A program made the position numbers and the translations under genes. A stretch of 64,000 nucleotides of DNA, taken from assembly GCF_030684315.1 (NCBI RefSeq), contig NC_081396.1, positions 1,550,001 to 1,614,000 on the forward strand. The letters run 5' to 3'. The DNA is from Stegostoma tigrinum (Eukaryota). The notes under the pieces were generated by a model. It was not told the origin of the DNA, made no database searches, and was given only the letters and a program-made list of their open reading frames with translations. Within the stretch, counting starts at the first letter, position 1; each line of letters begins with the position of its first letter. Below, piece by piece: positions 1-64,000 of the stretch.

Positions 1-42
1 GCACCCCAGACTGACTGAGGCAGCCCAGTCTCATGTAACATC

Positions 43-933
43 ATGTCTCACACGCCAGCAAAACAATGTGTGTCAGGGAATGAGAGATGCTCACCAGGGA
101 AAACACCCTTGCCAGGTGGACCGTTTGAATGCATTCAGTTAGATTTTATTGAATTGCCGCACGTAAGCTGTTATAAATATTTTCCTATCGTTGGAGATGT
201 ATTCAGTCGGTGGATAAAGGCTTTCCCAATGACAAACAACAAAGCCTCGACAGTAGTAAAACTATTATTAACTGAAATAATAACGAGGCTTGGAGTGCCG
301 TGACAAATTAGTTCCAACAACGGCCCTCACTTTGCAAGAAAGGTGAATAAGGAAATGTGTGATACGTTGCAAATCCAACAGCAATTTCAGTGTGCCTACC
401 AGCCTCGGGCAGCAGGGATAGTGGAACGAGCTAAGAGAACACTTAAAACGAAATTGACCAAGTTGACATTGGAGACCGGCCTTAATTGGCTGAAGGTTTT
501 GCAACTAGCGTTGCATCACATGCGAATAACGCCTCATTCTACTACTGGGCTCTCAGCTGCAGAAAGAGTCGATGGCCAGCCCAGTAGAACACCGTGGGAT
601 GCCAATACCAGCCCGCCCACCCAAATTGACCTAAATGTTATGGGAGAAGAAATGCAAAGTTACTTCCAACAACTAACATCATCATAAAAGTGTCTCCATT
701 CGCAGGTGAAGTGCGCCTTCAGACCACCTCTGCAGACACCGGACCAAGCCCTCAAGATTTGGGATCAGTCTTCATGGCCACAGATTGGAGATTTTGCAAT
801 TGTCCGGGTCTGGGATTGCCCCAAGCTTGGACCAATGTGGAAAGGAACGCACCAAGTCCTTCTCCAGACTCCGACAGCTCTTAATGTTAAAGGGCAGAAT
901 CGCTATATCCACCTACATGACGGTAAACGATGA
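43..933 (+). pseudogene. pol: ERV-A pol remnant: integrase core and C-terminal domain, with stops and a frameshift
   Basis: ORFs 43-303, 343-687 and 706-933 read PFECIQLDFIELP...DVFSRWIKAFP...*QISSNNGPHF...AAGIVER...GLNWLKVLQLAL...WKGTHQVLLQTPTALNV. This is a class I retroviral integrase with a degraded DDE triad. Confidence 0.9.
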
Positions 934-1152
934 ATTTCCTGATCACCTTGCAATTAATCATTGGACTGAGTATTATTCTGCCCTTATATGGCCAGCAGGA
1001 CAATCTGTTTTATAGGACACACATCTAGCTGCACGGAAATCAGACAGCATGTTACTGGCTTGCACGGTCCGCAGAAGCGTTATTTGTGGCAACACCTGCC
1101 TGGAACCCGAGTCAGCTTTATGAAGTAGAGTACTCCAGTAAGCCTTGCCGAG
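930..1152 (+). pseudogene. env: ERV-A env 5' fragment (signal peptide and start of SU), truncated
   Basis: ATG at 930 overlaps the pol stop (ATGA). It reads MNFLITLQLIIGLSIILPLYGQQDNLFYRTHI*LHGNQTACY..., a hydrophobic signal peptide at the expected env position, and ends abruptly at about 1152. Confidence 0.55.
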
Positions 1153-1154
1153 GA

Positions 1155-2743
1155 TAGATGGGATTGCAGGAACCGCAGTAGAATCGGGGCGCCTACCCGG
1201 GAACTGGTCGGCACAGTCCTGTGAAGTGTACGCCCTGATGAGAGCAATGGAGTTTTTGGGCAACCGGGAAGGCACAATCTACACTGATTCAAAGTATGCA
1301 TTTGGAGTAGTGCATACATTTGGCAAAATCTGGAAAGAGCGGGGGATGATAACGACAAGGGGGAGGGAGCTGGCCCATGAACAATTGATTAAAAAGACCT
1401 TGGACGCGCTCATGAAATCTGAAAGAATAGCGGTAGTACATGTTCCAGGACATCAAAAGGGAAATTCACTGGAGGCCAGAGGGAACCGAATAGCTGACGA
1501 GAACGCCCGAAAGACTGCCCAATCCGCGACGGTGCGAATGATGTCTCTGAACCCGTTGGGGGAACGGGTAAAGAAGGTACCGCTTTTCTCAGGCTCCAAT
1601 AAGGAGCGGATGAAAAAGGAGCTGGGAGCCAGACAAACAGCGGACGGGAAGTGGTGGCTTCTGGATGTTAGACATATACTAAACAAGGAGGTAACCAGGC
1701 GACTGCTGCACGAATTGCACTCCCAGTCCCATTGGGGAACCCAGGCGTTGTGTGATACCCTTTTACGAACTTACACATGTTCCGGTGTATGTACCTTAGC
1801 GAAAGAAACGGTGTCAGGATGTATAGTCTGCCAGAAAGTGAATAGAAAGGTGATGAGGGCACCACCAAAAAGGGGACAGCCATTGGCAGTACGACCATTT
1901 CAACGAATACCGATGGACTTCACTGAACTCCCTAGAGCCCAAATGTGGGGGTATATACTGGTGATATTAGACCACTACACCTGACGCGTAGAGGCCTTCC
2001 CTGTCGCTAGGGCGACCGCCCAGGTGGTGGCTAAGATTCTCTTAAAAGAGATAATCCCTGGGTATGGAATAATAGAATCCATTGATTCAGATAGGGGAAC
2101 ACACTTTGCGGCAAATGTGCATAAATTGATTTGGGGTACGTTGGGGATTACCTGGAAGCTGCACACCCCCTGGCACCCACAAAGTTCGGGAATGGTAGAT
2201 CGAATGAACGCCACCTTAAAGACACAAATAAGGAAGCTGGTCGAGGAAACAAAACTCCCCTGGACTAAGTGTTTACCGCTAGCTCTGCTCAGAATACGTA
2301 CTGCTCCCCAGAAGGATATAGGGGTGTCGCCGTATGAAATGTTGTTTGGATTCCCCTATCTAGGAGGGGAGGAAGGGGTCCCCACCTTTGAAAGTAATGA
2401 TGCGTTTCTAAGGAACTATTTACTGGCGATCTCTCGTTCACTTACAGAGCTTAAAACCAAAGGCTTGCTGAGACAGAGGCCTCCTCTGGATTTCCCCATC
2501 CACCCAATAAAGGCAGGAGATTGGGTCCTTGTCAAGTCGTGGAAAGAGGAGAAGTGACGGCCGCAGTGGTCTGGCCCATATCTAGTGTTACTGACAACAG
2601 AAACAGCGATTCGAACAAAAGAAAAAGGGTGGACGCACGCGGCGCGGGTAAAGGGACCAGTGGACCCATCAACTGAGGGAGCGTGGGAAGTCCGACCGGG
2701 GGACAATCCGTTGACATTATGGACTAAGCGAAAAGGACGATGA
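1155..2743 (+). pseudogene. pol: ERV-B pol: RNase H and integrase, two in-frame stops
   Basis: RNase H motifs SAQSCEVYAL, IYTDSKYAFG and HVPGHQKG...GNRIAD; integrase zinc finger HSQSH...CIVC; core MDFTE...SDRGTHF...SSGMVDR. Single frame with TGA at 1982 and 2555; natural stop at 2741-2743. Confidence 0.95.
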
Positions 2744-4139
2744 AGGACAGTAACCAGTTCAAAATTGTATATCACAGCCTGTTTACTATACTGTACCTCA
2801 CGGTTTGCGGAAGCGGGTTTAATTATTTTACTACACTCTGTGCGAACTATGCTCGACAAATTGTTGGGTATGTGCGGCCATCATGGGGAGTCCGGAATCC
2901 CTGTTACCATGCCTATGACTAGGGAGGAAGTAGACGAGGTGCTGCACTTCAACACCTCTGTAAGCGATACGTGGGAGTCGGGCAGGTGTGCATGGAATTC
3001 TAGTTACGGGAATTGGTGGCCACGTTGTGGGAAGTGGAAAGGGAGGAAGGAGAATTACAGTTTCAAGGGATGGTTTCCCCGACCGACCCCACGGACCCAA
3101 GGGGCAATTGATGGTCTCAGAGTTACGCCACCTCAGGGACAGGTTAACTCAACGTGTTTCTGTAACTGGAATGTGAGCGCCCTCTTCCAACTGGGGAACT
3201 CGTCCTGTAAAGTGCACCAAGTGGCCCACAAATATAGCATGCCCATACCATTAAACGGGACATATTGAGTATGTGACACCAGAGCATATCCATACCTGCC
3301 TGGGGAACGACATGAACATCAGGGAGACCGGGGATCCGGCATAGAGTGGACCTTGCCACCTGAGCAGAAGGGGTGGCGTGGTTGTTGTTACCGAGCCTAC
3401 CTAGTCCCTCATGTACACGTCCCAAAACAGGTCCCATGGACTAGAAAGGAACGGGGGAAGAAGAGGCGCAAACCCAGAAAGGTGACGGAGACTGACCGCT
3501 GGTTCTGGACCCTCTTACCTCCTTATGGGAGAGCTCGGGAAGGGGTAGAAATTCCACAGTTAGCTGCTGCCTTGGAAGAATTGGCCAATGTCACGGCCAT
3601 AGCTCTAAACGAGACGCAGACCCAGGTGCGGGCCCTCACTACTGAAATGATTGCCCTCAGATTAGTGGCCCTCCAAAACCGAATGGCCTTGGATTTTATA
3701 CTCACTGAGAAAGGGGGGGACCTGCGCTCTGATCGGGAATGAATGTTGTCCCTATGTCCCCGACGTGTCGCAAAACATTACTAACATCTCCCAACATATT
3801 CGGGGTCAAATTGATAAAATACGAGAAGTGAGGAATAGGTATCACAAGAAAGCAGGGTGGGAATGGAGCAATTGGGGCTTGAATGGATGGAGTAATTGGT
3901 TGGTGAACCTAGCGATTTATGGCCTAATCATAGTGGTAGGACTAATAATTGGCCTGAACATCCTGAAATGTCTATTGGCTCGTATGATGCCGGCCTCCCA
4001 GACCAACACGAGAACAGCACTATTGATGTTGAGCTGGATGAACGCACCAGGTCAGGCACCATCAGAGCGCAGGAAAACTAATGTTTGGAATCTGGACACT
4101 TCTTCAGAAATGGGTGAGGGAAAGGGGGCTCTGAATTAA
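2740..4139 (+). pseudogene. env: ERV-B gamma-type env (SU and TM), frameshifted
   Basis: ATG 2740 overlaps the pol stop. SU has a CWVC motif (about 2861), followed by a basic furin-like site KKRRKPR and the immunosuppressive domain LQNRMALDFILTEKGG. After a frameshift in the G-run (about 3713-3719) come CX6CC (CALIGNECC) and the membrane anchor WLVNLAIYGLIIVVGLIIGLNIL. Confidence 0.92.
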
Positions 4140-4330
4140 ATAGTGAGGGTGGAGGTGATGCTAGAAGGTGGATAGAGGAGCAGATCGGTGGAGAAAAGAT
4201 GGGCGAGTCAAGAAGGTGGTGATGACGCAAGTAAAGGTCAGTGTAGCTAGGGAGTTAGGTTGGGGGTTTGTCAGTGAGGTGAGAGGGATGGGTAAGTAGG
4301 AGGGTACAAGGGCAAGTTCAGGAGGTGAGT
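4028..4330 (-). mobile_element. Diverged Penelope-like terminal fragment embedded between ERV-B env and the PPT
   Basis: gagctggatgaacgcaccaggtcaggcaccatcagagcgcaggaaaactaatgtttggaatctggacacttcttcagaaatggg aligns by eye to the Penelope termini at about 31438 and 54520, followed by the same purine-rich tract. Confidence 0.7.
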
Positions 4331-4387
4331 ATACTGCTCGTAGGTAGGAATTGGTGAAGGAGGCTTGTTAGAAGGAACGTCTTAAGC

Positions 4388-4725
4388 AAGAAAGAAAAGA
4401 GGGATTGTATGAGCAAGTAAATACCAGAGACTTAAACTTTCACAGTTAAGTTCACAAATGAATCTGATGAAGAGATGAAAATCAGAAATGCAGAAGAAAC
4501 GACAATTAGAGGGTCTCTGAGAAATATGGTTGTTCTGGAACTTCAGTAGGACCTCAGTAGAGAGAGGATGAGGCGTTTCAAATGTCGAAGTTCCATTATG
4601 TCAAATCCTTGAAAATACCAGTCTAGGAGCCAATTTAGGTGAATAAACACAAAGCAGCTGGATCGACGGGGATTGTCATGAATAAAAGCAACGAGTTGCA
4701 AATCGTTTGCTGAAATATTAGTACA
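4388..4725 (+). mobile_element. ERV-B polypurine tract and probable 3' LTR (3' end uncertain)
   Basis: PPT aagaaagaaaagaggga (4388-4404), then TGTA at 4406. AATAAA at 4681 and a possible TACA end at 4722-4725. Confidence 0.5.
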
Positions 4726-4877
4726 GTGTCGTGAGAGCATATTTTGTGGTGGGATCAATGTTTATGCTTTAAAGTGGCAAACAAATTCAAAATGTTTCAG
4801 GATATGTGGAATTCGCAGATAGTATAGGATAGACCGGGCCATTGCAATCAACAATTGGAGACATGAGCTCAGTCAGC

Positions 4878-5350
4878 AATAGAATCATAGAGCTATACAG
4901 AATGGAAACAGACCCTTTGGTCCAACTTATCCATGCCGACCAGGTTTCTAACATTGGCCTCTTCCCATTTGTCAGTCGTTGGCTCACATTCGTAAAAGCT
5001 ATTACTATTCATGTACACATCCAGATGCCTTTTAATTGTCTTAATTGCACCAGCAGCCATCATTTCCACTGGCTGCTCATTCCAAATACGCACCACCCTC
5101 TGCGTAAAAAATTGATAACTTAAGTCCCTTTTACATCTTTCCCCTCTCACTTTAAGCTTACACCCTCTAATAAAGGGCTCAATTGCTCTGAATAAAATAC
5201 CTTTGTTATTCAATCTATGTTTCCCCACCATGATTTGATTAACTTCTCTCAGTTCACCCTCAACCTCCGAAGCTCCAGGGAAAATCATTCCCGGTTATTG
5301 AGCCTATCGCTTCAGCTAAAACCCTTTAAACTCAGCAACACACTCAAAAA
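4878..5350 (-). mobile_element. CR1-type LINE 3' fragment
   Basis: ORF 4893-5288(-) RGCKLKVRGERCKRDLSYQFFTQRVVRIWNEQP...KRHLDVYMN matches the CR1 ORF2 C-terminus. Confidence 0.85.
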
Positions 5351-5385
5351 TCATTGATAAAAAAAACTCTTCTTCTTTTCCACAG

Positions 5386-6290
5386 CAAACCTGGCAGTGA
5401 ACATAATCCTATCGCAAGGACGATGTGATCTTTCTCAATGCAACACCTTCTATCTGCTGGCGTTAGCTGTGACCGATTACCTTGTTACCATTTCTGGCTG
5501 TATCCTCAACAGAATTGGTGGAATCTAGTTTTCGAATAGTGTTATGTTCACTACTCAAGGGTGTACCCTTAGTACTGTGCTCATTTATACCACTCGCGAT
5601 GGGCCAGTTTGGTTTACTGTGGCCTTCACCATCGACCGCTTTGTGTCTATCCGTTTTCCCAGCCTAAAAATTAAGTATTGCACCAAAAAAACTGTTTCAT
5701 GGATCATAGGAATGCTCTGTGTCCTGAGCTGCGTCAAGAACGTCCCATATTATTTTGTCTTTCAGCCATTGTACGTGGTGGATGGAATGCCATGGTTCTG
5801 CGGTATCAAACCTATCTGTTACACATCACCTGCCTGGCAGGCTTATGACTGGCTGGAGTATAGCTTAACTCCCTGTCTTCCGTTCCTTCTGATTCTGCTC
5901 CTTAATATCCTGGCAGCGAGACACATCTTGGCAGCGAGCAGAATTCGTCAGAAGCTCTGTGTCACCAAGAAGCATGGAGACTTAGAGGTAACCAACCGCA
6001 AAAAGTCCATTGTCCTGCTCTTCGCCATCTGCCTTAGCTTCCTACTCTTGTGGGTAGCCTATATAGTGCATTACCTCTACGGACAGCTTACAGGTGAGGG
6101 ATATACAACGCCAAATGATCCATGGTGCAGCTTTCAAGAGATGACCAACATGTTCCAGTTAGTCAACTCCTTGAGCAATGTCTTCATCTTTGCTGTGACT
6201 CAGAAGAGATTCCGGGAGGAGGCAAAGAATCTAATAATGCATCCCTTCACTTGGCTCATTGGATGTTTTAAACATTGCAAAATAGACTGA
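5386..6290 (+). pseudogene. GPR139/GPR142-like class A GPCR, main coding exon with an in-frame stop
   Basis: Acceptor ttcttttccacag, then (A)NLAVNIILSQGRCDLSQCNTFYLLALAVTDYLV...GGI* (TAG 5526-5528). It continues WFTVAFTIDRFVSI...LTPCLPFLLILLLN...NRKKSIVLLFAI...NSLSNVFIFAVTQKRFREE. Exon 1 was not found in the window. Confidence 0.85.
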
Positions 6291-6344
6291 TTGGTCTTTT
6301 TTGTTCGTTGTTTCAAATCCATCATCGTGGCCTGTTGTGTCACA

Positions 6345-6545
6345 CTCTTTGTCTCTTTCTTTCCTTTTCTCTTTCCTCCTTCCTTCTTTTCTTTCTTTCT
6401 TTATTTCTCCCTTCCTTCCTTCAATTCTGTTTTTTTCTTTCCTTCTTTCTATCTTTCTTTCTTTCTTTATTTTCTTGCTTTCTTTCGTTCTTTCTCTCTT
6501 TCATCCTCCTTGTTTGACTCTTTCATTCTCTCTTTCTTTCTCATT
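6345..6545. repeat. CT-rich (CTTT-like) low-complexity tract
   Basis: Run of tctttctttc-type units; it explains the F/S/L-rich ORFs here. Confidence 0.9.
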
Positions 6546-6769
6546 CAAATTCACACGATCTCTTTCACAATCACTCCTTCTGTCAAAGTCAAGTCAGGAA
6601 CATAATCTTTTCTCACCCTGTCTCACTCTCTCACTCAAACGCACAACCTGGCTCATATATTTCCTCACACAGTAACTCACATTCACTTACATCCATTGTT
6701 CAACTCATTCAGAAAAGCTTAATATTGACACATACAAAGTTGCTCTCGCATGCAATCACACAGAGTACA

Positions 6770-8190
6770 TAAAAATGGGTAACCATGGGCCCATTGGCTT
6801 AACTTAAACTGTGACCAAAATGTTTGAATCTGTCAATTTAGAGGAAACAGAGATAGATCTGGGTAGAAATTGTCCAAACGGTCAGACACTGAGAGGCTTC
6901 ATGAAAGGCAAGAACATTTAACTCACACAGTCGAAATTTATTGAGAATATTAATCTTACTGGTGTGGTGGGACAACAGGGACCCGGGAGATCTGTTGTGT
7001 CTGAATTTCCAGAGGACATTCAACAAAGTGATGCATGAAAGACTGATGCATAAGATAAGTCTACACAGCGTTACAAGTGTTGCACGAGCATGGACAGACG
7101 ATAGGTTAGCTAACAGAAAGCAAAGTGTATGCATAAAAGCGTGTCTTCCCTCTTTCTTGTTTGATATTCACTGTCTGGTGGTGTGCATCAGAATTCGGTG
7201 ATGGGACCTCTGTATGGTATAATTTACAATGTTGATTTGGAATTGGGGGCCAAGTGTCATGTGTTAGATTTCACCGAGGAGATTTAAATAACTGATACAG
7301 TAGATTGGGCAGACGACACTGAGAGTTTGCAGAGGGATAAATGAGCTAAGTTTTTGAGCAAAAATCTAGCGTTTGGAACATAACGTTTTTCAATGTGAGC
7401 TCATCCGTTTAAGAGGGATAACAACAGGATGGTGAATGGTTACAGCATGTTGCTGTGCACAGGGAGCTGGTGGTTCTGTTGAACTAGTACAAAAGGCTGG
7501 TTTACAGGTACCAAAGGTAATTCAGAACGGAAATGTAACGTTTTCCTTCATTGCTAGAGGGATGGATATAAAACGCAGAAAGGTGATGCTGCAGCTGTAT
7601 ACGGTTCGAGTGAATGCCACAAATGGAGCACCAATAATCATGAAGGCTTTCTTACCTGAGGAGAAATGTGCTGGCAGTGGAGGGGAGCAGAGGCAATTCA
7701 CTCGATTTGTTCTGGGAATTTGGGGGGATTGGCTTATGAGGAGAGTATCAGTGCACCAGAATGATATGAATTGCAACTTATAAAAAGAAAAGAGAAGGTA
7801 TGTTATATAAACAGATACATTGAGGAGGGAAAAGATAAGATAGAAATAGAGAGGTTGTTACCACTGATTGGGGGTGAGGCGGGGAAGTGGTGAAACCAGA
7901 ACTAAGGGGTATAGCCTCAAAAGAAGTTGGAACAGATTTAAGACTGAGCTGAGTAGAAACTTCTTCACCCAAAGCACTGTGAATCTCTGGAATTCCTTAT
8001 CTTTGAAGCAATTGAAGTTACATCACTTCTTGAGACAATCATGGATAGATTTTTGAAGATTAAACGAATTAGGGTTTATGGTCAACATGAGGTTAAGTGG
8101 GGCTGAATCCATTAAAACATCAGCCATGATTTCATTCAATGATGCCAGCGGGCCAATGGGCCATGTCTCTTACTCCTGTTTCTGTTCTCA
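6770..8190 (+). mobile_element. Decayed CR1-type LINE (RT to 3' end)
   Basis: Fragments LNFQRTFNKVMHERL, WTDDRLANRKQSV, FIARGMDIKRRKVMLQLY and TKGYSLK...RNFFTQSTVNLWNSL. Confidence 0.8.
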
Positions 8191-8309
8191 TTTGCTGGAA
8201 TTCATATGTTCTCTGTTGATGCATCAGCATGGTCTTAGGGCCCTTCGTTTGATATATGTGAGGCATGGCCAAACAATATTTGCCACTGCACAGTTTGCAT
8301 GTTGTTTAA

Positions 8310-8497
8310 GATAAAAAAGGTGCAGAGCTGGATGACCACAGCAGGCCAAGCAGCATGATGGGAGCACGTAGGCTGACGTTTCGGGCCTAGACCCTTCATC
8401 AGAAAGGGTCCTATGATGCTACTTGGCCAGCTGTGTTCATCCATCTCTATACCTTGTTATCTCGAATTCTCCAGCATCTGTAGTTCCTACTGTCTCT
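8310..8497. mobile_element. Short fold-back Penelope-terminus derivative
   Basis: gagctggatgaccacagcaggccaagcagcat ... atgctacttggccagctgtgttcatccatctc are inverted arms around a hammerhead core. Confidence 0.75.
8375..8402 (-). ncRNA. Minimal type I hammerhead ribozyme core (Penelope-associated)
   Basis: The minus strand reads CTGATGA-A-GGG-TCTAGG-CCC-GAAA-CGTC: both conserved core boxes, a pairable stem II and a GUC cleavage triplet. Confidence 0.8.
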
Positions 8498-8859
8498 TAG
8501 TGACTTTATAAAATTGTATATGATCATCCTTCACCCTTCCACCGTCATGGAAAATAAATAAATAATACAGGAAATCATGACAGCCTCTCAAACCTCTCCT
8601 TGGAATTCAAACCTTCCAGTTCATCTGCAGTATTGTGTTGTGTCTGCCTATATTACACAAGTGGAACATTAAACTGTCAGCACACTCAAGTGCAACTTAG
8701 TTCTTATTTCTTGAAATTTAACTTTCGTGGCTAGGAAAATGCACCAGAGCTGTTGAACCCATTTTATGACTGAAACAATGAATTCGATGCACTCAAAGAT
8801 TAATCAAAATATGGAACAAATTTGCAGATAAAGTATTCCAGATAAAGTAAACTCAAGCC

Positions 8860-9047
8860 AAAAGTAGAAGTTGCTGGATAAAATGCAACAGCTCTGACAC
8901 GATCTATAGAATGAAATCAGAGATAAATTTCCAGAACAAACGACCATTATTCAGTACTGATTGCAGTGAGAAATTTGTTGGTGTATACACCAGAGAGTGG
9001 GTGGGTAGAGACGAAATAGTCAACTATAGGTCGAAATAGAACCCATG

Positions 9048-9113
<66 letters not shown>

Positions 9114-9600
9114 ACAGGCAAACTACGGAATGTGTGAAGTATATCTTAGAAGTACAGCAAGCTACTAATGGGGATGTTATTGGTTAATTGTTTGTGATTG
9201 CAGGCAATGTGATAACAGTGTCTAGGAATTCAGGAAAGCATTGGGGTAGGAAGTCGGAAGAACTTGTTCAGGCCGAAAGATTATTGAACTCGACTTTGAA
9301 CCCAGAAGCTTGCAATGTTTACAAGCGGAAAATGAACCGTCCATCCTCTTTGTGATGAAAACATCAGCGTATTACTTGGAGAATGATGGCAGTGTCGAGA
9401 CAGAGACATTGACCAAGGAACACGTTGATGTATTGAAATGGCAGGCAACCAAAAGTTCATTGTTATTTTGTGAACAGAATGCAGGAATTCTGCAAAACTG
9501 TCGGCCAGTCTACTCTTCCATAACCAAAAGTAAAGCACAAAGCATTGTGAGCTCCGGTCCCTCCCTGGAATTTCACTGGTACCAACACATGTAGTAACTG
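8860..9600 (-). mobile_element. Old, highly decayed Penelope-like fragment
   Basis: Weak similarity of 9280-9580 to the GIY-YIG region at 12420-12660, and of 8860-8960 to Penelope termini. Confidence 0.45.
9051..9108. repeat. (AG)n microsatellite
   Basis: Perfect AG dinucleotide run. Confidence 0.99.
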
Positions 9601-12009
9601 CTCGGGTCAAAACTCACTGGTTTCAGAGGTCCTGGTAAAAGACAGCGGTTTCAGGGATAGGTTTCCCTGCCTTCTACTGAGACAAACCCAAACCCGATAG
9701 TGCAAGTAGGAGGGACAACCATTACTCATTAAACACGCATGATTTCTGGTGAAATTCTCAAGCTCCCATCCCACCCGCACATTGGGGAGGGGATTATCAG
9801 GGAAATTGAAAACCTTGTTCAATTTTGCGGATTTGTTTGGAGTTGTACATTGGATAAGAGAACATGAGATCTCCATGCTACCATGCTACCTGTGACTGTG
9901 GTATATGAGACAGTCTGACGTCCACTCACTCACTGACAAAGTATTTGGAAAATTGTTGAATTCTGACCCTCATGCACAAAAAGTTGTGATTCGAAAGAAC
10001 AGAGGCTTGTTTGAGGAATCAGGTTGCTGGATGCATGGAATCGACTTCTGATGTAATTACACGAGATTCTGCCCACCTATCACGACCTTGGAACCAATAC
10101 CATTTCTGTGCCAGTGATGGAGAAATTGTGTGAATTGGAAGCGGCTGCCTGTCACTCGGATAAAAAGGCTCATTTATGCCCACTCTGTTTCCTGCTTGTC
10201 AACAAATTCTCAGTCACTGTGCCAACGCCTTATAGCCAGTCATTTATTGCCCAAAAACATCTGATATGACAGTCTGTCAAAAGTTTTCTGAAATTGCAAA
10301 TACAGTGAATGCACTTGATCTCTCTCATTTATTCTATTCATTATGTCCTCGAAAAAGAAAAGGTTCACTGGGTTTTTGAAGAATGGTCTGTTTTCATAAC
10401 CCATGCTGGGTTTAATAATACGTTAAGAATGTACTGTTATCCCAAGAAATGCAGAGATACATGCATGTTGCAAACGTTCGAGGCAACACGGCACAGTTCA
10501 TTTTAAGTATTCTGCCGTTCTATGAAACGAACCCCCTAATAGTGTTTTGGAAGGGATTACAATCTGTTTTATCAAAGGCTAATTTGATGTGTCCCATGAG
10601 TTAAAATAGATCGTGGCCTGCCACTGAGAAATTAAGGGTTTGCAAAGCGCTGCATCACACAGTTACAAATCAACAATGCATCTAGTGCCTGATTGGCAAC
10701 ATTCTGAGCTGCCCCAATCTGTTGCTCGAAGTAATGACAGTCAGGGAAGTTTATTCGTTCCTAAGAGTGGGAGTGCAATATTCAGTCAACTGCATCCATG
10801 GATTTGCAGCAGCAACTACAGTGTTTACAGAGACTGCCATGAATTTGTGAAAGAATGCCAAATCAAACATTGCCAACAGTTATGATGGCATCACAATGAT
10901 GCAATATTACAATAGCCATTACTTTAGGGAACAATGGAAGTACATGTACATGTTTATGTGCAAGTGTATGTCTACGTGTATCATGTACTGGAGATTTGAG
11001 TGTGCTCCATGCATGCATGCTTGACCACCTGTATATGCGTGCACGTCTGTCTGTGACTGTGTTTGCACCATTTGTGCGAGGAAGTATGTTCACACATTTG
11101 TATCTTTGTGTTTCTCTGTGTGCAAGCCTTCAGGATCACATGGCTGCTGCACCATTACGTTTATTCATGATGGTTCATTAGTTTCTGCACCAATTTCCCA
11201 ACAGATCTTATTACTCAAACATTTACAAGTGTAAAGTTCACATAATCTCATTGATATTGAACGAGTATCCACACACCATTGGGTTACAGAATTCCATATA
11301 TTCGTCACATTTTGTTTGGGGTTCGTTTAATCCCAACTGACCAACAAATTTATTGGAACAATCCGAGTCTACTTCTATACTCAGGTATGTCTGCATTAAA
11401 CAGGAGGTGAAATGCCCCCATGTTAGGATTTTTTTGTCCTAAAAACTGCACCACGGCAAAAGTAATTACTGCATACGTATTAAACATCACCAAATCGAAA
11501 TAAACCTTGTATATCTGTTTTGTTTCCGGATGCACTGCTCTGAGAAACTGTCCTAAATGCCTACTTACAAAGTATCTTCCAGACAACAATTTCAGCAATC
11601 CAATTTATCCCATTCATTTAATTTCAAAATCGATCACAATGACAAAATTTATTTTAATTCAAGCTGCTTTATTCAACCCTCCAATATCTCTGCACTTCTT
11701 CACTTCTTCCCTGATCCACTTTATCTGATGATTCGAAGGCACGCTTTCGGTTTGAAAGTTTGTAAACATTGATTTATTTCTACGCAGTGCACCTTGCTCT
11801 TTGCTAGCATTTTCACCTTCTGTTATACTTTCCTTACACGTTTATTTTATCGCCTGTTGTTTGTGGTACTTGATATTTTAATGAGAGCCATGCAAAGGTA
11901 AAGGAAACTGATCTACCAGGTTGCAAAGTTTTGACACCGGAGCGATAAAATCAAGCCGATTGGGGTATTCATTACTCCTATTTCGACTGTCACAACCATG
12001 TACATTTTG

Positions 12010-13110
12010 TGGATCAACACACAAGGCCAAAAAACATCTCAGGAGCACAAAAGCTGACTTTTCAGGCCCAGACACTTCATCAGAGAGGGGCATGGGAAGT
12101 GAGGACTGGAATAAACAGGGAGAGAAGGGGAGGCGGACCGAAGATGGAGAGAAAACAAGATAGGTAGAGAGGAGAGTATAGGTGGAGAGGTAGGGAGGGG
12201 ATAGGTCAGTCCAGGGAAGATGGACAGGTCAAGGAGGCAGGATGAGGTGGTAGGTACGAAATGGATGTGCGGCTTGAGGTGGGAGGAAGGTTTGGGTGAG
12301 AGGAAGAAAAGGTTAGGGAAGCAGAGACAGGCTAGGCTGGTTTTGTGATGCAGTGGGGGAATGGGACGAGCTGGGCTGGTTTTGGGATGCAGTCGGTGAA
12401 GGGGGAGATTTTGAGGCTTGTGAAGTCCGCATTGATACCTTTGTGCTGCAGGGTTCCCAAGCGGAATATGAGTTGTTGTTCCTGCAACCTTCGGGTGGCG
12501 TCATTGTGGCTCTGCAGAAGGCCAATGATGGACATGTCGTCTGAGGAATGGGAAGGGGAGTTGAAAAGGTTCGCGACTGGGAGGTGCAGTTGTTTGTTGC
12601 GAACCGAGCGGAGGTGTTCTGCAAAGCGGGTCCCAAGCCTCCGCTTGGTTTCCCCAATGTAGAGGAAGCCACACCGGGTGCAATGGATAAAATATACCAC
12701 ATTGGCAGATATGCAGGTGAACTGCATCCCAAAACCAGCCCAGTCTGTCTCTGCTTCCCTAACCTGTTCTTCCTCTCACCCATCCCTTCCTCCCACCTCA
12801 AGCCGCACCTCCATTTCTGACCTACCATCTCATCCCGCCTCCTTGACTTGTCCATCTTCCCTGGACTGACCTATCTCCTCCCTACCTCCCCACCTATACT
12901 CTCCACTCTACCTATCTTGTTTTCTCTCCATCTTCAGTCCCCCCGTCCCTATTTAGCTCACTTCTATCTCCCCATCCGTCTCTCTGATGACGTCTCTAGT
13001 CCCGAAACATCAGCTTTTGTGCTCCTGAGATGCTTCTTGGCCTGCTGTGTTCATCCAGCTCCACACTTTGTTATCTTGGATTCTCCAGCGTCTGCAGTTC
13101 CCAGTATCAC
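12010..13110 (-). mobile_element. Penelope-like element: GIY-YIG endonuclease 3' part flanked by inverted pseudo-LTR arms
   Basis: ORF 12332-12727(-) NVVYFIHCTRCGFLYIGETKRRLGTRFAEH...EQQLIFRLGTLQHKGIN. About 12010-12350 is the reverse complement of about 12725-13060. Hammerhead-like cores at 12056-12083(-) and 12984-13011(+). Confidence 0.9.
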
Positions 13111-14214
13111 AGAACAATGCGTGACTTTGTTAACCATGACTGGATACTGTACACACGGACAGAATGCGAGGAAGGAAACTGTGCTTCATAACTGATCAGA
13201 ATTATGTCTCAGTATTAGGTCTGGAGAACAACAAATAAACCTTCTACCGTTCTCACCACAAAATATTGCGGATGAATTTCGAAAGACTGACCCTTGATAA
13301 GACGATATCTAAATGGTCAGTGGGTTAACTGAAAGGACGGTAAATAGAAATAAAATATACATTTGCTTGGGAGCCAGTTTGAATGTGTACCTGCGAATAT
13401 TATCTCATGCTTCACCATGATTGTCGACACCCTAACATAGTTTCATTATTTACAGCATTATCTCTTCGCAAATTATTTTCTTCTGTTTCAAATAAATCCG
13501 CAGTTTAGTGCAAAACTTAATTAAATAGCGCAGAAGTAATAGCACTTCTGATAACTGAATAAAATGGGCAATCAGCTTCAAACCTGCAGAAACACAACTG
13601 AAAGTTTCTGAAACCGTAAGCATCAAGAGTGATAAAATATGGTACAAGAAGTAAGCATGATCTCAGTTAACCTGCTTAGAGATTGTTGAATGGCTCGGCT
13701 TTGAATTCACCTGAGTTCCATGTCTCTCATCATTATCCGCTGACTTCGATGATTCCCAGGGAATCAAGCAGACTTATTCCATAGTGCATTGTCACTGGGT
13801 TATTGGAAGACAACGATCTGAATGTTCATTCTGAATATTATACAACTGCTCTGAATCAATGCCAGGGAAGACGTCCGTGTGATAATGTTAGCTTCTCCTC
13901 AAAATATCTCTGTGACTGTGTACTTATTATGATATATCGACCCTAGTCCTTCTTCTGATATTTACACATTAATTATGACTTGGGATGGATGAAACACATA
14001 AGAATTTAACCTTGAATGTTGTTTAGTTATATGAAGTTGTTCGAGGAACCATCTTAGGTTCTTCTTTTAGATCATCACCAAGTGACTCCAGGTTACTGTT
14101 GAAAAAGCAGCTTATGCTTCAGATGCAGAACGTTGTTCAGTTACTCAGTCTTTCTTCCCGTCCATCTGGCCAAAGGTATGTACGGGAGCATAATAGTGAT
14201 CCGTGTGTTTGTGG

Positions 14215-14464
14215 NNNNNNNNNNNNNNNNNNNNNNNNNNNNNNNNNNNNNNNNNNNNNNNNNNNNNNNNNNNNNNNNNNNNNNNNNNNNNNNNNNNNNN
14301 NNNNNNNNNNNNNNNNNNNNNNNNNNNNNNNNNNNNNNNNNNNNNNNNNNNNNNNNNNNNNNNNNNNNNNNNNNNNNNNNNNNNNNNNNNNNNNNNNNNN
14401 NNNNNNNNNNNNNNNNNNNNNNNNNNNNNNNNNNNNNNNNNNNNNNNNNNNNNNNNNNNNNNNN
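14215..14464. other. Assembly gap
   Basis: Run of N. Confidence 1.
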
Positions 14465-15894
14465 ATGTGTGCCCTAAAGGAAGTGTGAATGGGTGCGGGG
14501 TTGCGGGGGAGGGGTGCTGCGGGGGTCGTCGTGGAGAAGTTGGTGTGCTGGAGGAAACATGCCTGGTTAGTCACACGATTGTTTGATAATGAGCTTGCTG
14601 GATCAGCGATCTGTGAAACCCAGGATAATGCTTGAGAACTGGAGTTCGAATCCCTCCACAGTAGAAACTGCATTTTCCATTCAATTCTTAAATCTGGTGT
14701 AGAATGTTGATCCCATGGTAACCATGAGACAGCGGTCAGGAAAAATGCCAATCTGCTGAACTGATGTCTTTATCTAGCCACCTGATTCCGGTGGCTTAGC
14801 AATGACGTAGGTAGCTCCTTAAGTGGCCAATCAAGACACTCATATGGACCAAACTTCTGGTACCCCACATGAAAGCAGTGATGACTGGTTGGCCGACATG
14901 GCATCAGCCAATTTATTTGGATAGGCGAGTAACACAGACATCCATTCTGATACCGCAAATTCATCAGCTGGGCATGTTCGTCTCTCCTCAATAACATCAT
15001 ATGGACTGCAGAAGGTTAAAAATCATCTGTCTATCGCATTCGCAAGTGATGTTTGATAAATGATGGCTTGTTTATGATTACCCAATGAAATGAATGGAAT
15101 GAATCAGGTCAGTTTTCAAAATGTTTCCATTGACTGACGTCTGTCGTCTTGGTCTTACACTTTCACGAAAGAATAAACATGAATCATCTGTTTTCTTTTT
15201 GTGCGTTCTCTTTATTTTGGAAATAAATGTTTCACTCCATACCTAAATGGTGATACAAAGTTGGCTTGCCACGTTACTAACTAAAAGTGGGCATATCTGA
15301 GAGAATGATTTATTTGAAACTTGGAAGTAACCATAACATGTCTCGAATCCTAGCGGTTTAGCATTGTTGTGTAACAAATGGCTGAAGTGAAATTGGCCTA
15401 GGTGTTTTTTTTTAAATACTGGGCAGAAATGAGAGAAAACTTGTGTGTGACGCTGGGGTGAAGCTTGTTTCGTTTTCATGTAGCTGAAATCATTCCACGA
15501 TGCGATTTACTCTCACCTGCCTTGCAAATGGCAAGAAATGCTCATCAGAGTGGTCATGACGCTTTGATTGCATTAATGAAACATCACAATTTGTTGAAGT
15601 GACAGACAACCAGAACCTTATGTTTTTGCAGAGAAAAGATCAATCTTCTGCAAAGTTTAAACCAGTCTGCCTTTTGCCTCTTGTTAGGGACCAGACAAAT
15701 TCCCTCAAGAATTACCAAAGAAATAATCTCGACTCAAATACTTATCTTATTCAAAGGAAAGTGTAAGGCCCTCCGTTTCAGATGTGATTTGTTTGGTAAA
15801 CTACTTGGCCTTAATCAACACATCTCGGGTCCGGTGCCCCTTCCTGATTTTCAGCATCCGCTGTTCTTTTGGTTCTTCGGTGTGGAAACAGGCT

Positions 15895-16145
15895 CTTTGG
15901 TGCAACTCTGATACTCAGAACATCAAATCAGGCCCTTTCCCGTATAAACTAATCTACACAGCCCTAAACACTATGGCCAATTTGGCATAACCAGTCCAAA
16001 TTGCGTGCACACCCTTGGACTGTTGGAGGAGGCCCACATAGACATGTGGAGAACATAGAAACACTGGATAGACAGTCGCAGGAGGTTGGAATCAAACCTA
16101 GCTTTCTGATGCTTTGAGGTTCACTGCTAACGTCTGAGCCACCAT
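15895..16145 (-). mobile_element. Decayed tRNA-derived SINE (same family as 35666-35970)
   Basis: Minus strand has ggtggctcagacgttagcagtg...ggtttgattcca...gactgtctatccagtgtttctatgttctcc, matching the SINE at 35666. Confidence 0.7.
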
Positions 16146-17869
16146 GACTTCAGACTGACAGAAGGCATTTCGCAGCATGAAAGCTGTTTTACCCTCAGCG
16201 ACAGTAAGAACCACATTTGGTTACATCAAGCCATGCAACGTGGCTATTGATGCAAGTTGAAATGGGTTTTGGGTTGTAGTCTTACGAGAAGAGGACGCAA
16301 AGATAGAAAGAGAGAGGAGGTATGTATCCAGAAAGTTGAATGCTCATTTTATGTAATATCCTATGACTAAGAAGGAGACCTTGAGTACTCCATTGGCATT
16401 ACAACATTTCAAATTTTATAACGCTGGTAATGTGTCCGAGATAATTGGGCATACTGACTAAAACTGAATAAAGTTTTTCTGGAAAAATCTACTGACAAAC
16501 ATTTCAGACTGTTTGGATGGTATTTATTAATGCAGGCGTTAATTTGAAAATTTTGCCAAAAATGTCATCCTGATGTGAATGAGGAAAGATGGAGGTGTTC
16601 AGTGGCAGGAGGAAACAGAATGAAATACCATGTCGAAGCGAATTTTTATGTCAATGCATAGTAGTGTACTAATTAAGTAAGATTAAGGTTTTTAAAATGA
16701 AGCCAACTTTACATCTGAGTGGCCTTATACTTTCGCGGTTGCAGCGGGGCTGGCGTGGGGAGGTGGGGCGCAGAGATTGTCACGATGCTGTCACAGTAAA
16801 AAGGTTATTTTATCCTGAATTTGTGAAGTCAGAGATGCTGAAATATCTATTGATCTAACTCAAACTAACCCTTTCAGATTTTTTTCGTAATTCCTTAAAC
16901 CTTCTTTTTTTACAATGGGAGAGGAATGTCCGCTTTTCAGACATCAAGTTTCCTGGATTTTCAGAGCTGTAGCAATTGGAACATTTGGAGTCCCAGGCAG
17001 CTTGCAAGCTTCAGAAAATGGTTCCAAACTCGCTTTCTCTGAAATATCTCATTTGATACGTTCTACTTCCTCGATTGCAAATTGCCTGTAAGCACATGTA
17101 TTCGAATTCAACTTTCTGCCAAGAGATGTGTTTCAGTGATGATGAATAGACAATGGACAATGACGTTAATGCAACAATCTGAAAGGAGGACTGTGGCGTT
17201 TTCTCTGAAAGCTTAGTTAGAAAATAGAATTGAAATTCAACCTATTTAAAATTATTGTTGATCCCATTAGATTTATTATTGTCATTTACCGAACTTTTTT
17301 TTTGAAAAAGAACTACTATTTTGCATGTGAGTTTCGAAGACTGTCTATCATTTCTTTCTGGATAGCCGTTTTTCCTATGTGTTATGAGGGCAATAGATTT
17401 GGTATTTCTGCTTCAGCATTTCACATTTTCGATTTTTACCTCAGTAGCCATTTTTTCCCAGTCTTCACACGGTTGTGAATTTTCTGACTTTCCTTCAGCC
17501 TGTCACTTATCCACCTTGTCTGCTGTACACGTTATTCCAGGCCGACAGCAACGTGTTTGATTCTCAACACCCCATTAGGCAAATAGGTATCCACATTAAA
17601 TGTTCGTCCAGATAGTGATGCACTCATCCTGGGAACGAATTTTAGACATCAAAAATGTAACGTTCTTCAGGGGAGGCAATGCTTCATTCAGCGTGCATAT
17701 TCATGCTATGCAATATTCGAAATGCTTCAAGAAAGCTGAACTCATCAGATAAGGTTGTACGCAAATAAAATACATTTGTTCGAATTATTTTCTTATCTGT
17801 ACAGTCGTGTATTTCTGTGGCAAAAAAAATCATCAAGACTGCAAGCAAAGTCAGAGCAGGCATTTGGTA

Positions 17870-18215
17870 ATTTTTTTTGCTTTATCAATTCATGACTTGA
17901 GGTAATCACTTGTTCGGCAGCGCTTATTGCCCAGGGGGCAGTGAAGTGACAAACATATTGCTGTGAATCTGGAATTATGTGTAGGTTAGACTACGTAAGG
18001 ATGGCAATTTGATTCCCAAAAGGACGTCAGTGGACCAGATTTTTTCTCTCCTAACAATCCGTAATGGATACACAGTCATCATTAGAGTCTTAATTCCAGA
18101 TATTTTTCGAATTCATATTTCACTATTTGCTGTGGTGGGAACCGAACACAGATCCTCCTAACGCTACTTGGGTGTTTGGGTTAACAGCCCAGCGATAATA
18201 CCATTGGACCATCAT
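17870..18215 (-). mobile_element. Second tRNA-headed SINE-like repeat family
   Basis: Aligns by eye to 26768-27103 (gcatttattg...ggcag...cacattgct...tctgga...gtaaggatggca...aattccaga...). Confidence 0.7.
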
Positions 18216-18224
18216 AATCAGCAA

Positions 18225-21200
18225 AGCAATCTCTCACAAACCTTTTAAACAACTAATCACATCAGAATACAACGAATAAAAATGGAAAGGTGGAAATCGT
18301 AACCAATGCTGCATCTACTAGCCGGTATTGAATATTTGATACATATCAAATCAGTGCTTTTCAATGAAATGTTCAGAAAATCCAGGTTTGTTAGCAGTTT
18401 GCACACCCTCTCCTGTGTCTCTCCTGGGAATGGGGAAAACGCAGAAAGCAGGCCCTGGACAGATCTCCAAATTTTGGGACGAAGAATTTTAGGGTCTTAA
18501 TATATGTTGATGGCACATTCGAAAGAAATACTAATCAACCATTTTAGCCATGTGGCGAATGTTAAGAGTCTCTTTCAAACCGTTTTACTGTCGCAGGCTC
18601 CTGGGATATGGAGTCTGCAAAATTAATCGCTGAAGAATTTAGAACTGAAATAAAATGGAGTCATACAGTATCATTTTATTCAATTCACCCCAACGAGGTA
18701 TTGAAATGTATAGAAAATAGACAGAAAACAATTATTTTAACAGGTGGCCTTGACAATATTACGTACATATCAATATTTTGTTATTTGGTGAACTTACCAG
18801 ATAACTGAGATGTATCAGTCATTAATGTACAAAAAGTAGCAGGCAATATGATTGCTGAGCTGAATTTGGACCTGCAAGACAGAATTGAAGAAAATTGTTC
18901 CAACTCTAAACTGAAGGGGGACTTGAGGTGAAGGAACCAAATCTGAAATGTTTCAGCTCAGATTTCAGTAAATTTCAGCCATACCTTGCCTTTCTGCAAG
19001 TTTGTTCATTCGTGACAGACTCACCAGGTGACACCTACTCACTTTGTCGCCTTTGCTTTCTGGTCGCTGACATCAGCGGGTTCATCAACACAACAACAAG
19101 AATAGGACATAGCAGAGACTATTTGGCCCTTCAAAACTTGTTCTATTCCACCAGGATGATACGTCTTACAACCACTTTCCTGCACTGTCCCCAAATCCAT
19201 TATTTTCATTCGTGATCACTTTATTAGAGAGAGCAGTTTACAAAGCTTGCTGATCACACTATCACTACTATTAGGTGTACAGAATAGGACAATGAATGTT
19301 GATGTATCACTGCCAGAGTCTACTATGAAAAGTGTTGCTAGTTGATCCACATTCCACATGCTAGATCCACATTCTGCACCACAGGAACACAGAAAATAGC
19401 TTTTGTGCAAGTGGTATTTTTAATGTTGTTTTAGTTATATGTAAAATTTGTCACATGGATCGCAGTGCACAGTAGAAGATGGTAAAATCAGAGGCACAAG
19501 ACTCGTGGTATCAAAATGAGTCACTCGTTCTCTTTTCCGTTAGAGGAAAAGAAAAAGAAAATCACTCAGGGAAATTTGAAGACCTCTGCCCATCATCCTT
19601 GTCTTACCATCTCGGTGAGGATCTCAGATGCAACAGAAGAGTATTTCACCTGCTAGTACACAATATTGCAGTTTGACCATCTCAAACTGTTCAATGAGAC
19701 GGATCCTGGGAAACTTCATTTTGGACATCCATTCCTGGATCAAACACACAGGGTATATGATTAAATTTAATCAATGAATAACACATTGGAGATTTCCTCT
19801 CAGATTCATCCGACGACACAACTATTAATGTCAACACTGTGCAGAGGGAACACATGATATCACATTCGATAGCAAAGAACATAATTTTTGGAAATGTGTC
19901 TTTTTTGTTTCTTATGTCAGCGATTGAGCTGAGAACCGAGGCAAGTTTCATTTATTGGGCAATTGAAATCCAGTTGCTTGAGCTGCAACTGGCTGTGTTC
20001 TCGGTTTCATTGACACAAGTGGAGACATCACGGTGAGTGGGATACTAAAATACATTGGTTTGGCTTTCTTCAATTTTTTGCTCTCGATGTCTTTCTCAAT
20101 CCAGTGCATTTTAAAACATATTCAGGAATATAGCCTCTTCCTGAATTTCACACAACATTTTCATTTCACGTTGACTCTAATACCAGAAAAGTAAATCATT
20201 TTCTCTGCTTGAAATAAAAAAAGACAACTATGTTAATACCATTCTCATATAAACGCACCCAATCCAATTGAGCTGAATATGCACAATGGATGCATATTGA
20301 TAGATTTAGATCATCAAGGAAATGATTAATTGTTTAACTTTAATTGTCAACTTTAATGCAACTATGTCATTAGCTCCCAAATTTCCCTTGAGATTAGGTA
20401 ATATTTGGGAAGTGTCACTTGGCTGATAGGCAAAATATCCTGGAAGTTAAAAAAAGATAAAAATCCATTCACGCATTTGCTCCGTGCAGCAGAAAAATAT
20501 CATGATGAATTGGAAAGTACACCGGTTGGCCGTTCGATTCTGATTTTCCCCGAACGAAGATCCTAACGAATTTGTCTGCGACGTGAGCTCCATTTTGCAT
20601 ATACCTCTCAATATACCATTCTTATGTTGCAGATCGAAACCTTATCTAACTCATCTGTGAATGTGTTAATGATCAAGCATCTGCTGGTTTCTGTAGAAAG
20701 GCTTTCTGAATATTCAAGATTACCTGAAAGAATGGACCCCTCATTTCAACAGCTTTACTAGAATGTCCTTTGATTTCAAATTCGCTCACAAACTTCCAGA
20801 ATCCCTGAAAAAATGTAAACATCATCTCTGCAGCTATCAGTTCAAGGATTGAAGGGATGTTTCTTGTTTCAGTCAGAAGATCGCTAATTTTTCTCATGGT
20901 TTCATAATGGCTCTGGAAACGTATGATTTGATTCCTGGATTGTAGTGACTGTCATTTGTTATATTTCTGACAGTTAACTAAATTGACTGGGTGATAGAAG
21001 AGATGGCGATATTTGAGGGTCGATAACCGGACTGGAGGCCAGTGACGAGCATTGAGGGCTTTGTTTCTGGTACGACTGCTTTTTTTTTACTTATATCAGA
21101 TGTAAGGACGAGATTATGAGGATCATGGTTAGTAAATTAGCAGATGGTACCGAAATTGATGGTACAGTAAGCAGTGAGGAATGTTATCTCGGTGTGCAAC

Positions 21201-21605
21201 AGTATCTTGATTTTATGGGCCAAATGATGTAAAAGTCACAAATAGAGTTTAATTTTGATAAACGAGAGGTTTTATTTTTGTTTTCGGGAAGCAAACCAGG
21301 GCAAGACTTGCACGGTCAATAATAGGGCAATAGGCAGTGATGTTGAACAGAAGTGTGAGGCTCATTCTTCCTTGAAAGTGATCTTGCAGATGGATAAGCT
21401 GTTGAGGAAGGCGTTTGGCATGCTTTCTTGCATTGGCCAGAGCAGTGAGTGTATGGTTTGGCGCAACATGTTACATGTGTACAAGTCATTGGAGAGGCAA
21501 CGTTTAGAATACTGCACACAATTCTGAACATCCTGCTGTAGGAAGTGCATTGTCAAACTGGAAAAGGGTACAGGAACAAAATAAAAGAATGTTACCAGGT
21601 CTGGA
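18225..21605 (+). repeat. Segmental duplicate, copy 1 (paralogous to 56520-61440)
   Basis: Collinear direct similarity of unique sequence, e.g. tttcagctcagattt...gcctttctgcaa...tcaccaggtgac at about 18950 and 57632, and gcagtgca...gtagaagatggt at about 19462 and 58248. Confidence 0.9.
19458..19855 (-). pseudogene. TCR alpha/delta V pseudogene, related to the intact V at 24765
   Basis: Leader 19855-19810 MCSLCTVLTLIVVSS with donor GT>AT; 75-nt intron; acceptor gatccag. Exon GMDVQNEVSQDPSH*TV*DGQTAIL...FPE*FS...ASDFTIFYCALRS. RSS decayed. Confidence 0.8.
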
Positions 21606-22040
21606 AGAGGCGCATTGGATAGTTTGAGCCCACATAGACTTGGAGTTTGTTGCCTAGAATTTAAAACCTTGAGGGCTAACCTTAACAATGTTTTTAATAT
21701 GATGAGAGAAATAGAAAGCTGAATCAGAACTGCCTTTCTTTTTGGAAAAGTCCACAAGATTTCAAAACGAGAGGGCATAGATGATATGGAGAACATTTAA
21801 AAAGTGTCATGAACGCAATATATTGACACATAAAGTGATGCAAACATTGAATGAGCTGCCAGAAGAAGGGATAGGAATGGCAGAATTGTAAAACTTAATA
21901 TATGTTTGGATAGACAATGAATAGGAAATGTTTCGAGGGATGTGGGGCGAACAGAGCCAAATGGAACCCGTTCAGTTTGGGATAACTGCTCAGCGAGTTG
22001 GCCTGAAGTGCCTGGTTCCACACCGGATGACTCTACAAAT
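20975..22040 (+). mobile_element. Decayed CR1-type LINE
   Basis: MVSKLADGTEI, KAFGMLSCIGQS...VYKSLERQRLEYCTQF and a CR1-like 3' tail. Confidence 0.8.
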
Positions 22041-23193
22041 CCATTAGAAAAGAACACGCTTGGATCAAGCTGTATCCTAGTAATAATCCCCTGTACATAT
22101 TCTCTGCAATCTAACAATGTATTTTGCTGAAATAGATTCATAATTGAAAACTCAGGCCATTTTTTAAAATAACTGCATAAGGATTATCATTCACAATAGG
22201 ACTCCGTGTGCATCAATGCATGACAGTGCCCATCAACCTCAAATCATTCATGGGCAAGCAGAAAATACCTCAGGGCACGTGTATTCACTTCAGTGAGCCC
22301 CACTTTGAAAACCAGTAAATGTCTCTGACAACAAAAACACATTTAGAATGTAATAGACATATACGATGAGGTTAATACTGTTGATGAACTGTATATCGCC
22401 ATCTAGTAGGTGCATCTTGCATTGCCATACCACAGATTTGTGAGGAAAGACAGAGGTAATCTAATCGAAGAGAGAGCAACAACAGGATATGCAATTCACT
22501 GTTTGTCCAGAGTCAGGCAGCAATGATAGATTGGTACTTTTCGGGCTGCAGGAAAGCTTGTAGCTGAGTTACGCCGAGGATCAGTCATGGGTCCCTTGCT
22601 TTTAAACCTCGTTTTAATTTCTGTATATAAGTAATTCGAAGGTCAAAATTGACACACGAGGTGCTCGTTGATTCCTCATTTCACATTATTTAAACTCAAA
22701 CAACAGAACCTCATATAATTTAATAACTTTCAACGTGCATTTGGCCTTCCATTGTCGCATGTTTTGTTTTATCTGTACGTGTAGCTGTCGTTCTCTGTGA
22801 TGGAAGATGTGACTGAGGGATTTTCTTCTGCAAGCAATTCTACTGATCACAGGGGCCTGAACATATTCATATTCGCCCTTCGACAGAGAGTGATTATTTG
22901 GTGAAAACAAAATACATGGGGAGATGGAATCCCCAGAAAATCGCACAATATTACTGACTGATTCAACTTGTTCTGTATCAAATCTGGTACAGGCAGTGAT
23001 TACAAATGCTTGAGTTCAGTCTTCAAACAGCGGTTGTTCAATTCGCCCAACTTTGATTCTGCTCGTGATTATGATTCCAAATACAATCACAAATAAAAGT
23101 TACAAGACATTTGTTGCTCCACATTTCAATTTTCAAGTGATCATCTTTATCTTCTGCTTTCTACTCCACTGTTTATCTGCTCTTTCTTTCCAG

Positions 23194-23525
23194 AGATGAA
23201 TAACAACAGATTTGAAGTCCCAATCACAATCATAAGTCAAATCAGTGAAGGTAAATGTTAAAAATGGCCGTGCAGCTTCTCGGCATCTGATGTAGCTAAA
23301 ACCTATGGCCTGTTCTGGAATTGCCAGTGCTCACAACAATAATCTCGATCGGTTACAAATTAAATTAGGCCACCCAGGCCTTGATCGATTTAGTTGGCAA
23401 CCCTCCTTGATACAGACGTTGTCTCCTTTCCAAGAAAAGGAAAATAAGGCAATAGACGGCGCTGATTATCACATTGTGCTGAGATCTAAAGTGAATAACA
23501 GTCGTCAGACTCTCATAAAAAAAAA
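23194..23525 (+). pseudogene. TCR V pseudogene with decayed 23-RSS
   Basis: Acceptor tctttctttccag; SEGKC*KWPCSFSASDVAKTYGLFWNCQ, frameshift, then GLDRFS...IDGADYHIVLRS. Heptamer-like TAAAGTG 23487-23493, 23-nt spacer, A-run 23517-23525. Leader-like PTLILLVIMIP at about 23035-23080. Confidence 0.7.
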
Positions 23526-24764
23526 CTGGTCCAGGTCAACAATCATAAGTCGGTAGCAAGAAAATATAAGGAACTGGATACAAGGCAAAACGTACAGACA
23601 ACGAATGTTAACATGGATCCTGATCCGAACGGATGTGGTACTTTAGAGTCTATGCTTGTCAGTATTGGAAATGTGACATTGGGCGTCTCTTTAATCCTGG
23701 ATTCCCTGAAATGTTTCCCGACACGTTGGCAAAGGAATAGAATAACGAGCAGTAATTTGTATGAAAAATGAAACATCCTGAGTGATCTTTCCATGGTTAG
23801 TACGAACACAAAACCTTCACTTCTTGAGAACATGAGATTGCAGCACCAAGTCTAAAATCTAATTGCCTCTTTTTAAAAATTATTTTTTCGTTTTTTTTAA
23901 CAAAAGGATCATTTGACTTTATCATTAATTTTTTCTCGGAACTCTGAGAGGACTGACCATTAAATGTATCCATTGCCGAGTGAGAGATAATTTTAATGTA
24001 CAGGGGAGAAAAAAGTGTTACTGTGTGGAAAGGAAAGGAGAGCGGAGACATGACGAGAGCAGTTATGAGCGCGCCAAGTTGAATGGCTGACTGGAGTATT
24101 AAAGTTCCTACTCGCCAGGAACTTTGGAAAATGCCCAATTGTCCCTAATCAGTTTATACTTACAGAAATTCCAAATCTCGTGCTTATGGATCAAACATAA
24201 TCTTTCCAATGTGAAAGCGGGCTCTGGGACACCACAATCTAAAGTGTCTGACTTAAGAATTAGGGACTGATTGAAACCAAAGATTTACTGGAACTAGTTC
24301 TATGAGAGGTGAACGACAATTTATCATTTCTTCTCATCGCACATTGGCAATTAATTGTCCAATTCGACAGCATGCGTTGACTAAATCCTGAGTATTCAGT
24401 AAATTTTGAATTATTTCCACTTTCAACTGACTACTGAAGATCATCTATGCACTTGAAGAGAATGCTGTTAAGCTCGAAATAAAATTAGCTTAAATCACGA
24501 AAATTTAAGGCATGATAAGGAGGGCGTGGAAAATAACGACATCAATGTGAAGGATTGGAAAGCGTCAGCTGCCTTCTGTCTGAATAACTGTGTGGCCTGC
24601 AGCTGATATCATGTGTGTGAAATAAACCAATCTGAAGAAGGGAACAAGCCCTTCATTTGTCCAACACGCGAAGGCAGCATTCTGTTTGGGTTTAGTCAAT
24701 AGTATAAAATGACAAGAGGAAACATGTTTTAAACAACGTGATGTTGCCTTTCGGGTTTGATGTC

Positions 24765-25197
24765 ATGATTTCCCTGTGGCTTTCTGTAATAATAATGGCC
24801 ATGCCGCCCGGTGAGTCTGGAAATAATTTATTAGCGCATGTTTCATCTGTTTTAATCAGATTTTTGACAACTTAATTATTTTTGTTGCAGGAACGAGCAG
24901 CCAAGATTCAGTTTCCCCGGACTCACTTGAGCAAACAGTTCTGGAAGGAACTAACATAAGCCTGAACTGCAGTTACCAAACAACATATACTGCTCCGACT
25001 CTCTTCTGGTACGTCCAGTACCCAGGGGAAGCTCCGAGATATTTATTGAAGAGATTCAACAAGGAACAGGGAGACGAGTCTCAAGAATTATCCAACAGGT
25101 TTTCTGCTTTTTTGGACAAAGAAAAGAAGATAGTTACATTAAAAATAACAACGGTTTCTCTTTCTGACTCTGCTGTCTATCACTGTGCACTGAGCTC
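24765..25197 (+). CDS. TRAV: TCR alpha/delta variable gene segment (TRAV-like), apparently intact; exons 24765-24810 and 24891-25197
   Basis: Leader MISLWLSVIIMAMPP, donor GTGAGT, 80-nt phase-1 intron, acceptor ttgcag. Exon GTSSQDSVSPDSLEQTVLEGTNISLNCSYQTTYTAPTLFWYVQYPGEAPRYLLKRF...NRFSAFLDKEKKIVTLKITTVSLSDSAVYHCALS, with both Cys and the Trp and no stop. TATAAAA at 24703. Confidence 0.95.
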
Positions 25198-25236
25198 CAC
25201 ACTGATACAGAGGTTCAGTCAGCCCGTACAAAAACC
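25198..25236 (+). promoter_or_regulatory. Recombination signal sequence, 23-bp spacer
   Basis: CACACTG (25198-25204), 23 nt, then perfect nonamer ACAAAAACC (25228-25236). Confidence 0.97.
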
Positions 25237-25258
25237 AAGGCGATCTCAACAGTTCACC

Positions 25259-25452
25259 NNNNNNNNNNNNNNNNNNNNNNNNNNNNNNNNNNNNNNNNNN
25301 NNNNNNNNNNNNNNNNNNNNNNNNNNNNNNNNNNNNNNNNNNNNNNNNNNNNNNNNNNNNNNNNNNNNNNNNNNNNNNNNNNNNNNNNNNNNNNNNNNNN
25401 NNNNNNNNNNNNNNNNNNNNNNNNNNNNNNNNNNNNNNNNNNNNNNNNNNNN
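25259..25452. other. Assembly gap
   Basis: Run of N. Confidence 1.
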
Positions 25453-26148
25453 NTAGCTCCATTTGTTGAAAACCAAATCGCAAAGTTCAGCAGTTCCAAA
25501 ATATCTCTACTGCGATTTGTGTAGTTTACTGTTCTATATGAAATCACTCTTTATATCGGTTGCACAAATCATTCATGATCGGGAGCAGTGCATTTAATTG
25601 CGGCACGAATACTGCTGCAACCTTAGTTCCTGTTCATCAATGACCAAAATCGAGTTTGACACTATCGAGTGATCAGAATTCAAGATAATGTTCATTTCAA
25701 TTTTTATTCAGCAATCATCGAAGAGATGTTGCACTTGTATTGATTTTATTTTCGACCGATGTCGATGGATCAGTGAATATTACTGGACAAAATGGAGCTG
25801 GGAATTGTACTGAAATTTGGCATGAGTGGATCAATGTAATCTTACTGAGTAGAGGAGAATGTTCAAAGGTCCAAATGGCTGAGATCCAGCCGATACTTTG
25901 TCAGCATATGGAGAGATCTCTTACGTAATGGCCTGGAAAAGAAAAGGAGGTAAGAGACATTTGTCTGTCGCCTGGTTATTCTGTCAGAAATGGACCAGTT
26001 GAATCACTAGCCACAAATGAGAGATCATCAGCTCTGGCTTGAAGCAGTTCAGCTTCAATAACTTCGCTTTTTAATCTATTATGAGTTACGAGCACAAACA
26101 ATTCATTTTCAAATGCCATTGTTGAAACCCTCTATTCATTCTGAAAAC

Positions 26149-26646
26149 GTGTCACCTGTTACTGTTTTCTCATTTGTCATTGCTGCTGCTGACTTAGTTG
26201 GTACGTTTCTGCGATGAATAAAAATTCTCACTTGCAGGTAATACGCCTATTGCAATATTTCCTCTGGCAATATATCCCTGTGCTGCAGTATATGCCATAG
26301 ACATGCTAACATTGATTATAAGTTTCCGTTTAAGATGTTTTATTTTCATGTTTCTGTAGGTATTAAATGTGAACATTTAGTGTCACAGTGGGTGCTTACA
26401 CAGACACGGATTCTTGGAGATTTAGGTAGCATTCATTTCAGCTACTTTACAGCAATTGATTTATAATTTTACAGTTGTACCGACACGACCCGGGTAATTC
26501 TCCGAAATTCTTCATCTACTACAGGTTGTTGTAGCATGTGATATTGTCCTCCTCTGAGCAATTTAAAAAGCGTTGGGAGATTCACTACCAGTGACTTGCA
26601 GCTGTTTGACAGTGCAGTTTATTCCTGTGTGTTGAGAGACAGAGTG
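26149..26646 (+). pseudogene. TCR V pseudogene
   Basis: Leader 26149-26200 starting GTG (VSPVTVFSFVIAAADLV), donor GTACGT, acceptor tctgtag at 26359. Exon GIKCEHLVSQWVLTQTRILGDLGSIHFSY..*, frameshift, LYRHDPGNSPKFFIYYR...TSDLQLFDSAVYSCVLR. Heptamer CAGAGTG 26640-26646. Confidence 0.8.
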
Positions 26647-26767
26647 ACAGGAGCCAGATGGACCCGCAAAGATAAAGAATCACTGGTATAAACAACCCTC
26701 AACAGAAAGCAACTGTGACCCAGAAAGCTGCACCAGTTATTGCACGTCGTTTTGGCTTGATGCCATT

Positions 26768-27103
26768 CATTTATACATTAATGGGATGAGAGGCAACGCT
26801 GACTAACCAGCATTTATTGCTCGTCCCTAATTGCTCAGAAGGCAGCTGAGAGACAACCACATTGCTTTGGGTCTGGAGGTAAATGCCGGCTAGACCAGGT
26901 AAGGACGACAGCTTGTTTCTCCAAAGAAGATTAGTGAAACAAATAGAATTTGCCCTGACAATCGACTCATGGTCATCATTATATTCTTAATTCAGGATGA
27001 TTTATTCAATTCAAATTGCACCATCTGATGTGGTTGAATGTTATCTGGGTCTCTGGATTAATTGCCTAACTACAATACCATAATACCATGCTATTGCCTC
27101 TCC
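26768..27103 (-). mobile_element. SINE-like insertion splitting a V RSS
   Basis: Same family as 17870-18215; flanked by direct repeat ccatt (26763-26767 and 27104-27108). Confidence 0.75.
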
Positions 27104-27114
27104 CCATTACGGTG

Positions 27115-27418
27115 AGGCTCACTGCAAAGAAACAGACCATGATGTCAAAGGGTAGCAGCCCCACGATCTCCAATCGGTACAACCACTTTGACTGCTGAAC
27201 TATATCAGAATGCCACAGCTGAGCAAAATCCTTCTTCAGTTCAGCTGCAATGTTCATGCTTCTCCGGGCTGCAAACACTGGTCGTTGCCTTGGGTACTGA
27301 CAGTCCCAGAATAAGGAATAAAGATTGCCAGCTTAAGTGCAGCTGGGAGTGACATTTTCTGACTGTAGCTTTGTGAGCAAAGGATTCCGCTGAATAACAG
27401 AAAATGAATAGCTCTGAC
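27115..27418 (-). pseudogene. TCR alpha-like V pseudogene (one in-frame stop, second Cys lost)
   Basis: Acceptor gtgtgccag, then one frame: GQSYSFSVIQRNPLLTKLQSENVTPSCT*AGNLYSLFWDCQYPRQRPVFAARRSMNIAAELKKDFAQLWHSDIVQQSKWLYRLEIVGLLPFDIMVCFFAVS. Heptamer CACCGTA 27114-27108. Confidence 0.85.
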
Positions 27419-28985
27419 CTGGCACACAAAGTTAACAAAAGTGGAAGTTGTCAATGACATATGCATCTAATTTGAACTGCTGTTAAAAAAAAACAATCAC
27501 ATCCAGTGCGACATGATATCAAGAAGAAATTAGAGCATACAGTAATTAGTTCAGACAATTAATCTTTATATTCGTGATGGCAATCGATTGGAGAACTCCT
27601 TTCTTTGTTTCCCCCTTGATCTCATTTCTTTCTGCGTGTGCTTCTGTTCATCTCTCCTTCATCTTTTCCCCAATTTACCCTTCACGACTCAATTGTGTTG
27701 ACACTCCTTCTGCCAGTACAATACTTCATGAAAATACCACTGGCTTGTTTCAATTTTAGAAATACAGAAAATCACGGTTTTCTAAGTTTGAAACATTTTA
27801 CCACAATGAAGTTTTCTGAGATTAGTGCGAAAACGGTGAACTTCATCATTACTGCTGCCCTTCCAGGATATTTCGTTAAGTGTTAGAAATGTGTGGAATG
27901 TCAAATAACAGAGGGAGAGAAAAATAAATCTTCATGGAACTGGCCAAGACTGGTCTGATAGCACGTCCATCACAAAAGCATCCATAATCTCTGCTTCAGA
28001 TTGGTCTGGGGTCATTTCCATTCTTAGATTTCACTGTGTGCTTCTGACATTAAACTCACATTCCACGGAACTGCGAAAGTGCCCAGTAAATATAGATAGC
28101 CTGATCTTTCATAAACTGGTCAGTCTGATGTTTACTTGATCTGAGATATTTATCTAAGAAAAAGTTCGGAAGAAGGGCCATTAGACCCGAAAGGTTTCTT
28201 CCCTTTCATCTCCACAGATGCTGCCAAACTCACTGAGCTTTTACAACAACTGTTGGTTTGAAACTTAGTTTGTTGATGACTTCAGTTTTGATGAAAGCCC
28301 TTGTGGGGATACTCAATGTCATTTTTATTTTAGTGTCACGCACTTTGATTGAAACGCAGAGCGATGGAATGGATAGAATGTTTGGACTTCTAACTCAAAA
28401 GGGCGTCAACATACTGAGAAGTGCAGAGGTATTGGAGATGGTCAGCTCAAAATATAAAGGGATATTCTCTGTGAAGACTGTGCATTATTGATCGGGATTG
28501 TTCCTGGTAGCTGCATACATGAGAGCATTGAGGAGAGGTCTTAAAGTGCCATTTGACTTTCCATGGCTATATTTTTGGGACTCGTTTTCAAGGTCAGATT
28601 CATGTCTTTGCGAAGTATGATCATTTTACATTAACTGTGAATGTCTCAGCAATAGCGTTCCTTTGACGCAATCCAGTAAAGTGACTCCATTCCAAAGTTT
28701 CAGGAAACTGGCAGTGGTGATGTAGAAACGATGATTAATAGTGCACAGAAGCAGGGAAACCTCTTCAAAAGACAATTTAAAAGAAGCGATTGAGTAAATT
28801 TTAAAAATGCTAGTTGAAGGGCAAGTATGATTTGGAATAAAACAATATTGTTTAAGCAGTCGAATATTGTGATTTGGTCTGATTTCTGTGGGAGATCTTA
28901 TGACTGTCACTGTCTTTGCAAAATTATTGCTTCTGCTTATTGGTGTGCACCTAGCAGAGGAGACACCTGGGAATCTCAGAGTGTG

Positions 28986-29295
28986 CGTTTGGACATGATC
29001 AAAATATCCCTGCATCAGCACACGCTTAGTGGCAATGCCGGATAAAAGAGCCCCGAAATAACTTAAAGGAACCGTTATTGCAATATAAATCGGTAGAGAA
29101 ACATTTCGAAAAACCTAAAGATTTCACTTAAGCCCTCATGGTATGCATCATCAGGAAGTAGCTTGGAGCTTTCCTGGGATACTGGGCGTACCAGAACAGT
29201 GTTGGAGAAAATTCAGCTGTTGCGAAATGACTCTCTATTGTTGCATTCTGCACTTCCAAAACCGTTATTTCAGACGATTTGTGAGAAACCAACAC
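28986..29295 (-). pseudogene. TCR V pseudogene
   Basis: Acceptor tcctctttttcacag; VSHKSSEITVLEVQNATIESHFATAEFSPTLFWYAQYPRKAPSYFLM...*...KCFSTDL...ADAGIF*. Heptamer-like CACACTC 28985-28979, no nonamer. Confidence 0.75.
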
Positions 29296-29991
29296 CTGTG
29301 AAAAAGAGGAGAATGATTCAAAATCCAGAGAGAATAAATAATTCCTGAATGATGTGCTAACTGTGTCAACACTGAGTCGGCAGACTGGAAGAGAACTAAT
29401 ATGAGGAAAAGACATGGGCAACTCGTGAGGTTTGAGAAAGAGTTTAACAGAAAATTAGCCGGGACGATTTCCTTATGTTGTCTCTTCTACAACGATGCTG
29501 AGGTCTTATCGAGAAAGTTGATGGCAATTAAGAGGGAGAAGGCAGGCTACTCTGTTAGCATTGATGATTGATACATTCCAATCAAAGGCAGCTGCATAAA
29601 ATTACCCTCTCTCATTTCTTGTTCTCACTGATTTTTTTTTCAAGTTCACTTTCCTTTTGATTTCCATCAGTCACTTTTACAGAAAGGACATCTTTGTGCC
29701 ACTTCTTCCCACTTTTCTTGACAGTATGGAATTTTGAAAAATAAAAAAAGAGAAGAGTTTCAAACTTTTGAGACAAAAACAGATATTTTGCCCAAAATGT
29801 AGAACAACTAAATGCGTATTTGACAACCCGAAACAAAACAGAAACTGGTGGACAAGTACGACAGTTCTGGTAGCATCTGAGATGGGGAAGTAGAGTCAGT
29901 GGTGTTAGCCTCATGACCCTTCATCTGAATTGAAGAAGGAACATACCCGGTGAAAAAAGATCCAAAAGGAGACTGTCGCTTTCTCTTTTAG

Positions 29992-30271
29992 ATATAACAT
30001 AGAACATTACAGCACAGTACAGGCCCTTCAGCCCTCGATGTTGCGCCGACCTATGAAACCAATCTGAAGTCCATCTAGCCTACAGTATACTGTTCTCACC
30101 CACATGTTTATCCATCGACCATTTAAATGACTTTAAAGTTGTCGAGTCTACTACTGTTGCAGGAAGGGCACTGCACGCCCTTACTAATCTCTGAGCAAAG
30201 AATCTACCTCTGAAATCTGTCCTGTATCTATCAACCCTCAATTTAAACCTATTTCCCCTCGTGCTAGCCAT
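29992..30271 (-). mobile_element. CR1-type LINE 3' end
   Basis: ORF MASTRGNRFKLRVDRYRTDFRGRFFAQRLVRACSALPATVV, plus tail with (ttcta)-type repeats. Confidence 0.85.
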
Positions 30272-30753
30272 GACTTCTGAAAAGGCACTTACAGTTCCAA
30301 AATATACAGAATATCAAATATAAGGGCCCAAGGTTCTTCCCACTGACATTCCAGAAGAAATGTTACACTCAGGAAACACATTTGCATAACTGTAGAACCA
30401 GCTCGGTAAAGGGTTCAGGATTTTGGAATAGTGTTCAAGAAGAAAAGCGTTGGTTTCCTGTTGCAGTGAACGCTGAAATGTCCTGCAATTTGTTAACAAG
30501 CTGGTTTTTGTTACATTGAATCCCAACAGCCGCCCTGCGACCAACTCCGAAATATCGAAGGTGGGATCAGAACAGGTTGATACTTGATGATCAGAACTGT
30601 AACAAAGATTGAAAGTCTGCCCTTCATGCGTTAAAAACGTAATGTTTCAATCATTTCGGAGGGAAAAAACATATATACAATGAAAATAATATTAGTTTTT
30701 TTTTAAAGAATCAGCATTGACATTAATAAAAGATGCAAGCATGCAGATGCTCT

Positions 30754-30825
30754 TCCCTGATACTCTTGTGGTTAGATGTTAGCGCTTTCACTACTGCGAC
30801 CTGGGTTGAATTTCCGTTGTGGCAG
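30754..30825 (+). pseudogene. Decayed tRNA-Glu(TTC)-derived sequence
   Basis: tccctgatactcttgtggttagatgttagcgcTTTCActactgcgacctgggttgaatttccg resembles vertebrate tRNA-Glu (TCCCTGGTGGTCTAGTGG...GGCGCTTTCACCGCCGCGGCCCGGGTTCGATTCCCGG). Stems are damaged. Confidence 0.65.
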
Positions 30826-30859
30826 GAGAAGCTCTTGTTTTTGTCAAAAATGTTAAAAT

Positions 30860-31029
30860 GACCAGCAATTCCTTGGGAAAATGACAAATGCAAAAGCAGA
30901 GCTTGTCTGCTGGAATCAGTTAGGGTTTTACATCAGGGATGAAAGCATCACACAAGACAGTGTGATGTATTTGTCTGTTCCCAGGAATCATACACTCTTA
31001 AATACCGAACACAGAATGATACCAACCCC
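30860..31029 (+). pseudogene. Possible 3' remnant of a V segment with decayed 23-RSS
   Basis: DQQFLGK...LGFYIRDESITQDSVMYLSVPR, then TACACTC (30991-30997), 23 nt, ACCAACCCC (31021-31029). Confidence 0.4.
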
Positions 31030-31424
31030 GCTTCTCAGTGAAGCACATACGATTATGAGTGAGAATTACACCTTGCTTGTGTCAAATCGTTTTCCCCTTC
31101 TCGAATACTATTTGGCCATAGTGCATTACCCAGAATAATCGCACATTTAAGAAAGAGATGAGAAGGAATTTCATCTTCTGTTTGACAGTTGTAAATATGT
31201 GGAATTATTTCCAGTAGACGGCTGTTAGGTCCGTGTCACTCATTAAGCCAGCCTGTACTACCAGTTCCTAATTGCCCCGGAGGACTATTAAGAGTGACCG
31301 ATTTCTGTGAGTCGACATTTACATGTAGAGCAGTCATTTTTGCCTAAATGGCATGAGTGAACCAGGTGGATTTGTTTTTGTAGTCTTCTTTTTCACCTAT
31401 TGATTCACGATCATCATCAGACAC

Positions 31425-32283
31425 TTGATTACAAAATGTGGAGCTGGATGAACACAGCAGGCCAAGCAGCATCTTAGGAGCTCAAAAGCTGACGTTTCTG
31501 GCCAAGACCCTTCATCAGGAAAGGTGGATGGGGAGAGGGTTCTGAAATAAATAGGGAGAGAGGGGGAGGTGGACAAAAGATGCATAAAGGAGAAGATATG
31601 TGGAGAAGAGAGCATAGGTGGGGAGGTAGGGACGGGATAGCTCAGTCCGGGGAGGACAGACAGGTCAAGGGGCAGGATGATGTTAGCAGGCAGGAAATGG
31701 AGGTGCGGCTTAGTTGGGAGGAGGTGAGAGGAAGAATAGTTTCGCGAGGCGGGGATGAGCGGGACTGGTTTTGGGATGCAGTGGGGGGAGGGGAGATTTT
31801 GAAGCCTGTGAAACCCACATTGATGCCATTGGGCTGCAGGACTCCCAAGCGCAATATGAGTTGCTGTTCCTGCAGCCTACGGGTGGCATCATTATGGCAC
31901 TGCAGGAGGTCCAGGATGACATGTCGTTTAAGGAACGGGAGGGGACGTTGAAGTGGTTCGCGACTGGGAGGTGCAGTTGCTTATTGGAAACCAGGCGTAG
32001 GTGTTCTGCAAAGCGGCCCCCAATTGGCTTCCCCAATGTAGCCGTCTCCCCAGTGTAGAGGAAGCCACAACGGGTACAGTAGATGCAATATACCACATTG
32101 GCGAATGTGCAGGTGCACATCTGCTTGATGGGAAAAGTCATCTTGCGGCCTGGGATGGGGGTGAAGGAGGGGGTGAGGGGGCTAGTGTAGCACTTCCTGT
32201 GGTTGCAGAGGAAAGTGCTGGGAGGTGTGGTGGGTTTGGAGGGGAGTGTGGAGGGGACAAGGGAGTCACGGAGAGAGTGGATC
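31425..32283 (-). mobile_element. Penelope-like element 3' part with GIY-YIG and hammerhead core
   Basis: ORF 31710-32285(-) NVVYCIYCTRCGFLYTGET...RFAEH. CTGATGA-agggtcttggcca-GAAACGTC at 31518-31491. Confidence 0.9.
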
Positions 32284-35039
32284 ACGTATCAACGCACCTA
32301 ACCATAGACGAAACATCTGTCAGCTCGACTTCTGCCTGAATCGAGTACAAGTCTAAACTTTAAATACCAGTGAGCACTTCAGAGTCAACGTTCTAGATTC
32401 TTAAAGAAGTGAAAGTTGCCTTGACTGCCTCAGATCAGTCTGATACTTACCCTTCATTTTAGTCTGATTCTGCTTTCATGCAATTCACGAAGTTGGAGAC
32501 GGGATTTTCTTGCTTGTTTCCTTTCTATTCCAAGGAGCCACTGTGAATAGACGTTGGGTTTGGGAAATTGAAAGATACACATACGGATCTAGCCAGACTT
32601 TGTCATCTCCCCCTTCTCTATTGAAACATTGACTCGCTGATATTTATGGATCTGAGACAATTAAAGGATTATCATTCCTATACATCATAAAATCATACCT
32701 TATCTCGGCTTCAGAATGATGCGAAAGCTTAGCTGAGACATGGGAACAATAGTACAAATTGCAATCTTGCCAAATAGGATTTGGACAAACATTCACCTGA
32801 AAAAGAATCTGATATTTTATCTATTATGCCGTTGGCTGCGTCAAGACAAATAAAAATGGCTATATACCACAAGATTTTTGGTCTTAACGGTGACATGACC
32901 AGATCATTCACAAGGTTAGCAAGCAGGAATGATAATCACTATCACTGTTTCAATTCAACGGTTCCCCACATTTATAACAAAGTATTTTGCTGGCAAGGAA
33001 AAACACATTTGTCACGATGTGGTTGCTTCAGTATCACTTATTTCTCTGCTGGAACTTTCCATTGTCTTAGTCATGGTCACTCTGATATTTTCTTTACCAA
33101 TCCAGTCCTTTTCTGCATTGAATCAATGTCTCTTTGAGTGAAGACCCTGATGAAATTCAAGGAGAAGTTTCTGATCATTTCTAGACTGGAGTCTGAAATC
33201 AGACGAGTTGAATGGCACCTTTATTAGTGTCTCCTCTTCACTGGAGTTCAACCCCTCTAAAATATCCCTAAAATCATCAGCCTGTTCTGTCTATTCCTGT
33301 AGTCAATCGGCTGATGAACGTTAAACTATGACAGCTCTGCTTTCATAACATTGAAAGGCATCACAACAGTATTCAGTGGTCGAATTTACTGGAGTGGAAG
33401 AGAGACGTTTCTGGTGAATATGTTGTTGATGTGAAGAATAGGCACAAGAACGTGAATAAGTCAGGTCGCAAATGTCACTTCCAGTTGCACAGGTGTTCCA
33501 GAGAATTGAAGTCAGAGTTTGCATCATTCAGCCCTATACATAATTCGTCATCACGAAATAAAGTTTTAGTTCACTTCTGTGAGTTAACAAAATGAACATG
33601 AATTCCTGTTTACAATCAGCATGCACATCCCAAAAAGGATAATGACAGCAGATAGATAGAAAAAAAACTACCACTCACGATTCTGCACTCCAAGCCATTG
33701 ACCGTTCTGAGATGGAAATATGTCACTGTGCATTCAGTATTGCTGCGTCTAAATCCTGGAAATCCTACCCTAACGGCATCACTGTTGTACATAATTGACA
33801 AAGTGATCAAGTGTTCGAGAATGTAGCTCATCACCTCCAGCTCTACAGTAATTAGGAATGAACAGTGCTTCCTGACCAGGTGAGTAACGTCCATCTCCCA
33901 GAATTTTCTTTTGTTTTTCGTTGTTGTGTCCATCCAGAGACATAGAAAGATTTGGGAACAAGTTCAAAGGCAAATCAAGGGATTTAAACTAAACAACAGG
34001 CGTCGATGCCTGGAAGGCATGAGGCAGGAAATAAGTGTGGAACGAATTGCGCAGTCTCAATGTAGATATCAATTGTTCAGTTTTTATTGCTCACTGTTTA
34101 CACCGAATGAAACACCACTCCTGATCAATTAACCACAGCCACCCTCTTTCTCTAGTGAGGTCCCCATGTGTGCATTTAAATTGTTAATGGACCCAAAGAC
34201 GATTAGCACATCTCCTTTACGCTTTTAGCTTAGCACGTTAAAGTATCACTTTTAAACCAAAGCAAGATGATTCCTAGAAATATGCAGTTGTACAGCATAG
34301 TATTAGAATCAGCAGCCCAATCAGCACATGTCGAACATACACCCAAAATAAACCTCTCCCACATGACTGTGCTTGGCCCCTTTCCTTGCAAATATTTCTT
34401 ATACATGTTTAATGAACTTTCATTTACAGATTATTTCTTTACCTGCAGTTACCTACATTCATCTCCTCTGGAAGGTCATTCCCCTCATGAGCAATAGTTT
34501 CTATTTTAAAACACAATGCTCCCCGTTTCTTTTTGAAATCTTTGTCCTGTCGTCTTAAAATCCAGCTTGGTAATATAAATGGTAGGCCAGAAATGAACAC
34601 AGTAATCACAAGATTCTTCACCAAATATCTGCACAACCTTAAAATGATGTGCAAACTCTTATTCTCAAAGGTCTGCACACAGAAAATAACCGTGCGAAAC
34701 TCCGTGATAACGTGCTATCCATTGTTAATGCAGGCTTTAAATAAATATGCACCTGCTACCATAGATATCTTTACTCTACAAAGTTACTCAAATCTGTATT
34801 TTTGGATATAGGACTCCCGCCCTTGTTTGCTTTTCCAAAATGCAATATTCCCTATTTATTTAATGCACCTCCAGCTCCCACTCTTCAACCTGTTGATATA
34901 ACTGATCCAAATCTCTTTCTAATGTTAGATAACTTTCTTTAGTGTTCACTATACCAACATCCTTGAAATCAACCACAAATTGATTAAAGATGCCTTCTTT
35001 ATTCTCATATAAATTGTATAGACAGAGACGTTTTCCAAG

Positions 35040-35660
35040 TTGCTGAACGAGTCAGGAAGGCAGGTATCCCACGACACTGATAGCTTTAACAAGCACAACC
35101 TGGAAACTGCTGGATCTGTGCCTCACAATACACGTCACCTTCAACGACCGTATATTCAAATAATTCAACAGCACAATGGGATCCCAAATATCAGGACTCA
35201 TAATAGACGCGGTAATACAATGGTTTGAATAAACAGCGCACCCCACAAGATGACCAGCAGACTCCTCAGTCCCCTAGGCATCAGTATAGCTTATAAACAA
35301 ACGACCATCTTGTGACAGCTACTGGCGATTATAAAATATCCTATACCCATAATCAATAAAAGTAATGTAAGTTACAAAATAACATGCAAGGACTGAGAGA
35401 AATATTACATCGACCAAACAGGAAGAAAATTGACAATAAGGATGCAGGAACACTAAGAAACGACCAAGAAACATAGATAATTCTCATTGTTGTCAGTTCA
35501 CACACACAAAGAAGGACAAAAATTCGACTGGTGAAACATATCCTTAATAACACAAACTAAGCAGAGGCATGCCAGAAATTCCTGGAGGCCTGGTATTCGG
35601 ACCGGAACTCCATAAACAAGCATATTGAAATGGACCCAATATATAAACAACTGAATGCAA
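35040..35660 (+). mobile_element. Decayed Penelope-like fragment (second family)
   Basis: Similar to 43690-44100 (atgaccagcagactcctc...ggcatc...gaaattcctggaggcctggtattc...ccggaactccataaacaagcatattg). Confidence 0.7.
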
Positions 35661-35665
35661 TACAC

Positions 35666-35970
35666 GGCTTGGCACAGTGGCTCAGTGGTTCGCACTGCAG
35701 CTTCACAGTGCCAGGTGCCCGAGTTTGATTCCAGCCTCGGGCAACTGTCTGTGTGGAGTTTGCACATTCTCCCCATCCCTGCCAAAGGTTTTGTCTGCGT
35801 GCTGCAGCTTCCTCCCACAGTCCAAAGATGTGCAGTCTAGGTGGATTGGCCATGAGGAGTGTTCAGGGGTGTGTGGGTTATAGGGGGATCGGTCTGAGTG
35901 GGATGCCCCAAGAGACAGTGTGGACTTGTTGGGCTGAAGGGCCTGTTTTCACGCTGTAGGGAATGTAATC
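35666..35970 (+). mobile_element. tRNA-derived SINE (HE1-like shark SINE)
   Basis: A-box tggctcagtgg, B-box-like gagtttgattcc, core ctgtctgtgtggagtttgcacattctcccc and CR1-like tail tgggctgaagggcctgttt. Confidence 0.85.
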
Positions 35971-36689
35971 GATAACGGATATAATGCCAACCTCACCGGG
36001 ACTGAAGCTGGGCCGTGGCATGAAAAGCACCCAATCCTAACTGTCAATCACACTGGCAATTTGCCAGATCGTCTTGTAGCCTTTGCTGATTACATTGCTT
36101 TGACTTTCAATTGCACGACAGATTGGTTTCTTTCTGTGACCATGATTTTACTGCATGGAGAAAAAAAAATCATCAGCCCATCTTATCTGCATTGGTCATC
36201 AAAAATTCATCTATTCTAATGTCATTTTGTCATTTCTAATGCCGTTTCACGTAATGGCCTCAATTACATGTTTTCTGGAATATTTTAGTCACAAACTATG
36301 CAAAAATTGGACAGAAGTATGCCGTGAATTGATCCCCATTTTTAACCACAGAGGGAAACACACAGACTCATCTCCTGAGTGACATTTTCCTCAGGACTAG
36401 ATCTACTCTATTATCTTCAAATCAGCTCCCTGTCCACAGACACAAATTTCTTGGAAAACGCCTTCGCTAAACAAAGGAAATAGTTGTTTTGAACTGGGAA
36501 ATGAAATCAACAGTGAGTAGAAATAATCATACAATCTGCTATTGTGTAACTTTTGATTTCACAAAATCAGCGACTCATTAACTGTGTTTTCTTAGCGTGC
36601 TTACAAACCAACGTTTGGCAGGTATTCCTCACTGGAAGCAACTAATACACGACAAATTCTCAACAACTTTAGTGTTGCACGTCTTTCCG

Positions 36690-37485
36690 TTTCTGTCCTG
36701 ATCTCGTCTCCAGCTACCACTGCCCATTCAACTCTCAGTTTGGTGTGCTGAACAATTCAAAAATAGGCTGATATCGACTTTCCATGGTGTTACCATCATG
36801 GATCTTTCCACCATCAAAGTCCACTTTGTTACTACTGACCAGAAATTCAACAGCAATATCCAAATAAAAACAATGGCTAAGAAATCATGCCAGAGGCTAG
36901 GAATAATGCACGGAATGCCTCACGTCCTTACTCTCCAACTCCTGCCCACCGTTTACAAGGCACAAGTCAGGAATGTGATGGAACATTCCTGATGTGTGAA
37001 GTTTCCAATAATAAAATCAATAACCTTGGCACCATCCAGGAGAAAGCAATATACATGGTTGGCATTACATCCGCAAGTATCCAATCTTTCTGCCACAACA
37101 GTCACGAGAGCAACGAGAGCTGTCTATAAGAGGCACTGCAACAATTCGTCAAACATGCTCAGACAGCATTTTCGAAACATACGAATGCTTCCGTCTTTCT
37201 GGACTAGGAGAGGACTTACAAAGGAACACCAACAAAATCAAAGTCGCTCCCAAGCCACATAGCATACTAACTTGGAAATATATTGCCCTTCCTCACTGTT
37301 ACTGGATCATAATCCTGGAATTCATTCACTACTGACTTTCTGGATCAATCAATACCTGGTGAAATGCAACTGCTCAAAAAGGCAGCTTATCACAACCTTT
37401 TCAGGAACAAGAAGGGACAACAATAAATGTTGGCGAGCCAGCAGTGCCTGCAACACGCAAAAGCGACATGTTTTTAAAAAATAAA
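36690..37485 (+). mobile_element. Decayed LINE 3' fragment sharing its tail with the second SINE family
   Basis: QRLGIM...TVYKAQVRNVMEHS, tail gggacaacaataaatgttggc...ccagc. Confidence 0.7.
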
Positions 37486-37619
37486 GAGGAGGTTTCTTTG
37501 GCTATATCTGCTCAGTCTAAAGTTCGCCCTTCATTCTCCTCTGATTCCTGTCCCAAAACCTGTTTGTAAAATTGTGGCTCTTTGACTCCCGGAGCTGGCT
37601 CATTGTTGCACAGGCATTT

Positions 37620-38765
37620 AATTACCCTCTGGGTAACATCATCAGTGCAGACTCTGATGAATTGACGTTGTGTTTTCCCGCCTGTTGTTTAAACTATGGA
37701 GTGCGTTGAGATGTTTACCTCACTTCCAACTTTCCTTTGTAGTGGAATATCAATGCAAACTCTCTGCGTTTGCTGATGACTTTTTGGTGGGGTAATATGC
37801 TTCTACGAATTCCCGTGCATGTCTCTGTTTGCTTGTCCCAGCTTCTTGGGCATGTCCCAAACAAATTAATGGTTCTACTTATCAATGTAGGTAGAGATGA
37901 GTGGGTCAGACGAAAACTTGTGTCAGAGGATACCTAGTACTTGAATGACACCAGGACACACTCATCATGCTTCCTTACATCAAGAACCCATCTGAACTGA
38001 CCATAAGACCACTGGGCACTGAAGTAGATCACAAAGCCACATCAATCCTACGACAACAGCTCATCTGAACCAACAATACATTGCCCACAATGGACAGGGC
38101 CAATGTAATATACGAGATACCCTGCAGAGGCTATGGCAAACAAAATATCAGACAAACTGAAGGGAAGTTAACAACAAGGCTACACAAACATCGTTTGGTT
38201 GTAAAAAGATACGACAAATACACACACAACTATATCCAGATGGATATGGAGAACTATCATTTCAACTGCCGCAACACTAAGATTCTGGGACAAGCAAAGC
38301 AAAGTCAAGTACAGGAATTGCTAGAAGCCTGGTGCTACAGCAAGAAATCCATCAACAAATGCATTGGTCTCAACTCCTTATACAATTTACTGCGAAGGAA
38401 AACTGGAACTGAGATAAGGCAGCTTCAGAGAAGCAGGAAAGCTGACTTTTCAGGCATGGACCCTTCTTCAGAACCGAAACGTCAGCTTTCCTGCTCATCT
38501 GATGCTGCCTGGCCAGCTGTATTTATTCAGTTCTACAACTTGTTATCTCAGACTCCAATATTGGCAGTTTCCTACTGTCTCAGAATGAGATAATACAGCT
38601 CACCATGCTCCAGAGTTTAAACAACAGACAGGAACAAGCAACCGTGCTTCATCAGAGGCTGCACTGAATATGTTACCCAGCTGGGTAACGAAACATCTGC
38701 GGAACAATGAACCAACTCCGTGTGCCAAACAACAACAACACACCCAACCCGATCTACAGATCTAC
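37620..38765 (+). mobile_element. Penelope-like fragment with nested fold-back terminus
   Basis: ORF 38081 NVIYEIPCRGYGKQNIRQTEGKLTTRLHKH...ELLEAW. Nested unit at about 38425-38582; degenerate hammerheads at about 37620-37645(-) and 38664-38698(+). Confidence 0.75.
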
Positions 38766-39749
38766 TCTGAAACCTTACCGTTTCTAAAGATTCTTAATGC
38801 TGGAGAGTGGGTGATCTATTTTGTTCCCTTGACATTTTTCAGCTGCGGACTGACAATCATTTTTACAAGACTTCTTCACATCCTCAACCATGCACAAAGC
38901 CCATGGATGATGAATTCGCTCTTATGAAGTAAACTCAAGGCCAGGATTGATAACTCTGCAGTAAAGGCAACGATTTCTGAGCTGTTTTTTAATCAAGGCA
39001 ATGTGACTGGTTCAAATAAACGAGTGGATGGAGCAAATTGGGAGTAACTGACCAGACTTGGATTTTAGGTATTTATTGAAAGTTGAAATTCCGTTTGCAC
39101 AGCCTCTGTTTCCCCTTGTCTCTGGTAGATTCCCCTACTATTAAAAAGAAAATGATGATTCTGTAGCCTCTCTTTCAGTTTATTATTATTTTTATATGAT
39201 TCTCTTTGTAAGCAGTGTCACTGTCAACGAATCTACTTTCATTATATTTTCAGGTCCACGTGCCCAGTTCATAACAACTAACGGATGCTATCGCTCTGTT
39301 TCACCAGTGGTTCTTTTCTAGCAAGTCAATGGGGAAGAGAGCAGTAGAAATCACAGATCATCACTCAGATTGGGGTTCATGGGGCTTGATGATCCTTGCA
39401 TTGAAGTCAGTGGTATTCATCTTTGATTGGAATGATTTGATCTGGACATGTAAATACTCTTCTCACATCCGTCCATTAGCATTAACTTGTGAGGAGGTGT
39501 TTTGATACAAACACAGAAGGCAATGACAATGGAGGTGAGAAAACAAATTCTCAGAATACGTCCATTGTGGATTGCCTTGTGAAAAAATGTGTTTTGGATT
39601 TCCTGGATGGGAAATTAAGAAAACAATAATTAAGCCAGAGATGATGGAAGATGCCAAAATAGCGATACATTCAATAATAACTAAAAATATCAGCTCCTCT
39701 CACTTATGCAAATACAGAACGAATATGGAAACGTTGAGTAAATATCTGG

Positions 39750-40200
39750 AGATGGGTCCTTTCCTGGGAAAAGATGTACTGGCGCTGGAGTGGATGCAGA
39801 GGGCATTCACGAGGTTCATTCTAGAGTTGAGTGCATGGGTGGAATGCCATTATACTCATTGTGATTTAGAAGACTTTGGGAAGGGGCGGGGTATGGTTGA
39901 TCTTCTAGAAACATAGAACATGATGAAATTAACAGATAAAATAAAATAATGGAGGCTGTTTCAAATGCCAGAATAAACTAAAATTGGGGAGCATAGCCTC
40001 AAAATAAGGGAGAGCACATTTAGGACTGAGTTGCAGAGCAATAACTTCACCAGAACTGTTGTGAAACTGTACAATATCTTGCTCAATGAAGTAGTTGAAG
40101 CTATCTTGTTGAATGATTTCAAGCACGAGGAGAGGAATAATTTTGATCAATAAAATAACTGTCAGTTGTGGTGAGCGAGTGAATAAATTTAGCTGAGCCC
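39750..40200 (+). mobile_element. Decayed CR1 fragment
   Basis: PFLGKDVLALEWMQRAFTRFI...gcatagcctcaaaataaggg. Confidence 0.7.
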
Positions 40201-40875
40201 ACGAAGAAGAGTCAATTCTTATGCACTTATTATCAAATTAGTATTAAAATATTCACCTCAGCTGCGTGGGCAGCACTGGTATTAATTCTGAATTCCATTA
40301 ATATTGTTATTAAAATTGAGAAGACATTGTCCAAACAAAACCTGACCATTGTCATCTGTTCCCAACACCTCCATATTAACCAGGAATTTTCCCCTCTGTT
40401 TCTCTCTGCACAGATGCTTCACGACATTATTAGTTTCTACAGTTGTTCCTGCTTTTATTTTGCTGCATTACCTGGTCATTTCATTTGCGAATGTATTGGC
40501 AGAAAGATTTTAATATTTGCTGATTTTATTTTGCTAACATTACGTGATTATAAACAATTGCTTGACAGATTATCAAAATTTGCCACGACTTAATTGACTG
40601 CAACTACTCATAGAGATGCATTGGGTAAATTTTCAAAAAACACTCATCATGCCTCAGTTAATCCAAATGAGCTATAATATCAAGACTGCGAAAATAAGTG
40701 AAATTGCACGTCAAGGAGATAAGAGACTATCAACGTTGTAATGTTCATATTTGTCGTGGGGAAACTTGATGCATTTGCACTGGCTATTCATCGTTATTCC
40801 TTTCTGAAGTTTGCAGGGTTGATTGAAACATTATTTCTCAGTCAGATTGTTACATTTTGAGGGTTGGTTTCTGGG

Positions 40876-41010
40876 ATCAGAGGTAATAGAAACTGCAGAT
40901 GCTGGCGAATCCAAGATAACAAAGTGTGGAGATGGATGAACACAACAGACCAAAGAGCATCATGCTGCTTGGCCTGCTGTGTTCATCCAGCTCCACACTT
41001 TATTATCTAG
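40876..41010. mobile_element. Short fold-back Penelope-terminus derivative
   Basis: gataacaaagtgtggagatggatgaacaca... and ...tgtgttcatccagctccacactttattatc form inverted arms. Confidence 0.8.
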
Positions 41011-42478
41011 GGTTGGTTTCTGGGATGTGTATGTGTTGGCATTCCAGCTGCCGCATTGTGAAGTGAATTGGCATGCATGTGGATATCTGTGATTAACCAA
41101 TGCTTCAATAGTAATGTTCACGTTTAGTGGTGCATTTTCCTTTTTCAAGTAATTGGTCAGTGTTCTTTTGAAAATTCCGATTTGAGAAATACAATCACAG
41201 AAGAGGTTCCGAAATTTCTGCAGTGCCTGTGCACAGTGAATGGGCATTAACAAAGTGTCCCTCAATCAATGGAAAAAAATAGGAAGACACTACTTATGAA
41301 ACCAATTAATACAGAAACTGATTTAAACACAATGTTTTCTAGTTTAGAAAGGTGTTAAAAGTGTGGAATTGTGGGGAACTATCCACACCACTCCTGGGAT
41401 ATTTTAATCCTCTCCAGTTACTCTCTTCCTGGGAAAAAAAAATGAAAAGAAGACAGAGAAGCAAATGTAGGAATGTTAATAATACCAAGGTGTCTCTTCT
41501 CTTTCCTTGCAAATCCACAATCTGAAGACTCGGGATCATTAAATGTGCTCTTTTCAGACAGACAGAAAGTGACGCTCAGCATGTAGGACTGAAACACTAT
41601 ATTAGATGCAAAGCATATTCAGATCTGTGCTAGAAATTCAATTTGAATTCAAGGGAGAGTATGTTTTCTCTAATCTTTTGTTCAGATACAACATAGTTTA
41701 TTGTCATAACATGAGGGATCTATGGATCACTCTGACAAAGTGGGCTATCAGTGTCAGTTAATAAGTTCATTGGCACACAAGGGAAAACTCGCTGGTGTCG
41801 CTGATAGCCGTGCCACGATAGTTAGACTAATAGCATTCAAGGTAACTATTTTTCCAGGAAAAAAAACACAATTGAAAATCATGGGCTTCAGGATTACATA
41901 GCATGTTTGAGCTTCCCCTCCAAATCAATCACCATTCTGATTTTGAACAGTATGTATTTTTTCAATGACGATGCGTGAAAGTCATTGAAATCCTTTGCTA
42001 AAAGCACTGTGGGCGTCCCTACATCCCAGATGAGTCCAGCCATTCAATATGCAGATTGACTTCGCTTTCTCCAAGGCAATTTAGGATAGAAAAATATTCA
42101 GTTTCTATCAACTGTCACTAGAGGAAGAGGAGATACCCTTGCACAATAGAGATACCAATTGTGAGCCACTGGCAATGAATTAACAAATTTGCATTGAGCT
42201 GAAGAATGTTCATTTCCAACAAGCGCAACAGCAGAAACTGCACGTGACTGAGAATTTCACTGGTGGCTATGGCTTGTTAATCTTCCTCCGATGACTATCT
42301 AAAGAGATTAGCTTTCTGCAGGTATGAGTTACATTCGCCATTAATGTTAATATTTAAAAGCATGTCTGCATTATCGCTGATCAGTGAATTTATCACTCAT
42401 CACTCTGGAAATTCTAACATGCAGTTGAGGGGCATTAAAACATTCAATAAGCTTGACATTATTCAAGTGTTTCATTGT

Positions 42479-44243
42479 ATTGCGCCCAAAGGTGCTAGCG
42501 AGTTTTGAGAAGATTTGTAGCTCAGGTTGAGGTTCTGGATGTGAGTTTGCTCGCTGAACTGGAAGGTTAGTTTTCAGACGTTTCGTCACCATTCCAGGTA
42601 ACATCATCAGTGATCCTCCGACGAAGCGCTGGTGTTATGTCCCGCTTTCTATTTATCTGGTTAGGTTTCCTTGGGTTGGTGATGTCATTTCCTGCGTTGG
42701 TGATGCCATTTCCTGTTCTTTTTCACAGGGGATGTTAGATTGGCTCCAAATCAATGTACTTGTTGATAGAGTTCCGGTTGGAATGCCATGCTTCTAGGAA
42801 TTCTCGTGTGTGTCTCTGTTTGGCTTGTCCCAGGATGGATGTGTTGTCCCAATCAAAGTGGTGTCCTTCCTCATCTGTATGTAAGGATACGAGTGATAGT
42901 AGGTCATGTCGCTTAGTGGCTAGATGATGTTCATGTAACCTGGTGGTTAGCTTTCTGCGTATTTGTCACAGTTCTTGCAAGATATTTTGGAAATGACGTT
43001 CGTTTTGCTTGTTGTCTGTATAGGGTCTTTTAAGTTCATTAGCTGCTGTTTTAGTGTGTTGGTGGGTTTGTGGGCTCCGCTGATGCCAAGAGGTCCGAGT
43101 AGTCTGGCAGTCATGTATTGTTGATGGCCTTGAAGGTTTCCTCTAATTTGTTTTGTTTAGTGATGACAAAGGTGTCACCCACGTAGTGGACCCAAATTTT
43201 GGGTTGGATGATTGGTAGAGCTGTTTGTACAGTCTCTGCATTACGGCCTTTGCTAAGAACCCTGATATCGGAGATCCCATGGGTGTACCCTTGGAGACCA
43301 TCAAGAATACCCTTACTGGCATAACATTCACAAAAGAGGAGGAAAACAACAACAAACTGCCATTCCTAGATGTCATAATAGAGCGAACAGCCAATGGGGA
43401 ACTTCAAACCAGCGACTACAGGAAAACAACACATACGGACCAAATACTGAACTACAGGAGCAACCATCCCAACACCCACAAACGAAGCTGCATTAGAACA
43501 TTATTCCAACGGGCCACCACACACTGCAGCACAGAGGAACTACACAGAGCAGAAGAAAATCACCTCTACAGCGTATTCAAAAAGAATGCGTACACTATGA
43601 ACACAGTCCGCCGATTCCTCAGCAATGAACCCAAACAAACATCAAAACACGCTCAGAAACCATAACCACTCTCCCCTACATCAAAGACATTTCCGAAATG
43701 ACTGCTAGACTACTCGGACCTCTTGGCATCAGGGTAGCCCACAAACCCACCAACACACTAAAACAGCAGCTAATGAACTTAAAAGACCTTATACAGACAA
43801 CAAGCAAAATGAATGTCATTTCCAAAATAACTTGCAAGAACTGTGACAAACACTACATTGGACAAACTGGCAGAAAGCTAGCCACCAGGACACATGAACA
43901 TCAACTAGCCACAAAACAACATGACCCACTATCACTCGTATCCTTACATACAGATGAGGAAGGACACCACTTTGATTGGGACAACACATCCATCCTAGGA
44001 CAAGCCAAACAGAGGCACATACGAGAATTCCGAGAAGCATGGCATTCCAACCGGAACTCCATCAACAAACACATTGATTTGGAGCCAATCTACCATCCCT
44101 TGAGAAAAAGAACAGGAAATGGCATCACCAACGCAGGAAATGACATCACCAACCCAAGGAAACCTAACCAGATAAATAGAAAGCAGGACGCAACACCAGT
44201 GCTTCGTTGGAGACTCACTGATGGTGTTACCTAGAATGGTGAC
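42479..44243 (+). mobile_element. Young Penelope-like element with inverted 5' duplicate; resumes at 49537-49590 after the Tx1
   Basis: RT C-terminus (NNKLPFLDV...YRKTTHTDQILNY) and GIY-YIG (TCKNCDKHYIGQTGRKLATRTHEH). About 42575-43115 is the reverse complement of about 43695-44243. The 13-bp direct repeat agtgtttcattgt at 42466-42478 and 49591-49603 brackets the composite. Confidence 0.92.
42577..42610 (-). ncRNA. Minimal type I hammerhead ribozyme core, intact
   Basis: The minus strand reads CTGATGA-T-GTTACC-TGGAAT-GGTGAC-GAAA-CGTC, with a 6-bp stem II and GUC triplet. Confidence 0.85.
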
Positions 44244-44451
44244 TGTTGTCGGGGAACAAACCTTCCAGCTCATTGAACCAGCTTACGTCCGGAACAAAAT
44301 AAAGACCCACTCTTTTGTGGACCAAGAGGAGGAGAGCGCCGTGTTGGAGGTGGAAGGAAGACGTCGGGTTGGCTGTGCACCCATGCAACCGGTGGTTCTT
44401 AATGCTGGCTTAGGCCTCACGCTGGCTAAGGGGAGCAGCCAACCTGCAACG

Positions 44452-45870
44452 ATGGCTGCGGCAAGTTCTCGTGCCCCAGGTCAGGGGATCCGGAACACCA
44501 TCTGCGTTTCCGTGAAGAAGTTGGATGAAGGTACACCTGTGGACCGCACCTTCTTTGTGAAGAGGGTCTTGTTGGACTATTGTGGGTTCGCTGCTGCAGA
44601 CATTTACTGCCTGCAGGATTTCTCCGGAGGAGGTTTTTACTATGTAACCTTCAGGAGTGCCAAGCTTTGCGAGCGCTTCCTGGAGGTTTTCAAGGAGAAA
44701 GGAGGTGAGGGCTCCCTCTCTGTATTGACCGCTCTCCCGCTGTTTGTGATGCCAGTGCAGAGGAGCCGTATGGTGACTGTACACATGTACAACCCACATG
44801 TGCCAGCAGTTGATGTCCTGACCTTTTTTGGAAGGTATGTGAAGGTGGAAGGGGAGCTAACTGACATCATGGGCCTCATTGGCATCTGGACAGGTAAGAG
44901 GCAAGTCAAGCTGACGCTGAGGATGGGCGCGGATGGGAACATTGTACACCCACCTTCCAGCTTCGCGATCGGCGGGAGCAAGGGCTACCTGACCTACGCA
45001 GGGCAACCTAAAGTCTGCCATGCCTGTTGTAGGTCAGGTCACGTGGCTGCCAACTGCAAAGCCACAATCTGCAGGAACTGCAGGGCGGAGGGATACCTTG
45101 CAAAGGATTGCCCACAAGAAAAAAGCTGCAACCTTTGTGGGGAAGCGGGCCACCTCTAGAGGGCATGCCCGCGGCGGGGGACCACCTACGCCCAGGTCGC
45201 TGGCAGGGGCAATGCGGGGGCCAGCCCCCCGGAGGAGAGGAAGGCACCAGGGCCCTGCAAGGACCCCACTAATGTGAAGGAGGGCCAGGTCGTGCAGGAG
45301 GGACGAGCCCCGCAGGATGGGCCCGAGGCCAGCAAAGTGCCCCTCCAGGCTCCGCTCCCGCCCGACAACCCAGAGTCAATTGAGACGGCGACAGGCACCC
45401 CAGGGGACTGGACGATGGTCTGGAAAGAGAGGAGGAAGGCGCGTCAGCAGGCCCAGGAACCGCAACCATCAGGCGGGAAAAGGCAGCTACAGGGGGGCTA
45501 TAAGATTTCCTCAATCGAGGGAGATTTGGAGGGCCCCGCCGAAAGCAGATGCTGAAGATCTCAAGGGAGAAGGAAAGCAGCACCCCGCTTCCCGGTGATG
45601 GGAGGCGTCCTGAGGCTCCCTCCGACACCCAGTCACGTGCTGCTGGGGCCCTGGAGGGCCCCCCCGGAACTTCCAGGCGGGAAGGAGGAAACTGCGTGTC
45701 CCCAGCCTGACCCAGAGTCAGACTCTCCTGCCTCTGTACCCCCGACGGGGGGATGCTACCCGGAAAGCAGCACGGATGGTTTCCGGAGCCCGGAGAGCAT
45801 CCAGCTGTTAGCCCGGCAATGGGCATGAAGGGACAGATGGAGGGGCTGGACCTTGGGCTTGCGGAGGGTA
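44452..45870 (+). pseudogene. Tx1 ORF1 (gag-like, three CCHC zinc knuckles), disrupted
   Basis: MAAASSRAPGQGIRNTI...YAGQPKVCHACCRSGHVAANC...CRNCRAEGYLAKDC...CNLCGEAGHL*. Stop at 45157; 3' end approximate. Confidence 0.85.
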
Positions 45871-45888
45871 CTGCGGCCACTGCCCACA

Positions 45889-48800
45889 ATGGGGGTACGA
45901 GTTGCGAGCATTAATGTGCGCAGTGTCAAGTACACCACAAGATGTGTGTCCACATTGACCTACCTGACCACCGTCAAGGCGGACCTCCTGTTTCTGCAGG
46001 AGTACAGGATACCGCATCTCAGCAGGTACGGGCAATGGTCCAGCACCTGGACCTGTGGGCCTTCAATCTGGTCGGGGGGTAACGACTGTCACTCCTCGGG
46101 CCTGGCTATTCTGCTGCGCGGGTGCAACTTCACCATCTGTCAAGTTCAGGAGGTGGTGGTGTGGCGCCTCCTAGTGGCTGACGTCACTTACAGCAACGCT
46201 CCCCTGAGGCTGATCAACGTGTATGCCCCAGTACGGAATGAGCGGTTTTTTGTCCTGCAGCGGCTTCCACCCCTGCCGATCATCCTAGGCGGAAACTTCA
46301 ACTGCATCATCGATGCAGATGGAAGATCCGGCGTGGGGACAGTGGGTGGGGGGAGTCAACTGGACGTCACGTCCAGATTCCTGATGGGCACGATGAAGGA
46401 CGCCAAGCTGCTCGACATCTTCAGCAACCCTGCAGTCGGAGCGCAGCGGACGTACGCCTGGTCGCGGCCAGACGGGTCTATTTGCTCAAGGATAGACTTC
46501 CTGTTTGTGTCACGGGCGTTCTCGGTCAGGTACACCGGCTTTCTTCTCTGACCACTGCCTCCTGCTGGCCGACTGTCACTTACATGGCGACCAGCCGGCC
46601 AGCAAGGGGACGTGGAAGCTCAACACGATTCTGTTGACCCCAGAGAACGTTGAGGAGCTTAAGAGGGAGTACGCCAGTTGGAGAACCGTGAAACACCTCT
46701 TTGAGTCTCCCGGCGACTGGTGGGAGACGGTGAAGGAGAACATCAAGAGATTCATTGTCCTCAAGTGTGTTCAGAAGGCGAGAGAGGCGGGGAAAGCTGT
46801 CGCGACTCCAGAAAAGGATGCAGAACCTGCTCCTCCTGCAGTTGATAGGGGTCGATGTCACGGAGGACCTCCGTGAGGTGAGGGGACAGCAAGCCTCGCT
46901 CTTCGCCGCGGAGGCCTCCAGGATAATCTTCCGGTCCAGGGTCAGCTCCGTGGAGTAGGACGAGACGTGCTCTCATTTCTTCTTTCAGAAGGTGCACAAA
47001 CAGGGCTCTGTGCTTAGCTGGCTGAAGGAGGACGACAGCTCGGTGACGTCGTCTCAGCCTGACATTTTGAGGATCAGCAAATCCCTCTATGTCGGACTGT
47101 ACGACACGAAGCCCACGGACAGCACGGCCTCCGAGTCGTTCCTGTCGTCTATCACGGAGGTCTTCCACGATGGCACGAGGGAGTGGCTGGACCGACCGAT
47201 ATCCCTGGATGAGCTGACCAGAGCCCTCAAGTCCTTGGAGAGGAATAGGACTCGCGGGAGCGACGGCTTACCGGTCGAGCTCTATTCCACTCCCTGGGAC
47301 CTGGTAGGCCAGGACCTGCTGGAGGTGTACGCTAGTGCACTTCAGGCAGGGGAAATGTGCAAGTGCATGAGGAAGGGCATCATCACCCTCATTTACAAGA
47401 TGAATGGGGAGAGGGAAGAAATTAAGAATTGGCGTCCGATTTCTCTATTGAACGTGGACTACAAAATCCAGGCCAAGGACATAGTCAACCGAGTCAGGTC
47501 TGTCCTGGAGTCGGTGATTCACCCTGACCAAACCTGTGCTGTGCTGTGCAGGAAGATCGCTGAGAGCCTCGCGCTCATCAGGGATACGATCGCCTACGTG
47601 CAGGGCAGCCGGGTGAACACCTGCCTCGTCAGCCTGGACCAGGAGAAGGCCTTCGACAGGGTCTCTGATGCTTACATGAGGGACGTCCTCTCCAAATTGG
47701 GGTTCGGGGACGGCATCCGCAATTGGATCCAGCTGCTCTACACCAACGTCGTTAGCACAGTCTCGATCAACGGGTGGGAATTGGACAGTTTTCCCGTCAG
47801 ATCTGGAGTCAGGCAGGGCTGCCCGCTCTCTCCTGCCTTGTTCGTGTGCTGTGTGGAGCCCTCGCCGCATCCATCAGGAAGGACGTGAGTCTGAAGGGCG
47901 TGAGTAACCCAGGCAGTGGAGGCCTTCAGGTCAAGGCCTCCCTGTACATGGACAACATCGCCGTCTTCTGCACTGATCGTCGATCGGTGAGAAGTCTGTT
48001 GGACATCTGCGGCTAGTTTGAACTGGCCGTGGGTGCCAATGTCAATAGGGGCAAGAGCGAGGTCATGTTCTTTGGGAACTGGCGCGACCGCTCCTTCATC
48101 CCCTTCACCGTCAGGACAGACTACCTGAAGGTGCTGGGTGTTTGGATCGGTGGAGCTGGGGCGTGCACTCCGACTTGGGAGGAGTGTATCACCAAACTGA
48201 AGCAGAAGCTGGGCAGGTGGACGCTCCGGTCCCCCTCCATTGCGGGTAATAACCTGGTTGTCAGGTGCGAGGGGCTTTTGGTACTGTTGTATGTGGCGCA
48301 GACCTGGTCTATTCCCTGGACCTGCGCCTCTGCAGTCACCCAGGCCATCTTCCACTACATTTAGGGTTCGAGGATGGACCGTATCCGCAGGGACAACATG
48401 TACAAAGACCCGGAAAATTGGGGAAAGGGCATACTGAATAACACCCTCGCCCTGACGACTACCTTTGTGTGCGGCTGCATCAAGATGTGCGCATTTCCTT
48501 AGTATGCAAACAGCAAGTGTCACTACTTACTGAGATTCTAACTGTCCCCGGTGTTGCGAAGGATGGGCCTGGCCTTGTTGCCGCGGAATGCTCTGAATGG
48601 TTGGACCGTCCTGTACCACCTGTCCTTCGCGGAGGAATTTTTGAAAGGAAACACCTTTGACCCCAAGTATCCTTGAGACCCTTCGGGAAAAGGAGAGGGA
48701 GGATCCCATCGTGTGGTTCCCCATGCAGACAGCCAAAGTCATTTGGCAGAATGCCTCATCGCCAGAACTTTCAAACAAGCACAAGGGCATTGCTTGGCTG

Positions 48801-49266
48801 GTGGTGAGAGGGGCTCTGCCCTTGAGATCCTTTATGCATGCCCGGAATTCCTGCACCACCGCACGTTGCCCTCGAGGAGGCTGTTGGCAGGGCGAGGGGG
48901 GCGGGGAACAAGACTGTCGATCACCTCCTTCTGCAGTGTCCTGTTGCGCAGGAGGTCTGGAGGGGAATGCAGTGGTATTTGTCGAAGTTCGTCCCGAACA
49001 GCTCCGTGACGCGGGATTCCCTGTTCTACGGGCTGGTTCCCGGGACGCACACCGAGACCAATATCAACAGCGCCTGGAGGACCATCAATACGGTGAAAGA
49101 CGCTCTTTGGTCTGCCCGCAACTTGCTGGTCTGCCAACTGAAAGAACTGATCCCGACCGAGTGTTGCAGGCTGGCGCACTCCAAGGTCCAGGACTACGTG
49201 CTGAGGGGTGCTCTAAAGCTTGGGGCAGCCACCGCCAAGGCGCGCTGGGGAAAGACCACCGTATGA
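45889..49266 (+). pseudogene. Tx1 ORF2 (APE endonuclease, RT, C-terminal CCHC), frameshifted
   Basis: VASINVRS...LFLQE...INVYAP...GGNFNC...SRIDF...SDH; NWRPISLLNVDYKI, SLDQEKAFDRV, GVRQGCPLSP, LYMDNI; CPRGGC...VDHLLLQC. Confidence 0.93.
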
Positions 49267-49956
49267 AACCACTCGTCCAGAATAGGAAAAAGGGCCCTAT
49301 CTGGTAACTGGGCCCAGCTGGCGCCTTCCCCAACTGGTCAGGTGGCCAACAGGGACTGTGTGGGTTGACGACTGCCGGGGTATTTTCTTTGCTTTGTTTT
49401 TTACTTTTTTTTTCCTTTTGTTGGTGTACGTCGTCCTTGGGTAACCCACAGTGGCTTGCATGACTGGGTAGGTGTATAAATATGTTTTATTTTTTGTACA
49501 TCTTATGAATACAGTATATTTTTTCAAATAAAAAAAGGTGACGAACCGTCTGAAAACTAATCTTCCAGCTCAGCGAGCAAATTCATATCCAGTGTTTCAT
49601 TGTTAGAATCGTGTGCCAGACCATTGCTTCACGAACCGAGTACTGCAGCGCCTTGTTTCAATGCAGGTTTACTGGACTGAAACCAGTTTTTGAGTTTTGC
49701 AAACCACCTCATCAAAGGAGCAGTGAAACACTTCGGGCCATCTGAATGGTATCAATATTTCATTCGTGTTTTTTAAATAATGACAGTAATACTTACAGTA
49801 TTAAATTATTTCAAAATATATACATAATGAAAACAAAAAATGTTTTGAGTTCAATTGAGAAGAATAGGTTCTCAGCTCAAATTCTGGAACTATTCCGGAT
49901 CGACCCTTGTTCTCACTGTGTGCCTGCCGCACTGTCAGGCTCACTGTCTCTCTAAC

Positions 49957-49995
49957 AGTTTTTGAACGTAGTCAGGCCAGGTCTCAGCCTCCGTG
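49957..49995 (-). promoter_or_regulatory. Recombination signal sequence, 23-bp spacer, non-consensus
   Basis: Minus strand CACGGAG (49995-49989), 23 nt, TCAAAAACT (49965-49957). Confidence 0.85.
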
Positions 49996-50511
49996 GGTCT
50001 CAAAGCGCAGTAATACACTACGGAGTCTGTTAGTTCTGTCTTCAATATATTCAGCTTGATCGTTCGGTTAATGTGATCTAATTCTGTGGAAAACCTGTCG
50101 CCTGGAAATCTCTCCGTGTTCCCACTATATTGGCTTCTGTATAAGAGAAACTCCATGGAGCCGCTTAAACGTTGATAGTACCAGAAAAGGTAAGGCGTGT
50201 TGCTTGTTGTAGCGTAATTACAAAACAGCTGGGCATTATCTTTCTCATTCACTAGGATTGAAGCTGGCGCCTGAGTGACAGAATCTCCGCGACAAAGCAC
50301 TGTAAAAAACAAGGAGTAATCGGAATTTTTTTTTAAAAAAATCAATTTTGTAAATTGCCCACATTTGACCCTTCAAATTGAACCAAAGCATGAGAATTAA
50401 TAAGAAGGATCAGTTTCTGAAAAAAAAACTTCAGCAATCCAAAAAATAATTCAAGGTAGTAAAACAGCCGCAACCTGAAAAGCAAATCAGGAAAGCTAAA
50501 CAAAAAGCCAT
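49996..50511 (-). CDS. TRAV: TCR alpha/delta variable gene segment (TRAV-like), open frame; exons 50511-50475 and 50299-49996
   Basis: Leader MAFCLAFLICFS with donor GTTGCG (leader less certain), acceptor ttttttacag. Exon LCRGDSVTQAPASILVNEKDNAQLFCNYATTSNTPYLFWYYQRLSGSMEFLLYR...FPGDRFSTELDHINRTIKLNILKTELTDSVVYYCALRP. Confidence 0.93.
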
Positions 50512-50859
50512 TTTTCGCAATGCAGCAAATGCCACTGGAAAGAGCTTCGATAGGTTAAATAGAACTTCCTTAATAAACATGTCATAAATTCTATTGAAGT
50601 TATTTCACAATTCATCTGTGCAACTTGAACGAAAAACTGTTTAAGTCAGTGAGTTTAAAGCTCCTGTTCCTGTCACTGCATGTTAATGACCTCAGTCCTG
50701 GTTAGGTTTCCATCCTAATTCTTCTGCTGTCATCGACTTGAGGACATTCACTAACATCCCCTGAACATGCTCGGCGTTTAATCCAAATGATTACTTTCAT
50801 TTGCAGCGAACGTATTGCTGCTTCTGTTTTAGTGAAACTGATCGAGTAAGTCTAATTCC

Positions 50860-52115
50860 TCCTGTTGATCTGAAGCAGAAAGATCTACAATTTATCAGCC
50901 TACCCGGTAGAGCTACCACAGCTGTGATGAATAAATGTGGTACGCTGGGCAACATCGTTGCAGAGAGATCACGCTGAAGTTGAACTGAGTGAGTCTAAGC
51001 TGAAATAGATTTCGTCAGTAGTTGGAAAAAATGAAGAGTAATTTCCAGATCTCTGACCATTGGTTCATTGTTGCCAAAGACATCTGGTGCCAGCCAATGT
51101 ACTTCGATCTCTTTTGCCCTTCAAATCAACCAACCACCTTGAGTCTCCTTTCAACTCCACTTGAAACAACAGCAACAAAAAGGAAATAAAAATGAAGTCA
51201 TTCATCAGACAACAGGGTTTTCTGCAGATATTAAACAAATGTTGATATGATACAGTTTATTCCAGTAGGCAAAGTCAGGGAAGAGACACAGTTTATATTT
51301 TCGAATCTGAGTCGGAGATCTATAGTTAACAGAATATTTGTCTGAAAACGAGAACTTCGTCCAGTCCATGCATTGTGACAGTGGGTTGGAGCGATATGAA
51401 AACAGTGATGAGATGAATAAGTGCTATTTTTATTTCAATTGCTTAAATGATACTGGACATTAGTGTTATTGCTGCATTTGCCGGTTAGATTCATAGCAAA
51501 CACAAGTTTCTTTTTTTTTAGTTTTAGTTTGTAACATAACAAAAGTAATGATTCTAAAACAGATACGCTGCAATGCCTGAAGGAGACAGTTCACTGCCAC
51601 ATATTCAAGGAGTATCAGAGATAGATGGCAGCATTGCCATCTATACCCAAACACTGTTTATTAAATTTTTAAGTGGAATCCAGGGGACTGTTTCTCTCAT
51701 TGTTTCATTCTGAATGGCGAGGGAGCAAACATGTGCACTAACACAAATCCTGACAAACGAGAATGTACTTCGTCAAGTTTACAAATGACAAAAAAAATCG
51801 AAAGGCGAGTGCTGAAGATGGTTCAAACAGCCTGCGAGAAGGGAAGGATGTAAATAGTTTAAGTGAGTGGGATTACAGCGTCCTCTGGCGAATCTAGGAG
51901 CATTGCATCACACGTCAACGAAAGCATGAGATTCTGGATTAATATCGAATAATATGCTTTTACGAAACGTTCGTGGAGACAATTGAAATAAGTAAATGTT
52001 TGTGAAATGTTAATGATGTTAAAAATTTTGTTCTTCTTCCGTTGTGGTTTATGGCTTATGTCAATAAACACTATAATAACCAGTGACGCCCTGATCCCAT
52101 GAATGAATTTAAATT
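50860..52115 (+). repeat. Second segmental duplicate, copy 1 (paralogous to 61495-62733)
   Basis: Shared anchors aatgaagtcattcatcag (51191 and 61801), ctgcaatgcctgaaggagacag, cacaaatcctg.caaacgagaatgtacttcgt and atggcttatgtcaataaa. Confidence 0.9.
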
Positions 52116-53503
52116 AAAAATGCCATCTAGGTAGATTTTAAAACGTTTTATTGAACATTTGCAACTGTGGGAGATGCTGGCATATCAATAATTTGTGAGA
52201 CTACTAATCCAGAAGTTAACCAATGTTCTGGGAACATTGGTTCCAACCCTGCCGAGCTCATGGTGTAAATTGAATTGACTAAAATAAAACGCCTCGAAAT
52301 AAGAATCCTACTGACCATGATACCATTTGCGATTGCTTTCTGCCTCATTAATGTAGTTCAAGGACCTAAATGTTCTTTCTTCACCTGTTCTCGCTTCCAT
52401 TCAAATCCAGACTGATAGCTGTGGCAGAGCAAGTTATAGCAACTTATGACGATGCTGTCATTTCTAAAATAAACTAAATTTCTCCCGAATTTGTTTGCAG
52501 AGCGGTTGTAAAAGTACAGGTACAGAAGTGGCTATGGGAGACCCCCAAGTAAATAATCAGAGGAGGTCTTCAGTTTCATTTTTAAGTAGTTGTGACAATG
52601 AAAGGGAAGCGGCCAGTTCTCACAGATGAGGTGTTCTAGATTTTTAAAATTTTATTTTGCATGCAGCAGTCAATAGTTTTCTTTGCCCCAGAAGAGTTGG
52701 AGTTTCAGTAAAAACGATTTCTAGTTGCTACATTGTCTGAAAAGTCTCTTGCTATGTTTCACCCCTGGATTGAAGAGTTGCCTGTGTGATTCTGTGTCTG
52801 AGTTTACCTTTTTGCCAAGGAGTATGTTTATGCGACGTCACTATATTGGAACAAATGCTAAATAATAGGTACTAAGAATTGTCCAGTTAAATTTCCCAGT
52901 CTTTACATTATTCTAAATTCTGCTCTCTTTCATTTAAAAAAAAAAATAACTGTTTAAGTAAATTGTTTCCCAGAAGGTCGAGCAATTTGGCCAGTTGCAT
53001 CATATCTGGACCACATACCTCACATCTACCTTTAAAATAAGACAGACTTAGGGCTTAGACTACCGTTTTAAAATATTTTGAACTCGTCTGATATTTCCCA
53101 ATATAGACCTCTGCGGGACATAAACAAGTAAGTGAAACTAGACCGACCAAACTGTGTCCTAGGCACCAGAACAACTGCAGAAACAGTCATCTGGATCCGA
53201 AAGAGCTGTCCCATCTAATGACAGTGAGGCTAGTGGCAATATCTGGAGAGGTGTTTCATAAGTAAGTCAAGCAACAGAATGAAATAATGATACCTATGGA
53301 GACATTCCTGATAGACAACGCCCCAGATAGCAACATCACCAACCCCACAAACAGATAGACCTACCTGAGGTCTACTTTCGGGAGTGAGTTGCTTTCAGAG
53401 TTCTGAAACCAAACCACAGCTTCAGGGGTTAAACAAGGTTGAAAAAGTCACTCGCCTATTAATCTGGAACATTCTCCCAAGGGTGATGGTTAGGTCTCCG
53501 CTG

Positions 53504-53651
53504 NNNNNNNNNNNNNNNNNNNNNNNNNNNNNNNNNNNNNNNNNNNNNNNNNNNNNNNNNNNNNNNNNNNNNNNNNNNNNNNNNNNNNNNNNNNNNNNNN
53601 NNNNNNNNNNNNNNNNNNNNNNNNNNNNNNNNNNNNNNNNNNNNNNNNNNN
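53504..53651. other. Assembly gap
   Basis: Run of N. Confidence 1.
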
Positions 53652-53922
53652 CCGTGTCGATGTGGTTGTCATAAGTTGTTCTTCTGCTCACAGGATGGTG
53701 TACTCTGATCTTTTAAGTTAAACAGAAAGTGATTTTTCCGAAGGAAATGATTTGGGCGAAGTGCTGAAATCCAATCTTATTGCGTAACATCACCAAACTG
53801 TTTCAATTTCTCCAATTTCAGATCAAAGACGGACTATGGTGATTGCCAATCCTATTGCGAGACAAACATCTTTTGTTTTCAATCTGTCTTTGATCCGTTG
53901 TGTATCTACTTTACAATTTCAG

Positions 53923-54231
53923 AGATGGATAATGGGAAACTAGTGATCATCCAGCAAAAGAATGAAGAAATAAGGATGAACATTTAAAAAAAACCACATT
54001 TACTTGGTACGTGCTGAAGTTGCAAATTATGACCTGTTGTGTTATCACCAGTGTCGAGACGTTGTGTTCAGATCTGATAATGATGGACATAACTGTATGA
54101 CACCAATCTTTCAGCATTTACATGAGAATTTCAACCCTGCAGCAGGGACTTTCCGCTTGTTCATGAAATACTTGAATCAAACAAACACCTCCCTATATCA
54201 CATGAGAGTCAAAATGATGAGAATCACAATG
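53923..54231 (+). pseudogene. Possible decayed V segment of a different (delta-like?) family
   Basis: Acceptor tttacaatttcag; LVIIQQKNEEIR...TTFT...VANYDLLCYHQ...NFNPAAGTFRLFMKYLNQTNTSLYH. Heptamer CACAATG at 54225-54231 after a 302-nt exon-sized interval; no nonamer. Confidence 0.45.
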
Positions 54232-54504
54232 AATGATCTTCCCTAGTGCCTTATGTGAACGTTGCCGCCCTCAAACATCACAGGCCCATACCAGAGAAAG
54301 AAATAACGAGGGATTGAGTTCCAGTGAAAGTAAATATGAAAGAATATGGTAATACAACCAGAACCTAGCGGTTTTCAGTCCTTCTGACCGCTGGTTGCCA
54401 CTGAAGTGATGTAACAAAGTGGGATCAGTTTAATCTTTGATGATTTTTAGACATTTCTGGAGACATTAACACACGAATGTGAAGAAGGAGCGGTTTAAGT
54501 TGCG

Positions 54505-56180
54505 AGATAACACGGTGTGAAGCTGAATGAACACAGCAGGCCAAGCAGCATAAGAAGAACAGGAATGTTTGACATTTCTGGTCGGGACCCTTGTTCAGAA
54601 ATGGGGGAGGGGAAAGGGATTCTACAATTAGTCGCGAGACTGGGAAGGCAGACAGTAGATCAATAAAGGATAAGATAAAGTGAGAGAAGACAGACAGGTC
54701 AAAAGGGCAGGGTTCGAGCCAGTGAAAGTGAATGTAGGTGGGATTCAGGGAGCGGATAGATCAGTCCAGGGAGGAAAGACAGTTCAAGGGATTGGATGAG
54801 GTTAGTGGGTAGGAGATTGGGGTGGGGCTTGAGGTAGAAGGAAGGGTTAGGGAAGCAGGGACTTGCTGGTCTGGCTTTGGCATGTGGTCAGGGGAGGAGA
54901 GATTTTGAAGCTTGTGAAGCCCACATTGATACCATTGGCTGCAGGTTTCCCAAGCGAAAAACGAAATGCTGTTCCTGCATCTTTCAGGTAACGTCATTGT
55001 AGCAATGTAGGAGGTCCAGGATGGACATGTCGTCCGAAGATTCGGGGTGGTGGTGGGGGAATTGAAATGGTTAGCGACTGAAAGGTGTAGTTGTTTGTTG
55101 TGAATTGAGGGTACGTGTTCCTCAAGGCGTTCCCCAAGCCTCCGTTTGGTTTCCTTGATGTAGAGGAGGCCACAATGGGAACAGCAGATACAGTATATCA
55201 CATGAAGAGATGTGCAGGTGAACATCTGTTTGATGTGAGAAGTCTTTGAGGGACTGGGAAGGGGTTGAGGGGGAATGTATACAGGCAGGTGTAGCACATG
55301 CTTTGGGTGCAGGGAAACGTGCCAGGTGCGATGGGGCTGGAGGAGAGTGTGGAGTGGACAAGGAAGTCATGGAGAGAGTGGTCCCTCTGGAAAACACAGA
55401 GGGTGGAGAGGGAAAAACGTTTTTGGTTTGGGGTCAGATTGCAGATGGTGGAATTGTCAAAGGATGTTGCGTTGGGTTTCGAGGTTGGTGGGGTGGTACG
55501 TGAGGACGAGGAGGATTCTGTTTTGGTATTATTGCTGATAGACCATGTGAGGGATGAGTTGTGGGAAATGTGGGAAACATGGTCGAGGGCATTTTCAATC
55601 ACTGTGGAGGGGAAGTTGCCTATTTTGAAAAAAAAAGAGGGCGTCTGGGATGTTCAAGCGTGGAATGCCTCATCTAGGAAGCAGATGCGGCAGGGCAAAG
55701 GAATTGGGAATAGGGGATGGCCTTTTTACAGGAAGGTGGGTGAGAGGAGGAATATTCGAGATAGTTGTGGGATTTGGTAGGCTTAAATGGATATTGGCTT
55801 CCATGTGGATGCCAGAGATGGAGACAAGTAGGTCCATGAAGGAGAGACTGGTGTCAGAGATGGCCCAGGTAAACTTAAGGTTAGGATGGAAGGTGTAAGT
55901 GAAGTTGATGAAGTGTTTGAGCTCATCGTGGGAACACGAGGCGGCACTGAAGTATTCATCAAGGTAATGGAGGAAGAGATGGGGGATAGGGCCAGCATAG
56001 CTTTGGAAGAGGGATTGTTCTACATACTCGACAAAAAGGCAGGCATAGCTTGAGATCATGTGGGTACCCATGGCCACCCGCTTTGTCTGTAGGAAGTGGG
56101 AGGAATTAAAGGAGATGTTGTTGAGTGTGAGGATGAGTTTGGAAAAGCGGATGAGGGTGTCAGTAGAGGCGGACTGGTGT
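54505..56180 (-). mobile_element. Penelope-like element (RT 3' part and GIY-YIG), decayed
   Basis: MAMGTHMISSYACLFV...HYLDEYF...FHPNLKFT...LSFMDL; VIYCICCSHCGLLYIKETKRRLGER. Confidence 0.9.
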
Positions 56181-57189
56181 TTTTTTGTGAACAGGTCAGT
56201 GTCTTGTCATTGCATCAATATCGTCAGGGTTTCTGAAAACGAGCCTAACACACAGACCAAGAAGACTTAGACGGAGACGTACAGCCAAGATTGCACAGGG
56301 CACAGGATAGATGGAATCGGCTGTATTTGAGGCTGTAAAGCCCATTATACATTCAAATAATTTGGTAAATAAGTGGTTCATGAACCTACAGATGGGTGTG
56401 TTAAGGTTTCTTTATCTTCTGCCCGATGGAAAAGTTAATAAACGATTGCCACAGTGAGGGTATGATAGGTTTTCAATTATTTTCTAGAGATAATACCACG
56501 AAACTATCACCTCTGGAAAAACTTGCTGACACAAAACTTTAAGACAGATAAACACATCAGCAGAAAGCCAATAAAATAGAGTAGAGTAAACAGTCACTAG
56601 TGCTGCACCTATTAAACGGTATTCAACATGTTGATATATCTCAAGTCAACCCTCTTCAATAAAATGTTTAGGGAGTCTAAGATTGTTTGCAACTTGCACG
56701 CCGCCTCTGCCTTCCACCCCAATTCCACTCACTTTGACCCATGACAGCAGTATTTCTGTCTGAGTTGCGCGCTGATTACTGTCCCTGTGTCTCTCCTGCG
56801 AAGGGAAAAACCCAGAATGTATGTGCAAAGCCCTGAGAAGACCTTTGTATTGCGGGATCAAAACAGTTGGTGACTTATTATGTCTTGACCGCACAACTGA
56901 AAGGAATACAGATCAGCTATTTTGACCTGATGACTAAAGTTAAAAGTCACAGAGTCGCCTCCAAACTGTTTTACTGTCACAGGTTCCTAGAATACGGGGG
57001 TCTGCACAGTTATTCCCTGAAAAAAAAGAACAAAAGGGAAATTGAGGCATACATTATCACTTTGTTCAAATCACAGCATCAAGGGAATCGAATGTATTGT
57101 AAATAGACAGAAAACAATTATTCTTTCTGTTTTTTTAAATGACCTTGTCAATACTTAGTTAATTGATGAAATTATAAGTAAAAGGAAAT

Positions 57190-57485
57190 CATATAAAACC
57201 TATTGTGTGGAAACAGGCCGTTTGTTACCATAAGTCCACAAAGACTCTCAGAACACCCCACCCAGACTCATCCCACTAAAAGCTACAGGTCATTTAGCAC
57301 AGCTCATTCATCTAAGATACACATCGTTGGATTGTGGGAGAAAACCGAAGGTCCTGGAAGAATCCAGCACAGATCTGGGAAGAATGTGTAAAATCTACAC
57401 AGATAGATATAGAACAGTGAAATTTTATCCGGATTCATAGCACAGCGAGGAGATAAAGCTAGCCACTGGTCCACCGCGCCCCCCA
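57190..57485 (-). mobile_element. tRNA-derived SINE (HE1-like), decayed
   Basis: Minus strand ggggcgcggtggaccagtggctagc...gtagattttacacattcttccc...tcccacaatccaacgatgtg. Confidence 0.75.
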
Positions 57486-58243
57486 GCGTGAATATGTTTG
57501 TCATTAATGTAGAAAAAGTAACAGGCAACTTGATTGTTGAGCTAATGATCGCCATACACAGAGAGAGTTGAAGAAAATTGCTTCAACTCAGAACTGAGGA
57601 AGGCTTGAAGTGAAAGAGAAAAATCTTAAATATTTCAGCTCAGATTTGAGGAAATGTTTGCCATATCTAGCCTTTCTGCAAATTTGTTCATTTCTGACAG
57701 AGTCACCAGGTGACTCTAATTACTTCACCTACTTCCATCCAAGGCCTTATCGAGATGATCAACACAACAGTAAGAATAGGATATAATGCAGAACATTTGG
57801 TCCTTCAAACTTGTCCTTCTATTCAACCAGGATGATGTGCCTCACAACGACTTTCCTGCACTATCCCCAAATCCATTATTTTCATTTGTGACCACTTAAT
57901 TAGCGACATCGGTTTGCAATGTTCTTGCCAGCCAAGCAACCCCTAATATTTGGTGTAAAAATTAGTATTAGAACAAGCGATATTTCCTGTCCTGAACAGT
58001 TAGCACGAGGTAGTCTTTGAATTTGTTTAGTTATAGGTAATGGATAACGTTGTTTCTTTTTGACTCAGTGCCAGAGTCTAACGTGAAAAGTGTTGCTCAC
58101 TGACAACAAGTGATGCACACAAACACGATAAGGAACGACTTTGTATCGAGCGATCAATATTCTGCACCAAAGGAAAAAAAGAACAGCTTTCATGCAGTGT
58201 TATTTTTAATGTTGTTTTGTTTCTATTTACAATTCGTCATGTG

Positions 58244-58636
58244 GATTGCAGTGCATCGTAGAAGATGGTGAAATGAGAGGCAAAATATCTAGCGAGATTT
58301 AAATGAATAATTTTTGTTTCTCTTTCTCAAATGTGAAGAAAATCATTCAGGCAAATCTGAACGCCAGTGCCCCTCATCCTTGTCTGACCACCTCAGTCAC
58401 TATCTCCGATAAACGAGAAGAGTATTTCATCAACTCATGTTAAATACTGCAGTCTGTCCTTCCTAAACCGATCATTGAGGTGGATCTTGGCAAACTTAAT
58501 TTTCAATATTCATCCCTGGAACAAACACACAGAGTATATGACTAATTAGAATCATTGCATCACACATTGATATTTTTCGGTCAGATTCATCTGGTAGCAC
58601 AACTAATATTGTCGGTAATGTACAGAGGGAACACGT
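58244..58636 (-). pseudogene. TCR V pseudogene, duplicate of 19458-19855
   Basis: Leader 58636-58591 (ATG>ACG, donor GT>AT), 75-nt intron. Exon GMNIEN*VCQDPPQ*SV*EGQTAVFN...DKDEGHWRSDLPE*FSSHLRKEKQKLFI*I...ASHFTIFYDALQ. Heptamer CACATGA. Confidence 0.8.
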
Positions 58637-59820
58637 GATATCAGATTCGATAGCAAAAACAAAACATAACTTTGTAAAATGTGTCTGGTTTTCTCGGCTG
58701 ATGTCAGTGATTGAGCTCAGAACCTAGACAGGTTTAATCAATTGAGCAACTGAAAGGCATTTGCTCGTGCTTCATTTGGCTGGATTATCAGGTTAACCGA
58801 TACCAGTGGATGATTCAAAATAAGTTGGATGCTAAAATACACCGGAATGGCTTGCTTCTATTTTTGTTCCTGACATCTTTCTCACCGCAGTTAAATGTTT
58901 TACATATTTAGGAATCTAGCCACTTCTTGACTTTCACGTGCCACTTTTATTTGAAGTTGACTCGAAAAGCGGAAACGGAAATCATTCTCTCTAATTGAGA
59001 CAAAAAGACAACTATTTTAAGATTACTCTCATATGAACCTAACCAATCAACACTGTGCTGAATATACACAATGAATGCATACTGTATGATAAAGTCCATC
59101 AAGGAAATGATTAATTGTCTGCCAATACACTTGAGATTAGATAATGTCTAGAAATTGTCACTTGATTGATAGGCACAGTATTCACAAAATACAGAAATGT
59201 AAATTGATATATGCATTTGCTTCGTGCAAGTGAAAAAGTTCATACGGAGCAAGAAAGCAGATCATTTGGTCATGCCATCCTGCTTTGCCACTTAAGAAGA
59301 TCCTAAGTAACTTGTCTGCGACATGAAAACCACTTATATACAAATGCCATAATATTTTATTTAGGTTGCAGATCAAAATTTTGTCTAACTCATCCGTGAA
59401 TGCATTAATGACAAAGCCTCTGCTGATTTCTATGAATTCGGCTTATAAAAGACTCAAGATCAGCTAAAACAAAGTTCGCCTCGTAACACCAATTTAGCTG
59501 GTAGCTCAATTGATTTCAAAATTGTTCACAAAGGCCCTGAAAAGTGAAAACGTCTTCAAAACAGATGTTTGGTCATGACCATTCAGAATATTTCATGTTT
59601 CAGCCAGACGATCAATCATTCTTCTCACGGTTTCCTAATGGGTCATGAAACATATGAATTGAATCCAGAATTGTAGTGACAGTCAGTTGTTACAAATTTA
59701 CCACAAATACCTAAATTGACTTGAAGGTAGAAGGGTTGGTGGTACCACAGCGTTGATATTCAGCCTAGAGGCTTGTGAATAGTGGTATGTCACAGGGGTA
59801 TTTCTTGGACGAATGCTGCA

Positions 59821-60900
59821 ACAAAGAACGTAGAATGTAGAATATAGAACAGTACAGGCTCTTTGGCCCACGATGTAGTGCTGACCAATTATCCTTCTCC
59901 ATGATCAAATGACGATGCATATCCTACATTTTACTGTCATCCATGTGTGTGTCCAAGAATTGCTTAAATGTCTATGATGCATCCGACTCCACCACCACTG
60001 CTGGCTGCGCATTCCAGGCAACGACTACTCTCAGTGCAAAGAACCTACTTCTGACATCTCCATTATACCATTCTCCAACCACCTGAAAATTATGCCTCCT
60101 CCAAATAGCCATTTATACCCTATGGAAAATAAATGTATCTGGCAATCCAAAATATGTATGCCTCGCATAATCTTGTACAACTCCATGATGTCACCTCATG
60201 CTTCTTTGCGCCAAAGAGAGACGCCTAAGCTCCGTCAAATTTTCTTTATAAAAATTACCCTGCAACCCGACCAACGTCCTGATAAATCTTCTCTGCACCC
60301 TCTCCGATATTTCCACATATTTCTGATCATGAGGCGACCAGTGCTGAACACATTATTCTAAGAGTGGTCTAACAAGAATTTTATAGAGCTGCAGTATAAC
60401 CTCACCCTTAAACTCAATGCCCCACCAATGAAAGCCGCGCACAATGCGGCTTCTTAACAGTCCTATCAGTCTGGGGAGTAACTTTGAGGGATCCATGAAG
60501 TGGACCCAAAGATCCCTCTGTTCCTCCACACTGCCGTAATCCAGCCATTAAGCCCCCAATCTGCATTCAAATTCGGCCTTCCAAAATGAATCACTTCACA
60601 CTCTTCTGGGTTGACATCTTTGCCCAGCTTTGCAGCATGTCCATTTCCCGTTACAACACTCTACACTATCCACAACTCAACCAATCTTTGTGTCATCAGC
60701 AAACGTACTAACCCATCCTCCCACTTCCACATCCAAATCATTTATAAAGATCACAAGAGCAGAGCACCTAGAATGGGTCTCGATGAAACATCACTGTTCA
60801 CTGTGCTCCAAGCTGTATACGTTCGATCTACTACTGCCGTTTTTTTTAGAAAGGAAATCCAATTTTGTATCCAGACAGCCAAATTCCATGAATCCCATAA
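59821..60900 (-). mobile_element. Antisense CR1 3' fragment nested in an older CR1
   Basis: Starts with a tagaa-repeat tail and contains gtgtcatcagcaaac (FADDT on minus). It interrupts the CR1 shared with 20975-21605. Confidence 0.8.
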
Positions 60901-61494
60901 CTCCTCATTTATTAATTTGTATCTATATTGATGTCAATGATAATGATGAGAATATGAGGATCATGGTTAGTAAATTTTCAGATAATGCCAAACTAGTTGG
61001 CACAATGAACAGTGCAGAATGTTGACTATAAGGATACAATAATTTGATTGGACTGGCCAAAAGGACCCAGTAGTCGCTGATGGAGTTTAATTTGGTTAAC
61101 TGAAAGATTTGTGTTTTGGTAAAACAATTCGGGACAAGACTTAGAAAGTTAATGGTCGCCCACTGGGCAGTACAATTGAACAGAGTTTTGCAGGCTTGTT
61201 AATCGTTAAGTGGTTTACTGCAGTTCTATGGGGTGGTAAATAAGGCGTTTGGCATGCTTGCCTTCATTGGTCAGACCATTGCATATATGATTTGGAACGA
61301 CCTGTTGCAGTTTTACAGGACACTGGAGAAGCAATTTTTAAAAGACTGCACACCATTCTGGCCACCCTGCTGTACGAAGTGCATTGTTAAACTTGAGAGA
61401 GTACAAAAACAAAATGCGAGAATGTTGCCAGATCTGAAGGGTAGAAAGTGGCTGCTCCAATTTTGATGGAACTGATCGATTAAATATAATTCGA

Positions 61495-62733
61495 ACTCAT
61501 GATCCAAAACAGAAAGATGCACAAGTTATCGACCTATCTGTTAGGGCATCTGCAGCTGTGAGGAATAAATGTAATGGTCCTGGCAACATTGTAAGAGGGA
61601 GCTCACGCTGAATATGAGCTGGGCGAGTCCAAGCTGAATTCGGTTCAATCAATTTTTGGAATTTCCGGGTTTCAAAACATTGTTGCTGAAGGCATTTGAT
61701 GCCAACCAATGAGTTTCGACCTCCTTTGTCCTTCATTTCAGCCAATTAACTTGAGGATCCTATGAACTCCTCTTCGGTCAATCACAGCAAAAAGGACAGA
61801 AATGAAGTCATTCATCAGGCAACATGGTTTTCTGCACAGAATAAACACATGTTGATATTATACATTTATTTCTTTTGCTTGTGGTCAAAATCAAGGAAGG
61901 TATGCAGTTCATATTTTTTCACGTATCAGAGCTGAATTTCTATGGTTAGCAGAACACTTGTCTGATTATGACAGCTCCCTTAACTCGATGAACGGTTACA
62001 GTAGGTCGGAGCGATTTGAACACACTGATGAGACAAATAAAAATTATATTCTCAATTCCTAAAATAGTACAGTAGAATCGTGTTTTGCTGCATTTACTGG
62101 TACGTTTCATGGGAAACACGTTTATTTAGTTTTAGTTTGTTTCATAACAAATGGTATAAGTATATCTGAACAGATACACTGCAATGCCTGAAGGAGACAG
62201 CTCACTGCTACATTTTCAGGAAGTGTTGGATATAGGTGCCAGCATTTCCATCTGTACGCAAACACTATCCATGAAATTTTAAAATAGAATCTATGGAACA
62301 GTTTCTGCCCAGGTGTGAATCTGAATGGCGAGGCAGCAGAGATGCACATTCACACAAATCCTGCCAAACGAGAATGTACTTCGTTAAGTTTTCAGTTGAG
62401 ACAAAAAATAATCAAAAAGCGAGTGGTTAAGACGGCACAGTCGACAAGAAGAAGATGATATAAAGAGTTCAAGTGTTTGGGATTACACCGCGCTTCGGCG
62501 AGAAATCTAGGTACTTTTAACCAATAGGAAATGAACAGTTGAGATGTTGGGATGGTACCAAATAATCTGCTTTTAGGAAACATTTGTTTAGATAACTGTA
62601 TTATGTAACTGTTAATTATTTGTAAATGATGTTAAAAAACAATTTTTTCTTCCTCTGTTGTGATTTATGGCTTATGTCAATAAATGCTGCAATACCCAGT
62701 GATGCTCTGATCCAGGGAATTATTTTTTTTAAA
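61495..62733 (+). repeat. Second segmental duplicate, copy 2
   Basis: See 50860-52115. Confidence 0.9.
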
Positions 62734-62879
62734 GCGTACAAGGAAACTGTAAAATGTGATCAGATACATGAAATGCAGAAAAGAAGAGCCCTGCTGGAAT
62801 GGCACTGAAAACACCAGATTCCACCTTCACTGTATCGTCACTGATGCCTCAAAATGTTGTTGCTGATTTTAAATCCTCA

Positions 62880-63200
62880 GAGCATGAGCTTGTCGACGTT
62901 CTCCATCTCAGCTCCATTTTAGAAGGGAGAGGTGTGTAATTCCTCCTGTCTCCTGAAGCCAATGCCAAGCTCTTCTGTTCTGCTGATGTTGAGGGTCCGG
63001 TTATTATCTTTACACATCACCATCAAGCAGTTTATCTGTCTGTTGAAATGTGCCTCATCATTGTTTGAAATCCAGTTGAAAAAAAACACCTTGGTGTCAT
63101 GAATGACCTTGTAGATGTAGTCAGTACATACATTCATGATGTGCATGAAGTATAATCAGGGCAGAACAAGGATTCTTGCAGGACGCTGTTTTTGAAGATC
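62880..63200 (-). mobile_element. Decayed LINE RT fragment
   Basis: IYKVIHDTKV...ISNNDEAHFNRQINCLMVMCKDNNRTLNISRTEEL. Confidence 0.7.
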
Positions 63201-63333
63201 GCCGGGGAGGACGTTTTATTTTGTATATTCAGGTTTTGTGACATGTGCGTGATGCGATGATGTTGTTCTTGTATCGCTTTGGGATGGGAAATCAATTGAA
63301 TTATTAATCTCAACAGATTGATAGGATATTTCG

Positions 63334-63338
<5 letters not shown>

Positions 63339-63366
<28 letters not shown>
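63339..63366. repeat. (TA)n microsatellite
   Basis: Perfect TA run. Confidence 0.98.
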
Positions 63367-63368
<2 letters not shown>

Positions 63369-64000
63369 TATTTGGATTATGTCCAGAAACCCACTCTGAG
63401 ATTTCCAGTAGTATCTACCAGCAGGCACACTCACGCCAAAAAGCAGAAACAATATGTTTTGCAAGTACAGTAACAGTGAGAGGGACTTTGTGCAAGAATC
63501 ATACTAAGCCACAACATTCAACAAGGAGGTATTGCTGACTGCAGAAATAATAATACTTTATTCCAAAGTGTATCTCCCGATCACCTTGCATTTGTAAAAT
63601 TTACTCAATCACTTTTTAAAAATATAAACGGCTTTTGAAGGAGTTTCCCTCCCTATGCGCACTATCAATGATTATTTTTTACACCAATGCAATCAGTTTC
63701 CTGAAAATTTGAAATGGTGTCGGTTCATCGGGTTCATTTAATGAGGGCTATTGCTGAGTCATTCCCAGTTAAAGCAAAATGAGAATATTTCGTTAGGAAA
63801 TGATTTTGAACTTGAAAACAACTTCCAACCACAGAGCCCCATAACATCAATTGGCACTTCAGGATCTCCCTTCCATGCTCTCATGTGTACTGCTCCCAGG
63901 ACCAATCCCGAACTATTGTTCTCAGCTCTCACGGACTGTATGAGTATATATTTTGAGCGACAATGTCCAGTAGCTCTACACTCAAAAAGAAAGAAGAAAG

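What the first reader, a model, noticed from the sequence alone, without database searches (positions are those of the whole stretch)
44200..49603. Tx1 LINE inserted inside a Penelope hammerhead, and starting with a diverged copy of the post-cleavage Penelope sequence
Seen: the Penelope terminus reads ctgatggtgttacctagaatGGTGAC | 5.3-kb Tx1 with A-tail | GGTGACgaaccgtctgaaaactaatcttccagctc. The duplicated 6-mer is the 3' strand of hammerhead stem II, directly before the GAAA box (compare the intact copy at 42577-42610). The first ~50 nt of the insert (tgttgtc-ggggaacaaaccttccagctcattgaaccagcttacgtccggaac, 44244-44295) are a more diverged version of the Penelope sequence following the GUC cleavage triplet (gtc-tgaaaactaaccttccagttcagcgagcaaactcacatccagaac). 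Established: many Tx1-clade families are target-sequence specific, and R2 elements use a ribozyme to make their 5' end. Inference: this may be a Tx1 family that targets Penelope termini and borrows the Penelope hammerhead or promoter to generate its RNA 5' end, with the homologous leader guiding 5' joining.
Basis: partly seen in the sequence, partly recalled or inferred. Interest (0 to 1): 0.8.

Follow-up and report, generated by a model that had tools for sequence, protein, structure and literature searches.

The report
LINE inside Penelope's hammerhead motif
A dead copy of a very abundant shark LINE sits at one exact bond inside the small hammerhead-ribozyme motif of another retroelement (Penelope) and begins with an old copy of the Penelope sequence that follows that bond, but in this copy the junction does not rebuild a working ribozyme.

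Summary
A 5,293-bp L1/Tx1-type LINE (44244-49536, AATAAA plus A7) splits a Penelope-like element between GGTGAC (3' strand of hammerhead helix II) and the GAAA box, and GGTGAC is duplicated (44238-44243, 49537-49542). From GTC onward (44248-44295) the insert matches the Penelope tail at 35 of 48 positions; 0 of 2000 shuffles reached that score.

- **Copy number:** contigs of four public runs show a very high-copy family. At least one other copy carries the leader joined to the 5' UTR.
- **Site specificity:** I think it likely. The leader's homology starts at the bond, and notes from at least 8 other windows of this genome report the same bond. I could not take a census of flanks.
- **Ribozyme borrowing:** not supported for this copy. 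The junction reads CUGAUGG ... GGUGAC-UGUU-GUC, so the GAAA box is gone, and GUC is retained, so the template was probably not cut there.
- **Leader as guide for 5' joining:** the homology is to the downstream side of the target, the wrong side for that role.
- **New here:** the two Penelope arms are one inverted-pair insertion flanked by a 13-bp duplication. The leader homology ends about where the short-form Penelope ends.

The scan found this system before, on other DNA of the same genome. I found no paper describing it.

The parts
42466..42478 (+). Left copy of the 13-bp direct repeat AGTGTTTCATTGT. Read as the target-site duplication of the whole Penelope inverted pair.
   Evidence: The 13-mer occurs exactly twice in the window, at the two outer edges of the pair. 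0 of 100 shuffles had any match.
42479..43290 (-). Reverse Penelope-like arm, 5'-truncated, with a 3' tail about 55 nt longer than that of the forward arm. The inner end (~43290) is approximate.
   Evidence: Self-blast: 43698-44243 matches 43114-42585 at 90.7% over 546 columns. Alignment A1. A minus-strand ORF at 43143-43394 has a weak RVT_1 match (E 0.018).
42577..42610 (-). Intact minimal hammerhead motif: CUGAUGA, an unpaired U, helix II GUUACC/GGUGAC, GAAA, C, GUC. This target is empty; the bond lies between 42585 and 42584.
   Evidence: No Rfam hit.
43291..44243 (+). Forward Penelope-like arm up to the insertion bond. Its reading frame (43698-44234) carries a GIY-YIG-like stretch, and its stop codon TAG (44232-44234) lies in the hammerhead loop. 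The inner start is approximate.
   Evidence: 68 of 92 residues are identical to P0153 across that protein's weak GIY-YIG match.
44218..44243 (+). 5' part of the split hammerhead motif: CTGATGG (44218-44224; A9 of the core is G here), GTTACC (44226-44231), loop TAGAAT, GGTGAC (44238-44243, the upstream copy of the 6-bp duplication).
44244..49536 (+). L1/Tx1-type LINE, 5,293 bp, full length or nearly so, with broken frames.
   Evidence: Within the window it hits only itself. Pfam domains. The nearest solved structure is human L1 ORF2p, E 8e-35. Contigs that join 44237-44241 to 49537-49543 show the uninterrupted form: 7 in X1 and 6 in X2 among the joints listed.
44244..44295 (+). Leader: 4 nt with no homology (TGTT), then GTC...GGAAC, a diverged copy of the Penelope sequence from the GUC triplet to about the short-form Penelope 3' end.
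   Evidence: 35 of 48 identical, 0 of 2000 shuffles as good. A1. Another copy carries 44259 onward joined to the 5' UTR (X2 record 9).
44452..45156 (+). ORF1, N-terminal 235 codons: two ZCCHC3-type RNA-binding domains and a CCHC knuckle. It is ended by a stop that is private to this copy (45159 is G here and T in nearly all contigs).
   Evidence: table 3.
45853..49266 (+). ORF2 in pieces: apurinic-type endonuclease (45853-46551), reverse transcriptase (46992-47888), C-terminal piece with a faint zf-RVT match (48838-49266). The pieces lie in several different frames.
49527..49536 (+). AATAAA signal overlapping a 7-A tail.
49537..49592 (+). Downstream copy of GGTGAC (49537-49542), then the rest of the forward arm's hammerhead and tail (GAACCGTC...CATATCCAG). 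GAAAC has decayed to GAACC.
   Evidence: 45 of 50 identical to the reverse arm's tail.
49591..49603 (+). Right copy of the 13-bp direct repeat AGTGTTTCATTGT.

Best explanation
This is a dead, essentially full-length copy of a very abundant L1/Tx1-type LINE family.

**Integration (inferred).** The family's endonuclease nicks one fixed place in the DNA that encodes the minimal hammerhead of a Penelope-like element. The LINE enters by target-primed reverse transcription between GGTGAC (3' strand of helix II) and the GAAA box, with a 6-bp staggered cut that duplicates GGTGAC.

**The leader (shown).** The family carries at its 5' end an old copy of the Penelope sequence that lies 3' of that bond, from the GUC triplet to about where short-form Penelope copies end.

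**Origin of the leader (inferred).** It is a relic of the founding event. Either a LINE abutted the 3' end of a Penelope copy and was transcribed from within it, or a cDNA jumped onto Penelope RNA. The leader has since drifted to 73% identity.

**This copy (shown and inferred).** The junction cannot be a hammerhead, because GAAA is replaced by UGUU and CUGAUGA reads CUGAUGG (shown). The template RNA still held GUC, so it was not cut at the ribozyme site (inferred). The 5' junction was probably closed by a few filler bases (TGTT) or by microhomology (inferred).

**What the leader might still do (open).** It may mimic the target so that new copies land head to tail, or it may sit just behind the Penelope promoter.

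**Context (shown and inferred).** The LINE lies in one arm of a Penelope inverted pair that entered as one unit with a 13-bp duplication (shown). It most likely arrived after that event (inferred).
For: - **Precise anatomy.** The 6-bp duplication, the A-tail and contigs of the uninterrupted form are all seen (table 5).
- **Leader homology.** 35 of 48 identical, 0 of 2000 shuffles as good, and it begins within 4 nt of the bond.
- **The leader is older than the target copy.** 73% identity, against 45 of 50 between the two Penelope tails and 498 of 554 columns between the arms.
- **The leader is shared by another copy.** X2 record 9 spans 44259-44417 with 17 other letters.
- **Other contigs reach the first bases of the insert.** Contigs cover 44245 without a gap, at depth 5128 of 9609 in X1 and 2167 of 5148 in X2. 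Single-copy flank contigs have depth 24 and 20. The tool warns that depth is not copy number.
- **The family is very abundant and also present under a second species label.** 54,486, 33,892, 739 and 371 contigs were laid from X1, X2, X7 and X5.
- **The core is not rebuilt**.
- **Protein domains fit an L1-superfamily LINE**.
- **Precedent.** Tx1-clade families are known to aim at other transposons (PMC4494074, passages read).
- **Unverified leads.** Notes s1-882106, -881828, -881864, -881825, -882129, -882328, -881488 and -881824 report the same bond in other windows of this genome.
Against: - Only one copy of the LINE is in this window, and I could not tabulate the flanks of other copies. Site specificity is therefore inferred, not counted.
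- The 'A put in behind 44245' seen in 11 X1 and 8 X2 contigs is ambiguous. It could be a family variant of the junction, but it is also exactly what an uninterrupted Penelope tail (GAAAC against TG-TT) would show if it were laid across the leader.
- The window's other hammerhead target (42570-42593) is empty.
- The whole composite lies inside a single Penelope insertion (13-bp duplication), so the LINE could have come in as a passenger rather than by its own insertion here.
- Tx1-clade membership, as opposed to the L1 clade, was not resolved.
- No RNA data were available.
Confidence: 0.6

Rival explanations
1. **Ribozyme hijack.** Each insertion rebuilds a hammerhead from the Penelope 5' half and the LINE's leader. 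A read-through transcript from the Penelope promoter then cuts itself at GUC, giving the LINE RNA its 5' end, as R2 does with its own HDV-like ribozyme.
For: - The bond lies inside the motif.
- The leader keeps GUC and the block AACCUUCCAG (10 of 10 identical), which can pair with GGAG upstream as distal helix I.
- When it was first captured, the leader would have completed the motif.
- Earlier notes on other copies report 5' ends at or just after the cut site (s1-882129, s1-881828; unverified).
- LINEs with 5' ribozymes are known (PMC3774820, PMC3185411 and PMC8501958; I saw only the start of each abstract in the search listing).
Against: - In this copy the invariant GAAA is UGUU and A9 is G.
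- The copy retains GUC 5' of the cut site, which is 1 in 64 by chance if those bases were filler.
- Minimal Penelope hammerheads cleave poorly and only as dimers in vitro (PMC4209133, passages).
- In Anolis no RNA-seq reads begin or end at the cut site (PMC11167929, passages).
- No RNA runs are on record for this stretch.
Confidence: 0.12
2. **Passenger or block duplication.** One ancestral LINE insertion in a Penelope tail was then multiplied together with its Penelope flanks, by Penelope retrotransposition or by segmental duplication. The recurrent junction would then not show targeting.
For: - The composite at 42479-49590 is bracketed by a single 13-bp duplication, so both arms came in one Penelope event.
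- Note s1-881864 read another window this way (unverified).
Against: - The reverse arm of the same event has an empty target.
- The LINE has its own 6-bp duplication and A-tail.
- A 6.4-kb cDNA for one arm against about 0.8 kb for the other is an awkward fit.
- The LINE family is about as abundant as the Penelope itself (with the tool's caveat on depth).
Confidence: 0.15
3. **One-off nested insertion.** A randomly inserting LINE landed here, and its cDNA switched template onto a diverged Penelope RNA, giving a private leader.
For: - Template jumps at LINE 5' ends are known (general knowledge).
- Only one copy is in the window.
Against: - Another, 11% different copy carries the leader joined to the 5' UTR (X2 record 9).
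- Contigs reach 44245 at many times single-copy depth.
- Earlier notes report the same anatomy in at least 8 other windows.
Confidence: 0.04
4. **Long target-site duplication.** The leader and the downstream tail are the two copies of a roughly 55-bp duplication made at this insertion.
For: The two stretches are direct repeats that flank the insert, in register with the bond.
Against: - The leader is 73% identical to the Penelope tail, while the two arms' tails share 45 of 50 positions. Two copies made in one event should be equally old.
- TGTT replaces GAAAC.
- The leader occurs in another copy.
Confidence: 0.03

Closest known systems
Target-specific Tx1-clade LINEs: Tx1L in the piggyBac element Tx1D of Xenopus; Tx1-Mar in Mariner-N4_AMi and Tx1-8_Crp/Tx1-4_AMi in LTR retrotransposons of crocodilians; Keno in U2 genes (PMC4494074, passages read)
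   Same: - An APE-type LINE with a CCHC ORF1 that lands at a fixed place in another repeated sequence, here another transposable element.
- Some Tx1 families and their SINEs carry target-derived 5' sequence, and transcription from the flanking target has been proposed for them.
   Different: - The target here is a Penelope-like retroelement, at a bond inside its hammerhead motif. 'Penelope' occurs 0 times in that paper, and four searches found no paper with this target.
- The 5' leader copies the sequence downstream of the bond.
- Clade membership was not tested by phylogeny here.
R2 and other LINEs with 5' self-cleaving ribozymes: R2 HDV-like (PMC3774820), L1Tc (PMC3185411), twister variants in Schistosoma (PMC8501958). 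I saw only the start of each abstract in the search listing.
   Same: A site-specific LINE that may depend on co-transcription with its target and needs a way to define its RNA 5' end.
   Different: - Those ribozymes are encoded whole within the LINE's own 5' end.
- Here half of the motif would come from the target.
- In this copy the catalytic GAAA is missing, so no ribozyme is present at the junction.
Minimal hammerheads of Penelope-like elements (PMC4209133, passages read) and the optional Penelope 'tail' (PMC11167929, passages read)
   Same: - The intact arm has CUGAUGA, an unpaired base before a long helix II, GAAA, a 1-bp palindromic ACGU helix III and a short helix I.
- It sits in the terminal part of an RT plus GIY-YIG element.
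- Inverted pairs, and tails of two lengths, are both as described for these elements.
   Different: - Here the motif serves as a landing site for another element. That role is not described in either paper's passages that I read.
- Rfam models do not detect this motif.

Membership tests
L1 superfamily LINE (L1/Tx1 type) | ORF2 with an apurinic-type endonuclease followed by a reverse transcriptase | tested here: met
   Exo_endo_phos E 2e-9 and RVT_1 E 3e-21, in the right order. The nearest solved structure is human L1 ORF2p at E 8e-35, against R2 at 2e-10.
L1 superfamily LINE (L1/Tx1 type) | ORF1 with RNA-binding domains and a CCHC knuckle; a 3' A-tail; a short target duplication | tested here: met
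   RBD_ZCCHC3_1st, RBD_ZCCHC3_2nd and zf-CCHC. AATAAA plus A7 and a 6-bp GGTGAC duplication.
Tx1 clade specifically | The RT domain groups with Tx1 references in a phylogeny | tested here: inconclusive
No labelled Tx1 reference could be obtained. Names among the hits are 'hypothetical', 'uncharacterized' or missing.
Tx1 clade specifically | Family-wide insertion at one target sequence | tested here: inconclusive
   - One precise insertion in the window.
- The leader is shared by another copy, and contigs reach the first bases of the insert.
- Earlier notes agree but are unverified.
Penelope-like element (the host) | A reverse transcriptase followed by a GIY-YIG endonuclease | tested here: inconclusive
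   - The window's own pieces give no Pfam hit at E up to 1, apart from a weak RVT_1 match (E 0.018) on the reverse arm.
- The relative P0153 has RVT_1 (29.3 bits, cut-off 29.6) and GIY-YIG (17.8 bits, cut-off 22.6), both just under cut-off.
- The window aligns with 68 of 92 residues identical across that GIY-YIG stretch.
Penelope-like element (the host) | A minimal hammerhead in the terminal repeat; inverted or tandem partial copies; an optional tail | tested here: met
   Motif at 42577-42610. Inverted pair with a 13-bp duplication. Tails of two lengths.
Hammerhead ribozyme, at the LINE's 5' junction | Conserved core: CUGAUGA, GAAA, and a cleavage triplet after helix III | tested here: not met
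   The junction reads CUGAUGG ... GGUGAC UGUU GUC. GAAA is absent and A9 is G; helix II and GUC are kept. There is no Rfam hit either, though the intact copy gives none too.
Ribozyme-processed LINE (R2-like) | The RNA 5' end is made by self-cleavage of a co-transcript | not testable with these tools
   No run holding this stretch is on record as RNA, and only contigs were laid, so no molecule ends could be seen. The sequence of this copy argues against it.

The most novel reading that the evidence does not exclude
In its active master copies, the family uses a split hammerhead. Every insertion joins the target's CUGAUGA-helix II half to a leader-borne GAAA-GUC-helix I half. A transcript started at the Penelope promoter then frees the LINE RNA by self-cleavage, and the leader at the same time restores a Penelope-like 3' end and a fresh target. 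The copy in this window would be a decayed or imprecisely joined product of that cycle.
Probability: 0.12. Interest if true: 0.8.

Novelty: new variant of a known kind. Interest (0 to 1): 0.5.

Why it matters
- **Known background.** Target-specific LINEs are models for how an endonuclease and an RNA together choose a site. Tx1-type elements are known to aim at DNA transposons, LTR elements, small RNA genes and microsatellites.
- **What is new.** A very high-copy family aimed at a bond inside another retroelement's ribozyme motif adds a new kind of target. It also shows one retroelement parasitising another on a genomic scale.
- **Open questions it raises.** The target-derived leader poses a testable question about how such elements get their 5' ends and promoters, and whether they spare or regenerate their target.
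- **Annotation.** These composites can be misread as chimeric elements or as Penelope variants.

Tried and rejected
- **Other copies in the window.** Self-blast of the LINE gave only the self-hit.
- **Collection scans with leader and junction motifs.** They returned only chance matches in microbial DNA: L001, an AT-rich contig that I read at 1500-2300; L002, Pseudomonas, and L003, an Actinomycetota MAG; and L004, a viral contig.
- **Naming the clade.** Hit names, the ESM Atlas, a full HMMER search and cluster names gave no Tx1 label.
- **Rfam.** No hammerhead at either threshold.
- **A gene-conversion tract upstream of the bond.** The last 50 columns have 6 mismatches, within the range of the other 50-column bins. 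Rejected.
- **An excess of A-to-G changes in the leader.** 5 of 13 differences, too few to argue for editing. Dropped.
- **An in-frame run from an ATG in the CUGAUGG box into ORF1.** 77 codons without a stop; 468 of 20,000 shuffles do as well. Treated as chance.
- **The 'A put in behind 44245'.** I first read it as a family variant of the junction. I withdrew that because an uninterrupted Penelope tail laid over the leader would give the same signal.
- **Supplementary files.** I did not ask for them. Supplementary figures S3-S6 of PMC4494074, which list Tx1 targets, could bear on the claim that this target is new.

Full report
**What is in the sequence.** On the plus strand a Penelope-like arm ends ...CTGATGGTGTTACCTAGAAT-GGTGAC (GGTGAC = 44238-44243). 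A 5,293-bp insert follows (44244-49536), ending in AATAAA and seven A. Then comes GGTGAC again (49537-49542), followed by GAACCGTCTGAAAACTAATCTTCCAGCTCAGCGAGCAAATTCATATCCAG. An inverted, uninterrupted copy of the same Penelope end lies at 42479-43114. It reads CTGATGATGTTACCTGGAATGGTGACGAAACGTC at 42577-42610 on the minus strand, and it is the only match in the window to CTGATGA-N19-GAAACGTC with up to 2 mismatches. The 24-mer around the bond occurs twice in the window, once empty (42570-42593) and once behind the insert's A-tail (49534-49557, 2 mismatches). Contigs from public runs of the same species include the uninterrupted form, joining 44237-44241 to 49537-49543: 7 contigs in X1 and 6 in X2 among the joints listed. 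The insertion is therefore precise, with a 6-bp duplication.

**What the insert is.**
- ORF1 (44452-45156) has two ZCCHC3-type RNA-binding domains and a CCHC knuckle.
- The ORF2 pieces carry Exo_endo_phos (45853-46548) and RVT_1 (46992-47885).
- The RT piece is closest, among solved structures, to human L1 ORF2p (E 8e-35, against 2e-10 for R2).
- The ORF2 pieces lie in several different frames. The stop that ends the first ORF1 piece is private to this copy: 45159 is G here and T in nearly all contigs (table 3). The copy is dead.
- The label 'Tx1' is not confirmed. Hit names are uninformative and I had no labelled reference for a tree. I call it L1/Tx1-type.

**What the host is.**
- The forward arm's reading frame (43698-44234) has relatives in sharks (16 proteins at E up to 0.001).
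- One of them, P0153, has RVT_1 and GIY-YIG matches just below Pfam's cut-offs. The window aligns with 68 of 92 residues identical across that GIY-YIG stretch.
- The terminal motif fits the published minimal hammerhead of Penelope-like elements: CUGAUGA, an unpaired base, a 6-bp helix II, GAAA, a palindromic ACGU in place of helix III, and a short helix I (PMC4209133, passages).
- Rfam does not detect it at either threshold, so 'hammerhead' rests on the motif.
- The Penelope reading frame ends inside or just after the motif. The forward arm has TAG at 44232-44234. The reverse arm reads on to a TAA after GUC (read).

**The leader.**
- From GTC to GAAC (44248-44295) the insert aligns without gaps to the Penelope tail that follows GAAAC, with 35 of 48 positions identical.
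- None of 2000 dinucleotide shuffles reached the score (22, against a mean of 7.7 and a maximum of 14). The best of 1036 windows of the LINE body scored 12.
- The first four bases, TGTT, bear no likeness to the GAAAC they replace.
- The leader is much more diverged from Penelope (73% identical) than the two tails are from each other (45 of 50) or the two arms are (498 of 554 columns). It was therefore not copied from this target at this insertion.
- Another copy of the family carries it. X2 record 9, a 180-nt contig, lies on 44259-44417 with 17 other letters and 3 gaps, so it joins the leader to the 5' UTR.
- Contigs also cover 44245 without a gap, at depth 5128 of 9609 in X1 and 2167 of 5148 in X2. 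The single-copy flank contigs have depth 24 and 20. The tool warns that depth is not copy number.

**A caution on one signal.** An extra A behind 44245 is seen in 11 X1 and 8 X2 contigs. It cannot be taken as a family variant of the junction, because an uninterrupted Penelope tail (GAAAC against TG-TT) laid over the leader would show exactly that insertion.

**Is the family site-specific?**
- I could not count flanks.
- The argument I can make is this. The leader is family-borne. In this copy its homology to Penelope starts within 4 nt of the very bond at which the element sits in a Penelope. Under random insertion that coincidence is very unlikely.
- The scan's earlier notes report the same bond in at least 8 other windows of this genome, several with two or three copies. 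These are unverified leads, but they point the same way.
- The family is very abundant (54,486 and 33,892 contigs laid from X1 and X2). It is also present under a second species label (739 contigs from X7, 63 of them at least 99% alike).
- I put site specificity at about three in four.

**Does the junction rebuild a ribozyme?** Not in this copy. The junction RNA would read CUGAUGG-U-GUUACC-UAGAAU-GGUGAC-UGUU-GUC-GGGGAAC... Helix II and GUC are present, and the block AACCUUCCAG, which can pair with GGAG upstream, is unchanged. The invariant GAAA is gone, and A9 of CUGAUGA is G. The copy also retains GUC, which lies 5' of the cut site. If those bases were filler, GUC would be there 1 time in 64, so the template RNA was most likely not cut at the hammerhead site. 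The literature adds reasons for doubt. Minimal Penelope hammerheads cleave weakly and only as dimers (PMC4209133, passages). In Anolis no RNA-seq reads begin or end at the cut site, and uncut RNA is the main substrate (PMC11167929, passages). Whether younger or master copies carry GAAA is open.

**Does the leader guide 5' joining?** The geometry is against it. After the staggered cut, the free top-strand 3' end is ...AATGGTGAC. To prime second-strand synthesis it must pair with the 3' end of the cDNA, which is the complement of the RNA's 5' end. That needs homology to the upstream side of the bond. The leader is homologous to the downstream side. The TGTT filler also suggests an untidy join here. 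This is inference from the standard model of target-primed reverse transcription.

**Two new points of anatomy.**
- The 13-mer AGTGTTTCATTGT occurs only at 42466-42478 and 49591-49603, the two outer edges of the Penelope pair. Both arms, their 3' ends pointing outward, therefore came in as one Penelope insertion. The reverse arm has a tail about 55 nt longer than the forward arm. That fits the optional tail and the two reverse-transcription start sites described for these elements (PMC11167929, passages).
- The leader's homology stops at ...CCGGAAC, which corresponds to ...CCAGAAC in Penelope. That is 3-5 nt beyond where the forward arm itself ends. The leader is thus the stretch from the GUC triplet to about the short-form Penelope 3' end. 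This suggests the founder LINE abutted the 3' end of a Penelope copy, or that its cDNA continued onto a Penelope template, and that the chimeric 5' end was then inherited.

**Did the LINE insert here, or ride in with the Penelope?** The single 13-bp duplication leaves a passenger scenario open: a LINE-bearing Penelope RNA could have been the template of the forward arm. The empty target in the reverse arm of the same event, and the 6.4-kb against 0.8-kb arm lengths, make insertion after the Penelope event more likely. I could not date the two events.

**Comparison with what is known.** Tx1-clade LINEs that aim at other transposons are established: Tx1L in Tx1D, Tx1-Mar in a Mariner, and two families in LTR elements. 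So are target-derived 5' heads and proposed transcription from the flanking target (PMC4494074, passages). LINEs with 5' ribozymes are also established, but there the ribozyme is wholly the LINE's own (PMC3774820, PMC3185411, PMC8501958; I saw only the start of each abstract in the search listing). I found no paper naming a Penelope-like element or a hammerhead motif as a LINE target:
- Tx1 + Penelope + hammerhead gave 1 paper, a pipeline paper seen in the listing only.
- Tx1 + Penelope + 'inserted into' + shark gave 0.
- L1-Tx1 + Penelope + shark gave 0.
- Tx1 + Penelope + 'target specificity' gave 4, none on this by title or abstract.
- A 2026 preprint on animal retrozymes and Penelope-like elements has no occurrence of 'Tx1' or 'shark'.
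Repbase Reports and the supplementary figures of PMC4494074 were not searchable.

**Verdict.** The reading is partly right. This is most likely a member of a site-specific LINE family with a new kind of target and a target-derived leader, which makes it a new variant of a known kind. The ribozyme-hijack idea is not borne out by this copy and remains a minority possibility for the family.

Noticed in passing
window 42466-42478 and 49591-49603: A 13-bp direct repeat, AGTGTTTCATTGT, brackets the whole inverted Penelope pair with the LINE inside it. It occurs nowhere else in the window, so the pair is one insertion event with a target-site duplication.
   Followed up: yes
window 49941-50345 (-): A 134-codon ORF with an immunoglobulin V-set domain (E 6e-13) that ends ...YYCALRP. 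It looks like a T-cell-receptor or immunoglobulin V gene segment just downstream of the composite.
   Followed up: partly
window 44221-45159 (+): An ATG inside the CUGAUGG box opens a frame that runs 77 codons without a stop, through the leader and 5' UTR, into ORF1 in frame. 468 of 20,000 shuffles do as well, so it is probably chance.
   Followed up: partly
window 44232-44234, and 42577-42610 (-): The Penelope reading frame ends inside the hammerhead (TAG in the loop of the forward arm) or just after GUC (the reverse arm reads ...DDVTWNGDETSEN stop). The ribozyme motif therefore overlaps the C-terminal coding sequence.
   Followed up: no
window 35259-35643, 37797-37841, 38282-38366: More diverged fragments (67-89% identical) of the same or a related Penelope-like element. 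None reaches the hammerhead end.
   Followed up: no
window 44000-49800 (table 1): Where contigs differ from this copy, the commonest changes are window A against contig G (88 places in X1) and window T against contig C (89 places). That is as expected if this copy has lost CpG sites by deamination.
   Followed up: no
window 14215-14464, 25259-25453, 53504-53651: Three runs of N (593 letters in all). They were left untouched.
   Followed up: no
277 letters beyond the window's end (note s1-881728): An earlier first-reader note reports tandem 213-bp units, each with a minimal dimer-type hammerhead, close to this window. They may be Penelope-derived retrozyme-like repeats. I did not examine them.
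   Followed up: no
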